From Gemmatimonadota bacterium (GTDB lineage Bacteria; Gemmatimonadota; Gemmatimonadetes; Gemmatimonadales; Gemmatimonadaceae), in assembly GCA_003221805.1 (NCBI GenBank), contig QHUA01000141.1, forward strand, positions 1-51,092: a stretch of 51,092 nt of DNA, given 5' to 3'. The notes beneath the pieces were generated by a model that was given only the letters and a program-made list of their open reading frames with translations, had not been told where the DNA came from and did not search any database. A program made the position numbers and the translations under genes. Below are positions 1-51,092 of this stretch, one piece after another (position 1 is the stretch's first letter; each line of letters opens with the position of its first letter).

Positions 1-755
1 TGAACGTCTGGAAGCGAGTCGAGAGCTACGCCCGCGATGGCTTCACCTCGCTCATTCATGGCAAGTACTATCATGAAGAGACGCGCGCGACGGCATCCCA
101 GGCCGAGAAGTACGAGGGGGGCCATTACTTCATTGTCCGCAATATTGACGAGGCGGCCCTGGTCTGTGACTTCATCGAGGGACGGCTCAGTGCGACTGCG
201 CTGATGGAGCGCTTCGGCCACGCGGCATCGCCGAACTTTGATCCGGCGCGCGATTTACGGCGGATTGGTGTGGCGAACCAGACGACGATGCTCGCCCGCG
301 AATCCCTCGCCATCGGCGAGCTGATTGGTAGATCGATGGCGCGTGCCCGTGGCGAAGACTACGCGCGGGAGAATTTTCGGACCTTCGACACTATCTGCAG
401 CGCGACTCAGGAGCGCCAGGATGCGGTGGTCGAGCTGTTGCGCGAACCCCTCGACCTGATGGTTGTAATCGGCGGTTACAACTCCAGCAACACGATGTCA
501 CTGGCGGCGATCTGCTCGGAGAAAGTGCGTACCTTCCACATCGAGGACGCCGAGGACATCGATCCCGACACCGCGACGATCCGCCATCGTCCCCTCGGCG
601 CGAAGGAGGAAATCTCCTCCACTGACTGGATTCCCGGGTCGGGCAAAGTGCGGATCGGCGTGACCGCCGGCGCCAGCACACCCAACAACAAGATTGGCGA
701 AGCCGTTGGCCGGATTTTCGCTACCAGGGGCATAGACCCGAAGACGATCCGGTAA
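1..755 (+). CDS. ispH: 4-hydroxy-3-methylbut-2-enyl diphosphate reductase (IspH/LytB), 3' part; the 5' end lies upstream of the window
   Basis: Frame 3 is open from nt 3 (NVWKRVESYARDGFTSLIHGKYYHEETRAT...) and continues into the listed ORF 204-755. VVIGGYNSSNT and GVTAGASTP segments are typical of LytB. It looks like the long cyanobacterial/plant-type form. Confidence 0.85.
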   Translation, partial: NVWKRVESYARDGFTSLIHGKYYHEETRATASQAEKYEGGHYFIVRNIDEAALVCDFIEGRLSATALMERFGHAASPNFDPARDLRRIGVANQTTMLARESLAIGELIGRSMARARGEDYARENFRTFDTICSATQERQDAVVELLREPLDLMVVIGGYNSSNTMSLAAICSEKVRTFHIEDAEDIDPDTATIRHRPLGAKEEISSTDWIPGSGKVRIGVTAGASTPNNKIGEAVGRIFATRGIDPKTIR

Positions 756-907
756 GAAACTGTAACCCGGTTGTGACGGTTTCGAGGTCAGACATCGTCA
801 AACTATTGGACGGTTTCTCCACCGGTTGTACTTTAGCGCAGCGGCTCGAAACCATCGTTTTGGGGTACCGTATGTATGGCAAGGAACACTGAACCCATGG
901 AGGCCGA

Positions 908-1123
908 ATGGACGTGTATGGTTCGGATATCGCCCCTGACGAAGAGGCGACTGGTACGAGCAGTACTGGGACGACGCCCGATGTGGGGAGCTGGTTCCAG
1001 CGCGGGTCCAGCAAAGAATCCGTGCTGAACGACCGGGGGATAGCGGTCCCGGTCAACGCCATGCTCGACCGCGTTCGTGAGGCGGACGCTCTCACCTTCG
1101 ACGACGAAGACGTCGAGCAGTAA
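908..1123 (+). CDS. small acidic hypothetical protein (71 aa)
   Basis: First ATG after an in-frame TGA at 890. GGAGG lies 5 nt upstream (898-902). GC-rich third positions. Followed directly by a strong stem-loop terminator. No family recognised. Confidence 0.5.
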   Translation: MDVYGSDIAPDEEATGTSSTGTTPDVGSWFQRGSSKESVLNDRGIAVPVNAMLDRVREADALTFDDEDVEQ

Positions 1124-1141
1124 GCCCATCTTCGTCAAAGG

Positions 1142-1176
1142 AAAAGGCCACCAGATTGGTGGCCTTTTTGTTTTTC
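1142..1176. terminator. bidirectional rho-independent terminator
   Basis: AAAA-GGCCACCA-gat-TGGTGGCC-TTTTTGTTTTT. Perfect 8-bp GC-rich stem flanked by an A-run and a T-run, between the convergent ORFs 908-1123 (+) and 1199-2083 (-). Confidence 0.8.
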
Positions 1177-1198
1177 GGCGTGAGTCGCGCCCTCTTTT

Positions 1199-2083
1199 TT
1201 ACTTCAGTTGATCGATTGCGTGTCGCAGGGTGGTCGCTAATTCGGTGGCGTCGTCGTTCGCCCAGAAGTGCATGAAGTAGAGACGAGGATCTTCGCCGAT
1301 CATGTGTGAATGCAGGGCTGTGATGGCAATCCGCCCATTTCTCAGTATTGGAATGACTCGATTGATTTCGCTCTCCCGTAGCACGAAGTCGCCGGTGATC
1401 GCCGCGCGGCCGCTACCAGTGGGCTGGAAGTTGATCGCAGTCGAGACGCCCATCGATGGCGGCACGATTTCGCCATTCATTCGAATCGTTTCCCGTCGGG
1501 GAACGCTGACCTGATAGACGCCACCGTTCACTTTGCCCGCAATCCCCAGGTCGCGATGGATCACCGCAGTGTCCAGGTCAATCGCGGCTGATGCAGCTGC
1601 CACGGGTGGGGCGGCTGGTGTCGCCGTGAGATCCAAAGCCTTCCGAATTGCTGCCGCGATTTTCGTTGCCTCCCCGTGCGCCATGATATGGACGTACGAC
1701 ACCCGCGGTGATTCGCGTAGCAGGTGATTGTGCACCGCTGTCTGAAAAACATCTCCCTGCAGCAGCGCACTGATTACGGGTGACACCTCCGCTTCTGCCA
1801 AAACCAAATCGCCCATCACCAGCGCGTTACTCGAATCGATGCGCTTGAACGCAACCCATGATCCGAGCGCAAGCGCGGGCTTAAGCGTCACTCCATCGAG
1901 CGAGACGTTCATGTCGCTACGTGGTAAGCTGTACTTCATCACGCCGTCGGGCTGAATCGCACCGGCCCGACCGATGGCGGTGGTCACGCCGGTCCATTCA
2001 CTGGGCTGTGAGACGCCTTGCGCGCCTGCTGCTCCGGCACACAGGCAGAAGATCGCCATTGCAAAAGGGGAGTGTCTCTGCAT
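1199..2083 (-). CDS. secreted DUF1259 (LppY/LpqO-like) family protein
   Basis: Internal ATG at 2083 gives MQRHSPFAMAIFCLCAGAAGAQG, a signal peptide. Two-fold internal repeat (…GDLVL.E.EV..V…; …GDFVLRESEINRV…) as in DUF1259. The upstream 44 codons of the listed ORF are Arg/Ser/Pro-rich and judged non-coding. Confidence 0.7.
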   Translation of the reverse strand: MQRHSPFAMAIFCLCAGAAGAQGVSQPSEWTGVTTAIGRAGAIQPDGVMKYSLPRSDMNVSLDGVTLKPALALGSWVAFKRIDSSNALVMGDLVLAEAEVSPVISALLQGDVFQTAVHNHLLRESPRVSYVHIMAHGEATKIAAAIRKALDLTATPAAPPVAAASAAIDLDTAVIHRDLGIAGKVNGGVYQVSVPRRETIRMNGEIVPPSMGVSTAINFQPTGSGRAAITGDFVLRESEINRVIPILRNGRIAITALHSHMIGEDPRLYFMHFWANDDATELATTLRHAIDQLK

Positions 2084-2230
2084 AAATCCTCGGTAGAGCG
2101 GCACCGTGAAGCGAATCGAGTGATGGCGACTCCGATGCGGGGAAGGGCGGAGCACCGAGGGTTGCTGCTTCAATAATAGTTCCTGAGCGACGAGCTTCCG
2201 GCGAACTTCCGACATCCCGACGACCGAGTA

Positions 2231-4399
2231 ATGGACTCACACTCATTCCTGCAAAACCTGGCGGTGGTGCTTTGCGTGGCCGCTGTGGCGACAGTCGTCT
2301 TCCAGCGACTGCGGCAGCCGGTCGTGTTCGGCTACCTGTTGGCGGGAATGATCATCGGCCCGCACATCCCGATTCCGCTGGTTGCGAATCCGCAAACGGT
2401 CCGTGCTCTCTCCGAGCTCGGCGTCATCCTGCTGATGTTCTCACTCGGCCTCGAGTTCAGCATTCGAAAGCTGGTGCAGGTGAGTCAGAAGGCCGGAGCA
2501 GTAGCACTCTTCGAGTGCAGCGTGACTGTGTCGGTGGGATACCTCGTTGGCCAGATGCTGGGCTTCACCCGCGTCGAAAGCATCTTTGGCGGCGCGATCG
2601 TCGGCATCTCGAGTACGACGATCATCGTGAAGGCTTTCGAGGAGCAAAACGTAAGAGGTCGCGTCACCGAGCTCGTGTTCGGAATTCTGATCATCGAGGA
2701 CCTGCTCGCAATCTTCCTGCTCACGGTCCTGACGACCATCGCGCGATCCGGCGCGATCTCACCGTCGGAGCTCGCGCTCACAGCAGTACGACTGGTGATG
2801 TTCCTCGCTCCGCTGATCGGATTCGGAATCCTGACTGTCCCGCGCGCGATCCGAGCAGTACAAAAGCTCGGCAGACCTGAAACGACACTGGTCGCAAGCA
2901 TTGGCATCTGCTTCGCCGCGGCCCTCCTCGCGCTCTCGTTTGGTTATTCCGTCGCGCTCGGCGCGTTCATCGCCGGATCGCTGATCGCCGAGTCCGGTCA
3001 TGAAACGGAGATATCGAATCTGGTGCGGCCGGTGCGCGACATGTTCGCGGCGATCTTCTTCGTGTCAGTGGGGATGATGATCGATCCGACCGCGCTGACA
3101 GAGCACTGGAGAGCCGTTTTGGCGTTGACGCTAGCGGTGATATTCGGAAAGGTGCTCGCGGTTACGGTCGGCGCCTTCCTCGCCGGTCACGGGCGCCGTA
3201 CGGCGATCAAGGCAGGAATGAGCCTGGCCCAGATCGGTGAGTTCTCGTTCATCATTGCCGGCGTTGGTGTTGCGTCCGGTGTAATCGGTGGGTGGATGTA
3301 TCCCGTGGCGATCGCGGTCTCAGCGATCACGACGCTGACGACGCCGCTCCTGATCAGACTCTCCAATAAAGCCGCGGCATCGATCGATCATTGGCTCCCG
3401 GAACCCATTCAAACGGTCGCCGCACTTTACACGTCCTGGATCGAGCGTGTGCGAAGTGCTCCACGTCCCGCGACCGAGCGCTCGGCAACCAATCGCATCA
3501 TCAGGATCATTCTGATCGACGCGGCACTCATCACGGCGCTAGTGATTGGTGTCGATGTGGAGATCGACCGCCTCAGCGTATTGGTCGGTGACATGCTCGG
3601 GATGGCACCCGACCGTGTACGGTTCGCGATCGTGCTTGTGAGCGGACTAATCGCGGCGCCGCTGATCTACGGTCTGATCACCAGTGCCAAGTCGCTGGGG
3701 AATCACCTGGCTCGTCGTGCCTTTTCCGATGCGCAAAAGGGCAAGGTCGATCCAGCCGATGCGCCGCGCCGTGCGCTGGTGATTCTGGTGCAGATCGCGG
3801 TACTGTTGGCGGTCGGGATTCCCGTCGTCGCCATCACGCAGCCCTTCTTGCCGCCGCACCAGGGTGCGTTCGTTCTTGGGCTGCTGACACTGGTGATGCT
3901 GGTCGCCCTCTGGAGAAATGCCGCCAATCTTCAGGGGCACGCGCGGGCGGGCGCGCAAATCATCGCTTCGGCGTTGGCACACCAGATGGCCTCAACCGAC
4001 GGCGTGTCCGACGAAGGAAAACTGCTGGAAGATGTGAATGCGGTGTTGCCGGGCCTCGGCGAGCCAGTGGCAATTCGCGTCGTACCGCGGAGCATCGCAG
4101 TGGGCAGAAGCTTGGCGCAGCTCAATCTGCGCGGGGCGACTGGTGCCACGGTTCTGGCGATCAAGCGCGGCGATCAGCAAATCCCGACCCCGCTCGGCCG
4201 CGAAGTAATTCACTCCGGCGATGTCGTGGCAGTCGCGGGAGCCAAGGACGCGATCTCAGTCGCCCGAGCGATTTTTTCTCCGGATCTGTCGCGGATCAAG
4301 GACGACATGGAAGGAGCGGAGATTCAAGCGGAGCTCGAGGCGCTCAATGATGCTCTTTTGACGGAGCGACCCCACAAGTCGACGAATTTTCTTCCCTGA
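2231..4399 (+). CDS. cation:proton antiporter (CPA2/Kef-type) with C-terminal RCK_C (TrkA-C) domain
   Basis: N-terminus FQRLRQPVVFGYLLAGMIIGP is followed by about 12 hydrophobic segments. The C-terminal LRGATGATVLAIKRGDQQIPTPLGREVIHSGDVVAVAG resembles TrkA-C. Confidence 0.85.
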   Translation: MDSHSFLQNLAVVLCVAAVATVVFQRLRQPVVFGYLLAGMIIGPHIPIPLVANPQTVRALSELGVILLMFSLGLEFSIRKLVQVSQKAGAVALFECSVTVSVGYLVGQMLGFTRVESIFGGAIVGISSTTIIVKAFEEQNVRGRVTELVFGILIIEDLLAIFLLTVLTTIARSGAISPSELALTAVRLVMFLAPLIGFGILTVPRAIRAVQKLGRPETTLVASIGICFAAALLALSFGYSVALGAFIAGSLIAESGHETEISNLVRPVRDMFAAIFFVSVGMMIDPTALTEHWRAVLALTLAVIFGKVLAVTVGAFLAGHGRRTAIKAGMSLAQIGEFSFIIAGVGVASGVIGGWMYPVAIAVSAITTLTTPLLIRLSNKAAASIDHWLPEPIQTVAALYTSWIERVRSAPRPATERSATNRIIRIILIDAALITALVIGVDVEIDRLSVLVGDMLGMAPDRVRFAIVLVSGLIAAPLIYGLITSAKSLGNHLARRAFSDAQKGKVDPADAPRRALVILVQIAVLLAVGIPVVAITQPFLPPHQGAFVLGLLTLVMLVALWRNAANLQGHARAGAQIIASALAHQMASTDGVSDEGKLLEDVNAVLPGLGEPVAIRVVPRSIAVGRSLAQLNLRGATGATVLAIKRGDQQIPTPLGREVIHSGDVVAVAGAKDAISVARAIFSPDLSRIKDDMEGAEIQAELEALNDALLTERPHKSTNFLP

Positions 4400-4515
4400 C
4401 TGCGGACTGCGGACTAACTGCTGCGGACTACGGACCAACGGCACTGCTGATCGACGACTGACTACGGATTGGGAGACTAACTGCGAACTGAGGACTAATT
4501 GCGAGCTGCGGACTA
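4400..4515. repeat. left arm of a long inverted repeat made of degenerate CTGCGGA heptamers
   Basis: ctgcgga|ctgcgga|ctaactg|ctgcgga|ctacgga|ccaacgg|... About 85 nt are near-identical (3 transitions) to the reverse complement of 5150-5239. The remainder is more diverged. Confidence 0.85.
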
Positions 4516-4656
4516 TGCGAGTTGCCGATTGCTGCGCGGTTCGCAGTAGGTCCGAAGTAAGTGGTTCCGGTAGATGGCTCCCACACAAGCATGGAATTGG
4601 CTTTCGGTTCCTATTTCTGATTGCGCCTCGTCGGCGGCGTAATCGCAGCTTGAGGG

Positions 4657-5070
4657 ATGACCGAGTCAGCCACGCCGGGCACGGTGTCGGAGAGCAGGGA
4701 TCCGTTGATGCGAATGCGCGCCTATCGGCTCGCTTGTGCATTAATAGCAGACGCGTGGAAGGACACCGAACAGCTAAAGCGCGATAAGGGGACTGAGAAG
4801 ATTGCGGGCCAGCTTTACGCTGCCATTGGATCGATCGGAGCGAACCTGGGAGAGGGTTACGCCCATAGCTCCGGCCGAGACCGCGCCCGGATTTTCGAAT
4901 ACGCGCTGGGCTCTGCCCGGGAAAGTATGGTTTGGTACACGGCGGCCGAGCCTATCCTTGGTGAGGCTATAGTCCGCGATCGGTTCGAGAAACTCGAAGA
5001 GATCCGTCGCATCCTCCTAGCCGTAATCCCTCGCGAGCGGGGGCGCCTAATCCGACCTTCGAACCCTTAA
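4657..5070 (+). CDS. four-helix-bundle protein (23S rRNA intervening-sequence protein family, PF05635/TIGR02436-like)
   Basis: MRAYRLACALIADAW..., IGANLGEGYAHSSGRDRARIFEYALGSARE and a C-terminal helix pattern typical of the family. The true start may be an internal Met at about codon 18-20. Confidence 0.8.
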   Translation: MTESATPGTVSESRDPLMRMRAYRLACALIADAWKDTEQLKRDKGTEKIAGQLYAAIGSIGANLGEGYAHSSGRDRARIFEYALGSARESMVWYTAAEPILGEAIVRDRFEKLEEIRRILLAVIPRERGRLIRPSNP

Positions 5071-5111
5071 TCCAACTCGGAGCACCCCGGACTTGTCGTT
5101 GTCCGGAGCCC

Positions 5112-5239
5112 GCAGTCAGTCCGCAGTCCGCAGTTAGTCCGCGGTCCGAAGTTAGTCCCCCAATCCGCAGTCAGTCGTCGATCAGCAGTGCCGTTGGTCC
5201 GCAGTCCGCAGCAGTTAGTCCGCAGTCCGCAATCCGCAG
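5112..5239. repeat. right arm of the inverted repeat (TCCGCAG heptamers)
   Basis: cgcagtcagtccgcagtccgcagttagtccgcgg...ccgttggtccgcagtccgcagcagttagtccgcagtccgcaatccgcag is the reverse complement of the left arm at 4400-4515. Confidence 0.85.
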
Positions 5240-5275
5240 AAAAAAAGGCCGGCTCGCCCGGAGCCGGCCTTTCTT
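5240..5275 (-). terminator. rho-independent terminator of the kamA operon
   Basis: AAAAAAA-GGCCGGCTC-gcccg-GAGCCGGCC-TTTCTT. On the minus strand the 9-bp stem is followed by a T7 run, 12 nt after the kamA stop. Confidence 0.75.
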
Positions 5276-5286
5276 ACGGGTGGGCC

Positions 5287-6456
5287 TTACTCGCCCGCCG
5301 CGCGCCTGCGCTTGGTTCGCCGCGGCGCCGCGGTTTTCCTGCGACTGATTGGAACGATTCCAACTTCTGCAGCCGGCTCGACTTCCGCCGGTGCTGACGG
5401 AGCCGGACGCGGCTGCTTGTAAACGAAACGCTTTCCTTCGTAATTCCGGAAGACCACCTCGTCGTCCGTGATCGACTCCAGGTATTCCGGCAGCAGCGGC
5501 ACCTTGCCTCCGCCTCCCGGCGAGTCGATGACGAACTGCGGTACCGCCAGGCCCGACGTCCAGCCGCGCAGCGCTTGCATGATCTCGAGACCCTTCTGAA
5601 CCGTGGTGCGGAAGTGCTCTCCGCCCGCGACCTGGTCCGCCATGAATATGTAGTAGGGCCGAACGCGCGCCTTGAGCAGCTCGTGCATCAACTTCATCAT
5701 CACCTTCGGGTCGTCATTGACGCCCTTGAGGAGGACGGTTTGGCAACCGAGTGACACGCCGGCCTTGGACAGTCGGTCGAGCGAGGCCACCGCCGCCGGG
5801 GTCAGCTCGCTCGGGTGATTGAAGTGCGTGTTCATGAAGATCGGGTGGTACTTCTGCACCATCTCGCAGAACTCGGGCGTGATGCGCTCGGGCAGGTGCG
5901 AGGTGATGCGGCTCCCGATGCGAATGATCTCGATGTGGGGAATCGCGCGCAGCTGCTGGAACAGGTACTCCAGCCGCCGATCGCTCAACATCATCGGATC
6001 GCCGCCACTCAGGATGACGTCGCGGATCTCGGTGTGCTCGCGCAGATACTGGAACGCCGACTCGTACTGGTTGAGCGGGATCTTCTCCGGATCGCCGACC
6101 TTTCTGCGCCGGGTGCAAAAGCGGCAGTAAGTAGCGCAGACCGGACTTACCAGAAAAAGAGCGCGGTCCGGATAGCGATGGGTAATGTTCGGCACCGGCG
6201 AGTCGCCGTCCTCATCGAGCGAATCGATAACGCCGTCGACGACATGGAGCTCCTCGACGGTCGGGATGTACTGGTTCCACATCGGATCGCCGACTTCCTT
6301 GATCTGCTCCAGCGCCGCTGGCGTGATGCGCATCTGGAAGTTGTCGAAAGCCGGCTTCAGCCCCTCGACGTCGATGACGTCGTGCCCGAACTTGTCGGCC
6401 AGCTTCTCGAGGGTCGCGATGCTCTGATCCCTGATGATTTGCTGCCAATCGCTCAT
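5287..6456 (-). CDS. kamA: lysine 2,3-aminomutase family radical SAM enzyme (KamA/AblA-like)
   Basis: CATYCRFCTRR (CxxxCxxC cluster), SGGDPMML and SPGGGGKVP (PLP-Lys region). A basic C-terminal tail is present. Confidence 0.9.
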   Translation of the reverse strand: MSDWQQIIRDQSIATLEKLADKFGHDVIDVEGLKPAFDNFQMRITPAALEQIKEVGDPMWNQYIPTVEELHVVDGVIDSLDEDGDSPVPNITHRYPDRALFLVSPVCATYCRFCTRRRKVGDPEKIPLNQYESAFQYLREHTEIRDVILSGGDPMMLSDRRLEYLFQQLRAIPHIEIIRIGSRITSHLPERITPEFCEMVQKYHPIFMNTHFNHPSELTPAAVASLDRLSKAGVSLGCQTVLLKGVNDDPKVMMKLMHELLKARVRPYYIFMADQVAGGEHFRTTVQKGLEIMQALRGWTSGLAVPQFVIDSPGGGGKVPLLPEYLESITDDEVVFRNYEGKRFVYKQPRPAPSAPAEVEPAAEVGIVPISRRKTAAPRRTKRRRAAGE

Positions 6457-6575
6457 GCTTGCACCACTCCGGCCCCGTGAGGGGCGTTGTAGATGATCCG
6501 AATCTCCTCGGATCGGGGCGATACTCCGGCGACGAACGACTCGATGCCGGATTCCTGCAAACCTTCGCGAACCAT
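6453..6575 (-). CDS. candidate 40-codon micro-ORF (MVREGLQESGIESFVAGVSPRSEEIRIIYNAPHGAGVVQA)
   Basis: The ATG at 6575 lies 8 nt after the stop of the upstream ATP-grasp gene. Its TGA overlaps the kamA ATG as ATGA (6453-6456). 28 of 40 third positions are G/C. It fills an otherwise unexplained 127-nt gap in the operon. Confidence 0.3.
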   Translation of the reverse strand: MVREGLQESGIESFVAGVSPRSEEIRIIYNAPHGAGVVQA

Positions 6576-6583
6576 TACAGCTA

Positions 6584-7597
6584 TCAACCGAGTCCTGAGA
6601 GCCGAAGCGTTTTGACCCAACGCTCCTGGTAGTTGTCGCCGCGCTTGGCGATCGCCTGATCGCAAATTTTGCGAATGAGATCCGAGAAGCTCAGCGTGGC
6701 GACTCCCGCCATGCGAGCGAGACCCGCCGTTGGCGAGATATCCGGGTTGGCGTTCACTTCGAGGAGCCATGGCCGGCCCGAGTGATCGATGCGGAAATCG
6801 CAGCGGCCGTACGCCTCGCCACCCACCACGCTCCAGGCGGCGCGGGCGATGGAGACGATCTCGTTGGCGAGATCCTCCGACAGATCGGCGGGGCAATTCG
6901 GCTTCGCGCCGAGGTCCTCGTCACTGCCCGTCTCCCACTTCGACCGATACGACACGATGTGCCACATTCCCTGCGGCATCTGGCCGAAGTCGATCTCGGC
7001 AATCGGGAGAATCTCGTCTCCCAGAATCCCGACGTTGACCTCGCGCCCGTCGACGAAGCGCTGGATGAGCACTTCGTCCCAGCCATCGAACATTGCCTGA
7101 ACTCTGGCGTTGAGCGCCCGCATGCTTCTCACGACCGAGCGCTGCTCGATTCCAACCGACGCATCTTCCGCCACCGGCTTGCAGATGGCGGGAAATCCGA
7201 CGCTCGAGACTTCCTCGCCGCGCCGGACGTGAGTCCACCGCGGTACCGGTAAGCCGGCACGATCGAGAACTCCGTTGACGACGTTCTTTCTCAAGGTGAG
7301 GCCTGTCGTCCAGCTCGAGCTGCCGGTGAATGGGATGCCAAGGAGCTCGAGCACCGATATGACCATCGGCTCGTAAATCGCCTCCCCATCGATGCCCTCG
7401 ACGAGATTGAAGATCAGGTCGAACTTTCCTCTTCGGACGCGCTCGACCCAGCGGCCATCGGTGGTGACGGGGACGCGAACGACCTCCGGTGCCCAGTCGA
7501 GGAGAGCGCTCTCCACCGCTTCGATGGAGTCGAGCAGCTGAACCTCCGGTGCTTTGCCGAGGGCCGAGAGACCGTCGAACAACAATGCAATTTTCAT
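6584..7597 (-). CDS. D-alanine--D-alanine ligase-family ATP-grasp ligase
   Basis: MKIALLFDG..., LELLGIPFTGSSS, FPAICKPVAEDASVGI, IQRFVDGREVNVGILG, GRCDFRID..GRPWLLEVNANPDIS: Ddl-type ATP-grasp layout. Confidence 0.8.
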   Translation of the reverse strand: MKIALLFDGLSALGKAPEVQLLDSIEAVESALLDWAPEVVRVPVTTDGRWVERVRRGKFDLIFNLVEGIDGEAIYEPMVISVLELLGIPFTGSSSWTTGLTLRKNVVNGVLDRAGLPVPRWTHVRRGEEVSSVGFPAICKPVAEDASVGIEQRSVVRSMRALNARVQAMFDGWDEVLIQRFVDGREVNVGILGDEILPIAEIDFGQMPQGMWHIVSYRSKWETGSDEDLGAKPNCPADLSEDLANEIVSIARAAWSVVGGEAYGRCDFRIDHSGRPWLLEVNANPDISPTAGLARMAGVATLSFSDLIRKICDQAIAKRGDNYQERWVKTLRLSGLG

Positions 7598-7622
7598 CGC
7601 GTGTTCCTCCGTCTTCTGTAGG

Positions 7623-8763
7623 TCACGCCAATCCGCCGGCTACAAGTGCGCGTTCGCCGGGTGTTGCCTGTCTCGAGGAGCTGGATCCGTCCAGATCGAC
7701 TCCCTGTCGCGCAGCAGCGTATTTCAAACAACTCTGAATGAGCTCGTCGTAGCCGATTCCCGCCGCTCGTGCCGCTTTCGGCAGACACGAGTTATCCACC
7801 GGATCGGGAAGAATTCCCGGCAGCGGATTCACCTCCAGCACATTTGGCTTCCCACCAGCGTCGAGGCGGACATCGATTCTCGCCCAGTCTCTGCAGCCAA
7901 GCATGCGGAAAGCGTCGAGCGTAACTCGCTCAATAGACGCCCGAAGCTTACTCGTGATACGCGCCGGACACTGGAAAATATCGAGCGGATTCTCAGGACG
8001 ATCCCACACGAACTTCGCGTCGAAGCCGTAGATGGGGAGTGCTCCTTCCGGAAGCGCCTCGAAATTCATTCCGACGATTGGAAGCACCGTCGCTTCGTCA
8101 CCATTGCCAAGCACGGCGCAAGTGAACTCCTCGCCGGGCAGATACTCCTCGACTAGCACTGGCTGCCTGTAATGCTCGAGGAGAAGCTTCGCCTGCGCGA
8201 GGAGCTTGGATCGATCCCAACACAAATTCCTGTCAGTAATCCCCTTCGATGATCCTTCGTGTAAAGGCTTTACAAACAGAGGAAGCAGCAGGTCCGCAGT
8301 CCGTATCTGGAGATCCGTGAGATTCTCAACGACCGCAAACCGCGGAGTTGCAATTCCGTGGAAGCCCAGCGTCTCCTTCGCTCTCGCTTTATCGAGGCAG
8401 AGAGTAAGAGTGAAGAACGTGGGCTTCGCGGTTCACTCCGCGAAAGCCTTCGGCGATGTTGAAGACGATGTCCGGTCTCGTCTGGCGAAGCCGCTCCGGA
8501 AAATCCTCGGTGGCTTCGAGGCGGACGACCTTTCCGAGCTGAGAGAGCGCCGATTCAACGGCTGCGATCGTCGCCGGTGCGTCCCACTCCGCGAATTCAT
8601 CGCGGGCGATTAGCTGCGCGATAGAGAGTCCAAAGATTCTACTGGGAGGTTCATCATCGGGACGCGCAAGCTCCCCGTCTTCCTGACGGTCGCCCTCTCC
8701 CACTGGGCTGGCGAGCTCGGTTGGCTCGGGCTTCTGGTTGTAGGCGAGACCGATGAGAGTCAT
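7623..8763 (-). pseudogene. second Ddl-family ATP-grasp ligase, disrupted by an internal deletion plus frameshift
   Basis: ORF 8389-8763 gives the N-terminal domain, ending ...NIAEGFRGVNREAHV then LHSYSLPR*. A different frame, open from 8432, reads FFTLTLCLDKARAKETLGFHGIATPRF...LFVKPLHEGSSKGI... and runs into ORF 7623-8225. About 16-17 residues, including the GIP(F/Y)TGS segment present in the paralog at 6584-7597, are missing. Confidence 0.65.
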
Positions 8764-8804
8764 CTACCCCCTACAAAAATTTTCGCGCTCGATTCATCGG
8801 ACCG

Positions 8805-8833
8805 AGTATATAAACGTCGACGAAGTGGCGCAA
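8805..8833 (-). promoter_or_regulatory. candidate sigma70-type promoter of the ATP-grasp/kamA operon
   Basis: The minus strand reads TTGCGC-N17-TATACT (-35 at 8828-8833, -10 at 8805-8810), about 40 nt upstream of the start at 8763. It is preceded by A/T tracts that could act as an UP element. Confidence 0.35.
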
Positions 8834-8910
8834 TAATTATTCCGCGGTTCCGGAAAAAAAATTTTCGCCGAATTTTTTTTTTGGGAGCTCTCGGGAAAAA
8901 ATTTTCGGGA

Positions 8911-9660
8911 TCAGACCTTGTGGTAGACGATCCTCGCGGCCTCGCGACGATCCTCGGCCTGATAGATCTCGAAGTCCGAGAAGAAAGCGGGAGACTCTTT
9001 CTGGAGAAGCTTCAGCATCACCACCGCGCAGCGACGAATCTCGAGCTCGGCTCCTTCGCTCGATCGCAGCTCCAGCATCGTCCGCCACGCTCTCGCGTTG
9101 GCGGTCACCACGATTTTCGTCTCCGTGGAGTTGGGAAGAACGCCACGCGCCGCCTCGCGCGCCATTTTCCGGCGATGGACTTTATCTCCGACCCACCCGT
9201 AGCGCTCCATCAGGTGCTCGACCAGCCGGACGTAGCTTTTCTGAGCTTCGTCGATCTGACCTCGCCACTCTTTCTCCAGCGAATCGTCGCCGACGATCGC
9301 CGGCGGCACGACGAAATTGGCGTCAGACTCGTCGACGTACCTCTGACTCAGCTGACTATAAGCGAAGCCGGCTCGATGCCTGACTAACTCGTGGGTTAGC
9401 GATCGACTCACCCCTTCGAGAAGGAGTGAATAGTTGGCGTGCTCGAGGACGCTGCCGTGACCCTGCTTCTTGATGTTCTCGAGGTACTCGCGCGTCGCAC
9501 GGTTCGCCGGGTTCTTCTGGCTCATGTAACAGAGGCGGCCTGCAAATTCGGCTAGCTTCTCGCCGTCGGTGCTCTCTCCAAGCCAGCGGACCTGAAGATG
9601 ATCGGGCTCGACGAAAGTCGGGCGCGCGACGAGAGTTATGACTGGTTCGGTATAGTACAA
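8911..9660 (-). CDS. thyX: FAD-dependent thymidylate synthase
   Basis: ThyX signature HELVRHR...SQRY, plus ARGVLPNSTETKIVVTANARAWR. Confidence 0.9.
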   Translation of the reverse strand: MYYTEPVITLVARPTFVEPDHLQVRWLGESTDGEKLAEFAGRLCYMSQKNPANRATREYLENIKKQGHGSVLEHANYSLLLEGVSRSLTHELVRHRAGFAYSQLSQRYVDESDANFVVPPAIVGDDSLEKEWRGQIDEAQKSYVRLVEHLMERYGWVGDKVHRRKMAREAARGVLPNSTETKIVVTANARAWRTMLELRSSEGAELEIRRCAVVMLKLLQKESPAFFSDFEIYQAEDRREAARIVYHKV

Positions 9661-9766
9661 GGCGGATACTCTGGAGAGAAAAAAACTGAAGACTACCAGC
9701 CAGGTGCGTTGGGCGGAGCGGCTGGGGGCTGCGAGCCTCCCATCAGGCCCCGCGAGCGCGAGAAAG

Positions 9767-11401
9767 CTAAGAAGTTCCGCCGATCAGCGACAGCCGGAAC
9801 CGATCGTACGCTCGCTCATTGACGACATCGTCGAGCGCTGCTCTCGCTTTCTCCGGCAACGCCGGAAGCAATGGGTCGTATTTGATGTCGTTGATCGGCT
9901 TTTGGTCTTTGAGCGGAACCTTCACGCCAGGATTCAGAATGTTTCGCGGATCGAAGGCGTTCTTGATGAGGCCGAATGCCCTTATCGCGTCCTTGTGCCA
10001 GACGCGACTGAGTAAGGGAGTGCGGATCCTTCCGTCGCCGTGCTCTCCGGTGAGCGTTCCGCCAAGCCGGGCGGTGAGAGCGACGACATCGTCAAGCAGG
10101 CGATCAACCCGGTCGCGCCAATCGGCTTGAGTGACATCGACGAGCGGATTGACGTGGACGTGCGCGTCGCCGGCGTGTCCGAAAATCACGCCGCTCACCT
10201 CGCGCTCCGCAAGCGCCTGCCGGACTCCCTGGACGTAATCCGGAAGTTTCGCCAGCGGCACCGCGCCATCCTCGATGAACTGCATCGACGTCGAGTGCTC
10301 GAGGCCGGCGAGAATCGGGCTCGCGGCGTGACGTAGCTCCCAGATGTCGTGTTCCGCTTCGCTCGTCAGTGCGACGTCAACATCGGTCGCACCGGCCTGC
10401 CGGAATGCCCGGGCCAAATCCTGCGCAGCCGCAGCCGCCGAATCGACGCTGGAGGCTTCTACTTCCGCGAGCAGAACCGCGGCGGCGCCTTGCGTCAGTT
10501 TGAATTTCGAGCCGGCCGGCTGCCCGCTCGCTGCATACGCCAGAAAAGTCTTGTCGAGGAGCTCACACGCGCTCGCTCCGGCTTCGACTGCTTTCGTCGC
10601 CGCCACGGTTGCCTGCTCGAGTGAGGCAAAGATTCCGAGTAGACTGCTCGTCGCGGCGGGTACGGGCTCCAGCTTGAGCTGAATGCCGACGATTATCGCC
10701 AGCGTTCCTTCGCTTCCGACCAGCAAATCGACGAGATCAGCCTTGGTGGCGTAGTCGTGAACCGCGTAGCCGGAGGATTCCTTGCGGACTCCGAGATGCA
10801 TGATCGGCCGACGCTTGTCGCTGGACACGATCTCGCCGTGGACATCGCGCATGAATCGATTGATTGCCTCTATCCGCTTTGGGGGCGGCTCTCCACGCGT
10901 GATCACCGCGCGATCACCATCGCTGAAGACGCAGTCGAGCGCGTAAACCCAGGCGCGCGTCGATCCATAACGGAGTGAGTGAGCGCCGGCCGCATTGGTC
11001 GCGACCATTCCGCCGAGCGTACAAAATTTTCCGCTCGACGGATCTACTGGAAAGCGAAGTCCCTTTCTGCGTGCAGCCACATCGAGGGTCGACCAAAGAA
11101 CTCCCGGCTCGGCCCAGACCGTCCGATCACGCTCGTCGATTCTGCCAAGATGATTGATGCGTGACAGATCGGCCACGACTCCTGATCCGACCGCTGCACC
11201 GGACATGCTGCTGCCCGAGCCGCGCGGAATGAGCGCGCTCCCCGATTCGGCGGCCCACTTCACCAAGACGACGACATCTTCTGCATCGACCGGTACTGCG
11301 ACGGCCGAAGGAATCGCACGGGCGATCCCGGCCGCCTCAGAGTAAACCGCGCGGGCCAGCTCGTCTTCGCGAAAGTAGCCGCGGAATCCGGAAACGCTCA
11401 C
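9767..11401 (-). CDS. FAD-linked oxidase (GlcD/D-lactate dehydrogenase family)
   Basis: FAD_binding_4-type PRGSGSSMSGAAVG. C-terminal GGTLTGEHGDGRIR and FDPRNILNPG. The start overlaps the hbd stop (ATGA-type, 11398-11401). Confidence 0.85.
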   Translation of the reverse strand: MSVSGFRGYFREDELARAVYSEAAGIARAIPSAVAVPVDAEDVVVLVKWAAESGSALIPRGSGSSMSGAAVGSGVVADLSRINHLGRIDERDRTVWAEPGVLWSTLDVAARRKGLRFPVDPSSGKFCTLGGMVATNAAGAHSLRYGSTRAWVYALDCVFSDGDRAVITRGEPPPKRIEAINRFMRDVHGEIVSSDKRRPIMHLGVRKESSGYAVHDYATKADLVDLLVGSEGTLAIIVGIQLKLEPVPAATSSLLGIFASLEQATVAATKAVEAGASACELLDKTFLAYAASGQPAGSKFKLTQGAAAVLLAEVEASSVDSAAAAAQDLARAFRQAGATDVDVALTSEAEHDIWELRHAASPILAGLEHSTSMQFIEDGAVPLAKLPDYVQGVRQALAEREVSGVIFGHAGDAHVHVNPLVDVTQADWRDRVDRLLDDVVALTARLGGTLTGEHGDGRIRTPLLSRVWHKDAIRAFGLIKNAFDPRNILNPGVKVPLKDQKPINDIKYDPLLPALPEKARAALDDVVNERAYDRFRLSLIGGTS

Positions 11402-12285
11402 AGTCCGAGGTTGCTGACCCGGGGTGGGTTGGAAGAGTAGTCGTAAAACCCTTTCCCGGACTTCTTGCCGAGCATGCCTGCCAGCACCATCCGCCGCAGC
11501 AGCGGAGGCGGCGCGTAGCGGCTCTCTCTGTACTCCGTAAACATGATCTCCGCGATCTTATAAACGGTATCGAGGCCGACGAAGTCGATAAGCGTGAACG
11601 GCCCCATGGGATGGCCTGCGCCCAGCTGCATCCCCTTATCGATGTCCTCGACGGAGCCGACGTTCGACTCCAGCGCTTTGATCGCGTCGATCATGTAAGG
11701 AACCAGCAGCAGGTTCACAATGAAGCCAGAGCTGTCTTTGGCGCGAATCGGCTCCTTACCGAGGGCGCGCACGAAATCCATCGCGCGCTGTTCGGTCTCA
11801 TCGCTGGTGGTGATGGTCCGCACGACCTCGACGAGCTTCATCAGCGGTACCGGGTTGAAGAAGTGGAGGCCGAGCATTCGATCGGGTCGTCCGCTGGCTG
11901 CCGCCATGGCAATGATCGTCAGACTCGACGTGTTGGACGCGAAGATCGCTTCCGGTCGCGCGATTTTGTCCAACTGGGACCAGAGTGTGTTCTTAACCTC
12001 CAGATCTTCGACGACTGCCTCGATGAACAGATCCGAATCGGCGAGGTCTTTCAAGTCGGTCACGAAGCGGAGGTTGGCGAGAGCCTTATCGCGCTCGCCT
12101 TCGCTCACCTTACCGCGCTCGATTCCTTTGGCGAGGGTTTTCTCGATCGACTGTCGACTTTTGGCGCACAGCGCTTCCGAGATCTCGCGGACCGTCGTTG
12201 GAAAACCAGCGGCGGCCGAGACCTGAGCGATGCCGCTGCCCATCAATCCTCCACCGAGGACGCCGACCTTTTCGATCTTTTTCAT
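11398..12285 (-). CDS. hbd: 3-hydroxybutyryl-CoA / 3-hydroxyacyl-CoA dehydrogenase
   Basis: VGVLGGGLMGSGIAQV Rossmann motif, FASNTSSL, GLHFFNPVPLMKLVEV, GFIVNLLLVPY. Confidence 0.9.
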   Translation of the reverse strand: MKKIEKVGVLGGGLMGSGIAQVSAAAGFPTTVREISEALCAKSRQSIEKTLAKGIERGKVSEGERDKALANLRFVTDLKDLADSDLFIEAVVEDLEVKNTLWSQLDKIARPEAIFASNTSSLTIIAMAAASGRPDRMLGLHFFNPVPLMKLVEVVRTITTSDETEQRAMDFVRALGKEPIRAKDSSGFIVNLLLVPYMIDAIKALESNVGSVEDIDKGMQLGAGHPMGPFTLIDFVGLDTVYKIAEIMFTEYRESRYAPPPLLRRMVLAGMLGKKSGKGFYDYSSNPPRVSNLGL

Positions 12286-12315
12286 CGAAGGCTCAAGGAG
12301 CGATTTCGGTCTAAT

Positions 12316-13176
12316 CTATCCTCGCGGCAACCGCGCTCGCGAAGCAAGCGCGCCGAGCAGCCCGGCGGACCGCTCGAACTCGCCGTGCTCCAGTCGATCG
12401 AGAATCTGCTCGAGCGCGAGCTGGACGCTGGAAAGGACCCCGCGGTGTGTGCGCGCCACCTTATAACCGGCGAACGTGCTGCCCGCAAAAGGGAGGACCG
12501 CCGCGCCGGCGGCGATGAACAGCGGCAGGTGGGCGATGACCAACCCGAGGCCGACAATTCCGCTGGCGGCGGCTCCCATTGCGGTTACAAATCCTCCGAT
12601 CCCGACGCGACGCGCCCTGCTGGCGTGAATGTCGGCGTCGAGTCTCACTACGACGCGGGAAGCATCGACCGCGAGCACCGTTGCTGATACCTGTCCCGCA
12701 TCCATCAAATAATAGCCGTGCCCGCTGACGTTGACCGTGCGGCGCAGCTTTCCGAAGAGTCCGCGCTGGGGTTCCCAGGTGATTCTGTCAGCGAAGCGTC
12801 GCTGCACCTGAAGACATTCGTCGCGTTGCATCCAGGAGTCGATGGTGGCGAGAATGTCGCGCGGCGTCCCGGGAACCGTTCTGGTGGCACTCGCGAATCC
12901 GGCACCGGCGATTTGCGCCACCAGGCCCCGCTCCTCCGGAACGTTGATGCGCGTTCTCTCTTCCGCCAACGCCTGATTCAGAACAGCGGGCGCCAAACCA
13001 ACTTCATTTCCGATCTCGAGAAGCTGGCTCTCGGTGATCAGGTCGCCCGATTCGGGCATCGCGCTCGCGCCCTGCAGCTCCGCGGCCCGGGCAAGTACGC
13101 GCTCGAGCGCCTGTCGATCCAAAGGCGGCTGCCGCATCGGAGAAGACGCGGGCAGCGAAGAGTTCTCATCAGCCAT
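12316..13176 (-). CDS. hypothetical membrane protein
   Basis: Long ORF with GC-rich third positions. Two hydrophobic segments near the C-terminus (GIGGFVTAMGAAASGIVGLGLVIAHLPLFIAAGAAVLPFAG). No family recognised. Confidence 0.6.
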   Translation of the reverse strand: MADENSSLPASSPMRQPPLDRQALERVLARAAELQGASAMPESGDLITESQLLEIGNEVGLAPAVLNQALAEERTRINVPEERGLVAQIAGAGFASATRTVPGTPRDILATIDSWMQRDECLQVQRRFADRITWEPQRGLFGKLRRTVNVSGHGYYLMDAGQVSATVLAVDASRVVVRLDADIHASRARRVGIGGFVTAMGAAASGIVGLGLVIAHLPLFIAAGAAVLPFAGSTFAGYKVARTHRGVLSSVQLALEQILDRLEHGEFERSAGLLGALASRARLPRG

Positions 13177-13191
13177 GCAGAATTATATCTG

Positions 13192-14310
13192 CTAAATCCC
13201 TCCCAGTACGACGTCCAGCTGGCGGGCAATGGCATCGCGAATGGTGTCGGGAATCGCAAACGTGGATGTGAACGTCGTCTGAAGGTTGGACCCAACCGGC
13301 CTGTTTACTGAGCGCAGGTAGTATCGCATGTACCCGTCGAGAATCTCCGGCGATGTGCGTTGAATCAGCAACGCCCCGCCTCTGACCGCCGCCGAGCTCT
13401 GATAACGCTCGCCGAGTCCGGAGCGGCGTTGCTCAGGAGTGATGTTGTCGGTGACAGCGGTGCTGGCGAGCTGACTGATCGCTTCGTGCGCGATCACGTA
13501 GATCGCTTCAATCGCATCGTTTGGCCGGTCGGGGAATGTTACCGTGATCGTATTCGATCGAGTGCCGTTCGTTTGAGTTCTGCCCTCGCCGTCCAGCGGC
13601 AGCGACAGGAGGATGTCACCCTGTGCCTGCTGTGTGTTGCTGAAGAAGCGTTGCATACGTGGACGATAGGTCCGCTGCCACAGAGTGTCGGCAAGCTCGA
13701 GGACGTTACCGCGCTCACGCTGCTGCTGCTGCCAATAGGAGTGGTAAAAACGGTTGCTCTCGTCGGTCAGCGATTGGACGAATAGGCGAAGCCAATCACG
13801 GTCGGGACCGGTCTGGAAGTAAGCGGCGAGGAACGCGATCGCGTTGGCCTGCTGCTGCGACGACGCCGCGCGCGGGTCACCGTTGGACCGAATGAAAAGA
13901 TCGACTGTCTGAGCGAGCTCGCTCCATGAGGAGAAGTTGAGCGGAACGAACTGCGCATTTATCAACTGCGGATTGACGGCCAGACGCGCGCGCAGCCTGT
14001 CGCGATTGGCGTCGAGCTGGGTTACGACGTTAGCTCTGTTCTTGAGAACGGTCATGTCCGTGCCGTAACCACGCTTGAAGAAAGGAACGAAGGTGGTGTC
14101 TTCCTGGAGCATGGCGAAGCCGTGCAGCCACAGGTCGACGTGCTCGCGGACCTTGATCGGCCAGATTACATCGGGCCGGCCGACGTTCTGGTTCGTCGGG
14201 GTTCCGCCGCCATTCGTTACTGTCCCCCCGGGCCCGCCGCCCACAGTTGCGCATGCCGCCAGCAACGCGGCGGCCGACGCCGCGGCGAGGGCTCTTAGTT
14301 GTCGGTTCAT
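13192..14310 (-). CDS. hypothetical lipoprotein
   Basis: MNRQLRALAAASAAALLAAC: signal peptide with a lipobox (LAAC). No family recognised. Confidence 0.65.
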   Translation of the reverse strand: MNRQLRALAAASAAALLAACATVGGGPGGTVTNGGGTPTNQNVGRPDVIWPIKVREHVDLWLHGFAMLQEDTTFVPFFKRGYGTDMTVLKNRANVVTQLDANRDRLRARLAVNPQLINAQFVPLNFSSWSELAQTVDLFIRSNGDPRAASSQQQANAIAFLAAYFQTGPDRDWLRLFVQSLTDESNRFYHSYWQQQQRERGNVLELADTLWQRTYRPRMQRFFSNTQQAQGDILLSLPLDGEGRTQTNGTRSNTITVTFPDRPNDAIEAIYVIAHEAISQLASTAVTDNITPEQRRSGLGERYQSSAAVRGGALLIQRTSPEILDGYMRYYLRSVNRPVGSNLQTTFTSTFAIPDTIRDAIARQLDVVLGGI

Positions 14311-14340
14311 ATTTTCCTCGATCGCTGCGGCGAGCGCAGT

Positions 14341-15549
14341 CTAATGAATGGATTCGACGACCACCGCGATCCCCTGACCACCGCCGATACATGCGGTGCC
14401 CAGCCCGTATCGCTTTCCTTGGGCGCGTAAGGCATGCAGTAGATGGGCCGTTATCCGCGCGCCGGATGCGGCGAGCGGATGGCTCAGCGCAATCGCTCCG
14501 CCGTGGACGTTCAGCCGCTCGCGCGGGAGCGAAAGCTCGCGCTCGACGGCGCAGGTCTGGGCGGCGAAAGCTTCGTTTACCTCGATCAGTTCCATGTCCT
14601 TCATGGACAAGCCCGCTTTGGCGAGCGCAGCCTTTGACGCCGGAACCGGTCCGATTCCCATCACCGACGGATCGACGCCCGCCACTCCCCACGATATCAA
14701 CCGTCCGAGCGGCTTGAGCTTGCGATCGCGCGCGACTTTTTCGCTGGCAATGACCATCGCCGCCGCGCCATCGCCAATGCCGGACGCATTGCCGGCTGTC
14801 ACCACACCGCCTTTCCGAAATACCGGTTTGAGTGCAGCCAATCGTTCGGCGGTCGTGTCGGGCCGCATGTGTTCGTCCCGCGCGAGCTCCTCTGGCTTTC
14901 CGGTTTTGGGATTGGTGAGCGGCACCGGAACGACTTCGTCGTCAAACACTCCTTCTTCCCACGCCGCATTGGAGAGCTGCTGCGATCTCAGTGCGAACTC
15001 GTCGACGCAGCCGCGATCGAGCTTGTATCGCTCAGCGAGATTCTCCGCGGTCTCCGCCATGCCGAGTCCAACGAATGAATCGGTGAGACCCTCCCACAAA
15101 ACGTCTTCCATCACCGGCGCCTTGCCGAGCGGGGTTCCCCAGCGGAGACCGCGGGTTACGTGAGGCGCCTGCGACATCGACTCGGCGCCGCCGACGAGGC
15201 AGAACTGCGCGTCGCCGAAGAGGATTTCCTGCGCGCCGCTGACGACAGCCTGGAAACCGGATCCACAGAGGCGATTGAGAGTCAGCGCCGAAGTTTCCTG
15301 TCGCGCGCCTGATTTCAGCGCGACATGGCGCGCGAAATAAATCGAATCGCTGGTGGTGTAGAGAACGTTGCCGAAGATGGTCTGATCGATGTCATCGGGG
15401 GTGATGCCGGCGCGATCGATCGCGTTTTTGGATGCGAGAACGGCAAGATCGACGGGGGACGTGTCCTTGAGCTTGCCGCCGAAGGTGCCGAACGGGGTGC
15501 GGACGGCGGAAAGGAAGACTACGCCGGGAGAGCTGGACGGTACTGGCAT
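14341..15549 (-). CDS. acetyl-CoA acetyltransferase (thiolase II)
   Basis: NRLCGSGFQAV (active Cys), GNASGIGDGAAAMV, NVHGGAIALSHPLAASG, CIGGGQGIAVVVE. The start is taken at the ATG at 15549 (MPVPSS...). The listed ORF begins 13 codons earlier, so the start is uncertain. Confidence 0.9.
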   Translation of the reverse strand: MPVPSSSPGVVFLSAVRTPFGTFGGKLKDTSPVDLAVLASKNAIDRAGITPDDIDQTIFGNVLYTTSDSIYFARHVALKSGARQETSALTLNRLCGSGFQAVVSGAQEILFGDAQFCLVGGAESMSQAPHVTRGLRWGTPLGKAPVMEDVLWEGLTDSFVGLGMAETAENLAERYKLDRGCVDEFALRSQQLSNAAWEEGVFDDEVVPVPLTNPKTGKPEELARDEHMRPDTTAERLAALKPVFRKGGVVTAGNASGIGDGAAAMVIASEKVARDRKLKPLGRLISWGVAGVDPSVMGIGPVPASKAALAKAGLSMKDMELIEVNEAFAAQTCAVERELSLPRERLNVHGGAIALSHPLAASGARITAHLLHALRAQGKRYGLGTACIGGGQGIAVVVESIH

Positions 15550-15628
15550 TTTATTAAAGGTAGTGAGCGGTCGGGGGTAACTGAACACTGCCAGCAGTCA
15601 GCGAGGAGTGTCGTTCCCAGTTCGCAGT

Positions 15629-16231
15629 TTACGCCCTCTTCCCGCAATTGATGCAAAACTTCCAGACTGGATCGAGCTCGGCGCCGCACCCCGCGCAGTG
15701 CTTCGCCGCAAGGTTCTGTCCGCAGTGCGGGCAGAATGTGACGGCGCGGCCTTCGGGAAGAGTCCCGCCGCAGAACTTGCACCCCTCGGCGACTTCCATC
15801 GTGCCGGGAAGGGTAAACGACGTTCCCGCCTGGCCGGGTGCGCCGCCGTTGCCGTTTCCGGCGAATCCGCCTGCATTCTGGGATGGGATCGCGACGCCGA
15901 GTTTCTGCAGCGCGTCGGGGGCGAGAGAGATTCTCGTTTCGGCGTAATCACGGAACGCTCCGACATCGGCGTGGGGCGATTCGATTTCCTTTTTGAGCCG
16001 ATCCTGCATCGCCTTGTCGGCGCGGACGTATCCCTTCTCTCCGGAAAGCAGGCGAGTCACCGCCGCTTCGTAATCCTGATTGGTCTCGATGCCGAGGTCG
16101 CGGCGATAGTGACGGTAGGGGACCAGCGTATCGTACAACTCCTGGACAGTGAACGGCACGCTGAGATACTCGGCGTGGCCGTTTCTGATATTGTGCACCA
16201 GTCGTTGGAAGAGTCTGTCTAGGTCGTCCAT
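15629..16231 (-). CDS. double zinc-ribbon domain protein
   Basis: The C-terminus CKFCGGTLPEGRAVTFCPHCGQNLAAKHCAGCGAELDPVWKFCINCG has four CxxC pairs. The start is taken at MDDLDRLF (ATG at 16231), which overlaps the rnhA stop by 13 nt. Confidence 0.65.
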   Translation of the reverse strand: MDDLDRLFQRLVHNIRNGHAEYLSVPFTVQELYDTLVPYRHYRRDLGIETNQDYEAAVTRLLSGEKGYVRADKAMQDRLKKEIESPHADVGAFRDYAETRISLAPDALQKLGVAIPSQNAGGFAGNGNGGAPGQAGTSFTLPGTMEVAEGCKFCGGTLPEGRAVTFCPHCGQNLAAKHCAGCGAELDPVWKFCINCGKRA

Positions 16232-16848
16232 GTCCGCTTGGTCGGCCGGAATGAATGAAGATCGGGGAAGGGAGCCGTCGGTTTCAAGGGAGCAACTCCC
16301 GCATTGGTCTCCTCGAGCCACGCATCAAACGATGATTGCCGTAACCCCCCGGAATTCGATTGTTCCGTTGCCGCGCGTGTCGCAAGGAAGTTGGCATACT
16401 CGTTTTGCGGATGGCCGGCGTGGCCACGCACCCACCGCCACTGCACTTCGTGGGTTCCCACCGCCGCATCGGCTTCCTTCCAGAGCTCCACGTTCTCGAG
16501 CTTTCCACTCTTTCTCTTCCAATCGCGCTTCTTCCAATCCGGCACCCACGAATTCATCCCTTCGACGATGTACTTCGAATCGCTGGTGAACAAGACTTTA
16601 TATGTATTGCCTCGGCGGGAGATCTCCCGAAACGCCTCAATGACGGAACGGAGAGCCATGCGATTGTTGGTCGTCGCCGGCTCGGAGATCCAGTAATCGT
16701 AGCGGGTCACTTCGTTGGACCTGGGATGAAGCCACTCGATCATGCCGCCCGCGCCGCCGGGATTTTCTCCCTCACGGCCGTTGCCAAGGCAGGATTCGTC
16801 GGCGTAGATGGCGACGAGGTCGCCCGCTTTTGCCTTCCCGCGAGTCAA
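16219..16848 (-). CDS. rnhA: ribonuclease HI with a C-terminal extension of about 50 aa
   Basis: VAIYADESCLGN, TNNRMALRSVIEA, FTSDSKYIV, WRWVRGHAGHPQNEYANFLA align with E. coli RNase HI blocks. Confidence 0.85.
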   Translation of the reverse strand: MTRGKAKAGDLVAIYADESCLGNGREGENPGGAGGMIEWLHPRSNEVTRYDYWISEPATTNNRMALRSVIEAFREISRRGNTYKVLFTSDSKYIVEGMNSWVPDWKKRDWKRKSGKLENVELWKEADAAVGTHEVQWRWVRGHAGHPQNEYANFLATRAATEQSNSGGLRQSSFDAWLEETNAGVAPLKPTAPFPDLHSFRPTKRTWTT

Positions 16849-17063
16849 CGCACTACCTCGAAGCTATCCATCTCGTCGAGAAACAACGTGATCTGTTCGC
16901 CGGTCGTGGGATGCATCGCTTCGACCGCTTCCCGTCCGCTGATCATGCGTAATCTTCGCGGTACGACGACGTACTCGGTCCCGCGACGATAAGCGGCGAT
17001 CTGCTTCCCGTTCATGATCGCCCGCTCGAGCAAATCGTATTGCTTGTGATTCCACTCTGTCAC
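16845..17063 (-). CDS. small hypothetical protein (72 aa)
   Basis: The stop overlaps the rnhA start (ATGA-type, 16845-16848). The gene begins 10 nt after the M20 peptidase stop and sits in a compact operon. No family recognised. Confidence 0.5.
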   Translation of the reverse strand: MTEWNHKQYDLLERAIMNGKQIAAYRRGTEYVVVPRRLRMISGREAVEAMHPTTGEQITLFLDEMDSFEVVR

Positions 17064-17073
17064 TGAGATCCCC

Positions 17074-18234
17074 TCAGCCTTCGCCGCTGCACCACTCTCT
17101 AACGACTGTCGTCAGGACTTGCGTTGCGACCTCGATCTCTTCCACCTGCACAAACTCTTCCGCTGCGTGCGCCAGCGCGATGTCTCCCGGACCGAAGCAA
17201 ATCGTCGGCACCCCCGCCTCGTTGAGCAAGGCCGCGTCGGTCCAGGCTGAGAGTCCTTCGATCCGGAGCGGTACCTTCTCGCGCTGCAGCGCCTTGCTCA
17301 ATCTCTCCACGATGAGGGAATCGACCGCGACATCGCTCGGCAGCTGCGCAGTAGTCAATGTAACTCGCGCGTCGAGGCGTAGGTGACTGGCACGTACCGC
17401 CGCGCACGCATCCGTAATCTCTTTCATCGCCTTCTCGGCTGATTCACCGGGGAGCGTACGGCGCTCGATGGCCAATCTGCATTCTTCCGGATAAGTGGAC
17501 AAACCGACGCCGCCGGAAATTGTCGACGCGTGCAGCGATCCGCGGCCGAGCAAGGGATGGCGTGGCCCCGCCTCGCGGGTCTGCTCGAGCTTGTCCAGCT
17601 CCGCTAGCACCAGTCCGGCGTGGGTGATGGCGTCGACGCCGATGTCGTAGCGGCTGCCGTGCGCCGCTCTTCCCTTGAAGGCGACATCCATCCACACGAA
17701 GCCGCGGTGCGCTGGACAGATTGCGAGTCTGGTCGGCTCGGTGATAATCGCTGCCTCGGCACGCACTCCCGCTGACAACAACGCGCGCGTGCCGAGGCTC
17801 TCGTATTCCTCGTCGACGACAGCGGTGACGAGGATCTGCCTTTCGGATCGCGTGCCGGCCCCAGCGACCGCCGCGGCGCACATTGAGGCGACACCAGCTT
17901 TCATGTCCCCAGATCCACGACCATAGATACGACCATCGCGCAGCTCGGCGCCGAATGGCTCGTGCACCATGCCTTCGACGCCGACGACATCAAGGTGGCC
18001 GTTGAGCATCAACGCCGGCGCGTCATTCGGGCCGATTCGAGCGACGACGTTGGGGCGGTTCGGGACACCAGTCTCCAACAACCCGACAGAAAAGCCCCAA
18101 TCATCGAGAACCGATGCCAGGAAGCGAGCGCATTCGCCCTCGCCCGGCGAGTCAGGCGCGAGGGTGGGATTTCTGGAGTCGATTTTTATCAGGGCGCGGG
18201 CGAGCGCGACCGCATCGCCACGCGGAATCGCCAC
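17074..18234 (-). CDS. M20 family metallopeptidase (ArgE/DapE/ACY1 type)
   Basis: LNGHLDVV, GRGSGDMKAG, VVDEEYES: M20 metal-ligand blocks. Confidence 0.85.
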   Translation of the reverse strand: MAIPRGDAVALARALIKIDSRNPTLAPDSPGEGECARFLASVLDDWGFSVGLLETGVPNRPNVVARIGPNDAPALMLNGHLDVVGVEGMVHEPFGAELRDGRIYGRGSGDMKAGVASMCAAAVAGAGTRSERQILVTAVVDEEYESLGTRALLSAGVRAEAAIITEPTRLAICPAHRGFVWMDVAFKGRAAHGSRYDIGVDAITHAGLVLAELDKLEQTREAGPRHPLLGRGSLHASTISGGVGLSTYPEECRLAIERRTLPGESAEKAMKEITDACAAVRASHLRLDARVTLTTAQLPSDVAVDSLIVERLSKALQREKVPLRIEGLSAWTDAALLNEAGVPTICFGPGDIALAHAAEEFVQVEEIEVATQVLTTVVREWCSGEG

Positions 18235-18237
18235 GGC

Positions 18238-18897
18238 CTACCTTCTTTTCGCTTTGCCCGAAGCTTTCGGCTTTGATTTCGTCGCGGCTTTCGCTGTGTG
18301 TTTCTTCGCCGCGGGTTTCATAGTCGGCTTTTTGGCAGCGGGCTTTTTGGCCGGAGCTGAATGCTTCGCGGTGGCGTGCTTGGCTGGTGCTGGTGCGTGT
18401 CTAACGGGCGCGGCGTGACCGGCGTGCGCCGTGTGGCTGGCGTGCGCTGTGTGACTGGCATGTGCTGAGTGTGCTGAGTGCGTTGCGTGAGACGTCGTCT
18501 CGGCGGGACCTCTTGCGCCAAGTGAGGCGGGTGGTGCCGGTGGCTTCCGCTTGGCGTGCGACGCTTCGACCTCACGCATCAGCTTGTCGGCTTCCTCTTG
18601 CGTCATCTGGCCGCGACGAACCATGTACTGCAGGAGATCACGGGCGCTCTCGATGACGAGGCCGGTAAGTCCGGCAGCGGCGCCGATCACGTCCTTCATC
18701 GCTGCGGCCATCTTGCTTCCGGCCTCGAGGCTGATCTCATGCGCCTTGGCCGCCATTTCGGCGACCGTATCCTTTACGTCGGCGCCACGGTGCCCCGGGC
18801 TGCGCTTCGGCGGGACCGGCGGCGGCGTCACGGGTGCGCCAACGGCTGGGGCAGGTGCTGTAGCAGTAGCAGCTGCGGTCTTTTCTTTATCTATCAT
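18238..18897 (-). CDS. phasin-like (COG3937-type) protein with a His/Ala repeat and a Lys/Ala/Pro-rich histone H1-like tail
   Basis: The central LLQYMVRRGQMTQEEADKLMREV resembles PHA-granule regulator/phasin helices. It is followed by SHATHSAHSAHASHTAHASHTAHAGHA, then AKKPAAKKPTMKPAAKKHTAKAATKSKPKASGKAKRR. Confidence 0.6.
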   Translation of the reverse strand: MIDKEKTAAATATAPAPAVGAPVTPPPVPPKRSPGHRGADVKDTVAEMAAKAHEISLEAGSKMAAAMKDVIGAAAGLTGLVIESARDLLQYMVRRGQMTQEEADKLMREVEASHAKRKPPAPPASLGARGPAETTSHATHSAHSAHASHTAHASHTAHAGHAAPVRHAPAPAKHATAKHSAPAKKPAAKKPTMKPAAKKHTAKAATKSKPKASGKAKRR

Positions 18898-19123
18898 TTA
18901 TGGGCTCCGGTCAGCGAACAAGGGTGGTGCTGACGGATCTGAACATCACAGAAGTAGGGTCTAGCCCCGAAATGGGCTCGAACGGCGCTAAGTATATGAT
19001 TTTTCGTGACTAAAACAAGGTGGGGTAACGTGGCTTCGCCGATGGTCTCCTTGCGCCAATCTGAGGGCTCATTTACGCCAGTCTCGCGACATACGTACAA
19101 CAGTAACGCGGCATGCGAGGCAA

Positions 19124-20209
19124 ATGAGGCTTAAAGTTCTTGACCTGAGTCGAGTCCTAGCCGGCCCGGTCTGCTCGATGATTCTTGGCGACCTCGGCGC
19201 CGACGTCATTAAAGTCGAAAGGCCGGGCGAGGGCGACGAAACGCGCGGTTGGGGACCGCCCTTCGACTCGGACGGCCAAAGCGCCTACTTCCTGGCAATC
19301 AACCGCAACAAGAAAAGCATCGCCGTAGACTTGGCCGACCCTCACGATCGGAAGGTTGTGCTCGAGCTCATCCGCGATGCCGATGTCGTGCTCGACAATT
19401 TTCTCCCCGGGTCACTTGAGCGTCTGGGCTTCGACCCGGACGAGCTCCTCGCCCGCTATTCGTCGCTCATCTGGTGCACGATCTCCGGATTCGGCACAGA
19501 TAGTACGCGCCCCGGATACGACTTCGTCGTTCAGGCCGAGTGCGGCTGGATGTCGATCACTGGCGAGCGAGAGGGATCGCCGATGAAGGTCGGCGTCGCT
19601 CTCGCCGACGTCATCGCCGGCAAGGATGCCGCGATCGCCATTCTCGCCGCGGTTGTCGATCGCGCCGGTGGACCGGTCGCTCCCGACAAGAGGCGAATCA
19701 ACGTGTCACTCGCCGAGAGCGCCCGTGCAGCTCTCGTCAACGTCGCGCAAAACGTTCTGGTTTCCGGCGAAGATGCAAGGCGCTGGGGCAACGCGCATCC
19801 GAATCTCGTTCCTTATCAATTGTTCGATGCGGCTGACCGGCCGTTCGTGATCGCAGTCGGGAGCGATGGACAATGGCGTGCGTGCGCAGACGCCCTTGGT
19901 CTGCAGCAACTGGCTGATGACGAATCGCTGCAAACGAATGCGGGCCGCGTCGAGAACCGTGAGATGATCGTCGACGCGCTCGCCGCGCGTGTGAAGGAAA
20001 TGGGCGCGCAACACTGGATCGATCGACTCCAGGCAGTAAGCGTCCCGAGTGGTTTAGTCAAAACTGTGGCGGAGACTCTCGATGGCTCGGATGCGAACGC
20101 TCGCACCGGAGTTCCGCCGAGTGTGCCGGGATCGGTGAGACTGTCACCGCCCAAGCTCGATGAGCACGGCGCGGCGATTCGCACGCTGGGGTGGCGCGCC
20201 TTTGGGTGA
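19124..20209 (+). CDS. family III CoA-transferase (CaiB/BaiF)
   Basis: LKVLDLSRVLAGPVCSMILGDLGADVIKVERPGEGDETRGWGPPF is the canonical N-terminal block. Confidence 0.9.
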   Translation: MRLKVLDLSRVLAGPVCSMILGDLGADVIKVERPGEGDETRGWGPPFDSDGQSAYFLAINRNKKSIAVDLADPHDRKVVLELIRDADVVLDNFLPGSLERLGFDPDELLARYSSLIWCTISGFGTDSTRPGYDFVVQAECGWMSITGEREGSPMKVGVALADVIAGKDAAIAILAAVVDRAGGPVAPDKRRINVSLAESARAALVNVAQNVLVSGEDARRWGNAHPNLVPYQLFDAADRPFVIAVGSDGQWRACADALGLQQLADDESLQTNAGRVENREMIVDALAARVKEMGAQHWIDRLQAVSVPSGLVKTVAETLDGSDANARTGVPPSVPGSVRLSPPKLDEHGAAIRTLGWRAFG

Positions 20210-20281
20210 TTACAGATATTATCAGCCGCCTGTTTCCTGCCTCGCCTCGCTCCCTCCCTCGATCACCCCTGAGGAGTTGCT

Positions 20282-21559
20282 ATGAAGCGTAAGTGGTCTT
20301 TCTTTGCTGGTGCTCTCGCTCTCGTCGTCCTCGCTGCGTGCAGTCAGGACAGGACAACGGGTCCGGCCGGACAAGCGGCATTCCAGAGGTTTGTCTCGAT
20401 CGGCACCAGCGTCAGCATGGGAGTCCAGTCCGACGGAGTGTATTACGCGTCACAGCAACACGCATGGCCGGCGCTTCTCGCGCACCAGGCTTTCGCGCCG
20501 AGCTTTAGCACGCCGCTCGTGCAGGGGCCGGGCTGCTATTCGCCACTCATCGCGCCCTTGCAGTTCCAGAGAAGATTGAGCGGCTCGCAGTATCCCGCCA
20601 TCAACGCCAACGATCAAATCTGCGCTCTGCTCGGCGCTACTACGCTGCCGACCAATAACGTCGCGATTGACGGAGCGACGACCTACGCTGCGCTGCGCGT
20701 AACTCCCGACACTGTAGCTGCTGCCCCGACCACCATCGAACCGGACCAGCGCAAGCGCTTGTACAAGGCGGTGCTGCAGGCCAAGCAAAGCCAGGTTACG
20801 GAGATGATGCTGCAGAAGCCAACGCTAGTCTCGGTGGAATTGGGCGCGAACGAAGTCCTGCGCTCGGTGACCGGCGGGATTCTGGTGCCCGCGCAGCAGT
20901 ATCGTCAGCCAGACGGCACGTTCACGTTCTATCCGATCACGCTGTGGCAGCCACAGTACGATGCGATCGTCGACAGCGTCGACAAGACCGGCGCCAAGGC
21001 ACTGCTCGTTTCGGTTCCTTTGATTCCCAGCCTCGTCGGCGTTTACCCGGGCGACGATTTCTATCTAAACGCAGCCGCATTTCAGCAGTTTGGGATCATC
21101 GTGAACGCTGATTGTCAGGGGAACAACAACCTGATTTACGCCTTCGGCAAAGTTCTTACCGCACTGGGAAGCCCGAAGCCCTACAACTTCAGCTGCACCG
21201 ACAATCCGCAGGCCGCGGATTTCATTCTCACTCCGACAGACACTGCTTTCGTCGACAATCTCATTCGCCAGATGAACGCCCACATTGTGGCGACGGCGAC
21301 CGCACACGGTTGGTCGTACCTCGATCTGAACACAGCGCTAGCCTCATTTGTCGCGGCGAAGACTCATTTCAGTTTGCCGAACTTCCTTTCCTGCACGAGG
21401 CCGTTTGGACAGTACATCAGCCTCGATGGGATTCACCCGACGGCAGATGGCCAGCAGGCAATTGCCAACGCTGCCGCCGACGCGCTCAATTCCACCTATG
21501 GGTTCGCCATTCCAAAGGTCGACATACCCGCGTTGACGCCGACGCAGCTTTGCCCATAA
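20282..21559 (+). CDS. SGNH/GDSL-like hydrolase lipoprotein
   Basis: The signal with LAAC lipobox comes first, then SIGTSVSMG (block I, GDS-like) and DGIHPTADGQ (block V, DxxH). Confidence 0.7.
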   Translation: MKRKWSFFAGALALVVLAACSQDRTTGPAGQAAFQRFVSIGTSVSMGVQSDGVYYASQQHAWPALLAHQAFAPSFSTPLVQGPGCYSPLIAPLQFQRRLSGSQYPAINANDQICALLGATTLPTNNVAIDGATTYAALRVTPDTVAAAPTTIEPDQRKRLYKAVLQAKQSQVTEMMLQKPTLVSVELGANEVLRSVTGGILVPAQQYRQPDGTFTFYPITLWQPQYDAIVDSVDKTGAKALLVSVPLIPSLVGVYPGDDFYLNAAAFQQFGIIVNADCQGNNNLIYAFGKVLTALGSPKPYNFSCTDNPQAADFILTPTDTAFVDNLIRQMNAHIVATATAHGWSYLDLNTALASFVAAKTHFSLPNFLSCTRPFGQYISLDGIHPTADGQQAIANAAADALNSTYGFAIPKVDIPALTPTQLCP

Positions 21560-21581
21560 TGTCGGCCTGATACAGAGCTCC

Positions 21582-21611
21582 GGGGGCGAGGCCAACAACC
21601 TCGCCCCCTTT
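21582..21611 (+). terminator. rho-independent terminator
   Basis: GGGGGCGAGG-ccaacaa-CCTCGCCCCC-TTT, a 10-bp perfect stem 22 nt after the stop at 21559. Confidence 0.65.
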
Positions 21612-21616
21612 GCATC

Positions 21617-22648
21617 ATGAGGTACATCGGAAACAAAACCCGACTCCTAACCTTCATTCTCCGCACACTGGAGAAGGAAAGGATTGCGGTCGGGTCGGTC
21701 CACGACGCCTTCGCGGGCACCGCCAGCGTGAGCAGAGCGCTCAAATCGGAAGGATGGCGCGTGTACTCGAGCGACCTGCTCATGTCGTCGTACGTGTTTC
21801 AGCGCGCGTACGTGGTTGCCGATGCCGCGGATCCTTTGCTGAAGGAAATGGCTGGCGAGCTGGCGCGCGTGGAACCGAAGGTTGGTTTCATCAGTCGACA
21901 CTTCTCCCCGGCGGGCGGGACCACGAGCGCAGGGAGGATGTATTTCACCCCCGAGAATGCAGGGCGCATCGATGCGTCACGCGAGGCGTTGGACGCCTGG
22001 CGAAAGGAGCGGAAGATCGGTGACGACGACTACTACCTGCTCCTTGCCGCCATCATAGAAGGAGCGGACAGAGTCGCTAATACCGCCGGCGTGTACGCGT
22101 CGTACATGAAGCGCTGGCAACCAAATGCGCGCCGCCCCTTTGAGATCGCGCCGGAGGTGCCCATCAAAGGAGCGCAGCCGGCCCGGGCGCATCTAATGGA
22201 TGCGACGGAGGCGGCGAGAAACATCGGCGAGGTCGACTTGCTGTACATCGATCCGCCGTACAACTCCCGCCAGTACGTCGCCTACTACCATATACCTGAG
22301 ATCCTGGCGCGCGGTTGGTCCGATATGGCGCCGGCGATCCGCGGCAAGGTCGGACTGCTGGCCGGGGAGGAGGGAAGGAGCCAGTGGTCGCACGGGCGAC
22401 GCGTGCAAAGGCTCTTTTCGGGACTGTTGGCCGATTCGGCGGCCAGATACGCTCTCGTTAGCTTCAATTCCGAGGGTCACTTGAAGCCGGAAGCGCTGGA
22501 GTCGCTGCTCGCAAAGGCCGCCATCGACGGCAAAGTCTCCCATTTCAATCAGCGGTATCGCCGGTATCGCGCGGATAGTGACCGTGAAGGCAGGCGATAC
22601 CACGCTGACTTTGCCCTCGAGCACCTATATTTGGTCAGGCTCAGGTAG
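21617..22648 (+). CDS. DNA adenine methyltransferase (D12 class, Dam-family N6-adenine MTase)
   Basis: MRYIGNKTRLL N-terminus, DAFAGTASVS (FxGxG, SAM binding), LLYIDPPYNSRQY (DPPY catalytic motif). Confidence 0.85.
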   Translation: MRYIGNKTRLLTFILRTLEKERIAVGSVHDAFAGTASVSRALKSEGWRVYSSDLLMSSYVFQRAYVVADAADPLLKEMAGELARVEPKVGFISRHFSPAGGTTSAGRMYFTPENAGRIDASREALDAWRKERKIGDDDYYLLLAAIIEGADRVANTAGVYASYMKRWQPNARRPFEIAPEVPIKGAQPARAHLMDATEAARNIGEVDLLYIDPPYNSRQYVAYYHIPEILARGWSDMAPAIRGKVGLLAGEEGRSQWSHGRRVQRLFSGLLADSAARYALVSFNSEGHLKPEALESLLAKAAIDGKVSHFNQRYRRYRADSDREGRRYHADFALEHLYLVRLR

Positions 22649-22766
22649 CTTGGTTGCTTCCACAAGTGACTAGTCGTCAGAAGGGCGTAACGGTGATAAG
22701 GTGTTATCCCGTCGCCATTTGGGCCTTTGCACGCGCTGGCAAAGGGGTTACACTAGGCAGGTGAAG

Positions 22767-23378
22767 ATGACAGCCACACCGCTGCAAAATCAGGGTGCTC
22801 AGGTGCTGGGCGCTGGAGGCGCGACGCCGGATGCAGCGGCGCCGCAAATCGATGCCGATCAGGAAGTTATCGCCAAGGTTTTGGCTGGTCACAAGGATGC
22901 GTTTGCGGTTCTGATAACCCGCTACAGCGATCCTCTGTACCGACATGCACTTGGCATGACTGGAAGTCCCGATGTGGCGGAAGACATACTCCAAGCGTCT
23001 TTTATAAAAGCCTATCAGCATCTAGGCGAAGTTCGCGGTCGATTCGATGCGTGGGTTTTTCGAATCGTCGCAAATAGCTGCAAAGATTGGCTCAAGAACA
23101 TTCGGCGAACGCACGTGAGTTACGACGAGGACGATCAGCCCTCGACGTACTCGACGCCGGAAGAAGAGATGGACCGCAACGAGCTGCGTACGGACTTGCA
23201 GTTTGCTCTGGCCAGACTCGCTCCCTCGCTGCGTGAAGCGTTCGTGATGAAGCACGTTGAGGGAAGATCGTACGAGGAGATGGCGCTGTTACTGGAAACG
23301 ACGGTTGGCGCGCTAAAGATGCGAGTGCATCGGGCGCGAGAGGCGCTCCAACAACTGCTCGAGGAGAAGTACGCATGA
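22767..23378 (+). CDS. ECF-type RNA polymerase sigma factor
   Basis: Region 2 (FAVLITRYSDPLYRHALGMTGSPDVAEDILQASFIKAY) and region 4 (REAFVMKHVEGRSYEEMALLLETTVGALKMRVHRAREAL). The start is taken at the ATG at 22767, preceded by aggcagg. Confidence 0.85.
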   Translation: MTATPLQNQGAQVLGAGGATPDAAAPQIDADQEVIAKVLAGHKDAFAVLITRYSDPLYRHALGMTGSPDVAEDILQASFIKAYQHLGEVRGRFDAWVFRIVANSCKDWLKNIRRTHVSYDEDDQPSTYSTPEEEMDRNELRTDLQFALARLAPSLREAFVMKHVEGRSYEEMALLLETTVGALKMRVHRAREALQQLLEEKYA

Positions 23379-23785
23379 TGTTTGATGACGCTGGTTTCGA
23401 GAGAAACGAAAAGATTCCGGGCCGCGAGCCCGCTGAAAGAAAGGACAAGCCCGCCGAGCGGCTTTATGACCGCGAAGTTCCGTTAAACGGATCTACCGGT
23501 CACGGACTCCTGCATGACTGGCTTGATGGCGAAGTCGACGTAATGCGCGCCAGCGAAGTCGAGGGCAAGTCGAAGGTCGAGCTCTGGACGCGGATCAACG
23601 CCGAGAGCGAGATGCTTCGTCGCCGCGTGACGCCGGTTGGCGTTCAGCAGCGTATCATGGCCTCGCTGCCCGATACTCCCGGCACCGCCACCAACTGGTG
23701 GAAGCAGATCACGCCGGTTTCGGCGATCGCAATCACCGTGGCGCTGCTCGCAGTCGGCGCCCTGATCATCCAGGCTCTTCGCTAG
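23375..23785 (+). CDS. putative membrane-anchored anti-sigma factor
   Basis: ATGA overlap with the sigma gene. Single C-terminal TM (VSAIAITVALLAVGALIIQAL). No zf-HC2 motif is seen, so the assignment rests on context only. Confidence 0.5.
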   Translation: MMFDDAGFERNEKIPGREPAERKDKPAERLYDREVPLNGSTGHGLLHDWLDGEVDVMRASEVEGKSKVELWTRINAESEMLRRRVTPVGVQQRIMASLPDTPGTATNWWKQITPVSAIAITVALLAVGALIIQALR

Positions 23786-23806
23786 AGCTGATTTCTCCCG
23801 AGCAGA

Positions 23807-23841
23807 AACGCCCGACTCCTTGCGAGTCGGGCGTTTTGTTT
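23807..23841 (+). terminator. rho-independent terminator
   Basis: AACGCCCGACTC-cttgc-GAGTCGGGCGTT-TTGTTT after the stop at 23785. Confidence 0.8.
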
Positions 23842-23979
23842 GTCCATTTGTTGCAGCGAAAATACTCCCGCAGGCGTAGACATTGCTGCGAAGTTCCTAT
23901 GTCGGCGTAGACCTTGCAACTGGACGGCAACTCTTTACTCTTAGGTGAAGAGACCATACCTGATCGGAGGCGTTTCAAA

Positions 23980-24417
23980 ATGAAGAAGACCATCGCTGTA
24001 ATCGCATTAATGGCTGGCCCAGCCCTGGCTTCCGCTCAGGCTGGACTGTCCAAGATCCAATTCCTTGCCCTGCAGCAGGAGCTGCGCGATCAGGGATGCG
24101 GTGTGACGAACGTCGACGGCCACTACGGCCCGCAGACCCGTCGTGCGATCGCGACCTGCGCCAAGAAATTCAACTCGGCTAACAACGCCCAGGCGTTGCT
24201 CGTCGCGATGAATATTGGCTTCGGGCCGAACGACAATGCGCCGACCCGCGGCGGCGGCACTGGCGCCATGGGCAGTGAAAACAGCTCGGGCGGAATGGCG
24301 TCGGAGGCGAAGGCCGAGGGCGAGAGCATGAAGACCGAGAAGAAGGAACATGTCGCGGCCGGCAAGACTCATCGCAAAGTCGCGAAGAAGACTGTCAGCG
24401 ATACGACGAAGAAATAG
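23980..24417 (+). CDS. secreted protein with a peptidoglycan-binding (PG_binding_1-like) domain
   Basis: The ATG at 23980 is preceded by GGAGG (23966-23970). Signal peptide MKKTIAVIALMAGPALASAQA. LQQELRDQGCGVTNVDGHYGPQTRRAIATCAKKF fits the PG-binding repeat. Confidence 0.7.
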   Translation: MKKTIAVIALMAGPALASAQAGLSKIQFLALQQELRDQGCGVTNVDGHYGPQTRRAIATCAKKFNSANNAQALLVAMNIGFGPNDNAPTRGGGTGAMGSENSSGGMASEAKAEGESMKTEKKEHVAAGKTHRKVAKKTVSDTTKK

Positions 24418-24435
24418 CTTCGCCCGCGCCTCGAG

Positions 24436-25512
24436 CTAGAGGTCGAGGCTAAGCTGTTTTGGGGGGACGAGAGCGCCAAGCGCCTCGTCCCCTTCTTCGT
24501 CTTCACGACTGGACCAGCCGCGTACTCCGTACTTCGCGCACAGCTTCTGGAAAAATTTCGCCAGCCCCTCGCGGTACTTCTCTCCCGCGTACGCGCTGTG
24601 CCCGTAAGTATTGCGATAGCGCTCGGCGAGATGCGGAAACTCCTGCTCGATGAACGGCAGGTAGCGCTTCCGCGCGGCGGATTGCAGTCGGACCGCGCAA
24701 GCTCCGACAGAAACCGCGCCCGCTTCGGAGACGCGCTTTACCAACGCGTCCAGATCCGATGGATTATCTGTAATTCCGGGGAGCACCGGCATGCAGTTGA
24801 TTCCTGCTTCGATTCCCGCTTCCCGCAGTCTCGAGAGTGCACGAATTCTCGATTCCGGGGTCGGGGCGCGCGGCTCGATGCGTCGCGCTAGCTCGCGGTC
24901 TAGGGTGATCAGCGAGATGTGGATCGACAGATCGGAGAGGTGGTTGATGCGCGAGAGCACATCGATGTCTCTGGTGACGAGCGGACTCTTGGTGATGATC
25001 GTAACGCTTAAACCGGGATGTTCGGCCAGCACTTCCAGAATTCCGCGGGTGACCCGGAATCTGCGTTCGGCGGGCTGGTAAGGATCCGTAGCCGTGCCGA
25101 TGACGATCGTCTCGCCATCGAGGAGCTTGAGATGCCGATCGCTGCCGAATCTCAGCGTTCTGCTCAGAACTTCGGGGGCGTTTTTCTTGACGAAGATGTT
25201 CCGCTCGAACGCGAGCCACGGCGGAAGTTTGTTGTAGGCTTCGCCGAGGACGTCCACCATCCTGTCGTCGGTTGCCGCCCGCTCCATGACGTAGCGATGG
25301 GCGTAGCGAGCGTAGCAGTAGGCACAGCCGAATGCGCAACCGATGTACGGGTTGATCGACCAGAACCCCATTCCGGTTGTCTCCGGTCCGTTGAGGACGT
25401 TCTTGGCCGGGGAGGAGTAGTACCGGATGTCCTTCTGTTCGCCGATGACCGGGAGCTGCCGGGATTGTCTCTCGTACGCCGCGCCGAAGAGTGTAGGGTC
25501 CTTCGACTTCAT
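24436..25512 (-). CDS. radical SAM protein (COG1533/SplB-like)
   Basis: INPYIGCAFGCAYCYARY (CxxxCxxC), then IGTATDPYQP. Confidence 0.85.
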   Translation of the reverse strand: MKSKDPTLFGAAYERQSRQLPVIGEQKDIRYYSSPAKNVLNGPETTGMGFWSINPYIGCAFGCAYCYARYAHRYVMERAATDDRMVDVLGEAYNKLPPWLAFERNIFVKKNAPEVLSRTLRFGSDRHLKLLDGETIVIGTATDPYQPAERRFRVTRGILEVLAEHPGLSVTIITKSPLVTRDIDVLSRINHLSDLSIHISLITLDRELARRIEPRAPTPESRIRALSRLREAGIEAGINCMPVLPGITDNPSDLDALVKRVSEAGAVSVGACAVRLQSAARKRYLPFIEQEFPHLAERYRNTYGHSAYAGEKYREGLAKFFQKLCAKYGVRGWSSREDEEGDEALGALVPPKQLSLDL

Positions 25513-25550
25513 ACCCGAATATAGACCGAAGTAGATTGACAGTCTAGCTC

Positions 25551-25694
25551 AGCGGGAAGCGGGAAGCGAGTAACGAAGAGCGGTCAGCGGGCACGGGTAC
25601 GGAAAAGGTGTAGCGCCCCACCTTCGGTGTGAGTCAAAGCAATCCGCTTCCCGCTGGCCGTGCCCGTACCCTCCCGCTTCCCGCTTCCCGCTTC
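25551..25694. repeat. ORF-less hairpin element built from GCGGGAA / TTCCCGC heptamers
   Basis: Left arm: gcgggaa|gcgggaa|gcgagta|acgaaga|gcggtca|gcgggca|cgggtac. Right arm: ccgcttc|ccgctgg|ccgtgcc|cgtaccc|tcccgct|tcccgct|tcccgct. The outer 17 nt and an inner 9 nt are exactly complementary. Confidence 0.75.
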
Positions 25695-26313
25695 AGTAGC
25701 TGAAGCCGATTGCCAGTCCGCTATCCGTCGGTCGCGCGAAGAAGTGTGCGTAGCGCGGGTACCTCGAGATCCTCCACGCTTGGATGGCGGAGAAGCCTCC
25801 GAAAATCAACGAGAGCTCGGTTTTCGAGAGCGACGACGTGCGGGCCATGACGCTGATGTCGCTCACCGATGCGTTGCGACCGAGCGTGATGTAAAAGAGC
25901 GTCGTTCCGATTCCGCCGGCGAGCAGCCCGCGCTCGATTGGTCCACCACCCGCGTGCGGGATATCGAGGATCGCTTCGTTGATCAGCGCCTGCGTGGTCA
26001 GCCCCGCCGCGGAGAAAATGAATTGCTGGTGCGGGTACTTGTCGCTGTCGATTCCCGAAAAAACGGTGGGTCGGCCGTGGTCGAGAGCGTAGTAGGGATG
26101 GAATCCCATCACCAGGGAGCTGATGACGTGCGCGCTCTCGTGCGCGAGAATGCTGGCGCCGAATCCAAGCGCGAAATGCCGCCAATAGTCATCAGAGTCT
26201 GATGCCTGTCGCGACGCGTAGAATTGCAGCGGCGCGGCCAGCGGTTCTGATTGCGCGCTCAACCGGACAGGTGAGGCTGCAAGGAGAACCGCTCCCAGCA
26301 AGCCGACACGCAT
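25693..26313 (-). CDS. secreted hypothetical protein with an HExxH motif
   Basis: The start is taken at MRVGLLGAVLLAASPVRLSAQ (ATG at 26313), a signal peptide. AHESAHV is a possible zinc-protease motif. A longer start at 26397 would overlap the divergent gene. Confidence 0.55.
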   Translation of the reverse strand: MRVGLLGAVLLAASPVRLSAQSEPLAAPLQFYASRQASDSDDYWRHFALGFGASILAHESAHVISSLVMGFHPYYALDHGRPTVFSGIDSDKYPHQQFIFSAAGLTTQALINEAILDIPHAGGGPIERGLLAGGIGTTLFYITLGRNASVSDISVMARTSSLSKTELSLIFGGFSAIQAWRISRYPRYAHFFARPTDSGLAIGFSY

Positions 26314-26374
26314 TGCGCCGGCGAACTGCGAACTTAACTTCTTCGGCAGACGCCCTGCGGGGAGAACCGAATCG

Positions 26375-26668
26375 ATGGCTGAGCGTTTATCCGACATTGC
26401 GATACAGCGCGAGCTGGGAAGTCTCCAGGGATGGAGTCGACGCGGAGAGGTAATAACGAAGACGTTTCAGTTTCGGAGCTTTCTGACTGGAATCGACTTC
26501 GTGGCGGCGATCGCCAAAGCGGCGGAAGCAGCTGACCATCACCCCGACATCGACATCCGCTACACCAAGATCGTCTGCGCCCTCAGCACGCACTCGGCGG
26601 GGGGAATAACTCAGAAGGATCTTGATATGGCGAGGCAGATTGATCGCGTCCATGAGAAGCTAGATTAA
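26375..26668 (+). CDS. phhB: pterin-4-alpha-carbinolamine dehydratase
   Basis: About 97 aa, with GW...F.F..F..G..FV..IA..AE...HHPDI...Y..V...L.TH pattern (ADHHPDIDIRYTKIVCALSTH). Confidence 0.9.
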   Translation: MAERLSDIAIQRELGSLQGWSRRGEVITKTFQFRSFLTGIDFVAAIAKAAEAADHHPDIDIRYTKIVCALSTHSAGGITQKDLDMARQIDRVHEKLD

Positions 26669-26702
26669 CGCCAACTACTTGCCAGGCGCTCGCCAGAAAA
26701 AA

Positions 26703-26886
26703 GACAACTACCTGCTAGGCGCTGACCGCTGCTGTCGCTGACCGATTACCGCTGCAGACGACGGGACAGATCACACAAGCGCTAAGGAAACTGCAGCAGT
26801 TGCTTAGAGCGCCAAGGAGATCTGTCTAGTCGTCTGCAGCGCTCAGCGCTTAGCGCTAAAGCGGTCAGCGCCCAGCAGGTGTTGTC
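26703..26886. repeat. 184-nt near-complete palindrome (ORF-less hairpin element)
   Basis: gacaactacctgctaggcgctgaccgct (26703-26730) pairs with agcggtcagcgcccagcaggtgttgtc (26860-26886). gctgcagacgacgggacagatc pairs with gatctgtctagtcgtctgcagc. The centre aactgc-a-gcagtt lies at about 26796. An extra half-copy lies at 26670-26696. Confidence 0.8.
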
Positions 26887-26899
26887 GTTAGTTAGGCAG

Positions 26900-27571
26900 T
26901 TAGTTCCGCCTATTCCCCATGACTCGGAGAATGGCCATGAACATGTTCAGCAGATCCAGGTAGATCTGCACCGCCGCACCGACATACTCATCCGGGCCGT
27001 AGAAGTTGCGCAGGCGCCAGGTATCGAACACCAGCAGTCCGCTGAACAACAGCACCGCGACCGACGCCAGCCATAGATCGACGACGCCGTTCCGGAAGAA
27101 CAAGTTCAGCAACATGGTGCCAATGAGCACCCAGAGGCCGACGATCAGAAAACTGCCCCAGGCGCTGAAATCGCGGCGGCTCACGAAGGCGTACAGCGTA
27201 AGAATGCCAAACGCGCCGATGGTCAGCACCGCCGCCTGACCAATCAATCCGGGCTGCTGCCTGCCATAGAAGTAAAGCGCGGGCGAGATCATCACGCCCA
27301 TCACGAAATTGAAGAGCAGGACAAGACCAATGTTGAACGGGAAATCCGTCTTCTTCCGCGTCGCCAGGAGGAGCGGCGCCAGGGCGGCGAAGAACGCGAT
27401 GAAGGGATGCTGGGCTACGGCGAGCATCAGATTTGACTGGGAGAGTCCAAACGACGCTCCCACCATCGTCACCAATACACTGACCAGTACCAGCGAATAA
27501 GTGCGGCGAACGAGGGTTGCTCTCTCCTCGCCAGTGCGGACCAGCGTTCCGGTTTGATACGAGACACCCAT
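26900..27571 (-). CDS. BAX inhibitor-1/YccA family membrane protein
   Basis: Seven hydrophobic segments and the family C-terminus IYLDLLNMFMAILRVMG. Confidence 0.85.
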   Translation of the reverse strand: MGVSYQTGTLVRTGEERATLVRRTYSLVLVSVLVTMVGASFGLSQSNLMLAVAQHPFIAFFAALAPLLLATRKKTDFPFNIGLVLLFNFVMGVMISPALYFYGRQQPGLIGQAAVLTIGAFGILTLYAFVSRRDFSAWGSFLIVGLWVLIGTMLLNLFFRNGVVDLWLASVAVLLFSGLLVFDTWRLRNFYGPDEYVGAAVQIYLDLLNMFMAILRVMGNRRN

Positions 27572-27609
27572 TTTATTGACTCCGAAAAGGGTCGAACGTG
27601 CGAAATATA

Positions 27610-28281
27610 TTACCCCGCACTTTTTGCTGTGATTCGATCAAGTAGAGTCGGCAGCTCCTTAATGTCGTCCAGAAAATAGGACGGATGATAAGGCTCGAGC
27701 GCCGAGCGCGTAAACGGCCCCCACAGCGCTGCAATCGTTATGACCCCTGCCGCGTTACCCGACTTTATGTCGTGCGGCGAGTCACCGACGAAAACCGCCT
27801 CGTTGGTCTGGTAATCGAGTTTCTCCAGCGCCGCCTTCACCGGATACGGATCCGGCTTGTGGATGTGAACCGAGTCGTAGCCGATGGCGACCTCGATGTA
27901 ATCGTCGGCGCCAATGAACTTGAGCCCGCGCTCCATCATTGCGTTGCCTTTGCTGGTGACGACACCCATTGGATGCCCGCGCTGATACAGGAGGGCGAGG
28001 GTGTCGATGACGCCCTCGTATCTCGCCATCAGCTGATCGTGATTCTCCAACTGGAAGGTGCGATATCGGTTGACGAGACGCTCGCGATCTTCGTCTGATT
28101 CGACGTAGGGCGTGAGCTGCTTCGGCAGCGGCGTGCCGATTCCCTCGATCCACTCTGCTTCGGTTGGCTGCCGGTTGCGTCCCTGGAATGTGTGGCGCAT
28201 CGACGCCATCAGCAGAGCGATCGAATCGACCAAAGTTCCGTCGAGATCAAAGAGAACGGCGTACGGGCGTGCGTCAGCCAT
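27610..28281 (-). CDS. HAD-superfamily phosphatase (Gph/PpaX-like)
   Basis: The start is taken at the ATG at 28281. VLFDLDGTLVDS (motif I), VTSK (II), VGDSPHDIKSG (III/IV). Confidence 0.85.
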   Translation of the reverse strand: MADARPYAVLFDLDGTLVDSIALLMASMRHTFQGRNRQPTEAEWIEGIGTPLPKQLTPYVESDEDRERLVNRYRTFQLENHDQLMARYEGVIDTLALLYQRGHPMGVVTSKGNAMMERGLKFIGADDYIEVAIGYDSVHIHKPDPYPVKAALEKLDYQTNEAVFVGDSPHDIKSGNAAGVITIAALWGPFTRSALEPYHPSYFLDDIKELPTLLDRITAKSAG

Positions 28282-28331
28282 AATGCGAAAGTAACTGGTA
28301 ATGCCAGATTCGAGACACAATATTACAGACT

Positions 28332-29273
28332 ATGGCAACCGCTGCACTAAAGCGCACGAGCTTTAGCAAACTTTTCGATGAGATCGGCACCGTAGATCAG
28401 GTCGGCATCGAGGAGCGCGTCGCCAAGTTTACCACGCGCAGCATCAAGAAGAGCTCGAAGGTGTGGGGTCTGAAGACCGCGGTCTCGATGGTAGATCTGA
28501 CCACGCTCGAGGGAAAGGACACACCAGGCAAAGTCGCGTCGCTATGCCAGAAGGCGAGACGGCCGAGTGCGGATCCAGACGTGCCGCCGGTGGCGGCGGT
28601 CTGCATCTATCCATTTCTCGTCAAGTACGCGGCGCGATGGCTTGCCGACACGCCGATCAAAGTTGCATCGGTCGCGACGTCATTCCCGTCGGGACAGAGT
28701 CCACTGCCGCTGCGACTCGAGGAAGTCCGAACGGCGGTTGCAGACGGCGCCGACGAGATCGACATGGTCATCAATCGCGGGCTTTTTCTTGCCGGCGAAT
28801 TCACCGCCGTACAGGACGAGATCAGCGCCGTCGTCGAAGCTTGTGGCGATGCAACGCTGAAAGTGATTCTCGAAGTCAGCGAGCTCGACACCTACGACAA
28901 CGTTCGCGCTGCCTCCTTTCTTGCGATGCAGGCGATTCGAGCCGGCGACTTCATCAAGACGAGCACCGGCAAGGCTTCGGGTAGCGCGACGCTCGCCAAC
29001 ACGCAGGTGATGATCGAAGCGATTCGCGACTTTTATCTGGCGACGGGTGTTGCGATCGGGATGAAGCCGGCGGGCGGCATCAGGAACGCCAAGCAGGCCC
29101 TGCACTATCTTGTCGCCGTCAAGGAGACGCTCGGCGATGCGTGGTTGAATTCGACGCGCTACCGCTTTGGAGCGAGTTCGCTGTTGAATGACCTGCTGCG
29201 GCAGATCGAGAAGGAAAAGACTGGCGCCTACCAGGCGCCTTACAACTTCACTGAGGCCGCGGAGAGCTACTGA
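28332..29273 (+). CDS. deoC: deoxyribose-phosphate aldolase (long form)
   Basis: VDLTTLEG, VAAVCIYP, EIDMVINRG, LKVILE, IKTSTGK (Schiff-base Lys). Confidence 0.85.
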   Translation: MATAALKRTSFSKLFDEIGTVDQVGIEERVAKFTTRSIKKSSKVWGLKTAVSMVDLTTLEGKDTPGKVASLCQKARRPSADPDVPPVAAVCIYPFLVKYAARWLADTPIKVASVATSFPSGQSPLPLRLEEVRTAVADGADEIDMVINRGLFLAGEFTAVQDEISAVVEACGDATLKVILEVSELDTYDNVRAASFLAMQAIRAGDFIKTSTGKASGSATLANTQVMIEAIRDFYLATGVAIGMKPAGGIRNAKQALHYLVAVKETLGDAWLNSTRYRFGASSLLNDLLRQIEKEKTGAYQAPYNFTEAAESY

Positions 29274-29274
29274 C

Positions 29275-30774
29275 ATGACGTCCACCAGGCCTGTCACGAG
29301 AGCGACGGGATCAAGTGCGGTTCCGCAGCTGATCTTCGGCGATCTATGGGAATACGATCCAGCGCCGGAGACCGCAGATCCCAGACTGAAAGCGAGGTAC
29401 GAGCTTTTTATTGGCGGGAAGTTCGTGGCGCCGAAGTCAAACAAGTATTTCGACTCCATCAATCCGGCGACCGAAGAAACCCTGGCCGAGATTGCGCTGG
29501 CGAACCAGGCCGATGTCGACGCCGCGTATCAAGCGGCACAGAAGGCATTTGGCGCGTGGAGCAAGCTGCCGGGCGCCGAGCGAGGAAAGTATCTCTATCG
29601 AATCGCGCGACTGATCCAGGATCGCGCGCGCGAGTTCGCCGTCGCCGAATCGATGGATGGCGGGAAGCCGATCAAGGAGTCGCGTGACTTCGACGTTCCG
29701 ATGACCGCTGCGCACTTCTTCTATCACGCCGGTTGGGCGGACAAGCTCGAGTACGCTGTGCCCGGCGCCACGATCGCGCCGCTCGGTGTGGTGGGCCAGA
29801 TAATACCATGGAATTTCCCCTTGCTTATGTTGGCGTGGAAGATTGCGCCCGCGCTCGCCGTCGGAAATACAGTAGTGCTCAAGCCCGCCGAAACGACTTC
29901 GGTGACGGCACTCAAGTTTGCCGAGCTGCTGCAGGAAGCAGAGTTGCCAGCAGGAGTGGTGAATCTGGTTTGCGGAGCTGGAGAGACTGGAGCGGCGGTC
30001 GTCAATCATCCGGCGGCGGCGAAGATCGCATTCACCGGATCGACCGAAGTCGGCAAGATCATCATGCGCCAACTCGCCGGCACCGACAAAAAACTCACTC
30101 TCGAGCTCGGTGGCAAGGCAGCGAACATAGTCTTTGATGACTCGCCGGTCGATCAGGCGGTCGAAGGTGTCGTCAACGGAATCTTCTTCAATCAGGGCCA
30201 CGTTTGTTGCGCCGGCAGTCGACTTCTCGTTCAGGAATCGATCGCCGAGATGTTCGTGGCGAAGCTGAAGAATCGGATCGACGTCCTGCGCGTCGGAAAT
30301 CCGCTCGACAAGAACACCGATGTCGGGGCCATCAACTCCAAGGCACAGCTGGACAGGATTTGCGAGCTGGTCGATTCGGGAGTGAGCGCTGGCGCGGAGA
30401 TGTATCAGTCGGCGGTGTGCACGCTGCCGGGCCGCGGCTACTACTTCAAGCCGACTGTGTTCACCGGTGTGACGCAGAGCCACCGCATCGCGCGTGAAGA
30501 GATTTTCGGACCGGTGTTGAGTGTCTTGACTTTCCGCACACTGGAAGAGGCGGTAGAGAAGGCGAACAACACCATGTACGGATTGTCGGCCGGCGTCTGG
30601 ACGGACAAGGGCTCCCGGATCCTCAAGATGAGCACCTTGCTCAAGGCCGGCGTCGTGTGGGCGAACACGTTCAACAAGTTCGATCCGTCGTCGCCATTCG
30701 GCGGCTACAAGGAATCGGGATTCGGGCGCGAGGGCGGACGCCAGGGTCTGATGGATTACGGGAAGGTGGTTTAG
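29275..30774 (+). CDS. NAD(P)-dependent aldehyde dehydrogenase
   Basis: The ATG at 29275 lies 1 nt after the deoC stop. WNFPLLM, ELGGK (catalytic Glu) and FFNQGHVCCAGSR (catalytic Cys). Confidence 0.9.
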   Translation: MTSTRPVTRATGSSAVPQLIFGDLWEYDPAPETADPRLKARYELFIGGKFVAPKSNKYFDSINPATEETLAEIALANQADVDAAYQAAQKAFGAWSKLPGAERGKYLYRIARLIQDRAREFAVAESMDGGKPIKESRDFDVPMTAAHFFYHAGWADKLEYAVPGATIAPLGVVGQIIPWNFPLLMLAWKIAPALAVGNTVVLKPAETTSVTALKFAELLQEAELPAGVVNLVCGAGETGAAVVNHPAAAKIAFTGSTEVGKIIMRQLAGTDKKLTLELGGKAANIVFDDSPVDQAVEGVVNGIFFNQGHVCCAGSRLLVQESIAEMFVAKLKNRIDVLRVGNPLDKNTDVGAINSKAQLDRICELVDSGVSAGAEMYQSAVCTLPGRGYYFKPTVFTGVTQSHRIAREEIFGPVLSVLTFRTLEEAVEKANNTMYGLSAGVWTDKGSRILKMSTLLKAGVVWANTFNKFDPSSPFGGYKESGFGREGGRQGLMDYGKVV

Positions 30775-31659
30775 ATGGCGCGAATTCCCGTAACCAAGAC
30801 GCCGAAGGTCTATGTCGGTGGCCAGTTTATTCGCTCGGAGAGCGGGCGAGTATTTCCTGTGCGGGCAGCGGGAAGCGGGAAGCGGGAAGCGGGGCTGCTC
30901 GGCAACATTCCTCAGTGCACCAGAAAGGATCTCCGTAATTCCGTAGAAGCGGCGGCGAAGGCCGGACCCGACTGGGCGCAGCGCACTCCTTACAACCGCG
31001 GGCAGATTCTCTACCGGCTCGGTGAGATGCTGGAGTCGCGGAGCGAGGAGATGGCGGACGCGTTGGTAGTGTCCGGTGCATCGACAAAAGCTGCCGCCAG
31101 TAAAGAAGTCGCAGCGAGCGTCGATCGACTGATCTACTACGCGGGCTGGTCGGACAAGTACGAGCAGGTGCTTGGCAACACGAACCCGGTCGCGGGCCCG
31201 TTCTTCAACTTCACCGTGGCGGAGCCGATGGGTATCATCGGGATCATCGCCGATGACAAGTTTCCGCTGCTCGGGTTATTGAGCCAGATCGCGCCCGTAA
31301 TCATTGCCGGCAATACCTGCGTCTGCCTGGCGTCGCAGTCTTTCCCGTATCCCGCAATCGTGCTCGGCGAGCTGCTGGCGGTCTCCGATCTACCCGGGGG
31401 CGTCGTGAATATCCTGACCGGGTTCAGAAAGGAGCTGGTGCCGACGTTTGCCACCCACACGCACATTCGCGGGCTGAACGCGGTCGTCAATCAGGAAGAG
31501 AAAAAGCAGCTGCAGCTCGGCGCGGCGGAGAGCATCAAGAGGGTACGGGCACGCAAGCGCGACGATGGGATCGATTGGGCCGGCGAGAAGTCGCAGAGCG
31601 TCTACGAGATCCGCGACTTCATCGAGTTCAAGACTACCTGGCACCCAATCGGGGCCTGA
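30775..31659 (+). CDS. half-size aldehyde-dehydrogenase-like protein lacking the catalytic domain
   Basis: The start abuts the ALDH stop (TAGATG). It aligns to the ALDH N-terminal/NAD-binding part (IAPVIIAGNTCVCLAS.., LPGGVVNILTG). It has LQLG where ELGG is expected, and no Cys loop. After about 40 more residues it ends with an ALDH-like C-terminal strand (FIEFKTTW). Confidence 0.7.
   Translation: MARIPVTKTPKVYVGGQFIRSESGRVFPVRAAGSGKREAGLLGNIPQCTRKDLRNSVEAAAKAGPDWAQRTPYNRGQILYRLGEMLESRSEEMADALVVSGASTKAAASKEVAASVDRLIYYAGWSDKYEQVLGNTNPVAGPFFNFTVAEPMGIIGIIADDKFPLLGLLSQIAPVIIAGNTCVCLASQSFPYPAIVLGELLAVSDLPGGVVNILTGFRKELVPTFATHTHIRGLNAVVNQEEKKQLQLGAAESIKRVRARKRDDGIDWAGEKSQSVYEIRDFIEFKTTWHPIGA
30861..30895. 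repeat. tandem heptamer repeat (GCGGGAA-type, 5 units) inside the CDS
   Basis: gcgggca gcgggaa gcgggaa gcgggaa gcggggc, encoding AAGSGKREAG. This is the same unit as the hairpin arms at 25552-25568. Confidence 0.9.
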
Positions 31660-31802
31660 GCCGGAGAGATCTGGCCGACGTCATACTCGCTCGGCGAGCG
31701 AGAGATTGATCCGCTCCGAAGAAACCCTAGGTTCGCTGCAATCGTCAGGCGAGTGGGCCTGGATGAGCGCATATTCACTTCCCCAACTGGTGGGAGACCA
31801 CA

Positions 31803-32675
31803 ATGAGACGGATGCCGCTGCTGCTGGTCGTGCTAGTGTCGCTTGCTGGTGTAGCGGGCGCGCAGACGCGCACGCTCAATGTTGGCGGCGGCGCTACCAT
31901 CAATTACGACGTGACCGGGCGCGGACCGACCGTGGTGTTCATTCATGGTTGGTCACACAACATCAGCGTCTGGGACGATCAGGTTCCGGCCTTCAAGACC
32001 AGGTATCAGGTCGTGCGATATGACTCGCGCGGATTCGGGCGGTCGACGGGTTTCGCCGATGAAAGTGCCGAGCCGCACGATCTTCTCGTTCTGCTGGAAG
32101 CGCTCCACGTAAAGCGCGCGTTTATAGTCGGGCACTCGCGAGGCGGCAGCGTCGCCCTCAGGTTCGCGTCAGCATTTCCGAATCGCGTGGCGGGGCTAGT
32201 CCTCTATGGCGCCTTCCCGGAAGGCTTTCCCGCGCCGCCCGAGGTCGGCCAGTTGTTCGGCTCGCTTCCCAGCATCGCGAAACAGCATGGTCTTGATTCG
32301 GTGGGCAAGCTGGTTCTGGCAAGCCCGATTGCCTGGGTCCCGCCGGGACGGAACGATGTCACCGATCGCTACCGCCGACTGTGGGCCGCCTACAACGGAA
32401 AGGATTTGCTCGATCCGCATCCCGAATCCGGACGGGTTCCAGCCGTCACGATATCCGATCTCGCGTATGTGAAGGTGCCGACGCTCGTCATCATCGGCGA
32501 TCACGAAGCGCCCTTCATTGCCGCGGTGGCCGACACACTGACGCGCCGCATACCGGGCGCGAAGAAAGTCGTGATTCCCAACGCCGGACATGGCGCGCAC
32601 TTCGCGCAGCCCGCTAGCTTCAATTCCGCATTAATGGATTTTTTCTACGACGTGGGGCGGAACAAGAAGAAGTGA
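31803..32675 (+). CDS. secreted alpha/beta hydrolase
   Basis: Signal peptide MRRMPLLLVVLVSLAGVAGAQ. VVFIHGW, GHSRGG nucleophile elbow, C-terminal GHGAH. Confidence 0.8.
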   Translation: MRRMPLLLVVLVSLAGVAGAQTRTLNVGGGATINYDVTGRGPTVVFIHGWSHNISVWDDQVPAFKTRYQVVRYDSRGFGRSTGFADESAEPHDLLVLLEALHVKRAFIVGHSRGGSVALRFASAFPNRVAGLVLYGAFPEGFPAPPEVGQLFGSLPSIAKQHGLDSVGKLVLASPIAWVPPGRNDVTDRYRRLWAAYNGKDLLDPHPESGRVPAVTISDLAYVKVPTLVIIGDHEAPFIAAVADTLTRRIPGAKKVVIPNAGHGAHFAQPASFNSALMDFFYDVGRNKKK

Positions 32676-33685
32676 ACGCGATCGAGATGCGCGCGCTGCG
32701 CAAAGTCTATAAAGGAACTGGCAAGGTAAGGGGTGGCGGCTCGAGTTACAGCGCGCGATGGGGGCCGCCCGGGTCGATGGCGCCGCCATCTGGAGATGTC
32801 GTAGCGCTCGAGGCGCTCGATCTCGACATTCAGGCTGGTGAGTTCTTCGGCTTGCTCGGTCCCAACGGCGCCGGAAAGACAACAGCGATCGGTATACTCA
32901 CCACGCGCGTTCTTCCGACGGCGGGCAAGGCAATCGTCGCCGGCGCGGACGTGGTGCAGGATTCGGTGCGCGTCAGACAAACCATCGGCGTCGTGCCGCA
33001 GCGGCCGAATGCGGACCTGAGTCTAAACGTTCTGGAGAATCTCCAGTTCCACGCCGCGTACTTCTGCATTCCTTCGGACGTAGCGACGAAACGCGCATAC
33101 GAGCTGCTCGAGCGACTCGGACTTTCCGAGAAGGCGGACGCCAAGCTGTCGGAGCTGTCGGGCGGGCAGCAGCAGCGCCTGATGATCGTGCGCGCGCTGA
33201 TGCATGAGCCGGAGATCATGTTCCTCGACGAGCCGACCGTCGGTCTTGACCCTCAAGCGCGTCTCGACTTGTGGGAGATTCTCCGCGACCTCCACAATCG
33301 GGGTCGTACCATCGTGATGACGACTCATTACATGGACGAAGCCGATCGACTCTGCGACCGGCTCGCCATCATCGATCGTGGCAAGCTGCTCGCGCTCGAC
33401 ACTCCGCGCAAACTGAAGTCGAAGGCGCCGGGCGGTACGTTGATCGAGCTTGTCCTCGACGGTGACGCGACAGCCGCCGGCGAGATGGCGGCGTCGATCG
33501 ACGGGATCAATCGCGTCGAGGCAAAGGACGGGTTGCTGCGCGTGCACAGCAGTCGCGGCGGCCAGACTCTGCCAGCGTTGATCGAAGCGGCGGAACGCTC
33601 GGGTCGCACAGTGACTGACATCCACTTACTGCAGCCCAGCCTTGAAACGCTGTTCGTGTCGTTGACGGGAAGGAAGCTCGGATGA
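32672..33685 (+). CDS. ABC transporter ATP-binding protein (ABC-2/DrrA type)
   Basis: Walker A GPNGAGKT, signature LSGGQQQR, Walker B IMFLDEP. The GTG start at 32672 overlaps the upstream stop. An alternative ATG lies at 32687. Confidence 0.9.
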   Translation: MNAIEMRALRKVYKGTGKVRGGGSSYSARWGPPGSMAPPSGDVVALEALDLDIQAGEFFGLLGPNGAGKTTAIGILTTRVLPTAGKAIVAGADVVQDSVRVRQTIGVVPQRPNADLSLNVLENLQFHAAYFCIPSDVATKRAYELLERLGLSEKADAKLSELSGGQQQRLMIVRALMHEPEIMFLDEPTVGLDPQARLDLWEILRDLHNRGRTIVMTTHYMDEADRLCDRLAIIDRGKLLALDTPRKLKSKAPGGTLIELVLDGDATAAGEMAASIDGINRVEAKDGLLRVHSSRGGQTLPALIEAAERSGRTVTDIHLLQPSLETLFVSLTGRKLG

Positions 33686-34491
33686 CGGCGATTGCCATGA
33701 CGCCTTCGCGCGCGGAGGTGCGTGCATCGTCAATCTTCGTCGCCCTGTTGCGGCGCGACATGCGCGTGGCCCGGCGAGAGTTGCCGTTCTTTCTCCTACG
33801 GACGACGCTGCAGCCGCTGATGTTCGTCGCCGTCTTTGGGTACTTGCTGCCGCGGATGGGATTCATGGGCCGCGGCTACACGACGGCACTCCTGCCGGGC
33901 GTACTGGCGATCAGTCTCACGTTTTCGAGCATTCAATCCGTCGCGCTGCCGATGGTGCAGGACTTTGGCTGGACGAAGGAGATCGAAGACCGACTCCTCG
34001 CTCCAGTTCCAATCGTGCTCGTTGCCGCGGAGAAGATCGCTTCGGGCGTGCTCCAGGGAATCGTCTCCGCTCTTTTCGTGTTGCCAGTTGCCCGCCTGAT
34101 CATGGGGCCGATTCCGAATCTCACCTTCGCGCATTTCGGCGATGTGCTGCTCATCACCATACTCGGGGCCGCTGCGTTCTCCTCGCTGGGACTGTTCCTG
34201 GGGACCGCTATCCAGCCGCAACAAATCGGTCTGATGTTCGGCGTGATCCTGGCGCCGATGATTTTCTTCGGCTGCGCGTACTATCCGTGGCAGGGATTGA
34301 GCACGGTACCGTTGATGAAGTACGCAGTGCTGATCAATCCGCTGGTCTACGTGGCGGAAGGCATGAGAGCGTCGCTCACGCCGGCGGCGCCGCACATGCC
34401 GTTGATGGTCGTCATCGTGGCGCTGATTGCGATCACCGCGATTTTCTGGATGCTAGGGATGCGTAGCTTCCTGAAGCGGGCGGTCGGCTAG
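33682..34491 (+). CDS. ABC-2 type transporter permease
   Basis: ATGA overlap with the ATPase gene. Six hydrophobic segments. Confidence 0.8.
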   Translation: MTAIAMTPSRAEVRASSIFVALLRRDMRVARRELPFFLLRTTLQPLMFVAVFGYLLPRMGFMGRGYTTALLPGVLAISLTFSSIQSVALPMVQDFGWTKEIEDRLLAPVPIVLVAAEKIASGVLQGIVSALFVLPVARLIMGPIPNLTFAHFGDVLLITILGAAAFSSLGLFLGTAIQPQQIGLMFGVILAPMIFFGCAYYPWQGLSTVPLMKYAVLINPLVYVAEGMRASLTPAAPHMPLMVVIVALIAITAIFWMLGMRSFLKRAVG

Positions 34492-36378
34492 CTCGGTCGC
34501 CGGAGGGTCAGTCGGCTGCTCGTCCCCGAGCGCGGCAGCGGTAGCCGCCGCCACGTCAGCCGCATTCATTCGTGGCGCGCGCGGGAGTGAGAGCGTAAAG
34601 GTCGAGCCTTTGCCGAACGTGCTCTGCAGAGTAATCTCGCCGTCCATGGCATGCGCGAGGTCGCGCGAGATTGCCAGGCCAAGCCCCACACCTTGCGCTG
34701 GCTGATTCAGACGACGCTCCGCCTGCACGAAAGGATCAAAGACTTTTTCCAGTTTGTCGGACGCGATTCCGGCTCCGGTATCGGCGACAGCGATATCGAC
34801 ACAGTTGCCGCGGGGCGTCGCGGAAAGCGTAATGGACCCGCCGGAATCGGTGAACTTCACGGCGTTGCTGAGAAGATTGAGCACGATCTGCTGCAGCTTC
34901 TCCGGATCTGCGAGAACCGACGCGGTTCGACCGGCGGCTTTGAACGAGTACTTGAGCCCTTTGGCCAGAATCTGCGGCGCAATCATCGACTCCGTGTCGT
35001 GCAGCGCCTCGTCGACGGGTACTGCAGTCAGCCGGTATTCCGCTTGACCCGCGTCTACTTTCGCAAAATTGAGCACGTCGTTGATCAGAGTGAGAAGATG
35101 CTTCTGACTGCGTCTGATCCGCGCGATGTCCTGAGCCTGATCGGCGTTGAGTGAGCCACGAATACCCATTGCCAGCAGCTCGGCGTACCCTCCGATCGCG
35201 TTCAGCGGCGTGCGCAGCTCGTGGCTCATGCTGGCGAGAAACTCGGACTTGGCCTGGCTGGCGGCCAACGCTTCTTCCTCCGCCTTTTTGCGCTCCCCGA
35301 TGTCGACAGCGATGCCGAGCCAGGCGTTGATCTTCCCTGATTCATCGCGACCGGGGCGGCTGCGGGTTAGGAACCAGCTGTAGCTCCCGTCGTTTTGGCG
35401 TAGTCGCAGCTCGGTCTCATAATCCTTTCCGTCCTTCACTGCTGAATGCCAGCTCATGACGACACGATCGTGGTCGTCGGGATGAATCGCGGTCGTCCAG
35501 CCGTAGCCGAGCGTCTCCATCTCGGAAAGACCGGTGTAGTCGTACCAGTATTGATTGCAGTAGGTAATCGACCCGTCAGGCTGGGCAAACCACACGATTT
35601 GCGGAGCGAGCTCCAGCAAGTTCTCGAACTTCGATTTGGTGGCAATGCTCCAGCGCTCGACTTGCGTTGCCGCGATCGCAATCGCCAGAAGCAGAATGCT
35701 GATGATCGAGATTGTTACGCCGAGTCGGAACGTGCCGAGGACGAGGCCATCAGCCGGTTTCCAGTTGATCGCGGCGGGAGTAAAATGCGCCGCGCTGGTA
35801 CCGGCGAAAGCAATCCCGAAAAAAGTCAAACCGAGAAACACCGACGCTGCTGCTTTCCCGACCCACATCCGGCGTTCCGGATCCGCGATCACATACTGAA
35901 TCAGTGTTAACGCGTTGTAAGAGACAGCGATCGCGATTAGGAGCGAAGCGGCCACGACAAAGGGATCGTAGACCATGGTGGCGGCCATGCGCATGCCAGC
36001 CATGCCGGTGTAGTGCATGACGGCAAACGCAACGCCCATGAAAACGCTTCCCACCGTTAGGAGTGAGAAGCGGGCCGAGTCGCGATTAATAACGAAAAAC
36101 GCGATGGCGGATCCCATCACGGCGGCGAGGAAGGACGCGATGACGAGAAGAATGTCGTACCAAACGGGGACCGTGAGACGCAGCGCGAAAAGCCCGACGA
36201 AGTCCATGCTCCAGGCGCCGAGGGCCATGGCGACAATCCCGCCGTAGATCCAGCGTTGACGGCGCCGGCCTTCCGTGGCACGCACGCGCCGCGCGATTTC
36301 TATCGTGGCGTAGGCTCCGATCGCGGCGACTGAGATCGAAAAAACGACGAGCGCGATGTTATATGATTTTTCGAGCAT
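34453..36378 (-). CDS. sensor histidine kinase with an N-terminal MHYT domain and a PAS domain
   Basis: AVMHYTGMAGM within six TM segments, a PAS-like middle, H-box SHELRTPLNAI, N-box LLSNAVKFT, DTGAGI, GVGLGLAIS. Confidence 0.9.
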   Translation of the reverse strand: MLEKSYNIALVVFSISVAAIGAYATIEIARRVRATEGRRRQRWIYGGIVAMALGAWSMDFVGLFALRLTVPVWYDILLVIASFLAAVMGSAIAFFVINRDSARFSLLTVGSVFMGVAFAVMHYTGMAGMRMAATMVYDPFVVAASLLIAIAVSYNALTLIQYVIADPERRMWVGKAAASVFLGLTFFGIAFAGTSAAHFTPAAINWKPADGLVLGTFRLGVTISIISILLLAIAIAATQVERWSIATKSKFENLLELAPQIVWFAQPDGSITYCNQYWYDYTGLSEMETLGYGWTTAIHPDDHDRVVMSWHSAVKDGKDYETELRLRQNDGSYSWFLTRSRPGRDESGKINAWLGIAVDIGERKKAEEEALAASQAKSEFLASMSHELRTPLNAIGGYAELLAMGIRGSLNADQAQDIARIRRSQKHLLTLINDVLNFAKVDAGQAEYRLTAVPVDEALHDTESMIAPQILAKGLKYSFKAAGRTASVLADPEKLQQIVLNLLSNAVKFTDSGGSITLSATPRGNCVDIAVADTGAGIASDKLEKVFDPFVQAERRLNQPAQGVGLGLAISRDLAHAMDGEITLQSTFGKGSTFTLSLPRAPRMNAADVAAATAAALGDEQPTDPPATELADRPLQEATHP

Positions 36379-36564
36379 GCTTCAGCACTCGATCGTTCGA
36401 AGGACGATGGCAAACGTCACACGTTCCTCCGTGCTTTTTTTTGAAGGCTCCGCACTATAGGGCTCAGGTAGCGGCAAGATGCAAGCCCGCAATTCTGAGT
36501 GGATCGCTGAGGGCTAAGTAAGTGACCCCAATGCGTTTATCCGTTTGACGAGACGCAGGTAACA

Positions 36565-36650
36565 CAAACCGAACCGGCGCCAGCAGTGAGTCGGGTAGAC
36601 GCAAGTTTCAGATCCACATCTAGACTCATTGCTGGCACCCGTTCGGTTTG
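36565..36650 (-). terminator. long imperfect hairpin directly after the lipoprotein gene (possible terminator or structured 3' end)
   Basis: caaaccgaaccggcgccagca (36565-36585) pairs with tgctggcacccgttcggtttg (36630-36650), 19 of 21 complementary, with a 44-nt loop. On the minus strand the T-run after the stem is only short (tgtt). Confidence 0.4.
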
Positions 36651-36652
36651 AG

Positions 36653-37321
36653 TCAGCAACCGTTTGTATTCGCTGCCCAATCTCCTGCCTGCTGTCCGCT
36701 GATACTCCAGTGTCCCGCACCTCCGCCCGTCGTCGCGTTCAGCGTTCCGGTCGCGCCAACGGTTGCATCGTCGGGTGAGCTGACGGTGATCGCTCCCGTC
36801 GACGCGTTGTAGGTGCCGGTCAGCTCTATGGCGCCGGAATTTGTTTGCGCAACCCCGCGCAGTTGACCGGCGTCGTTCAACACGAGATTCCATGTACCGG
36901 CCGCATTACCCGTGTAATTGCCGCAGAAAACTTTTACGGTTCCGCTCTCCACCGCCCAACTTCCGTGATCGCTGTTGGGACCAGTGTAATCACCGGAGAA
37001 ATGACTCGATGATTCCGTGTAGTCACCGGTGACGGTGTAGCCGCCGCCACTGAGACTCACCTGCTTCGATGAAACTGTGTAGGTGCCGTTCAGATTGACG
37101 GTCGCCGCGCCGGTGAGCGTCAAAGTGCCAGTGACAGCCGTCGCGTTCTGCGTCGCGAAGACAATCACCAACACCCCCCGCGAAGTGCTTCCGACTAGCG
37201 TACCTCGATAAGACCCCGAAGGGCCGGTCGCGCCGGGACCGGTTGAGGAATCGCTGCCCCCACCGCATGCAGCTGCTGCGAGTGCGAGGGTACAAATCAG
37301 CGCATTGGTTCGAAACCGCAT
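36653..37321 (-). CDS. hypothetical lipoprotein (Thr/Gly-rich, repetitive beta-like segments)
   Basis: The ATG at 37321 is preceded by GGAGG. MRFRTNALICTLALAAAACGG has a signal peptide and lipobox. Repeated ...GTYT.../...TGT... segments. Confidence 0.65.
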   Translation of the reverse strand: MRFRTNALICTLALAAAACGGGSDSSTGPGATGPSGSYRGTLVGSTSRGVLVIVFATQNATAVTGTLTLTGAATVNLNGTYTVSSKQVSLSGGGYTVTGDYTESSSHFSGDYTGPNSDHGSWAVESGTVKVFCGNYTGNAAGTWNLVLNDAGQLRGVAQTNSGAIELTGTYNASTGAITVSSPDDATVGATGTLNATTGGGAGHWSISGQQAGDWAANTNGC

Positions 37322-37464
37322 ACGCCACCTCCAATTAGTGGTTTGTGTCCGTTGCCCAGTTAGGGCTGCGACCAAATTGAGAGGCGGCTACTACGGGCTC
37401 GTCTCACCGGCGTTACATGCGACGTCACCGGCTATGTTTTTTTTGGCGGACGGTCTTGCGTAGA

Positions 37465-37505
37465 TATATCGGCCGATATAACTTCGTCGCTCAAGATATA
37501 TCGCC
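37465..37505. promoter_or_regulatory. candidate operator: perfect 16-bp palindrome plus a downstream half-site copy
   Basis: TATATCGGCCGATATA (37465-37480) and GATATATCGCC (37494-37505) lie in the divergent region between the lipoprotein gene and padR, 68-108 nt upstream of the padR ATG. Confidence 0.4.
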
Positions 37506-37572
37506 AGTAGTATCGGAAGACTGACTGCCGCCCTACTGGCGCCGTAAGGTCCGGTTTCAAGGAGACAAGGCA

Positions 37573-38151
37573 ATGTACGGAGGACGCTGTGGGCCGGGGT
37601 TCGCGTGGGCATTCGGAGCGCGACCGGAAAACTTCGGGTTTGACGCGGGCTCATTCTGGGCGGGACGTGGGAAATCGCGTGGTGGGCCGTTCAGCGGCGG
37701 CAGGATGTTCGATCAGGGCCATCTCAAGTTCGTGATCCTGCGCCTGCTCGACGAGAAGCCGCGTCACGGCTACGAGATCATCAAGGAGATCGAGGATCGG
37801 TTCGGCGGGATGTACTCACCGAGTCCTGGGACAGTCTATCCGACTTTGACGATGCTCGAAGACCTCGGCTACGCGCGTGCGCGACCGGAAGAGGACGGCA
37901 AGAAGATCTACGAGATTACCGACGAAGGCCGAAAGTATCTTGCCGAGAACCAGCCGTTGATCGACGACATCTTCTCCAGGATCGCCGAGTTCGCGGCGAA
38001 CATCTTCGGCGAACCGATGATGGAAGTGCACCGCGGCTTCAAGAACGTTGGTCGCGCGGTGTATGCGTCGAAGAGCTCGCGCACGCCGGAGCAGATCAAA
38101 AAAATCAAGGAGATTCTGGAGCGAGCGGCAACGGAAATTGAAGCAGTCTAG
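37573..38151 (+). CDS. PadR family transcriptional regulator
   Basis: LKFVILRLLDEKPRHGYEIIKEIEDRFGGMYSPSPGTVYPTLTMLEDLGY is a winged HTH of PadR type. An AGGAG RBS is present. Confidence 0.85.
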   Translation: MYGGRCGPGFAWAFGARPENFGFDAGSFWAGRGKSRGGPFSGGRMFDQGHLKFVILRLLDEKPRHGYEIIKEIEDRFGGMYSPSPGTVYPTLTMLEDLGYARARPEEDGKKIYEITDEGRKYLAENQPLIDDIFSRIAEFAANIFGEPMMEVHRGFKNVGRAVYASKSSRTPEQIKKIKEILERAATEIEAV

Positions 38152-40439
38152 GTCCGTGGTCGTAGAAGAAGAATCGCGTGAATTCTGAGCGGGTCAGTCG
38201 AAGCTGGGTTCGACTGGCCCGCTTTTGTTTGGAGTGAGGCAATCGCCCGCAGCCATTCCTCGGGTGGCAGCTCCGATTCAAGCAGGGTCTCGAGATCTCG
38301 CTCGATCGCCGAGCATTGCGGTGAAGTTGCAACTCTCCGCGCCTGAGCGGCGATGGCTAGCCTGGAAGTGCGCAGGTGTGGGGGTGCGCTGTCGATGCAG
38401 GCATCGATGCGGCGGGTGATTTCTTTGCGGTTCAGAGCAGCCGACGCGCCGAGTCCGGCTGCCGCCAACGCCAGCTCGACGCTGAGCCAGTCGGAAATCC
38501 TTCTGATGGTGTGCTCGAGCTGAGGCTGATCCGTCGGTGCCTCGATTACTCCGACGGTGGCACAAACGTCGATCTGTCTGTCGACCTCGATCGACACACC
38601 GTCTGAACTTCCGACCAGCAATTGCGGCGCGTCGTGCACCGATACCGCCGCAACGAAGCCGGGCTCGACCGCTTCCACTGTTGCAACCACGAGAGTCTGG
38701 CTCGTAGTCCCAGTCCTCGAGCAGCGATCGACATGAGCGATTGTAATCCAGCTATCGAGTATGGTGCGCAGTCGTTCGGTTTTTCCGGGTGTGCTCTCGG
38801 TGTCGGTCTCAGAATCTGATGCAGCCGAGTCAGGGAACCCTTCCAGCCTGGGACGGGACGCGCTCGTACCTACGGATTCCTTCGCCAAACGCCATTTGCG
38901 CTGAACGATCGATTCACCGCGCAGCACTTCGTCCGCTGAGCGAGGCGGGCGCAAAGCATGAACGGTCACTTCTCCGTGAAGCGACCCCAACCTCGCTACG
39001 CGCCCGACACGCTGTTCCATGCGAGCGACAGTCCATGGGATGTCGAGATGAATCACAACGTTGGCGTCCTGAAGATTTACTCCTTCACTGAGCAGATCGG
39101 TCGTGAGCAGAAGGTCGATCGCGTCGGCTGCCGATGGCTCGCGCTTCCCGGTGGCACGCGGCGCAAAGCGGGCGATCGCCTCCGATCTCGTCAGGGATCC
39201 GCCTGCCACTCGCGCCCCGTGCGAAGTCAGCATAGCCACCTTCCCACTGCGGACCAGTCGTCGGAATAGCATCGAAACCGTCTCGGCGTACTGGGCAAAG
39301 GCAACGCTTCTGCCGCCCGGATTGGAATTCCTAACCGCCGCGATGATCTGAGCGCGGGCCAGGTCAGCCGTCGATGTCACACAGGATTGGCCGAGAATTC
39401 TTTCCAGGGCCGCGAGATGCGCACGAATTGCGGCGAGCAGCTCTTCATGGTCAGCGATCGGTGCAGAAAGCAGCTCGGCAAATCCGAGCTGCAGCGCACC
39501 TTCGCCGTAGATCCAGATCTCGAGCTCGCGGGCAGTCGGATACGTTCCGGCTTCGAGTGACGCGGATAACGCGGCTGCGCGCGCGATTCTCCTTTTCAGG
39601 GCTTCGTTGAGTGCAGCCTCGCTCGACGACATTTGATGGACGAGGCTTCGACCGATCAGGGCGGCAGCTACTCCACCGTCACGGACAGGCACAGGTGGCG
39701 GAAGTTCCATCAGCTGTTCGACGAGCGAGGGGTCGTCGGGGAGCTCGTGATACTCGATCGGAAGAACGGCGGGAATGCGCAGTCCTTGCTCGAGCTGCTT
39801 CTGCGCGCGTCGAACGACACACAGCGCCAGCTCCGCCGAGGTGAGTGAGTGGGCGCGCGACCCAAGGAATAGCGAGAGAAGAGCTACGAGATCCCCACGC
39901 CGGTTGTGAATTGGAGTCGCGCTCAGCAGCAGCACCTTCGCTCCGCGCACCAGTCGCTCTAAGGCGAAGTATCGGTTTGTGCGTGGATTTCTGACGTGAT
40001 GGGCTTCGTCGATGATGACAAGATCGTAGCCTGGACCGGTCTCGATCTTGTGGTGGCGCGCGCGCGTGTCCGCTCGGCTCAAGGTCTCAAAAGAGACGAA
40101 CGCGGCATCGACACGCGTCGCGTCGAGGGCGTTCTGCCACATCGAAGCCAGTGCGGCAGGAGCAACAACGAGGCGACGCGAGAATCGGCTGGCGATGGCG
40201 ATCGCTACGTACGTCTTGCCCATCCCGACATCGTCGCACAACAACGCTCCGTTGAATTGATCGATGGCAGATTGCAATCGCTCCACTGCCGAACGCTGAT
40301 GCGAATGCAAAGTGATGGATCCGAGTCTGCGGTCGCTCGAAGGCTCGCCGAGGATTAACTGGGCAATGCGCGAGAGGACTGCAGCCCCGGATGTGACTGT
40401 CACGCCGCTGGTCGGATCTAGTCGCAGTCGACACTCCAC
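38148..40439 (-). CDS. SNF2-family (SF2) helicase/translocase with an uncharacterised C-terminal region of about 260 aa
   Basis: DDVGMGKTY (I), VIIDEAHHVRN (II), LLLSATPIHN (III), LLTTDLLSEGVNLQDANVV (V), MEQRVGRVARLG (VI). The GTG start overlaps the upstream MTase gene by 22 nt. Confidence 0.85.
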   Translation of the reverse strand: MECRLRLDPTSGVTVTSGAAVLSRIAQLILGEPSSDRRLGSITLHSHQRSAVERLQSAIDQFNGALLCDDVGMGKTYVAIAIASRFSRRLVVAPAALASMWQNALDATRVDAAFVSFETLSRADTRARHHKIETGPGYDLVIIDEAHHVRNPRTNRYFALERLVRGAKVLLLSATPIHNRRGDLVALLSLFLGSRAHSLTSAELALCVVRRAQKQLEQGLRIPAVLPIEYHELPDDPSLVEQLMELPPPVPVRDGGVAAALIGRSLVHQMSSSEAALNEALKRRIARAAALSASLEAGTYPTARELEIWIYGEGALQLGFAELLSAPIADHEELLAAIRAHLAALERILGQSCVTSTADLARAQIIAAVRNSNPGGRSVAFAQYAETVSMLFRRLVRSGKVAMLTSHGARVAGGSLTRSEAIARFAPRATGKREPSAADAIDLLLTTDLLSEGVNLQDANVVIHLDIPWTVARMEQRVGRVARLGSLHGEVTVHALRPPRSADEVLRGESIVQRKWRLAKESVGTSASRPRLEGFPDSAASDSETDTESTPGKTERLRTILDSWITIAHVDRCSRTGTTSQTLVVATVEAVEPGFVAAVSVHDAPQLLVGSSDGVSIEVDRQIDVCATVGVIEAPTDQPQLEHTIRRISDWLSVELALAAAGLGASAALNRKEITRRIDACIDSAPPHLRTSRLAIAAQARRVATSPQCSAIERDLETLLESELPPEEWLRAIASLQTKAGQSNPASTDPLRIHAILLLRPRT

Positions 40440-43400
40440 GACAGCAGCGGCTGCACTTTTTCGCGATCGATGTGATAAGCCTCGAGCGCCGCAGCGAGCA
40501 GCTCTTCGTCCGGCGGGATGTCGCCCTGCATTCCACGTTCACCGAGGGGCGCGAGAATCTTTCGCGCGCCGTTCCAGCGAGCCGGAACTGGGAGCAGCGC
40601 CATCGTCCAGCCCAGGTAGCGGCGATATCCGCCTCGAGCCGGCTCGGCGATCGCGTTTAGCCAGGCGGCAGCCAGTGGGCCATTGAGGATTGCCGCCAGA
40701 GCGTACGCGTCAGTCAGCGTTCGACAACGGGCGACGTAGCATGTGTTGAGAGCGATGTGCTGCTCGCCCTCGGCGACGACGATTGCGCGTGGTCTGAGTC
40801 CGAAATCCGCCCACACTACGCGAGATCTCTCGGGATTTGCGCTTTCTGTCCGAAACACCGACCACCACAAGCGGCTTTCGTGGAGATCGGTGCGCTTGAT
40901 CAGCGCGTCGCGATAGGGCAACAGCCAGCGGCGCGCAAGCGGCGGCAGTTCGCGCCGAGTCGAGCCGTCGTCGCCGTGCGGCCAAACCAGGTACTCGGAT
41001 CGGCCCACGAGCGTCCATTGCCCGAGCGTCTCGCCGCGAATCACTGGGCGAAGCATCTCGCGCTCGATTTCTCCGACCCGGTCACGGCTGGAAATACGCG
41101 CTATGTCGCCGTCGATCGAATCGACGCGGACAAGATAGGCATCGTTGTAGCCAGTCTTCACGCCGAGTAGCGGACGACCAAACCGCGAAAGGCTAAACGG
41201 CGCGGCCGAACGAGTCAGACAGTCAAACGATTTTCGCACCGGACCGGGAAGAAGGAGCCACGGACTCCCGGGTGTTCCGTCGACCGACAGACGATGCGGC
41301 GGACAACGCCAGGTCCGTGCAGTACCGTTCGATCGAATCGTCACTCTTATCCGCTCGTCGGCAGTTTGGTAAGTCGCGGCGGTGCCCACACTCGTACTGC
41401 TTTCGATCCGACGTCGCGCTACCAGGAGCGACGGATAAACCGCCGCATCGAACTGCGACCGTGACTGCGTGAGATCTTCGATCGAGACGATATCAGCACG
41501 GTCGAGGAGCAGCTCGCGGACTCCGCCACCGGCAAGGGATCGCCACAGCTTGCTCGGCAGCAGATAGGCCAGTGTGCCGCCTGGTCGCAGGAGATCCCAC
41601 GCGCGCTCCACGAACAGCGCCGCCAGATCGATCTGCGCGGCAAAACCTCGTCCCGCTCCAGCGCTCTCGGCACCGCTTTCCCAGGCGGCACGGCGATAGA
41701 CCGTGAATTCCTGTCTCAATCGCCGGCGTGACAATTCGGCAATGCGATGTACGCGAACCCAGGGCGGATTGCCGATGACGATGTCGAATCCACCGGCAGC
41801 GGCAATGTCGGAGAAGTGCGCCGCAAAGGAGAAGGGAAGCGCGGCGCCTTCGCGCAACGCTTTGATTTTGTCTCTGATATCTCGCAGGCCGCGGCGGATT
41901 CCCTCGAGGCGCAGACGTGTCTGGTGATCGGGCGGATGCCGCAGTCCGAACAAGTCTCTGGCACGTACAAACACCAACAGCTCCTTGCGCTGGGCGTTGA
42001 AGCGAACTCTTCGACGCGCCAGGACATCGACGGCGGCGGAGCGCTCGAGCCGGTCAAGAGCGCGCGCCAACGTGAGCTTTCGCGGCCCGGTGGCTCTCAT
42101 GTATCGAGTGCGAAGACTCGCCAGTTTGCGACTACTTCCTATGGTGCCTCGATCGTCGAATGTGGATCCGCTGAGAGAGTCGCCAACGCGGATGTGCCGA
42201 TCGAGATTCGGCAGCGGCGCAATCCGCATTGGATCTGGCTCGTCACTCTCGATGACTATCGAGAGCCAGAGACGGAGCTCGCACAGCCACACCGCCATCG
42301 GATTGAGGTCGACTCCGAAGATGGACGTCGTCAGAACGCGACGGCGAATCTCGGCGAGCGGTCCGGGCTCACCACTCTCCCGACGAAGTAACGCCAGGCG
42401 CTCCAGGATGTGTACCAGGAAAGCGCCGGAGCCGCACGCAGGATCGAGGATCTTGATTCGTTGCAAATCCTTGAGCGAATCCGCCGATTGCTCAGCCAGG
42501 GCAGAATCGAGCGAATGTCGAGTGAGCGATTCGACGAGATCCTGTGGCGTGTAGAACGCGCCACTCCTCTTGCGGTCCTCGGCCGCCATCAGCGCCTCGA
42601 ACGCCTTGCCGAGGATCTCAGGATCGATCGATGCTTCGGACCAATCGGCGGTGTCTTCCCGACCGCTGAACCGATAATGCGACAACAGGGACCCATAAGC
42701 GTCGCCGAAGCATTCGTCGGAGAACGTGCTCGATCGTCGCTGCTTCTCGAGGTGCGATCGCGAAAACAGTCCCCCATTCAGGAACGGAATTCGACCAAAC
42801 TCCCTGGCCCGAGGTGAGCGCGCGCGAATCCGGGTGTTCAACGTGCCGAAGAACAACGGCTCCAGGATTCGTTTTTGATATCGTCCACCCGCCTCCATGC
42901 ACCGGCTCAATCCGTTGGCGAGAAAGGAGAAGTCGCCGTTCAGCCAGCCCTTTGCTTCAAGAAAGGAGAGGAAGATCAGCCGCGAGATGTAGAGCAGCGC
43001 GAGCTCACGTCGCTCGCTGCGTTCGATTCGACCAGTCAGCGAAGCTGAGAGCTCGTTGACTGTTTTGTCCAGCGCGCGGAAGAATCTGTTGGTGATCGCT
43101 TGGCGACCGAGTACGTCGAGCCAGCGAGCATGGGTTAGCAAATCTGATTCGCCACCCACGGAGGCTAGGGTGCACAGAGTCTCGGCGTCGCTCTGGACGA
43201 TCCGATCGCGCCGGCAAATCAGAGACGTTACGCGGACGCGGGAGCCGACAGAGCGCCAGCACAGAATCGCCAGGTCCGCCGGTGCGTGGCGAAAGGCTAC
43301 AACCAGCCACAGCAGCTGCGACGCAGTTCGGGCCAAAGCGTTGGCGACGTGACGGAGCGTCTCCCGCAGCTCGCAGGTCGCGTCGATATCGAGCGCGAGT

Positions 43401-43591
43401 CCGCGCAGCGCGCCGATGGCCTGTGTTATGTGCGCGGATCGCAGATTCGCGGGCAGGCCGAGCGCTGAGACGGCATTCCGATCGAGGGGCAGCAGCGGAT
43501 CTGTGAATCCGAGCTCACTGAGAATCTCCGCGACCCGATCGGGTGAACTTGCGCTGCGCAGGAGGGCGGCGGCGCGCTCGAGACTCTGCAT
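40418..43591 (-). CDS. large gamma-class N6-adenine DNA methyltransferase (Eco57I/MmeI/PglX-like architecture with a TaqI-like C-terminal TRD)
   Basis: IPFLNGGLF, GAFYTPQDLV, ILDPACGSGAFLV (motif I), IVIGNPPWVR (motif IV NPPW), LGVKTGYNDAYLV (TaqI_C-like). Confidence 0.85.
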   Translation of the reverse strand: MQSLERAAALLRSASSPDRVAEILSELGFTDPLLPLDRNAVSALGLPANLRSAHITQAIGALRGLALDIDATCELRETLRHVANALARTASQLLWLVVAFRHAPADLAILCWRSVGSRVRVTSLICRRDRIVQSDAETLCTLASVGGESDLLTHARWLDVLGRQAITNRFFRALDKTVNELSASLTGRIERSERRELALLYISRLIFLSFLEAKGWLNGDFSFLANGLSRCMEAGGRYQKRILEPLFFGTLNTRIRARSPRAREFGRIPFLNGGLFSRSHLEKQRRSSTFSDECFGDAYGSLLSHYRFSGREDTADWSEASIDPEILGKAFEALMAAEDRKRSGAFYTPQDLVESLTRHSLDSALAEQSADSLKDLQRIKILDPACGSGAFLVHILERLALLRRESGEPGPLAEIRRRVLTTSIFGVDLNPMAVWLCELRLWLSIVIESDEPDPMRIAPLPNLDRHIRVGDSLSGSTFDDRGTIGSSRKLASLRTRYMRATGPRKLTLARALDRLERSAAVDVLARRRVRFNAQRKELLVFVRARDLFGLRHPPDHQTRLRLEGIRRGLRDIRDKIKALREGAALPFSFAAHFSDIAAAGGFDIVIGNPPWVRVHRIAELSRRRLRQEFTVYRRAAWESGAESAGAGRGFAAQIDLAALFVERAWDLLRPGGTLAYLLPSKLWRSLAGGGVRELLLDRADIVSIEDLTQSRSQFDAAVYPSLLVARRRIESSTSVGTAATYQTADERIRVTIRSNGTARTWRCPPHRLSVDGTPGSPWLLLPGPVRKSFDCLTRSAAPFSLSRFGRPLLGVKTGYNDAYLVRVDSIDGDIARISSRDRVGEIEREMLRPVIRGETLGQWTLVGRSEYLVWPHGDDGSTRRELPPLARRWLLPYRDALIKRTDLHESRLWWSVFRTESANPERSRVVWADFGLRPRAIVVAEGEQHIALNTCYVARCRTLTDAYALAAILNGPLAAAWLNAIAEPARGGYRRYLGWTMALLPVPARWNGARKILAPLGERGMQGDIPPDEELLAAALEAYHIDREKVQPLLSWSVDCD

Positions 43592-43688
43592 CCGCCGAGC
43601 GTACCCATTGGACGCCCTGCGCTCTGCATCGTTTGTCGGCTATTTAGCGCGAAACGCTGCTACGTCTCGATTTTTTTTCTTCCGCCGA

Positions 43689-45131
43689 TCAGTGCCTGAG
43701 TCTGGCGTTGAGGCTATCAGCCAACCGACGCGCACGGACGTTGGTGGAGTCGAGCTCGGTAGCGCGTCGATACGCATCGCGGGCAGCAGTGGGATGACCG
43801 TCGGCGAGGTACGCATCGCCCATGCTGTCGTAGACGTTTGCGGATGTTGGGTAGGCGGCGATGTTCTCGCGGAAAGCTCTGATGGCGTCCTTGAAGCGTG
43901 CCTGGTTCAGCAGTGAATAACCCAGGTCGTTGAGCAACTTCTCCGGTGTTGCCTCCGGATTTTCTTCCTGGAGCCGGTGGTACTCCGCCATCGCTGCATC
44001 GATTCCGCCACTTCGGAGCTTGCGTGCTATTGAAGCGCGGGCCAGGGCGGACGGAGCGTTGTAGATCTCGTAAACGAGCAGGGCCAGTCCCGCGTGAGAA
44101 CCGGGGAAGATGCTCGAGATTTCGCGGACGACGCCCAGGCCGTTTGCACTGTTGGCGAAGTACACCAGTCCACACTGCCTCTCGATGTCCAACAAGGTGA
44201 AGGCGGTGAAGCCGGAATCGGAGTTGTCGCCATGGTGCGCCAATGCTTTCCCAGTCGAGTCGCTTTCGATCGCCCAGCCCAGTCCCCAGCTGACGCCGGG
44301 AGCGACATCGACCGCCGGCGTTTGCATCAATCGCCAGGTCTCCGGTCGCAAGCCCGCACCCTGCTCAATTGCAACCAAAAAGCGGGCGTAGTCGTTCGCC
44401 GTTGTCTGCAGGCTCGACGGAGCGCGAGCGAAGCGCGGACGCGTCCGCTTCCGCACTTCGCCAAATCGTCCGTGTCCGACTGCGGCGTCATCGTCGAAAC
44501 GCGTCTCCCAGATGAAGCTGCTGCGCGTCATTCCCAGGGGATCGAACACGAGGGTCTTCATCGACTCTGCCAGGGAATGCCCGGTGATCGCTTCGATCGC
44601 CTGGCCAAGCAAAACGAAGCCTTCGCCCGAGTACTGGAAACGCGTCCCGGGCGTGAATGAAAAGCGCAGCGAATCGGAGCCGATTCTCTCGTTCTGCAAG
44701 CCGGTGGTATGCGAGAGCACCATCTTCGCGGTAACGAGATTCCCCAGCGTGTCCCCGCGAAAGTCCGGATAAGAGGTGTAGTTGATAAGCGGCCGATCGA
44801 GATCGAGCTGGCCGGCGTCCACCAGTTTCAGCGCAGCATACGCGATCACCGGTTTACTCAACGACGCCGCCTCGAACACGGTCCGACTGGCACTTACTCG
44901 GCCGCTTGCCGAATCGCGCGAACCGAAGCCGCCGCTCCAGACGACTTTGCCGTCATTGATGATTGCCAGAGCCAAACCCGGTATCATGGCGCTATCCATC
45001 AGGGCCGGCAGGCGCTGCCGCAGCTCTCTTCCCGAATCCGCGACGCAAGCGCTCGCTGGCGTCTGAGCGCGAGCCGCGTTTGGTAACGCGAGCAGGGCCA
45101 CCGCGAATGCCCGCGAGAATCTCGTCGTCAT
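43689..45131 (-). CDS. secreted serine hydrolase (beta-lactamase/PBP4* family) with a C-terminal TPR region
   Basis: The start is taken at the ATG at 45131 (MTTRFSRAFAVALLALPNAARAQ, signal peptide), which overlaps the GT2 stop as ATGA. ASLSKP (SxxK). C-terminal YHRLQEENP...GDAYLADGHPTAARDAYRRATELD is TPR-like. Confidence 0.8.
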   Translation of the reverse strand: MTTRFSRAFAVALLALPNAARAQTPASACVADSGRELRQRLPALMDSAMIPGLALAIINDGKVVWSGGFGSRDSASGRVSASRTVFEAASLSKPVIAYAALKLVDAGQLDLDRPLINYTSYPDFRGDTLGNLVTAKMVLSHTTGLQNERIGSDSLRFSFTPGTRFQYSGEGFVLLGQAIEAITGHSLAESMKTLVFDPLGMTRSSFIWETRFDDDAAVGHGRFGEVRKRTRPRFARAPSSLQTTANDYARFLVAIEQGAGLRPETWRLMQTPAVDVAPGVSWGLGWAIESDSTGKALAHHGDNSDSGFTAFTLLDIERQCGLVYFANSANGLGVVREISSIFPGSHAGLALLVYEIYNAPSALARASIARKLRSGGIDAAMAEYHRLQEENPEATPEKLLNDLGYSLLNQARFKDAIRAFRENIAAYPTSANVYDSMGDAYLADGHPTAARDAYRRATELDSTNVRARRLADSLNARLRH

Positions 45132-46294
45132 TGCGAGATGTAAGTTCGTCCGTTCCAGGTTACTCTCCTGCCGCGAATCACTGCAGTAAAGAAGATGTAA
45201 AGCAGCACCAGTGCGCCCAGCGGATAAGCGAGGGCGTAAAGTGGATTCTCGCCAATCGTGACGTAAACAACGATCCACCACAATAGCGTCGCGGCGCAGG
45301 ATATTAGCGCCCACAGTATCGTGTTGCTGGCGGTTCCCATTCCCAACGCCCAAAGCACCAGCGCGAGCGGCGGCAACAGCTCGAGCAAAGGCGGCAGCAA
45401 CAGCGCCAATGGAAGGATGCTCCGTCCGATCTTGCCGAATGGAACTGCGTCCAATCCGCCGGCAAATGCGTTCTTGCGCCAGCCGGTGACGATCTCGCTG
45501 AGGGACGCGTACATCCGCGTCGATAATTGTTTGACGCCGAGCATCAGCACGACGCGCTTTCGCGCCGCGAAAAATCGTTGTGCCAGCAGGAGATCCTCTG
45601 CGACCGACGAGCGAACACTGCCGTGACCGCCGATGGCGTCGTAGCTCGTGCGCCTGACGAAGATGCACTGTCCGTTTGCGATCTTGTTGCCGACGCGCGG
45701 TGATTGGTTGACGGATTCGGTCCCGCCGTAGCGCATCGACAGCACGGTGAACATCTGCGGCTGGACCAGTTTCTCCCAGAATCCGCCCAGCTCCTGCCTG
45801 CCGGCGACGGAAAACAGATCGGCAGCGGTTCTGCGCATGGCGTTGACCGATCGTGTCACCAGGTCGGGGGCGTGAACGGTGTCCGCATCGGTGAATTGCA
45901 GGATCTCGCCGTGCGCGACTTTCGCACCGGTCGCGCACGCCCACTGCTTTCCAAACCAACCGTCCGGTAGTGGAGCGTTTCTGACGACTCTGAGCCGCCG
46001 ATCTGAAGCCGCAGCTTTGCGAGCGATGTCGGCAGTGCCATCACTCGACGAATCGTCGACGACGAGCACCTCGAGCTGCGGATAGTTCGTCGATAGGATC
46101 GATGTCACACAACGCGCGATGTTGTGTGCTTCGTTGCGTGCGGGAACGATGACCGTTACGAGTGGTGGATTTTCGGGGATGCTACCGCTCTCGTCGTCGA
46201 GCGAGCGCGAGTGACGCAGCCGGATGTAGGTGATTAACGGAGGGATGATCCACGGTGTAGACCAAAGGAGTGGGGCGATCAGACTCTGGTTCAC
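45128..46294 (-). CDS. family 2 glycosyltransferase with C-terminal TM segments
   Basis: VTVIVPARNEAHNI, VVDDSSSDGT, FTDADT (DxD), GWFGKQWAC, then four hydrophobic C-terminal segments. Confidence 0.85.
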   Translation of the reverse strand: MNQSLIAPLLWSTPWIIPPLITYIRLRHSRSLDDESGSIPENPPLVTVIVPARNEAHNIARCVTSILSTNYPQLEVLVVDDSSSDGTADIARKAAASDRRLRVVRNAPLPDGWFGKQWACATGAKVAHGEILQFTDADTVHAPDLVTRSVNAMRRTAADLFSVAGRQELGGFWEKLVQPQMFTVLSMRYGGTESVNQSPRVGNKIANGQCIFVRRTSYDAIGGHGSVRSSVAEDLLLAQRFFAARKRVVLMLGVKQLSTRMYASLSEIVTGWRKNAFAGGLDAVPFGKIGRSILPLALLLPPLLELLPPLALVLWALGMGTASNTILWALISCAATLLWWIVVYVTIGENPLYALAYPLGALVLLYIFFTAVIRGRRVTWNGRTYISQ

Positions 46295-46392
46295 GGCTTA
46301 TGAGTCAACTGCAACTGAACGGGTGCGAGGTGTGAGTAGTCTAGTTCTCAGATACCGGTTCACGACGTCGGGACTTGCCGACAGCTCGTCGA

Positions 46393-46433
46393 AGAAAACA
46401 AAAACGGGGCGCCAATTCTTTTGGCGCCCCGTT
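46393..46433 (-). terminator. rho-independent terminator of the glycine-rich gene
   Basis: AACGGGGCGCCAA-ttctt-TTGGCGCCCCGTT, a 13-bp perfect stem. On the minus strand it is followed by TTTTTGTTTTCTTC, and it lies 12 nt after the stop at 46446. Confidence 0.85.
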
Positions 46434-46445
46434 GGACGGGAAGAG

Positions 46446-46904
46446 TTAGCGATTCCCGCCGCCCCCGCCACCACCGGGCGGACGACCACCGCCACCGCCG
46501 CCGCCTCCCATTCCTCCACCACCTTGTCCGCCCCCACCACCGCCGGGGCGTCCGCCTCCTCCACCACCTTGACCGCCGCCGCCACCACCACCGCGTCCAC
46601 CTCCGCCACCACCCTGTCCGCCGCCACCCCCTCCGCCGCCCCCGCCTCCACCTTGTCCACCACCGCCACCGGGTGGACGACCGCCGCCACCTTGTCCACC
46701 ACCACCGCCACCACCGGGCTTACCACCACCGCCTTGTCCACCACCGCCACCACCTGGGCGTCCGCCTCCGCCACCACCCTGGCCGCCGGAAGATCCACCG
46801 CCGCCCATGCCGCCACCTCCACCGCCTGGACCGCCACGGCCGCCACCTCCACCACCCTGGCCGCCTTTATCCTTGGCACCAAAGTTCTCTTCCGTACCAG
46901 CCAT
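46446..46904 (-). CDS. extremely glycine-rich protein (about 152 aa)
   Basis: The ATG at 46904 is preceded by GGAGGG at a 7-nt spacing. MAGTEENFGAKDKGG is followed by G-runs punctuated by Q, R/K-P and M. A clean terminator follows. The other frames of this low-complexity DNA lack both an RBS and a terminator relationship. Confidence 0.6.
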   Translation of the reverse strand: MAGTEENFGAKDKGGQGGGGGGRGGPGGGGGGMGGGGSSGGQGGGGGGRPGGGGGGQGGGGKPGGGGGGGQGGGGRPPGGGGGQGGGGGGGGGGGGQGGGGGGRGGGGGGGQGGGGGGRPGGGGGGQGGGGMGGGGGGGGRPPGGGGGGGNR

Positions 46905-46951
46905 TCTGCTACCCTCCAAAGTTGTTTGTCACCACGCGCGACAAAGGCAAT

Positions 46952-46976
46952 GCATGTGCCATATTAGGGCACATGC
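46952..46976. promoter_or_regulatory. perfect 9-bp inverted repeat in the divergent promoter region (candidate operator)
   Basis: GCATGTGCC-atattag-GGCACATGC lies between the glycine-rich gene (start 46904, -) and ldcA (start 47021, +). The central ATATTAG/CTAATAT could be a -10 element. Confidence 0.35.
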
Positions 46977-47020
46977 AAGACAGAAATTCACTGCGTAATT
47001 CGCGCCACAATCAGTAATTC

Positions 47021-47941
47021 GTGCCAGTAAAACATTTTCGGAGTACAAAACCGCTCGCATCAGGCGCGCGCGTTGCGCTGATTTCGCCCGCTGGTCCACT
47101 GCAAAAACCTGAAGAACTTCCGCGCGCCGAGGAAAACGCGCGCGCACTCGGCTGGGAGCCGATAGTCACACCCCACGCCACGGATAGAATTGGATATCTG
47201 GCCGGAAAGGATCGCGACCGGCTCGACGACATCAATCACGCACTGAGAGATCCGACGATCGACGCGCTGTGGTGCCTGCGCGGCGGTTACGGGATGATCC
47301 GCATTCTCCCCGGCATCGACTACGACGCGCTGGCGCGGTCGCCCAAAGCCATCATCGGTTACTCAGATGTGACCGCATTGCACGCCGCGGTGCAGCGAAA
47401 GTGCAGGCTGATCACCTATCATGGCCCAACCGCGCGGGAGACGATGAGCGATTTCTCGCGCGATTCGTTTTCGCGCGCAGTCGTCGACCAGACCGACTCG
47501 TGCGGCGTTGCTCCCAACTCGCGCGAGATCAGTCACGGCCACGCCGAGGGACGACTGGTTGGCGGAAATCTCGCCGTGCTCGCATCGCTCTGCGGAACAC
47601 CATTCGCCCCCGATCTAACGGACGCCATTCTGATTCTCGAGGACATCAACGAACCCGTGTATCGCATCGACAGGATGCTGCAGCAACTGATGCTCTCGGG
47701 TTCGCTGAACGGTTGCCGGGGGATCGTCTTCGGTGCATGCGTCAAATGCCCCGACGACGCGGGCGGTGGTGGCCGTCCTTTCGACGAGGTCGTACGAGAA
47801 ATTGCTGAGGAGCTTGGCGTCCCGTGCCTGGCGGGAGTTCCCGTCGGCCACATCAAGGAACAGTGGACGATTCCGCTTGGCGCAACAGGTACGCTTGATA
47901 CCCGAGCTCGCAAGCTCACCGTCACCGCGTACGAATCCTGA
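47021..47941 (+). CDS. ldcA: LD-carboxypeptidase (peptidase S66, muramoyltetrapeptide carboxypeptidase)
   Basis: VALISPAG, GYSDVTALH (nucleophile Ser), ILILEDINE, PVGHI (catalytic His). GTG start. Confidence 0.85.
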   Translation: MPVKHFRSTKPLASGARVALISPAGPLQKPEELPRAEENARALGWEPIVTPHATDRIGYLAGKDRDRLDDINHALRDPTIDALWCLRGGYGMIRILPGIDYDALARSPKAIIGYSDVTALHAAVQRKCRLITYHGPTARETMSDFSRDSFSRAVVDQTDSCGVAPNSREISHGHAEGRLVGGNLAVLASLCGTPFAPDLTDAILILEDINEPVYRIDRMLQQLMLSGSLNGCRGIVFGACVKCPDDAGGGGRPFDEVVREIAEELGVPCLAGVPVGHIKEQWTIPLGATGTLDTRARKLTVTAYES

Positions 47942-47949
47942 TCGCTACG

Positions 47950-48312
47950 ATGACTCACAAGACGGGCCAGGACCTCATCGACGAAGCGAAGCACCAGATC
48001 GAGCAAATGACGCCCGAGCAGGTGCGCGACATGCAAGCGCGGAAAGAGCGTGTTGTCTACCTCGACGTCAGAGAGCCAAACGAGTGGAACCTCGGCCACC
48101 TGCCGCACGCGATACATCTGCCGCGCGGAAATCTCGAGGGAAAAGTCGAAGGGTTGATCGATCGCAATCAGAAAGTTGTCATCTACTGCGCGCGCGGTAA
48201 TCGATCGGCACTGGCTGCTCTTACGATGAAGCAGATGGGATACGACAAAGTCTCGTCGATGGCGCGCGGAATTCAGGGATGGGCCGAGATCGATGGAGAG
48301 ATCGTGGATTGA
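47950..48312 (+). CDS. rhodanese-like sulfurtransferase domain protein
   Basis: YLDVREPNEWNLGHLPHAIHLP and the active-site loop YCARGNRS. Confidence 0.85.
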   Translation: MTHKTGQDLIDEAKHQIEQMTPEQVRDMQARKERVVYLDVREPNEWNLGHLPHAIHLPRGNLEGKVEGLIDRNQKVVIYCARGNRSALAALTMKQMGYDKVSSMARGIQGWAEIDGEIVD

Positions 48313-49154
48313 CGACAACGAACGCGATCAAAGCCGAGACGTTCGACCTTCCGTGCAATGATGGCCTCACCATCCGCGGCGAAGTGTACGGCGCCCAACC
48401 CGCGCTGGCCTCGGTCATCATCTGTCACGGCTTCAAGGGCTTCGCACATTGGGCGTTCTTTCCATATCTCGCTCGCAAGCTGGCCGAAGCTGGCCTCACC
48501 GCCATCACCTTTGACTTCTCGGGTAGCGGGATCGGTCCTGATCGCGAGTCTTTCACGGAGCCCGCAGCGTTTGCGGGCAACACATTCTCGAGAGAGCTCG
48601 AAGATCTCGACCTGGTCGAGGACTATGCGCGGCGCAGGAAGTGGATCGATGGCAAGTTCGGGTTGTTCGGCCATTCACGAGGAGGTGGAATGGCGATTCT
48701 TTTCGCGGCAGCCGAAGGATCCCAAGTGAATTCACTGGTGACCTGGGCCGCGATCTCGTATCCGAGCCGGTGGTCGCCCGAGGATACGCTCACCTGGCGG
48801 AAGCGGGGCTACACCGAGATCACCAACTCACGTACGGGGCAGGTGATGCGACTCGAGACAGATCTGCTCGACGACGTAGAGCTGCACGGAAGGACGAAAC
48901 TCAACATCGAAGCAGCCGCCGCAAAAATCAAAGTGCCGTGGCTGATCGTTCATGGAACGGCTGACGACACCGTGCCCAGCACTGAGGCCGAGCATCTGCA
49001 CACGTTGTCGAAAAGGACGAGCACATTACGATTGATTGAAGGTGCAAACCACGCGTTCGATGCCAAGCATCCATTGACTTACGTGCCACCAATCTTGGAG
49101 AAGGTCGTGAAGGAGACGGTAAATTTTTTCGTCCGGAACGCGGCCGCCAAGTGA
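48279..49154 (+). CDS. alpha/beta hydrolase
   Basis: ICHGFKGF, GHSRGGG nucleophile elbow, VHGTADDTV, NHAF. The start is uncertain: the ATG at 48279 overlaps the rhodanese gene by 34 nt, and a TTG at 48309 overlapping its stop is an alternative. Confidence 0.75.
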   Translation: MGRDRWRDRGLTTTNAIKAETFDLPCNDGLTIRGEVYGAQPALASVIICHGFKGFAHWAFFPYLARKLAEAGLTAITFDFSGSGIGPDRESFTEPAAFAGNTFSRELEDLDLVEDYARRRKWIDGKFGLFGHSRGGGMAILFAAAEGSQVNSLVTWAAISYPSRWSPEDTLTWRKRGYTEITNSRTGQVMRLETDLLDDVELHGRTKLNIEAAAAKIKVPWLIVHGTADDTVPSTEAEHLHTLSKRTSTLRLIEGANHAFDAKHPLTYVPPILEKVVKETVNFFVRNAAAK

Positions 49155-49155
49155 A

Positions 49156-49746
49156 GTGAACGAGCTGATCCGCGGCGAGGAAAGGCTGGCGGCGATCCTC
49201 TCCCATCCCGCGATCGCGAAGCTTCGCGCATCGCTGAGCTCGCGACGGCCGGTGGAAGCAGAGGAAGAACCCGGCGTTAGCAAAGCTGCGGTCGCACAGT
49301 TGCTTTTCATCAAGCGGGCGGACTATCCAGGCGATCCATGGAGTGGCCAGGTCGCATTTCCAGGCGGACGTGAGGAGGCTGGCGACGCGTCGCTTCAGGA
49401 AACGGCGACGCGCGAGACGCGCGAAGAAACCGGGATCGATCTGACGCGTGAGGGGATGGTGATTGGCGTGCTCGACGATCTCCGCCCGCGCACTGTCAGA
49501 CTGCCCGCCGTCGTCGTTCGTCCCTTCGTTGCAGTTCTCGAGCGGAGCGAGCCCCTGAGATTAAGCTCGGAGGTTGCGCTCGCTTTCTGGATTCCGTTCG
49601 GTACCCTCGCCCACAAGGAAGCATGGAGCGAGGATACCGTCTTCGCCCGCGGAGTGCAGATCAACGCCCGCGTCTTTCGGCACGAAGATCACGTCATCTG
49701 GGGGATGACGGAACGAATTCTGGCACAATTGCTCGAGCTACTCTGA
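49156..49746 (+). CDS. Nudix hydrolase, CoA pyrophosphatase-like
   Basis: Nudix box GGREEAGDASLQETATRETREETGI is preceded by LLFIKRADYPGDPWSGQVAFPGG (NudL/PCD1-type upstream motif). GTG start 1 nt after the previous stop. Confidence 0.85.
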   Translation: MNELIRGEERLAAILSHPAIAKLRASLSSRRPVEAEEEPGVSKAAVAQLLFIKRADYPGDPWSGQVAFPGGREEAGDASLQETATRETREETGIDLTREGMVIGVLDDLRPRTVRLPAVVVRPFVAVLERSEPLRLSSEVALAFWIPFGTLAHKEAWSEDTVFARGVQINARVFRHEDHVIWGMTERILAQLLELL

Positions 49747-49774
49747 TGATAAGCCACTCAAACGCGTAAGTGAT

Positions 49775-49935
49775 TCCGAACTGCGAGCTAACTGCGAGTT
49801 ACGAACCTGCTGCGAGCTGCGAACGACTGCGAAGCGAGAGCTATGCAGCGCGTGACGGCCGTTTGCTCGCACCTCGCAATTAGCTCGCAGTTCGCAACTA
49901 GTTCGCAGCTCGCAATCAGTTTGCGATCCGCAATC
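49775..49935. repeat. ORF-less hairpin element built from CTGCGA(A/G) / TCGCAG heptamers
   Basis: Left: aactgcg|agctaac|tgcgagt|tacgaac|ctgctgc|gagctgc|gaacgac|tgcgaag. Right: ctcgcaattagctcgcagttcgcaactagttcgcagctcgcaatcag. tgcgagctgcgaac (49811-49824) is exactly complementary to gttcgcagctcgca (49901-49914). Confidence 0.7.
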
Positions 49936-49968
49936 CCTTACCCGTCAAAGTGCTTTCCTTTCTCGTTC

Positions 49969-50947
49969 TTACCGATCCAGCTCAAGTACTACAAACGACC
50001 CTGGAATCATCGGCGGCCTCGGCCGCGGACGATCCGCAGTTGCTGCGGGCGTCGGCCCAAAGTCGGCAGTCACCGTGTAAAGCCGGTGCGTTTTCGGATT
50101 CACCGCCATGGTGCGCGCGCCACGCTGTGTCGGAACTGTCTCGACGACGCTGAATTTGTCCGGCGTGTCCTCGTGCACGACGGTGATCGTGCCTTCGCCG
50201 TTCGAGGTGAAGGCGAGTCCAGTGCCGGGATCGAAGCCGGCAGCATCGACTCCTGACCCGACCGCCGGACTGGCGATGACTTTGCCCGAGCGCATGTCCA
50301 CAATCGCCATTGTCTTGTTGCCGCATCCGGCGAACAGTCTCTTGTTGACGCGATCGATCGCCAAACCACTCGGCTCCTCACACGGCGCCAGCGGCCAACG
50401 TGCCTCCACGGCGAGGGTCTTCGGATCGAAGACGGCGATCATGCTCTTGTCCTCGAGGTTCGCGTAAACCTTTCCGCCGTCACTGACCGCCGTCTCCGGT
50501 CGGCGTTGCAGATCGACGGTTCCGACGACCGTTCCATTGGTAGCGTCCAGCGCCGTCGAGTTAGATCGGATTGCGGCCCGGAACCTTGACGACGCCGATC
50601 GGGGCCAGCGTTTTGTAATCGAAGATGGTCACGCTCGAATCCCGGCCATTGCTGGTGAATCCGCGATTGAGCTCCGGGGCGAGGGCGACGCCGTGAATTC
50701 CGGGAGTGTTGGGGACATCACCGACGACGGAATTCGTGGCGAGATCGATCACCATGGCGTGCGTTCCACGCGAGAGGAAGAGCCGATTGCTGGCAGTGTC
50801 GATCGTCATGTAGTCCCACCCACCCTCACCACCGGCTGGGATCTTGTGGATGACGTGATAGCCTGGCGCCTGGGCTTCGACGAACGGCGGAACGACGAGC
50901 GTTGCCCCGGCGAGAATGCCGAGCGCGGCAAAATTTTTCGATCTCAC
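49969..50947 (-). pseudogene. YncE-like (YVTN) seven-bladed beta-propeller protein, disrupted by an internal deletion plus frameshift
   Basis: ORF 50561-50947 (signal peptide, blades 1-2) ends ...VKVPGRNPI*. Another frame reads RSNSTALDATNGTVVGTVDL...KVYANLEDKSMIAVFDPKTL into ORF 49969-50442. Blade 3 lacks about 15 residues (the ...A.D....R.F..NG core) that are present in every other blade. Confidence 0.65.
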
Positions 50948-51092
50948 GATGGGCTCCGGATTTGAGGGCAGGGTAAATAACTGGCGGGCAACTTACGCCA
51001 GGATTACGGCCTGTCTCAGTGTTGCGTTGAGTCGGCCTTCTCCGCTGCTATCCCGGGCGGGAGTCCAGGCGGGGCCTGCTTGAGATTCAGAA

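Follow-up and report, generated by a model that had tools for sequence, protein, structure and literature searches.

Large intervening sequences (IVSs) that carry an open reading frame (ORF) of the S23p family are known from Leptospira, Coxiella and Brucella, and Ralph and McClelland are said to have described, in 1993, an IVS of Leptospira 23S rRNA with an S23p ORF. We know of no function or origin established for these large rRNA insertions and their ORFs in about 30 years. Equally unexplained are heptamer repeats, to our knowledge more common in bacterial genomes than any other class of longer simple repeats. For the protein family there are two crystal structures, and we know of no role outside the Avd proteins of DGRs, which form pentamers and act together with structured RNA. 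Among other genes associated with repeats, RAYT genes typically have inverted REPs on either side.

The 23S rRNA IVS of Coxiella burnetii has a 28-bp stem that is cut by RNase III and bears two to three tandem GACAGAT heptamers in its 5′ region, and excision by RNase III has been demonstrated for the IVSs of Coxiella, Salmonella and Leptospira (Warrier et al. 2016, PMC4990558). The GGGAATC heptamer repeats of Xanthomonas include, in each genome, 70-75 inverted pairs that are convergent (Rehm et al. 2015, PMC4692102); that paper treats these repeats as G-quadruplex formers, and a term search of its text did not find the S23p-type gene family. Genes designated 23S_rRNA_IVP also occur inside cas operons (Zhang, Doak and Ye 2014, PMC3936711).

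A heptamer-built gene cassette outside rRNA

The DNA analysed here is a stretch of 51,092 nt (the window) from a Gemmatimonadota bacterium of the Gemmatimonadaceae (GCA_003221805.1, contig QHUA01000141.1). Positions 4400 to 5239 are occupied by a single structure, in which reverse-complementary arms built of heptamers surround one gene of the PF05635/TIGR02436 four-helix-bundle family (Table 1). The cassette is situated between the 3′ ends of its two neighbours, a CPA2 antiporter gene and kamA. Its left arm begins immediately past the antiporter stop codon (4397-4399) and its right arm stops at the A-run of the kamA terminator hairpin, such that the gap is filled exactly, as judged by an inverted-repeat search and by comparison with empty orthologous sites.

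Table 1. Features of the cassette and of a related hairpin, in window coordinates
Feature	Position	Strand	Description or basis
Left (5′) arm	4400-4514		G-rich heptamer array: CTGCGGA, CTACGGA and CTGAGGA units, CTAA-type spacers, 18-nt super-period
Inner C-type segment ATTGCTGCGCGGTTCGCAGTAGGTC	4528-4552		Inverted-repeat search
Conserved inner 5′ block, GAATTGgcT ... ~18 nt ... TGATTgcG	4594-4625	+	Alignment of 44 loci
Four-helix-bundle gene (S23p / 23S-rRNA-IVS-protein / Avd-like family), 137 aa	4657-5070	+	ORF, family models
Right (3′) arm	5101-5239		C-rich heptamer array, TCCGCAG units; reverse complement of left arm starts at 5118
kamA intrinsic terminator hairpin	5241-5275	-	Outside cassette; right boundary; also present, without change, where the orthologous site is empty
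Second, gene-less hairpin of the same heptamer family	49770-49935		CTGCGAG and CTGCGAA units; fold z = -4.5

The inverted repeat comprises arms at 4387-4514 and 5118-5245 (128 nt, 88% complementary). Positions 4401-4482 pair with 5150-5231 over 82 nt with only three mismatches, each of which sets an A on the left against a C on the right (4430/5202, 4464/5168 and 4474/5158). The motif CTGCGGACTGCGGA, allowing up to two mismatches, has 12 matches in the window compared with 0.76 expected, and nine of the 12 lie within the two arms. Autocorrelation of the arms reaches maxima at lag 7 (0.49-0.51) and lag 18 (0.43-0.45). Thus, the arms are organized in an 18-nt super-unit of 7+7+4 nucleotides, for example CTGCGGA CTGCGGA CTAA. 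Both strands fold with the long stem, at -458.4 kcal/mol (z = -18.0) for the plus strand and -467.5 kcal/mol (z = -17.2) for the minus strand.

The only ORF in the loop scores 39.2 bits against PF05635 (cut-off 33.8) and 51.6 bits against TIGR02436 (cut-off 24). Its ATG column is conserved among relatives and is preceded by GAGGG at 4652-4656, with a reported spacing of 2 nt. The conserved inner block lies ∼35-60 nt upstream of the start codon in a promoter-like layout without a canonical -10, and no match to the sigma-70 consensus was found in 4200-5450. The inner C-type segment can pair locally with the inner left arm (4475-4499), and similar inner arrays in five Chloroflexota cassettes yield a local hairpin right after the 5′ arm.

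This arrangement closely parallels that of 23S rRNA IVSs. Both have a stem of terminal inverted repeats whose loop contains a sense-oriented gene of the same protein family, and both are sporadic in distribution, including among close relatives of the present bacterium, with horizontal transfer suspected. The 5′ part of the Coxiella stem likewise has tandem heptamers, whose number varies between strains (PMC4990558). However, the window cassette resides between protein genes rather than inside a 23S or 16S rRNA gene, its arms are 115-128 nt long compared with ∼28 bp, and its ORF is intact and under purifying selection, whereas that of Coxiella is decaying. No Rfam family, rRNA included, was found in the window, nor was one found for the cassette or for a second palindromic element described below, and no rRNA context was found at 15 related loci that lack obvious flanking ORFs. 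The sub-threshold Rfam matches correspond to the terminator hairpin. An earlier note on this DNA had described an 840-nt gap filled exactly by one structure, with arms of degenerate tandem heptamers that over part of their length are near-identical and differ by three A-versus-C mismatches, a single four-helix-bundle gene in the loop, a stem-plus-ORF design like that of 23S rRNA IVSs and a location outside rRNA. This description is borne out on every point, with the near identity extending over 82 nt, a stable long stem on each strand and the likeness to IVSs including the heptamers of the Coxiella stem.

Inverted repeats bracket the gene family

We compared inverted-repeat scores at 75 relatives of the cassette gene in species-representative genomes with those at 209 control positions. 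The median score is 80 at the relatives, whereas the controls have a mean of 23.5 and a maximum of 34, and 68 of the 75 relatives have a flanking inverted repeat that scores above this maximum. Bracketing of these other four-helix-bundle genes is therefore a family-wide association, and periods of 7 and 18 recur in the arms of their loci. Our literature searches found no prior description of four-helix-bundle genes outside rRNA that are framed by heptamer inverted repeats, and such framing appears to be undescribed.

The framing occurs in at least five bacterial phyla, with the type of heptamer following the protein clade and not the host phylum. Relatives in Chloroflexota, Verrucomicrobiota and Binatia are framed by GTGAAAC, GTAAAAC, GCGTATT and other heptamers, and arms can differ between cassettes within one genome (L025, L038 and L041). 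Across three phyla, proteins of a single clade with CGTGAAA-type arms share 64-84% identity, which argues that gene and arms move as a unit. Cassettes are found in many gene contexts, both intergenic and within operons such as accB-accC and transporter operons. Many of the contigs that carry them end inside the arms. Because the arms break short-read assemblies, cassettes are under-counted in metagenome-derived genomes (MAGs).

In Xanthomonas and Rhodanobacter, orthologues of the protein of PDB entry 2GSC (Xcc0516) lie between accB and accC and are bracketed by GGGAATC/GGGATTC arrays with arms of 30-38 nt that are 84-90% complementary. The Xcc0516 orthologue is thus enclosed by an inverted pair of exactly the heptamers catalogued in Xanthomonas genomes, and has the G-rich arm first, as in the window. 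This cassette differs from that of the window in its heptamer sequence, in its arms of only ∼30 nt and in its location inside an operon. The 23S_rRNA_IVP genes of cas operons are similar in that the same family is inserted between unrelated operon genes, although the passages of PMC3936711 found by a term search make no mention of flanking repeats. A G-rich arm comes first in 45 of 55 loci. We considered this order as a polarity relative to the gene and rejected the idea, since an inverted repeat reads alike from both strands; the order is a feature of the repeat itself.

The arms also recur without a gene. The second hairpin in the window (Table 1) has its G-rich arm first and a short loop, and is located between the convergent ORFs 49156-49746 (plus strand) and 49969-50442 (minus strand). 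As with REP/RAYT systems, a gene is bracketed by an inverted short repeat that also occurs gene-less elsewhere in the genome. In contrast to those systems, the protein is a small helical bundle and not an HUH/Y1 transposase, and the repeats are tandem heptamer arrays and not single palindromes. Moreover, CTGCGGA arrays, gene-less ones included, are rare in 548 kb of related Gemmatimonadaceae DNA, and a REP-like picture of many dispersed copies was therefore rejected for this lineage.

Site polymorphism and arm complementarity

Orthologous antiporter-kamA junctions were compared in relatives whose KamA proteins are 92-98% identical. The junction is empty in L100, L106, L108, L118, L125 and L130/131, has trace remnants in L092 and L104, a solo right arm in L096 and a gene-less hairpin in L095. 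In other relatives, it is occupied by a second, unrelated palindromic element. L091 carries a cassette whose four-helix-bundle gene is inverted relative to that of the window. Its identity to the window is 93-95% for the flanks, 70-73% for the arms and 66% for the gene, and falls exactly at the cassette edges. A long BLAST HSP had suggested orthologous arms with a swapped loop in L091. This interpretation was rejected, because the arms when aligned separately are only 70-73% identical and the whole cassette therefore differs; the same value speaks against a loop module that hops into pre-existing hairpins, which was likewise rejected. Four further orthologous sites carry cassettes in both orientations, with four-helix-bundle proteins 63-93% identical and flanking proteins 74-99% identical. 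The cassette is thus polymorphic at its site, and is flipped and replaced.

The occurrence of both orientations at five orthologous sites, that of antiporter-kamA among them, raises the possibility of an invertible switch, in which recombination between the arms flips the segment and so couples the gene to outside transcription or uncouples it, in the manner of phase variation. Perfect stretches of the arms are long enough for homologous recombination. However, ten population contigs of the window cassette share one orientation at 98.9-99.9% identity, cassettes of the accB-accC operon have a single orientation in three genera, and there is no invertase gene nearby. The conserved block in the loop suggests that the gene has a promoter of its own. 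Finally, the flipped versions have diverged (66% in the gene of L091, 63-89% protein identity at the other sites), which identifies the flips as old events or replacements and not as a fast switch. We regard a switch of this kind as highly improbable.

A DNA transposon or MITE-like element, mobilized by a REP/RAYT-like or IS-like transposase encoded elsewhere and with the gene as passenger cargo, would have terminal inverted repeats, as the cassette does. It would also be in keeping with the intergenic sites that adjoin terminators, the gene-less miniature versions and the use of the same junction by the unrelated palindromic element. Against such an element, the arms are private to each cassette and not common to copies. 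No target-site duplication was found when the flanks (CCCTGA on the left and AAAAAAAGG on the right) were compared with empty sites, and no transposase, integrase or reverse transcriptase was detected within 10 kb on either side of the cassette, nor a transposase within the element. Every contig that encodes the exact window protein represents the same site, and a search for a near-identical second copy found none, the next-best proteins being at most 78% identical. Thus, there is no evidence of active transposition or of a known means of insertion. Nor is the gene optional cargo, given the bracketing of 68 of 75 loci in several phyla and the purifying selection on it. Such an element is in our judgement improbable. 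Several cassette sites are conserved across species, and vertical inheritance with loss and homologous replacement could therefore explain much of the pattern. The suggestion of the earlier note that the cassette is mobile or formerly mobile fits the polymorphic junction, found empty, differently filled or decayed, as well as the many gene contexts and the clade shared across three phyla.

In the core alignment, changes are present on both sides in 43 of 58 core arm pairs. Three close pairs have 0 mirrored changes and 29 one-sided differences, compared with 20 mirrored changes and 29 one-sided differences in three more distant pairs. These alignments indicate that the arms regain their complementarity with time. 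Across 53 loci, the arm mismatches comprise 125 sense-type G:U, 113 antisense-type (p = 0.48) and 209 transversions (47%), and the core alignment has few one-sided G-U intermediates. With no G:U bias, nearly half of the mismatches being transversions and such intermediates being rare, nothing points positively to selection on an RNA stem; arm-to-arm conversion at the DNA level would give the same pattern of restored complementarity. The numbers of 125 and 113 favor neither strand as the one that folds, and the hint of minus-strand wobble pairs in the earlier note disappears at the level of the family. In the window, the minus-strand folding advantage of 9 kcal/mol rests solely on the three A/C mismatches.

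The protein and a model for the cassette

An AF2 model of the protein (pLDDT 87) has four helices, at residues 14-41, 47-69, 73-101 and 103-129, and its best PDB matches are 2RLD and 2GSC (TM 0.68-0.89, rmsd 1.6-2.5). The sequence profile also matches 2GSC, with E = 1e-4. Values of dN/dS for the gene are 0.04-0.18, and the protein is under purifying selection and is kept by it. A basic C-terminal tail, IPRERxRxIRP, is invariant among relatives. Neither PADLOC nor PHROG models of anti-phage defence and phage families match the protein, and no member of its subfamily was found in IMG/VR. By analogy with 2GSC, which is a pentamer according to literature cited in PMC4990558, the cassette protein is probably a toroidal pentamer. 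It most likely binds nucleic acid, and its own heptamer arrays are a plausible target.

The model also matches the DGR Avd chains of 8UB7 (TM 0.65-0.80), and shares the four-helix-bundle fold with Avd of 4DWL. Among the Pfam families that neighbour DGR reverse transcriptases, PF05635 is the most frequent (PMC10053308), which might suggest a DGR accessory gene or an integron-type cassette. However, the resemblance to Avd is structural only. No reverse transcriptase, TR/VR pair, integrase or attC-like single site was found within 10 kb, and the repeats are heptamer arrays that flank the gene on both sides and not a TR/VR pair. For this locus, such an origin is effectively refuted.

The cassette might instead constitute a self-regulating RNA-protein module, which need not be mobile and whose arms would serve chiefly as binding arrays for the protein. 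A pentamer ring would bind tandem heptamers on its own transcript, comparable to the protein ring of TRAP, around which repeated triplets are wrapped. By binding, it could select the partner of the 5′ arm, either the inner C-type segment or the 3′ arm farther away, and thereby control translation, stability or cleavage by RNase III. Such a module would accord with the tracking of heptamer type by protein clade, the alternative local pairing partners of the 5′ arm, the invariant basic tail, the purifying selection on the protein and the action of the structural relative Avd in an RNA-protein complex (8UB7). The shortest arms, in Coxiella and Xanthomonadales, have ∼4-5 heptamers (28-38 nt), and five units for a pentamer is suggestive numerology. 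Conversely, the 5′ array of Gemmatimonadaceae ends 80-170 nt upstream of the start codon, a distance at which it could not simply occlude the ribosome-binding site, the mismatches do not have the G:U tolerance typical of RNA, and hairpins persist that have no copy of the protein gene in cis. By itself, this module would also leave presence and absence, flips and replacement unexplained, and we consider it an unlikely, though not far-fetched, account of the locus.

We favor, with a probability of roughly 0.6, an IVS-type gene cassette that resides outside rRNA and acts as one unit when it is transferred, flipped or replaced and when it decays. This unit would consist of one four-helix-bundle (S23p/IVSP/Avd-like) gene and two inverted, clade-specific heptamer arrays, inherited and exchanged whole. 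As DNA, the cassette would be made recombinogenic by its long inverted arms, such that it flips, re-matches its arms over time, gives way to paralogous cassettes and decays, leaving hairpins with no gene or solo arms. As RNA, the arms of a transcript that crosses the entire cassette would pair in a stem of ∼115-128 bp, which by analogy might be the kind of RNase III substrate that is cut in 23S rRNA IVSs. Cleavage of this kind would remove the insert from host transcripts, and could be the reason that cassettes are tolerated tight to stop and start codons, in operons and in rRNA. Because the promoter-like block is inside the loop, the mRNA of the gene itself may not contain the 5′ arm, in which case it would never fold into the stem. 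The way in which a cassette enters a new site, like the ligand of its protein, is something we infer. As a further and doubtful step, the four-helix-bundle pentamer could be a dedicated partner of tandem heptamers, with each clade recognizing its own heptamer and assisting in its spread or maintenance, in the way that RAYT proteins accompany REP elements.

The locus and its relatives tie together rRNA IVSs, the four-helix-bundle family and heptamer repeats, in that a unit of a gene within a heptamer hairpin is present between genes, in operons and, from the literature, in rRNA. If the pentamer were indeed such a partner, the GGGAATC arrays of Xanthomonas, perhaps the STRR-type heptamers of cyanobacteria, the gene-less hairpins and the large 23S IVSs would share one cause, and rRNA IVSs would be cassettes that landed in rRNA helices.

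A framed gene between the antiporter and kamA genes

A single symmetric structure occupies the space between the antiporter stop codon and the kamA terminator. The earlier note described it as an inverted repeat of heptamers surrounding a four-helix-bundle gene, and this anatomy is real and was described correctly, as the arms, their mismatches and the open reading frame are all reproduced. An ungapped comparison of 4401-4482 with 5150-5231 (82 nt) leaves three mismatches (4430/5202, 4464/5168 and 4474/5158), each with an A on the left facing a C on the right. The dimer CTGCGGACTGCGGA, with up to two mismatches allowed, occurs 12 times in the window versus 0.76 expected, and nine of these occurrences lie in the arms. 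Autocorrelation of the arms has maxima at lags 7 and 18, which indicates a higher-order unit of 7+7+4, such as CTGCGGA CTGCGGA CTAA. Folding of both strands, a check that the note had proposed, predicts a long stem on each, with z-scores near -18.

Coordinates of the cassette, its neighboring genes and a second hairpin in the window
Feature	Position	Strand	Remarks
CPA2-type cation/proton antiporter	ORF 2231-4399	+	Left neighbor; cassette begins after stop codon
Inverted arms	4387-4514 / 5118-5245		128 nt, complementarity 88% (repeat search of window)
Conserved promoter-like block	4594-4625		Inside loop; canonical -10 looked for here and not found
Four-helix-bundle gene	4657-5070		137 aa; sole loop ORF; above curated cut-offs of PF05635 and TIGR02436
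KamA-family radical-SAM aminomutase (kamA)	5287-6456	-	Right neighbor; its terminator bounds cassette
Second hairpin, gene-less	~49770-49935		CTGCGAG / CTGCGAA units, ~70-nt arms, short loop; heptamer family of the window cassette

The AlphaFold model of the encoded protein is a four-helix bundle (pLDDT 87) whose closest PDB matches are 2RLD and 2GSC, the two structures solved for the ‘S23 ribosomal protein’ family. Among the next matches are chains of Avd, the accessory protein of diversity-generating retroelements (DGRs), from a DGR complex. The GC content of the cassette (59.6%) is close to that of the window (60.7%), and composition thus does not point to a recent foreign source. Two D-Ala-D-Ala-ligase-type ATP-grasp genes (Pfam; 5287-9000 region) come before kamA on the minus strand, at higher coordinates (6584-7597 and beyond); with them, kamA may form a small beta-lysine-related pathway that has nothing to do with the cassette.

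The second hairpin, between convergent ORFs at 49156-49746 (+) and 49969-50442 (-), probably represents a miniature cassette or the remains of a decayed one. Further short tandem arrays, of heptamers or an 18-mer, lie at 25672-25694, 30861-30893, 26837-26876 and 18415-18471; they comprise (TCCCGCT)x3.3 with, 5.2 kb away, (GCGGGAA)x4.7 as its reverse complement, together with (CAGCGCT)x5.6 and an 18-mer x3.2. None of these short arrays flanks a four-helix-bundle gene, and the window has no second such gene. At 46492-46865, CCACCGCC-type tandem repeats with periods of 12-45 are nested in a long block, which presumably encodes a low-complexity, Gly/Pro-rich stretch on one strand.

Inverted arrays around the gene family

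The exact protein is encoded by 14 soil-metagenome contigs, and all ten of those examined carry the cassette at the same site with 98.9-99.9% identity. When one genome per species is scanned, 534 relatives of the four-helix-bundle subfamily emerge, nearly all from Gemmatimonadaceae MAGs, and 80 of these loci were fetched. Most homologues are on contigs of ~1 kb, and many contigs with these genes (L005, L010, L016, L020, L023, L031, L037, L046, L055, L062 and L070; L numbers denote related loci from other contigs or genomes) stop within or just past an arm. The arm repeats evidently break short-read assemblies, such that copy numbers in MAGs are too low.

For each locus, a bracket score was obtained by aligning 700 nt upstream of the gene to the reverse complement of 600 nt downstream. 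Pseudo-genes at random positions in the same DNA score 23.5 ± 2.7, with a maximum of 34 (n=209), whereas the real genes have a median score of 80 and exceed the control maximum in 68 of 75 cases. The earlier note had asked whether other genes of this type are bracketed likewise; by this measure they are, and the inverted-array bracket is a rule of the gene family.

Gemmatimonadaceae arms span 50-200 nt of CTGCGGA-, CTGCGAA- or CTGAGGA-type units, with the 5' arm ending ~80-170 nt ahead of the start codon and the 3' arm starting 0-110 nt past the stop. They are homologous yet diverged among cassettes, and retain a common recognizable core, GGACCAACGGCA ... GGATTGGGAGACTAACTGCGGA. Relatives in Chloroflexota, Verrucomicrobiota, Spartobacteria and Binatia show the same framing with other heptamers (GTGAAAC, GTAAAAC, GTGATGC, GCGTATT, TACTGCA and others). 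Arrays typically extend right up to adjoining stop or start codons, and those of the latter four groups abut such codons of neighboring genes. Across Chloroflexota, Verrucomicrobiota and Binatia, members of one protein clade with CGTGAAA-type arms share 64-84% identity, which indicates joint horizontal transfer of gene and arms.

Six Chloroflexota cassettes (L076, L077, L078, L085, L087 and L089; ~200 nt each side of the gene) have an upstream gene seemingly ending ...VVGE* and, on the other side, an apparent ABC-type ATPase start (MEAFIQCENLVKIYK...). In these six, an additional C-type array on the inner side folds into a local hairpin directly after the 5' arm, possibly offering an alternative pairing. 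Extra simple arrays lie beside some other cassettes, namely (CAGCTAT)n, (GTCAGTCCC/GGTCAGTCCC)n and (TTCGCAG)n (L036 ~2825-2900; left flanks of L053/L056; right flank of L060), and array composition can shift abruptly at arm edges.

Orthologues of Xcc0516 (PDB 2GSC), a family member of solved structure, were examined separately; in Xanthomonas citri, X. sacchari and Rhodanobacter they lie inside the accB-accC operon, bracketed by inverted arrays of GGGAATC / GGGATTC (30-38 nt, 84-90% complementary). These arrays (L171 2483-2933; L172, L173, L174 and L175 likewise) run from just past the accB stop to the base preceding the accC start, and the coding sequence for the protein's first residues falls within the left array. 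In Rehm et al. (PMC4692102), GGGAATC is the ‘G-quadruplex’ heptamer of Xanthomonas, with 186 arrays that include 70 convergent inverted pairs; a term search of that paper returns no mention of the four-helix-bundle gene family. The Coxiella 23S rRNA intervening sequence (IVS) combines an S23p ORF with a 28-bp terminal stem that is cut by RNase III, and its 5' region has two or three tandem GACAGAT heptamers, depending on the strain (PMC4990558). The design of a heptamer stem plus an ORF is thus common to rRNA IVSs and these cassettes.

Turnover of cassettes and upkeep of their arms

A metagenome scan with KamA yielded 80 orthologous loci, 25 of which retain the antiporter beside kamA. The junction is empty (stop codon, 3-30 nt, terminator) in L100, L106, L108, L118, L125 and L130/131. 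Traces persist as ‘TCCGC’ in L104 and as 28 nt similar to the inner segment in L092. L096 has a solo right arm with the window's private unit GTCGATCAGCAGTGC, and L095 has a gene-less hairpin of the window's repeat type. In the closest relative, L091 (KamA 98% and antiporter 97% identical), a cassette is present at the same point with its gene inverted; identity falls from 93-95% in the flanks to 70-73% (arms) and 66% (gene), with the break at the cassette edges. The site is therefore polymorphic, as the earlier note's view of a mobile or formerly mobile cassette would have it, and no target duplication is visible at the cassette ends in these junctions.

An unrelated palindromic element occupies the junction in 12 loci (L093, L102, L105, L107, L110-L112, L114, L123, L124, L126 and L127). 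It measures 130-570 nt with ends of approximately CGCGCGGGGTCGGCGCGGGGTGTCCTC ... GAGGATGCCCTCGCCCGACTGACCGGCG, does not occur in the window and has no Rfam match. The junction is a hot spot for hairpin elements. In L101, L122 and L129, inserts of ~2.3 kb separate kamA from the antiporter gene.

Flank comparison among the 80 genome loci reveals further orthologous sites occupied in several species, four of which hold the cassette in both orientations relative to the flanks. At these sites the four-helix-bundle proteins are 63-93% identical versus 74-99% for flanking proteins; they have diverged as much as randomly chosen paralogues, in line with other cassettes having taken over. The protein itself is under purifying selection (dN/dS 0.04-0.18, ten pairs). 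These comparisons show that the gene and its two inverted heptamer arrays behave as a unit that can appear at or vanish from orthologous sites, turn around, be replaced and decay. A SAM_alpha riboswitch (RF00521, 42.9 bits; L031 2575-2650, minus strand) adjoins one cassette upstream of a gene of ~850-900 aa, at an orthologous site common to L011, L012, L013, L025, L026, L030 and L034 and occupied in both orientations.

Across an arm-core alignment of 18 cassettes, 43 of 58 pairs have changed on both sides with pairing retained, and one-sided G-U states are rare. Very close cassettes (three pairs) differ by 0 mirrored versus 29 one-sided changes; among more distant cassettes mirrored changes build up, to 20 versus 29. 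A mismatch thus arises on one arm and is later matched or removed, showing that complementarity is restored over time. Mismatches have no G:U preference on either strand (125 versus 113, p = 0.48), and 47% are transversions; the earlier note's hint of U-G wobbles in a minus-strand transcript is thereby left without support. This pattern fits the expectation of arm-to-arm gene conversion, and the flips separately suggest recombination between arms. Selection on a wobble-intolerant duplex is compatible with it as well.

Relation to known elements

No transposase, integrase or reverse transcriptase (RT) is found within 10 kb of the cassette, and no near-identical copies were found. The cassette is not a classical transposon or MITE, as it lacks a target duplication, shared termini and a transposase, and not a DGR, as it lacks an RT and a template/variable repeat pair. 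Searches for a known defence or phage gene gave none. In RAYT/REP systems, the gene typically sits between inverted copies of a repeat found elsewhere on its own. The cassette gene is likewise framed by inverted repeats also found alone, but its protein has no relation to HUH transposases, and this lineage has few gene-less arrays.

With a protein of PF05635/TIGR02436, the cassette would work much like a large rRNA IVS; it differs in lying outside rRNA and so lacks the defining feature. The most fitting name is ‘IVS-type cassette outside rRNA’, and the earlier interpretation is largely right, apart from its strand hint. By analogy with rRNA IVSs, any transcript spanning the cassette would form a long duplex cut by RNase III, rendering the insert excisable at the RNA level, which would explain why operons and rRNA tolerate it. 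The protein, probably pentameric, may bind nucleic acid, perhaps the heptamers. Members of the family are reported to occur within cas operons (PMC3936711), in agreement with cassettes landing between genes.

IVSs with S23p ORFs, the two crystal structures, Avd and the Xanthomonas heptamer inverted pairs are already known one by one. A literature search that left most subscription journals outside its reach found no paper linking them and no description of four-helix-bundle genes outside rRNA with inverted heptamer framing, so this negative is an absence of evidence. The cassette is a real feature, and the framing rule that crosses phyla, more than this locus alone, is what makes it of interest.

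Follow-up and report, generated by a model that had tools for sequence, protein, structure and literature searches.

A DNA adenine methyltransferase–SNF2 ATPase gene pair with no detectable nuclease, vertically inherited in Gemmatimonadales, as a candidate host epigenetic module

Two overlapping minus-strand genes in a 51,092-nucleotide stretch of Gemmatimonadota DNA (contig QHUA01000141.1, hereafter the window) encode a gamma-class N6-adenine DNA methyltransferase with its own TRD and a SNF2-family ATPase/translocase. The pair is a vertically inherited, fixed chromosomal feature of Gemmatimonadales soil bacteria and no nuclease is detectable in it; it therefore resembles a host epigenetic module more closely than it does mobile defence against phages. 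The favoured reading, held with confidence somewhat short of even, is that of a chromosomally fixed, nuclease-free 'writer plus motor' module, directed at the host rather than serving as mobile defence. A preliminary description had hesitated between a defence and an epigenetic module, and the second term of this hedge is the better supported.

Both open reading frames are present exactly as first described, in coordinates and lengths. The methyltransferase gene (40418..43591, minus strand) starts with ATG and spans 1057 aa, and the helicase gene (38148..40439, minus strand) starts with GTG and spans 763 aa, the stop codon being counted in each case. The helicase reading frame opens 22 nt before the methyltransferase frame closes (40418..40439, minus strand), an overlap that indicates translational coupling; it requires GTG at 40439 to be the true helicase start and is lost if the alternative in-frame GTG at 40403 is used. 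The N-terminus read from 40439 (M-E-R-R-L-R-L) is kept in orthologues, and in many loci tblastn places helicase residue 1 ~18 nt ahead of the final methyltransferase codon; the overlap is therefore genuine and has been conserved. It is 4 nt in a more distant relative (L164). Wherever methyltransferase identity is 29% or higher and the DNA extends far enough, the two genes lie side by side, which bears out a conserved, translationally coupled pair. On one flank lies a convergent PadR regulator gene (the 3′ ends share 4 nt) and on the other a gene for a beta-lactamase-family/TPR protein, in agreement with the padR and serine hydrolase genes reported initially. The partner genes noted as missing (brx, pglZ, drmA/B/C, hsdR/S and a Res nuclease) were indeed not found in the flanks, and the GC content of the pair is that of the flanks.

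All the methyltransferase motifs quoted earlier, namely RIPFLNGGLF, ILDPACGSGAFLV (motif I), IGNPPWVR (motif IV) and GVKTGYNDAYLV, are in the translation. Pfam returns Eco57I (1.3e-22), N6_Mtase, MmeI_Mtase and, weakly, DUF7814/MmeI_hel, and the top PADLOC match is REase_MTase_IIG (5.7e-47, residues 363-903). In the catalytic domain (residues 331-720; 41432..42601, minus strand), all 31 orthologues and all 55 wider relatives keep motif I (D383-PACGSGAF) and motif IV (N608-PPW) unchanged; PDB matches over residues 314-444 are CamA, MmeI, BsaXI, PglX/BrxX and DrdV. It is preceded by a helical spacer domain (residues 151-330; 42602..43141, minus strand) that bears the IPFLNGGLF block, resembles DUF7814 (1e-6) and MmeI_hel (0.004) in Pfam, aligns to the PADLOC type IIG model PDLC03601 (residues 151-329) and is the most conserved region of the protein. 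The TRD and C-terminal tail (residues 721-1057; 40421..41431, minus strand) match the M.BseCI TRD in the PDB (1.2e-9, residues 777-1003) and, weakly, Pfam TaqI_C (0.022). TRD and catalytic domain are conserved to about the same degree, their pairwise identities rise and fall together (r=0.92), and this comparison reveals no TRD swaps; to judge from the alignments, such evolution in step would not be expected in an arms race over specificity.

The N-terminal alpha/beta domain (residues 1-150; 43142..43591, minus strand) has no recognisable nuclease. Its AlphaFold2 model (pLDDT 91.4) has no credible Foldseek match in the PDB (best TMq 0.25-0.33) or in BFVD, alignments to type IIG profiles begin only at about residue 151, and across orthologues not one D, E or K is invariant within residues 1-130. 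No other part of the protein varies as much, with mean pairwise identity at 0.55 and, across the wider family, at 0.20, yet its dN/dS of 0.12 shows purifying selection. Profiles, fold search and conserved residues thus confirm the type IIG/PglX-like architecture without a recognisable nuclease that had been proposed.

The helicase motifs reported initially (GMGKTY, DEAHH, SAT and QRVGRVARLG) are likewise in the translation, and motifs Q, I (GMGKT), II (DEAHH), III (SAT) and VI (QRVGRxxR) are invariant in the 31 orthologues. Pfam assigns SNF2-rel_dom, Helicase_C and ResIII, PDB sequence matches are Sulfolobus SNF2 and RapA, and the match to NF042964 (6.5e-25) covers the helicase part only; there is no N-terminal PLD domain. 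The C-terminal accessory domain (residues 501-763; 38151..38939, minus strand), a region of ~260 aa described earlier as motif-free, has zero Pfam or PADLOC matches and is lineage-specific. It is modelled as a small beta-sheet followed by a helical bundle (pLDDT 82, the first ~55 residues poorly modelled), with nothing found by Foldseek against the PDB (best E 0.6) and no invariant catalytic acidic or lysine residues in orthologue alignments; the partner helicases of Thermoanaerobaculia (527-577 aa) do without it. The suggestion that an effector is hidden in the unassigned domains is accordingly unsupported: the models are usable, yet neither domain has a fold match or invariant catalytic residues, and one of them is dispensable in a whole lineage.

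Upstream of the operon lies a conserved non-coding element (43598..43663, minus strand), a putative promoter/operator with its core CAAACGATG at 43627-43635 and a −10-like TAnnCT (here TACGCT) at 43598-43603, 6 nt before the methyltransferase start codon. Aligned across 24 loci (methyltransferase identity 59-100%), the pattern reads nGC-N5-TTCGC...AGCC-NN-CAAACGATG, a variable stretch of ~21 nt and TAnnCT, with constant spacing to the start codon. It is kept whether the upstream gene is beta-lactamase/TPR or GT2, occurs once in the window, and has no consensus structure predicted by RNAalifold. The element is probably a promoter, and the methyltransferase mRNA may be leaderless.

The methyltransferase gene is present in 34/34 metagenome loci, a figure that describes one clade and loci picked via one flanking gene (GT2, 72-100% identity, at least 2.5 kb of downstream DNA) and is not a full genome census; the helicase and PadR genes come next wherever the DNA reaches. 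Gemmatimonadales loci at 33-36% methyltransferase identity retain GT2, LD-carboxypeptidase, hydrolase and NUDIX genes on the same side. The dS of the pair (0.39-0.44) is similar to that of the flanking genes (0.30-0.42), and dN/dS values of 0.14 (methyltransferase) and 0.21 (helicase), with every subdomain put below 0.2, place both genes under purifying selection. In Thermoanaerobaculia the pair is again conserved and adjoins an NtrC-type regulator 82-89% identical between species; in Myxococcales, a deltaproteobacterium and an unclassified MAG, housekeeping genes flank the methyltransferase with its adjacent helicase. Defence or mobility genes stand beside the pair in none of the lineages examined, and no close relatives were found on plasmids (at most 31% identity, with partial coverage) or in phages. 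In a few assemblies (L001/L002, L022, L024) the helicase or methyltransferase gene is split by a frameshift, which could be occasional decay. The two neighbourhood questions raised in the preliminary description thereby receive different answers: conservation as an adjacent pair holds and a setting in defence islands does not. Its defence framing is weakened by the absence of such an island, the single syntenic site, order-level synteny, a dS equal to that of the neighbours and an unshuffled TRD.

More distant relatives (methyltransferases 23-28% identical, with the same domain order) pair with PLDc_2+SNF2 helicases and AAA ATPases, and some are plasmid-borne with an adjoining integrase. Clusters of an Eco57I-like methyltransferase with a PLD(HKD)-SNF2 helicase were found in Aphanothece, Sulfurovum and a deltaproteobacterium. 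Because its distant relatives pair with such helicases, this clade seems to derive from a restriction-like system but to have no nuclease.

In the favoured writer-plus-motor reading, the methyltransferase would read a specific DNA sequence, probably short and asymmetric, through its own TRD and methylate adenine at N6, while the 22-nt overlapping start would yield the SNF2 ATPase in fixed proportion. ATP-driven translocation or remodelling of DNA by the latter may load or move the methyltransferase, or let it reach protein-covered chromosomal DNA. ATPase-dependent methylation of this kind would have a precedent, by analogy, in MANTIS, where the MtsA ATPase is needed for methylation (bioRxiv 10.64898/2026.09.23.753747). 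The two proteins are presumably in physical contact, with the variable methyltransferase N-terminal domain and the helicase C-terminal domain as candidate coupling surfaces. The probable ancestors of the module are restriction-like systems that team a related methyltransferase with a PLD-nuclease-SNF2 helicase; the module itself may now have a host role conserved in the lineage, in epigenetic marking or genome maintenance, much like the conserved orphan enzymes CamA, Dam and CcrM.

It is possible, if rather doubtful, that the pair continues to act against phages or plasmids, with the methyltransferase marking self and the complex interfering with unmethylated foreign DNA, by BREX-like exclusion without cutting, by a motor able to displace replication or transcription complexes, by a nuclease recruited from elsewhere or by a new nuclease fold in an unassigned domain. 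The top profile matches are all defence components (type IIG, 5.7e-47; DrmMI, 7e-29; PglX, 2e-21; DpdE, 5e-29; DrmD, 1e-23), the distant relatives are clearly restriction-like, the two terminal domains match no solved fold, and the order methyltransferase then SNF2 helicase also occurs in type 3 BREX and BREX-related systems (PMC12839542). Against this stand 100% occupancy of one syntenic site (in GT2-selected loci) with order-level synteny, neighbourhoods free of defence and mobility genes, an undiversified TRD, accessory domains without conserved catalytic residues, one of them dispensable in Thermoanaerobaculia, and the absence of PglZ, BrxC/DUF499 and DrmA/B. Vertical inheritance is compatible with defence, some restriction-modification systems being species-core, and BREX and DISARM illustrate that methylation-based defence without an obvious nuclease is possible.

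It is improbable that the two proteins act independently, as an ordinary orphan methyltransferase and a RapA-like transcription or repair factor that merely share an operon. RapA is among the best solved-structure sequence matches of the helicase, and conserved orphan methyltransferases without partners, such as CamA, are common. However, overlapping or abutting adjacency persists across several phyla, down to ~29% methyltransferase identity and in changing surroundings, the linkage is also kept in the nuclease-bearing relatives, and, with only ~40 aa ahead of motif Q, the helicase has no Tudor-like N-terminal domains such as RapA has. Least credible is the view that a restriction-modification-like system has lost its nuclease and is decaying towards loss, which would account for the missing PLD domain and the few frameshifted genes but not for the low dN/dS, the invariant catalytic motifs of both enzymes in the 31 orthologues and across the wider family, or retention across order-level divergence, the frameshifts being mostly in indel-prone long-read MAG assemblies.

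Among curated families, the pair matches none of BREX, DISARM, Dpd, Hma, MANTIS, type III and type ISP. NCBIfam bit scores are far below cut-offs (PglX, 71 versus 400; DrmD, 104 versus 610; DpdE, 121 versus 500), which upholds its placement outside described systems. With type IIG/IIL enzymes (Eco57I, MmeI, DrdV) and BREX PglX, the methyltransferase shares the gamma class, motif I before NPPW, the helical spacer (MmeI_hel/DUF7814-like), a C-terminal TaqI/BseCI-like TRD and a size of ~1000-1100 aa. It differs from them in its obligatory pairing with a SNF2 ATPase, in N-terminal 150 aa that are not a PD-(D/E)xK nuclease by profile, fold or conserved residues, and in the absence of PglZ, BrxC, BrxA, BrxB and BrxL. 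The resemblance to DISARM and type III noticed at first holds at superfamily level and goes no closer. Class 1 DISARM also combines a same-superfamily adenine methyltransferase (DrmMI) with a SNF2 helicase (DrmD), but the likeness is limited to generic catalytic cores, and none of the loci contains DrmA, DrmB (DUF1998) or DrmC (PLD). Type ISP (LlaGI/LlaBIII) and type III (Mod-Res) systems likewise join a sequence-specific, TRD-bearing methyltransferase to an SF2 motor, type III with the same gene order and coupled translation. Unlike them, the window pair has no Mrr or PD-(D/E)xK nuclease and its SNF2-type helicase scores only on the generic ResIII domain; it comprises two polypeptides instead of the single one of type ISP, and a gamma-class methyltransferase with a C-terminal TRD where Mod is beta-class.

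MANTIS (Gao_RL, BREX-related type 2) and Hma (BREX-related type 1) are also methylation-based and combine a methyltransferase with an SF2/SNF2 helicase. They are, however, built around a DUF499 AAA+ ATPase that the window locus lacks, their methyltransferases are of other kinds (MtsC is alpha-class DPPY, HmaB is DUF1156) and their helicases bear PLD or PD-(D/E)xK nucleases. The orphan methyltransferases CamA, Dam and CcrM resemble the window enzyme in having no cognate nuclease, a stable TRD and presence in all sampled lineage members. CamA is the lineage-conserved orphan methyltransferase of C. difficile (PMC8187626), and its methyltransferase domain is a detectable PDB relative (1.5e-5). None of the three is coupled to an ATPase motor, and a regulatory role would be attributed to the window pair by analogy. 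The Eco57I-like methyltransferase and PLD(HKD)-SNF2 clusters have a homologous methyltransferase linked to a SNF2-type helicase, and they carry the same kind of PLD-SNF2 effector as MANTIS MtsD and the 'phospholipase D-like anti-phage protein' NF042964. By contrast, the window helicase has no PLD domain, its locus has no AAA/SMC-like ATPase, and the pair is chromosomally fixed rather than part of a variable island.

The main new result is the distribution and vertical inheritance of a gene pair encoding a DNA methyltransferase (40418-43591, minus strand; 1057 aa, ATG start) and an SNF2 helicase (38148-40439, minus strand; 763 aa, GTG start). Both ORFs are present as given in a preliminary description based on sequence reading, and all the motifs quoted there are found in the translations. 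The 22-nt overlap between the two genes, also noted there, holds only if the helicase starts at GTG 40439, because a later in-frame GTG occurs at 40403. The N-terminus read from 40439 (M/V-E-R-R-L-R-L) is kept among orthologues, and in many related loci tblastn aligns helicase residue 1 at a point ~18 nt short of where the methyltransferase gene ends, so that the overlap is both real and conserved; in a more distant relative (L164) it amounts to 4 nt. The two proteins are co-encoded and their translation is coupled.

The methyltransferase belongs to the gamma class of N6-adenine DNA methyltransferases (Eco57I/type IIG-like superfamily), defined by a motif I (DPAxGxG) N-terminal to motif IV (NPPW/Y), an Eco57I/N6_Mtase domain and a C-terminal target-recognition domain (TRD). 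Motifs I and IV lie at residues 383-391 and 608-611, and Pfam assigns Eco57I (81 bits versus a cut-off of 25), N6_Mtase and MmeI_Mtase domains together with a weak DUF7814/MmeI_hel spacer. Among solved structures, the C-terminal third resembles the TRD of M.BseCI (1.2e-9). The TRD of a defence methyltransferase generally varies more, and is shuffled more, than its other parts. In the present case, mean pairwise identity is 0.65 for the TRD versus 0.71 for the catalytic domain, the two identities are correlated over all pairs (r=0.92), no TRD swap was seen in any methyltransferase pair, and the variable TRD stretch is limited to a loop at residues 721-750. The partner qualifies as an SNF2 family ATPase of superfamily SF2, namely a protein with motifs Q, I, Ia, II (DExH), III, IV, V and VI and an SNF2-related domain. 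Pfam matches to SNF2-rel_dom (4.8e-15) and Helicase_C (2.1e-15) are both above cut-offs, accompanied by ResIII; the motifs are unchanged across 31 orthologues, and the N-terminus extends only ~40 residues upstream of motif Q. Judged by sequence, both enzymes are intact, one as a predicted sequence-specific N6-adenine methyltransferase and the other as a predicted SNF2 ATPase.

Upstream of the methyltransferase gene, the 97-nt gap contains a conserved non-coding element (43598-43663, minus strand) with the core CAAACGATG. Its pattern is nGC-N5-TTCGC...AGCC-NN-CAAACGATG, followed by ~21 variable nt and then by TAnnCT 6 nt before the start codon. The element is retained in 24 related loci regardless of the upstream gene and occurs once in the window. 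An RNA structure was considered and rejected, since RNAalifold predicts no pairs in it. The element is a putative promoter or operator belonging to the operon itself, and may give rise to a leaderless mRNA.

The flanking genes are housekeeping genes, with a PAS histidine kinase and a convergent PadR on one side, and a beta-lactamase-family/TPR protein, a GT2 glycosyltransferase, an LD-carboxypeptidase, a hydrolase and a NUDIX protein on the other. Near the 3′ end of the pair, padR and the helicase gene overlap by 4 nt at their 3′ ends, and a strong terminator-like hairpin (38187-38224, plus strand; 16-bp stem followed by a T-run) lies just 3′ of the padR stop, within the helicase 3′ coding region. 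The remainder of the window is metabolic except for an orphan D12/Dam-class adenine methyltransferase (21617-22648, plus strand) with no adjoining restriction gene, so that the window holds a second apparently orphan methyltransferase. It is followed by a gene that, judged by its sequence alone, resembles an ECF-type sigma factor (22701-23378, plus strand) and by a small ORF (23375-23785) that is a candidate anti-sigma factor.

Orthologues of both proteins number in the hundreds among soil metagenomes and Gemmatimonadaceae MAGs (56-95% identity), and loci with methyltransferases 66 and 90% identical to that of the window carry the same genes on both sides. When GTDB species genomes were scanned with the family alignment, 80 loci were returned, and an SNF2 gene lies directly downstream wherever the methyltransferase is ≥29% identical and the locus is long enough to tell. 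The paired loci span Gemmatimonadaceae, other Gemmatimonadales, Thermoanaerobaculia, another Acidobacteriota MAG, Myxococcales, a deltaproteobacterium and an unclassified MAG. Gemmatimonadales loci at just 33-36% methyltransferase identity retain the upstream GT2, LD-carboxypeptidase, hydrolase and NUDIX genes; synteny is therefore order-deep. Occupancy was sampled by scanning metagenome contigs with the GT2 protein, which yielded 80 loci (72-100% GT2 identity). The methyltransferase is present in all 34 of the 34 GT2 loci with at least 2.5 kb downstream, a figure obtained on a sample rather than from a census of all genomes; the helicase and then PadR are found wherever the contigs extend far enough. 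One soil-metagenome contig (L084, Ga0066700_10001934) encodes GT2, beta-lactamase/TPR, methyltransferase and helicase proteins 100% identical to those of the window, and PadR at 99%; the window therefore derives from a soil Gemmatimonadaceae population. In four other related loci, one gene of the pair is split in two ORFs by a frameshift, the helicase in L001 (13363-15379), L002 (5285-7301) and L022 (11111-13400) and the methyltransferase in L024 (8001-11509). These are either assembly errors or real decay; L022 and L024 are on MAG contigs of 0.7-1.1 Mb, perhaps from long reads.

No third conserved gene emerged. The beta-lactamase/TPR gene (43689-45140, minus strand) varies among close relatives (L084-L163), some having all of it, some only its TPR portion and some none, while the pair stays constant, and PadR is constant in the closest clade only and absent in L164. 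In Thermoanaerobaculia the pair is itself conserved (methyltransferase 57-69% identical between species). In four loci of this group and in an Acidobacteriota MAG (L042, L044, L049, L051 and L079, L044 being the MAG), the helicase is 527-577 aa long and the pair is always near an NtrC-type sigma-54 response regulator (82-89% identical). This regulator is the ~470-aa gene that follows the pair and was rejected as a third component because it is a housekeeping gene. In other phyla, the neighbours of the pair are ordinary metabolic genes. The neighbourhood search thus confirms conservation as an adjacent pair and speaks against a location in a defence island, the flanks being of housekeeping type in the lineages examined.

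Comparison with the 90%-identical relative gives dS values of 0.39-0.44 for the pair versus 0.30-0.42 for the neighbours, and dN/dS values of 0.14 (methyltransferase) and 0.21 (helicase), with every subdomain <0.2. The GC content of the pair equals that of its flanks, megablast against plasmids gives no match to the pair, and at the protein level plasmid relatives are partial and at most 31% identical, with none in phages; a mobile-element origin was rejected on these grounds. The conserved locus across the lineage and the lack of a cognate nuclease, as judged from negative searches on the sampled set, are those of a lineage-conserved orphan methyltransferase. Altogether, sequence comparison shows a pair that has been vertically inherited under purifying selection, with no detectable nuclease.

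The preliminary description had found no recognisable nuclease and had suggested that the unassigned domains might conceal an effector; profile, fold and residue searches on both domains agree with the former and failed to bear out the latter. Type IIG profiles cover the methyltransferase only from ~residue 151 onward. Its residues 1-190 are modelled by AlphaFold2 (66 sequences) as an alpha/beta domain with a pLDDT of 91.4, for which Foldseek returns only chance-level matches in PDB and BFVD (TM <0.4), and no invariant Asp, Glu or Lys was found in residues 1-130 in 31 or 66 orthologues. A nuclease in this region was rejected, the model being confident and no nuclease fold being matched in either database. 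Residues 490-763 of the helicase are modelled as a small sheet and a helical bundle (pLDDT 82), the first ~55 residues poorly. This domain has no structural match in PDB (best E 0.6) and no Pfam or PADLOC match, results on which a nuclease or effector was rejected here too; most of its invariant positions hold hydrophobic residues or Arg, and the partner helicases of Thermoanaerobaculia (527-577 aa) are devoid of it. Given the lack of fold or profile matches and of invariant catalytic residues, and the missing C-terminal domain in Thermoanaerobaculia, a hidden nuclease is unsupported in either domain, a wholly new nuclease fold being still conceivable.

The origin of the pair is suggested by its distant relatives. 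A search of cluster representatives gave ~2000 with E <1e-30, all sharing one architecture, in which the variable N-terminal domain spans 130-200 aa. The most distant genome matches (23-28% identity) are from Aphanothece, Sulfurovum and a deltaproteobacterium. Distant relatives are linked to SNF2 helicases of ~1050-1100 aa that start with a PLDc_2 (HKD) nuclease domain (loci L063, 10960-16088; L067, 4208-7345 and 10613-12715; L075, 471-3746), and in L063 and L067 also to an AAA_15 or SMC-like ATPase. Together these genes resemble a restriction system, to which these searches attach no system name. Plasmid copies of the methyltransferase occur in variable clusters, one of them adjoining an integrase. 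On the simplest reading, the clade of the window would derive, minus the nuclease, from a restriction-like system combining a methyltransferase and a PLD-SNF2 helicase.

How the two enzymes work together can be proposed only tentatively. The methyltransferase and the SNF2 ATPase may work in one complex, where the motor would load or move the methyltransferase, or clear DNA for it, and the module may serve the host chromosome; this combination of a motor-aided complex and a host-directed role is given a little less than an even chance. There is a precedent for an ATPase being required for methylation in MANTIS (bioRxiv 10.64898/2026.09.23.753747), and CamA (PMC8187626), from the same superfamily, is a precedent for an orphan methyltransferase fixed in its lineage. 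A defence role, non-nucleolytic or with a nuclease acting in trans, is a serious rival, since all the relatives that could be detected and have a known role are defence proteins; it is possible, if on balance doubtful. That the methyltransferase and helicase function independently is improbable given the deep conservation of adjacency and catalytic motifs, and for the same reason decay of the pair is very improbable.

In eukaryotes, DNA methylation is assisted by DDM1/LSH. A bolder version of the host-directed reading, which is rather unlikely as a whole, would have the pair act in Gemmatimonadales, and independently in Thermoanaerobaculia and some Myxococcota, as a core epigenetic writer with a remodeller-type motor. 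Methylation of chromosomal DNA would depend on a dedicated SNF2 translocase, a prokaryotic counterpart of DDM1/LSH-assisted methylation domesticated from a PLD-SNF2 restriction system by nuclease loss. Gemmatimonadota are an abundant, little-studied soil phylum. Should methylation require the motor, the pair would offer a simple two-protein model of ATP-driven DNA methyltransferase loading and the first case in bacteria of a conserved orphan methyltransferase that has its own dedicated remodeller; should the pair act in nuclease-free defence, it would provide a minimal model of BREX-like non-degradative exclusion. As to the target, the methylome of Gemmatirosa kalamazoonensis includes an unassigned asymmetric m6A motif, ATGCAC, besides RGATCY and a type I motif (PMC3974934). 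An asymmetric hexamer would be expected of an enzyme with the architecture of the window methyltransferase, and ATGCAC is a candidate lead only; orthologues sought in cultured, methylome-typed strains by homologue search and cluster look-up returned only MAG and metagenome proteins.

Comparison with known systems gives the pair a place of its own. The best PADLOC matches are a type IIG model (5.7e-47), then DrmMI and PglX, for the methyltransferase, and DpdE and DrmD for the helicase. NCBIfam scores are far below cut-offs, at 71/400 bits for PglX (35-71 versus 400-900 over all PglX models), 104/610 for DrmD (72/950 for a second equivalog), 121/500 for DpdE and 88/1100 for a PLD anti-phage protein. 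These similarities are confined to generic catalytic cores, and PglZ, BrxC/DUF499, DrmA/B/C, HsdR/S and a Res-type nuclease are absent from the window and orthologous loci. The pair is therefore outside all described systems, as initially proposed from the lack of known partner genes and upheld by PADLOC, NCBIfam and flank inspection; membership of BREX, DISARM, Dpd, Zorya, Hma and MANTIS was rejected, and no description of this two-gene module was found in the literature searched.

The differences are specific to each system. Type IIG/IIL enzymes carry an N-terminal PD-(D/E)xK nuclease in the same polypeptide, which the methyltransferase lacks. BREX combines PglX, PglZ and BrxC (plus BrxA/B and BrxL, or BrxHI/HII), and class 1 DISARM combines DrmA, DrmB (DUF1998), DrmC (PLD), DrmD and DrmMI, whereas the pair stands without such partners, no DUF1998, DrmA or PLD gene being found at any locus examined for DISARM. 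Type III systems associate a beta-class Mod with a Res bearing a C-terminal PD-(D/E)xK nuclease, unlike the gamma-class methyltransferase and a helicase C-terminus without nuclease profile, fold or conserved catalytic residues. Type ISP enzymes unite an Mrr-like nuclease, an SF2 motor, a methyltransferase and a TRD in one polypeptide, whereas the pair consists of two, with no Mrr domain. In Dpd, the DpdE equivalog sits inside a dpdA-K 7-deazaguanine modification cluster; no dpd genes are near the pair, and the DpdE match spans only generic helicase stretches. MANTIS/Gao_RL and Hma likewise combine a methyltransferase with an SF2/SNF2 helicase, but MANTIS/BREX-related systems and Hma have a DUF499 AAA+ ATPase, an alpha-class or DUF1156 methyltransferase and a PLD- or PD-(D/E)xK-fused helicase. 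The methyltransferase class of the pair differs, no DUF499 gene was found in the window or related loci, and HmaA resembles the helicase in motif VI only. Of the initial interpretation, a real, conserved pair outside named systems thus stands, while the evidence speaks against a mobile defence island whose effector is hidden. To our knowledge, combinations of a methyltransferase and an SNF2 protein are known only within mobile multi-gene defence systems (DISARM, type 3 BREX and BREX-related/MANTIS). Here the same two activities are alone, nuclease-free and chromosomally fixed, and the evidence points towards a fixed, nuclease-free variant of methyltransferase and SNF2 systems.
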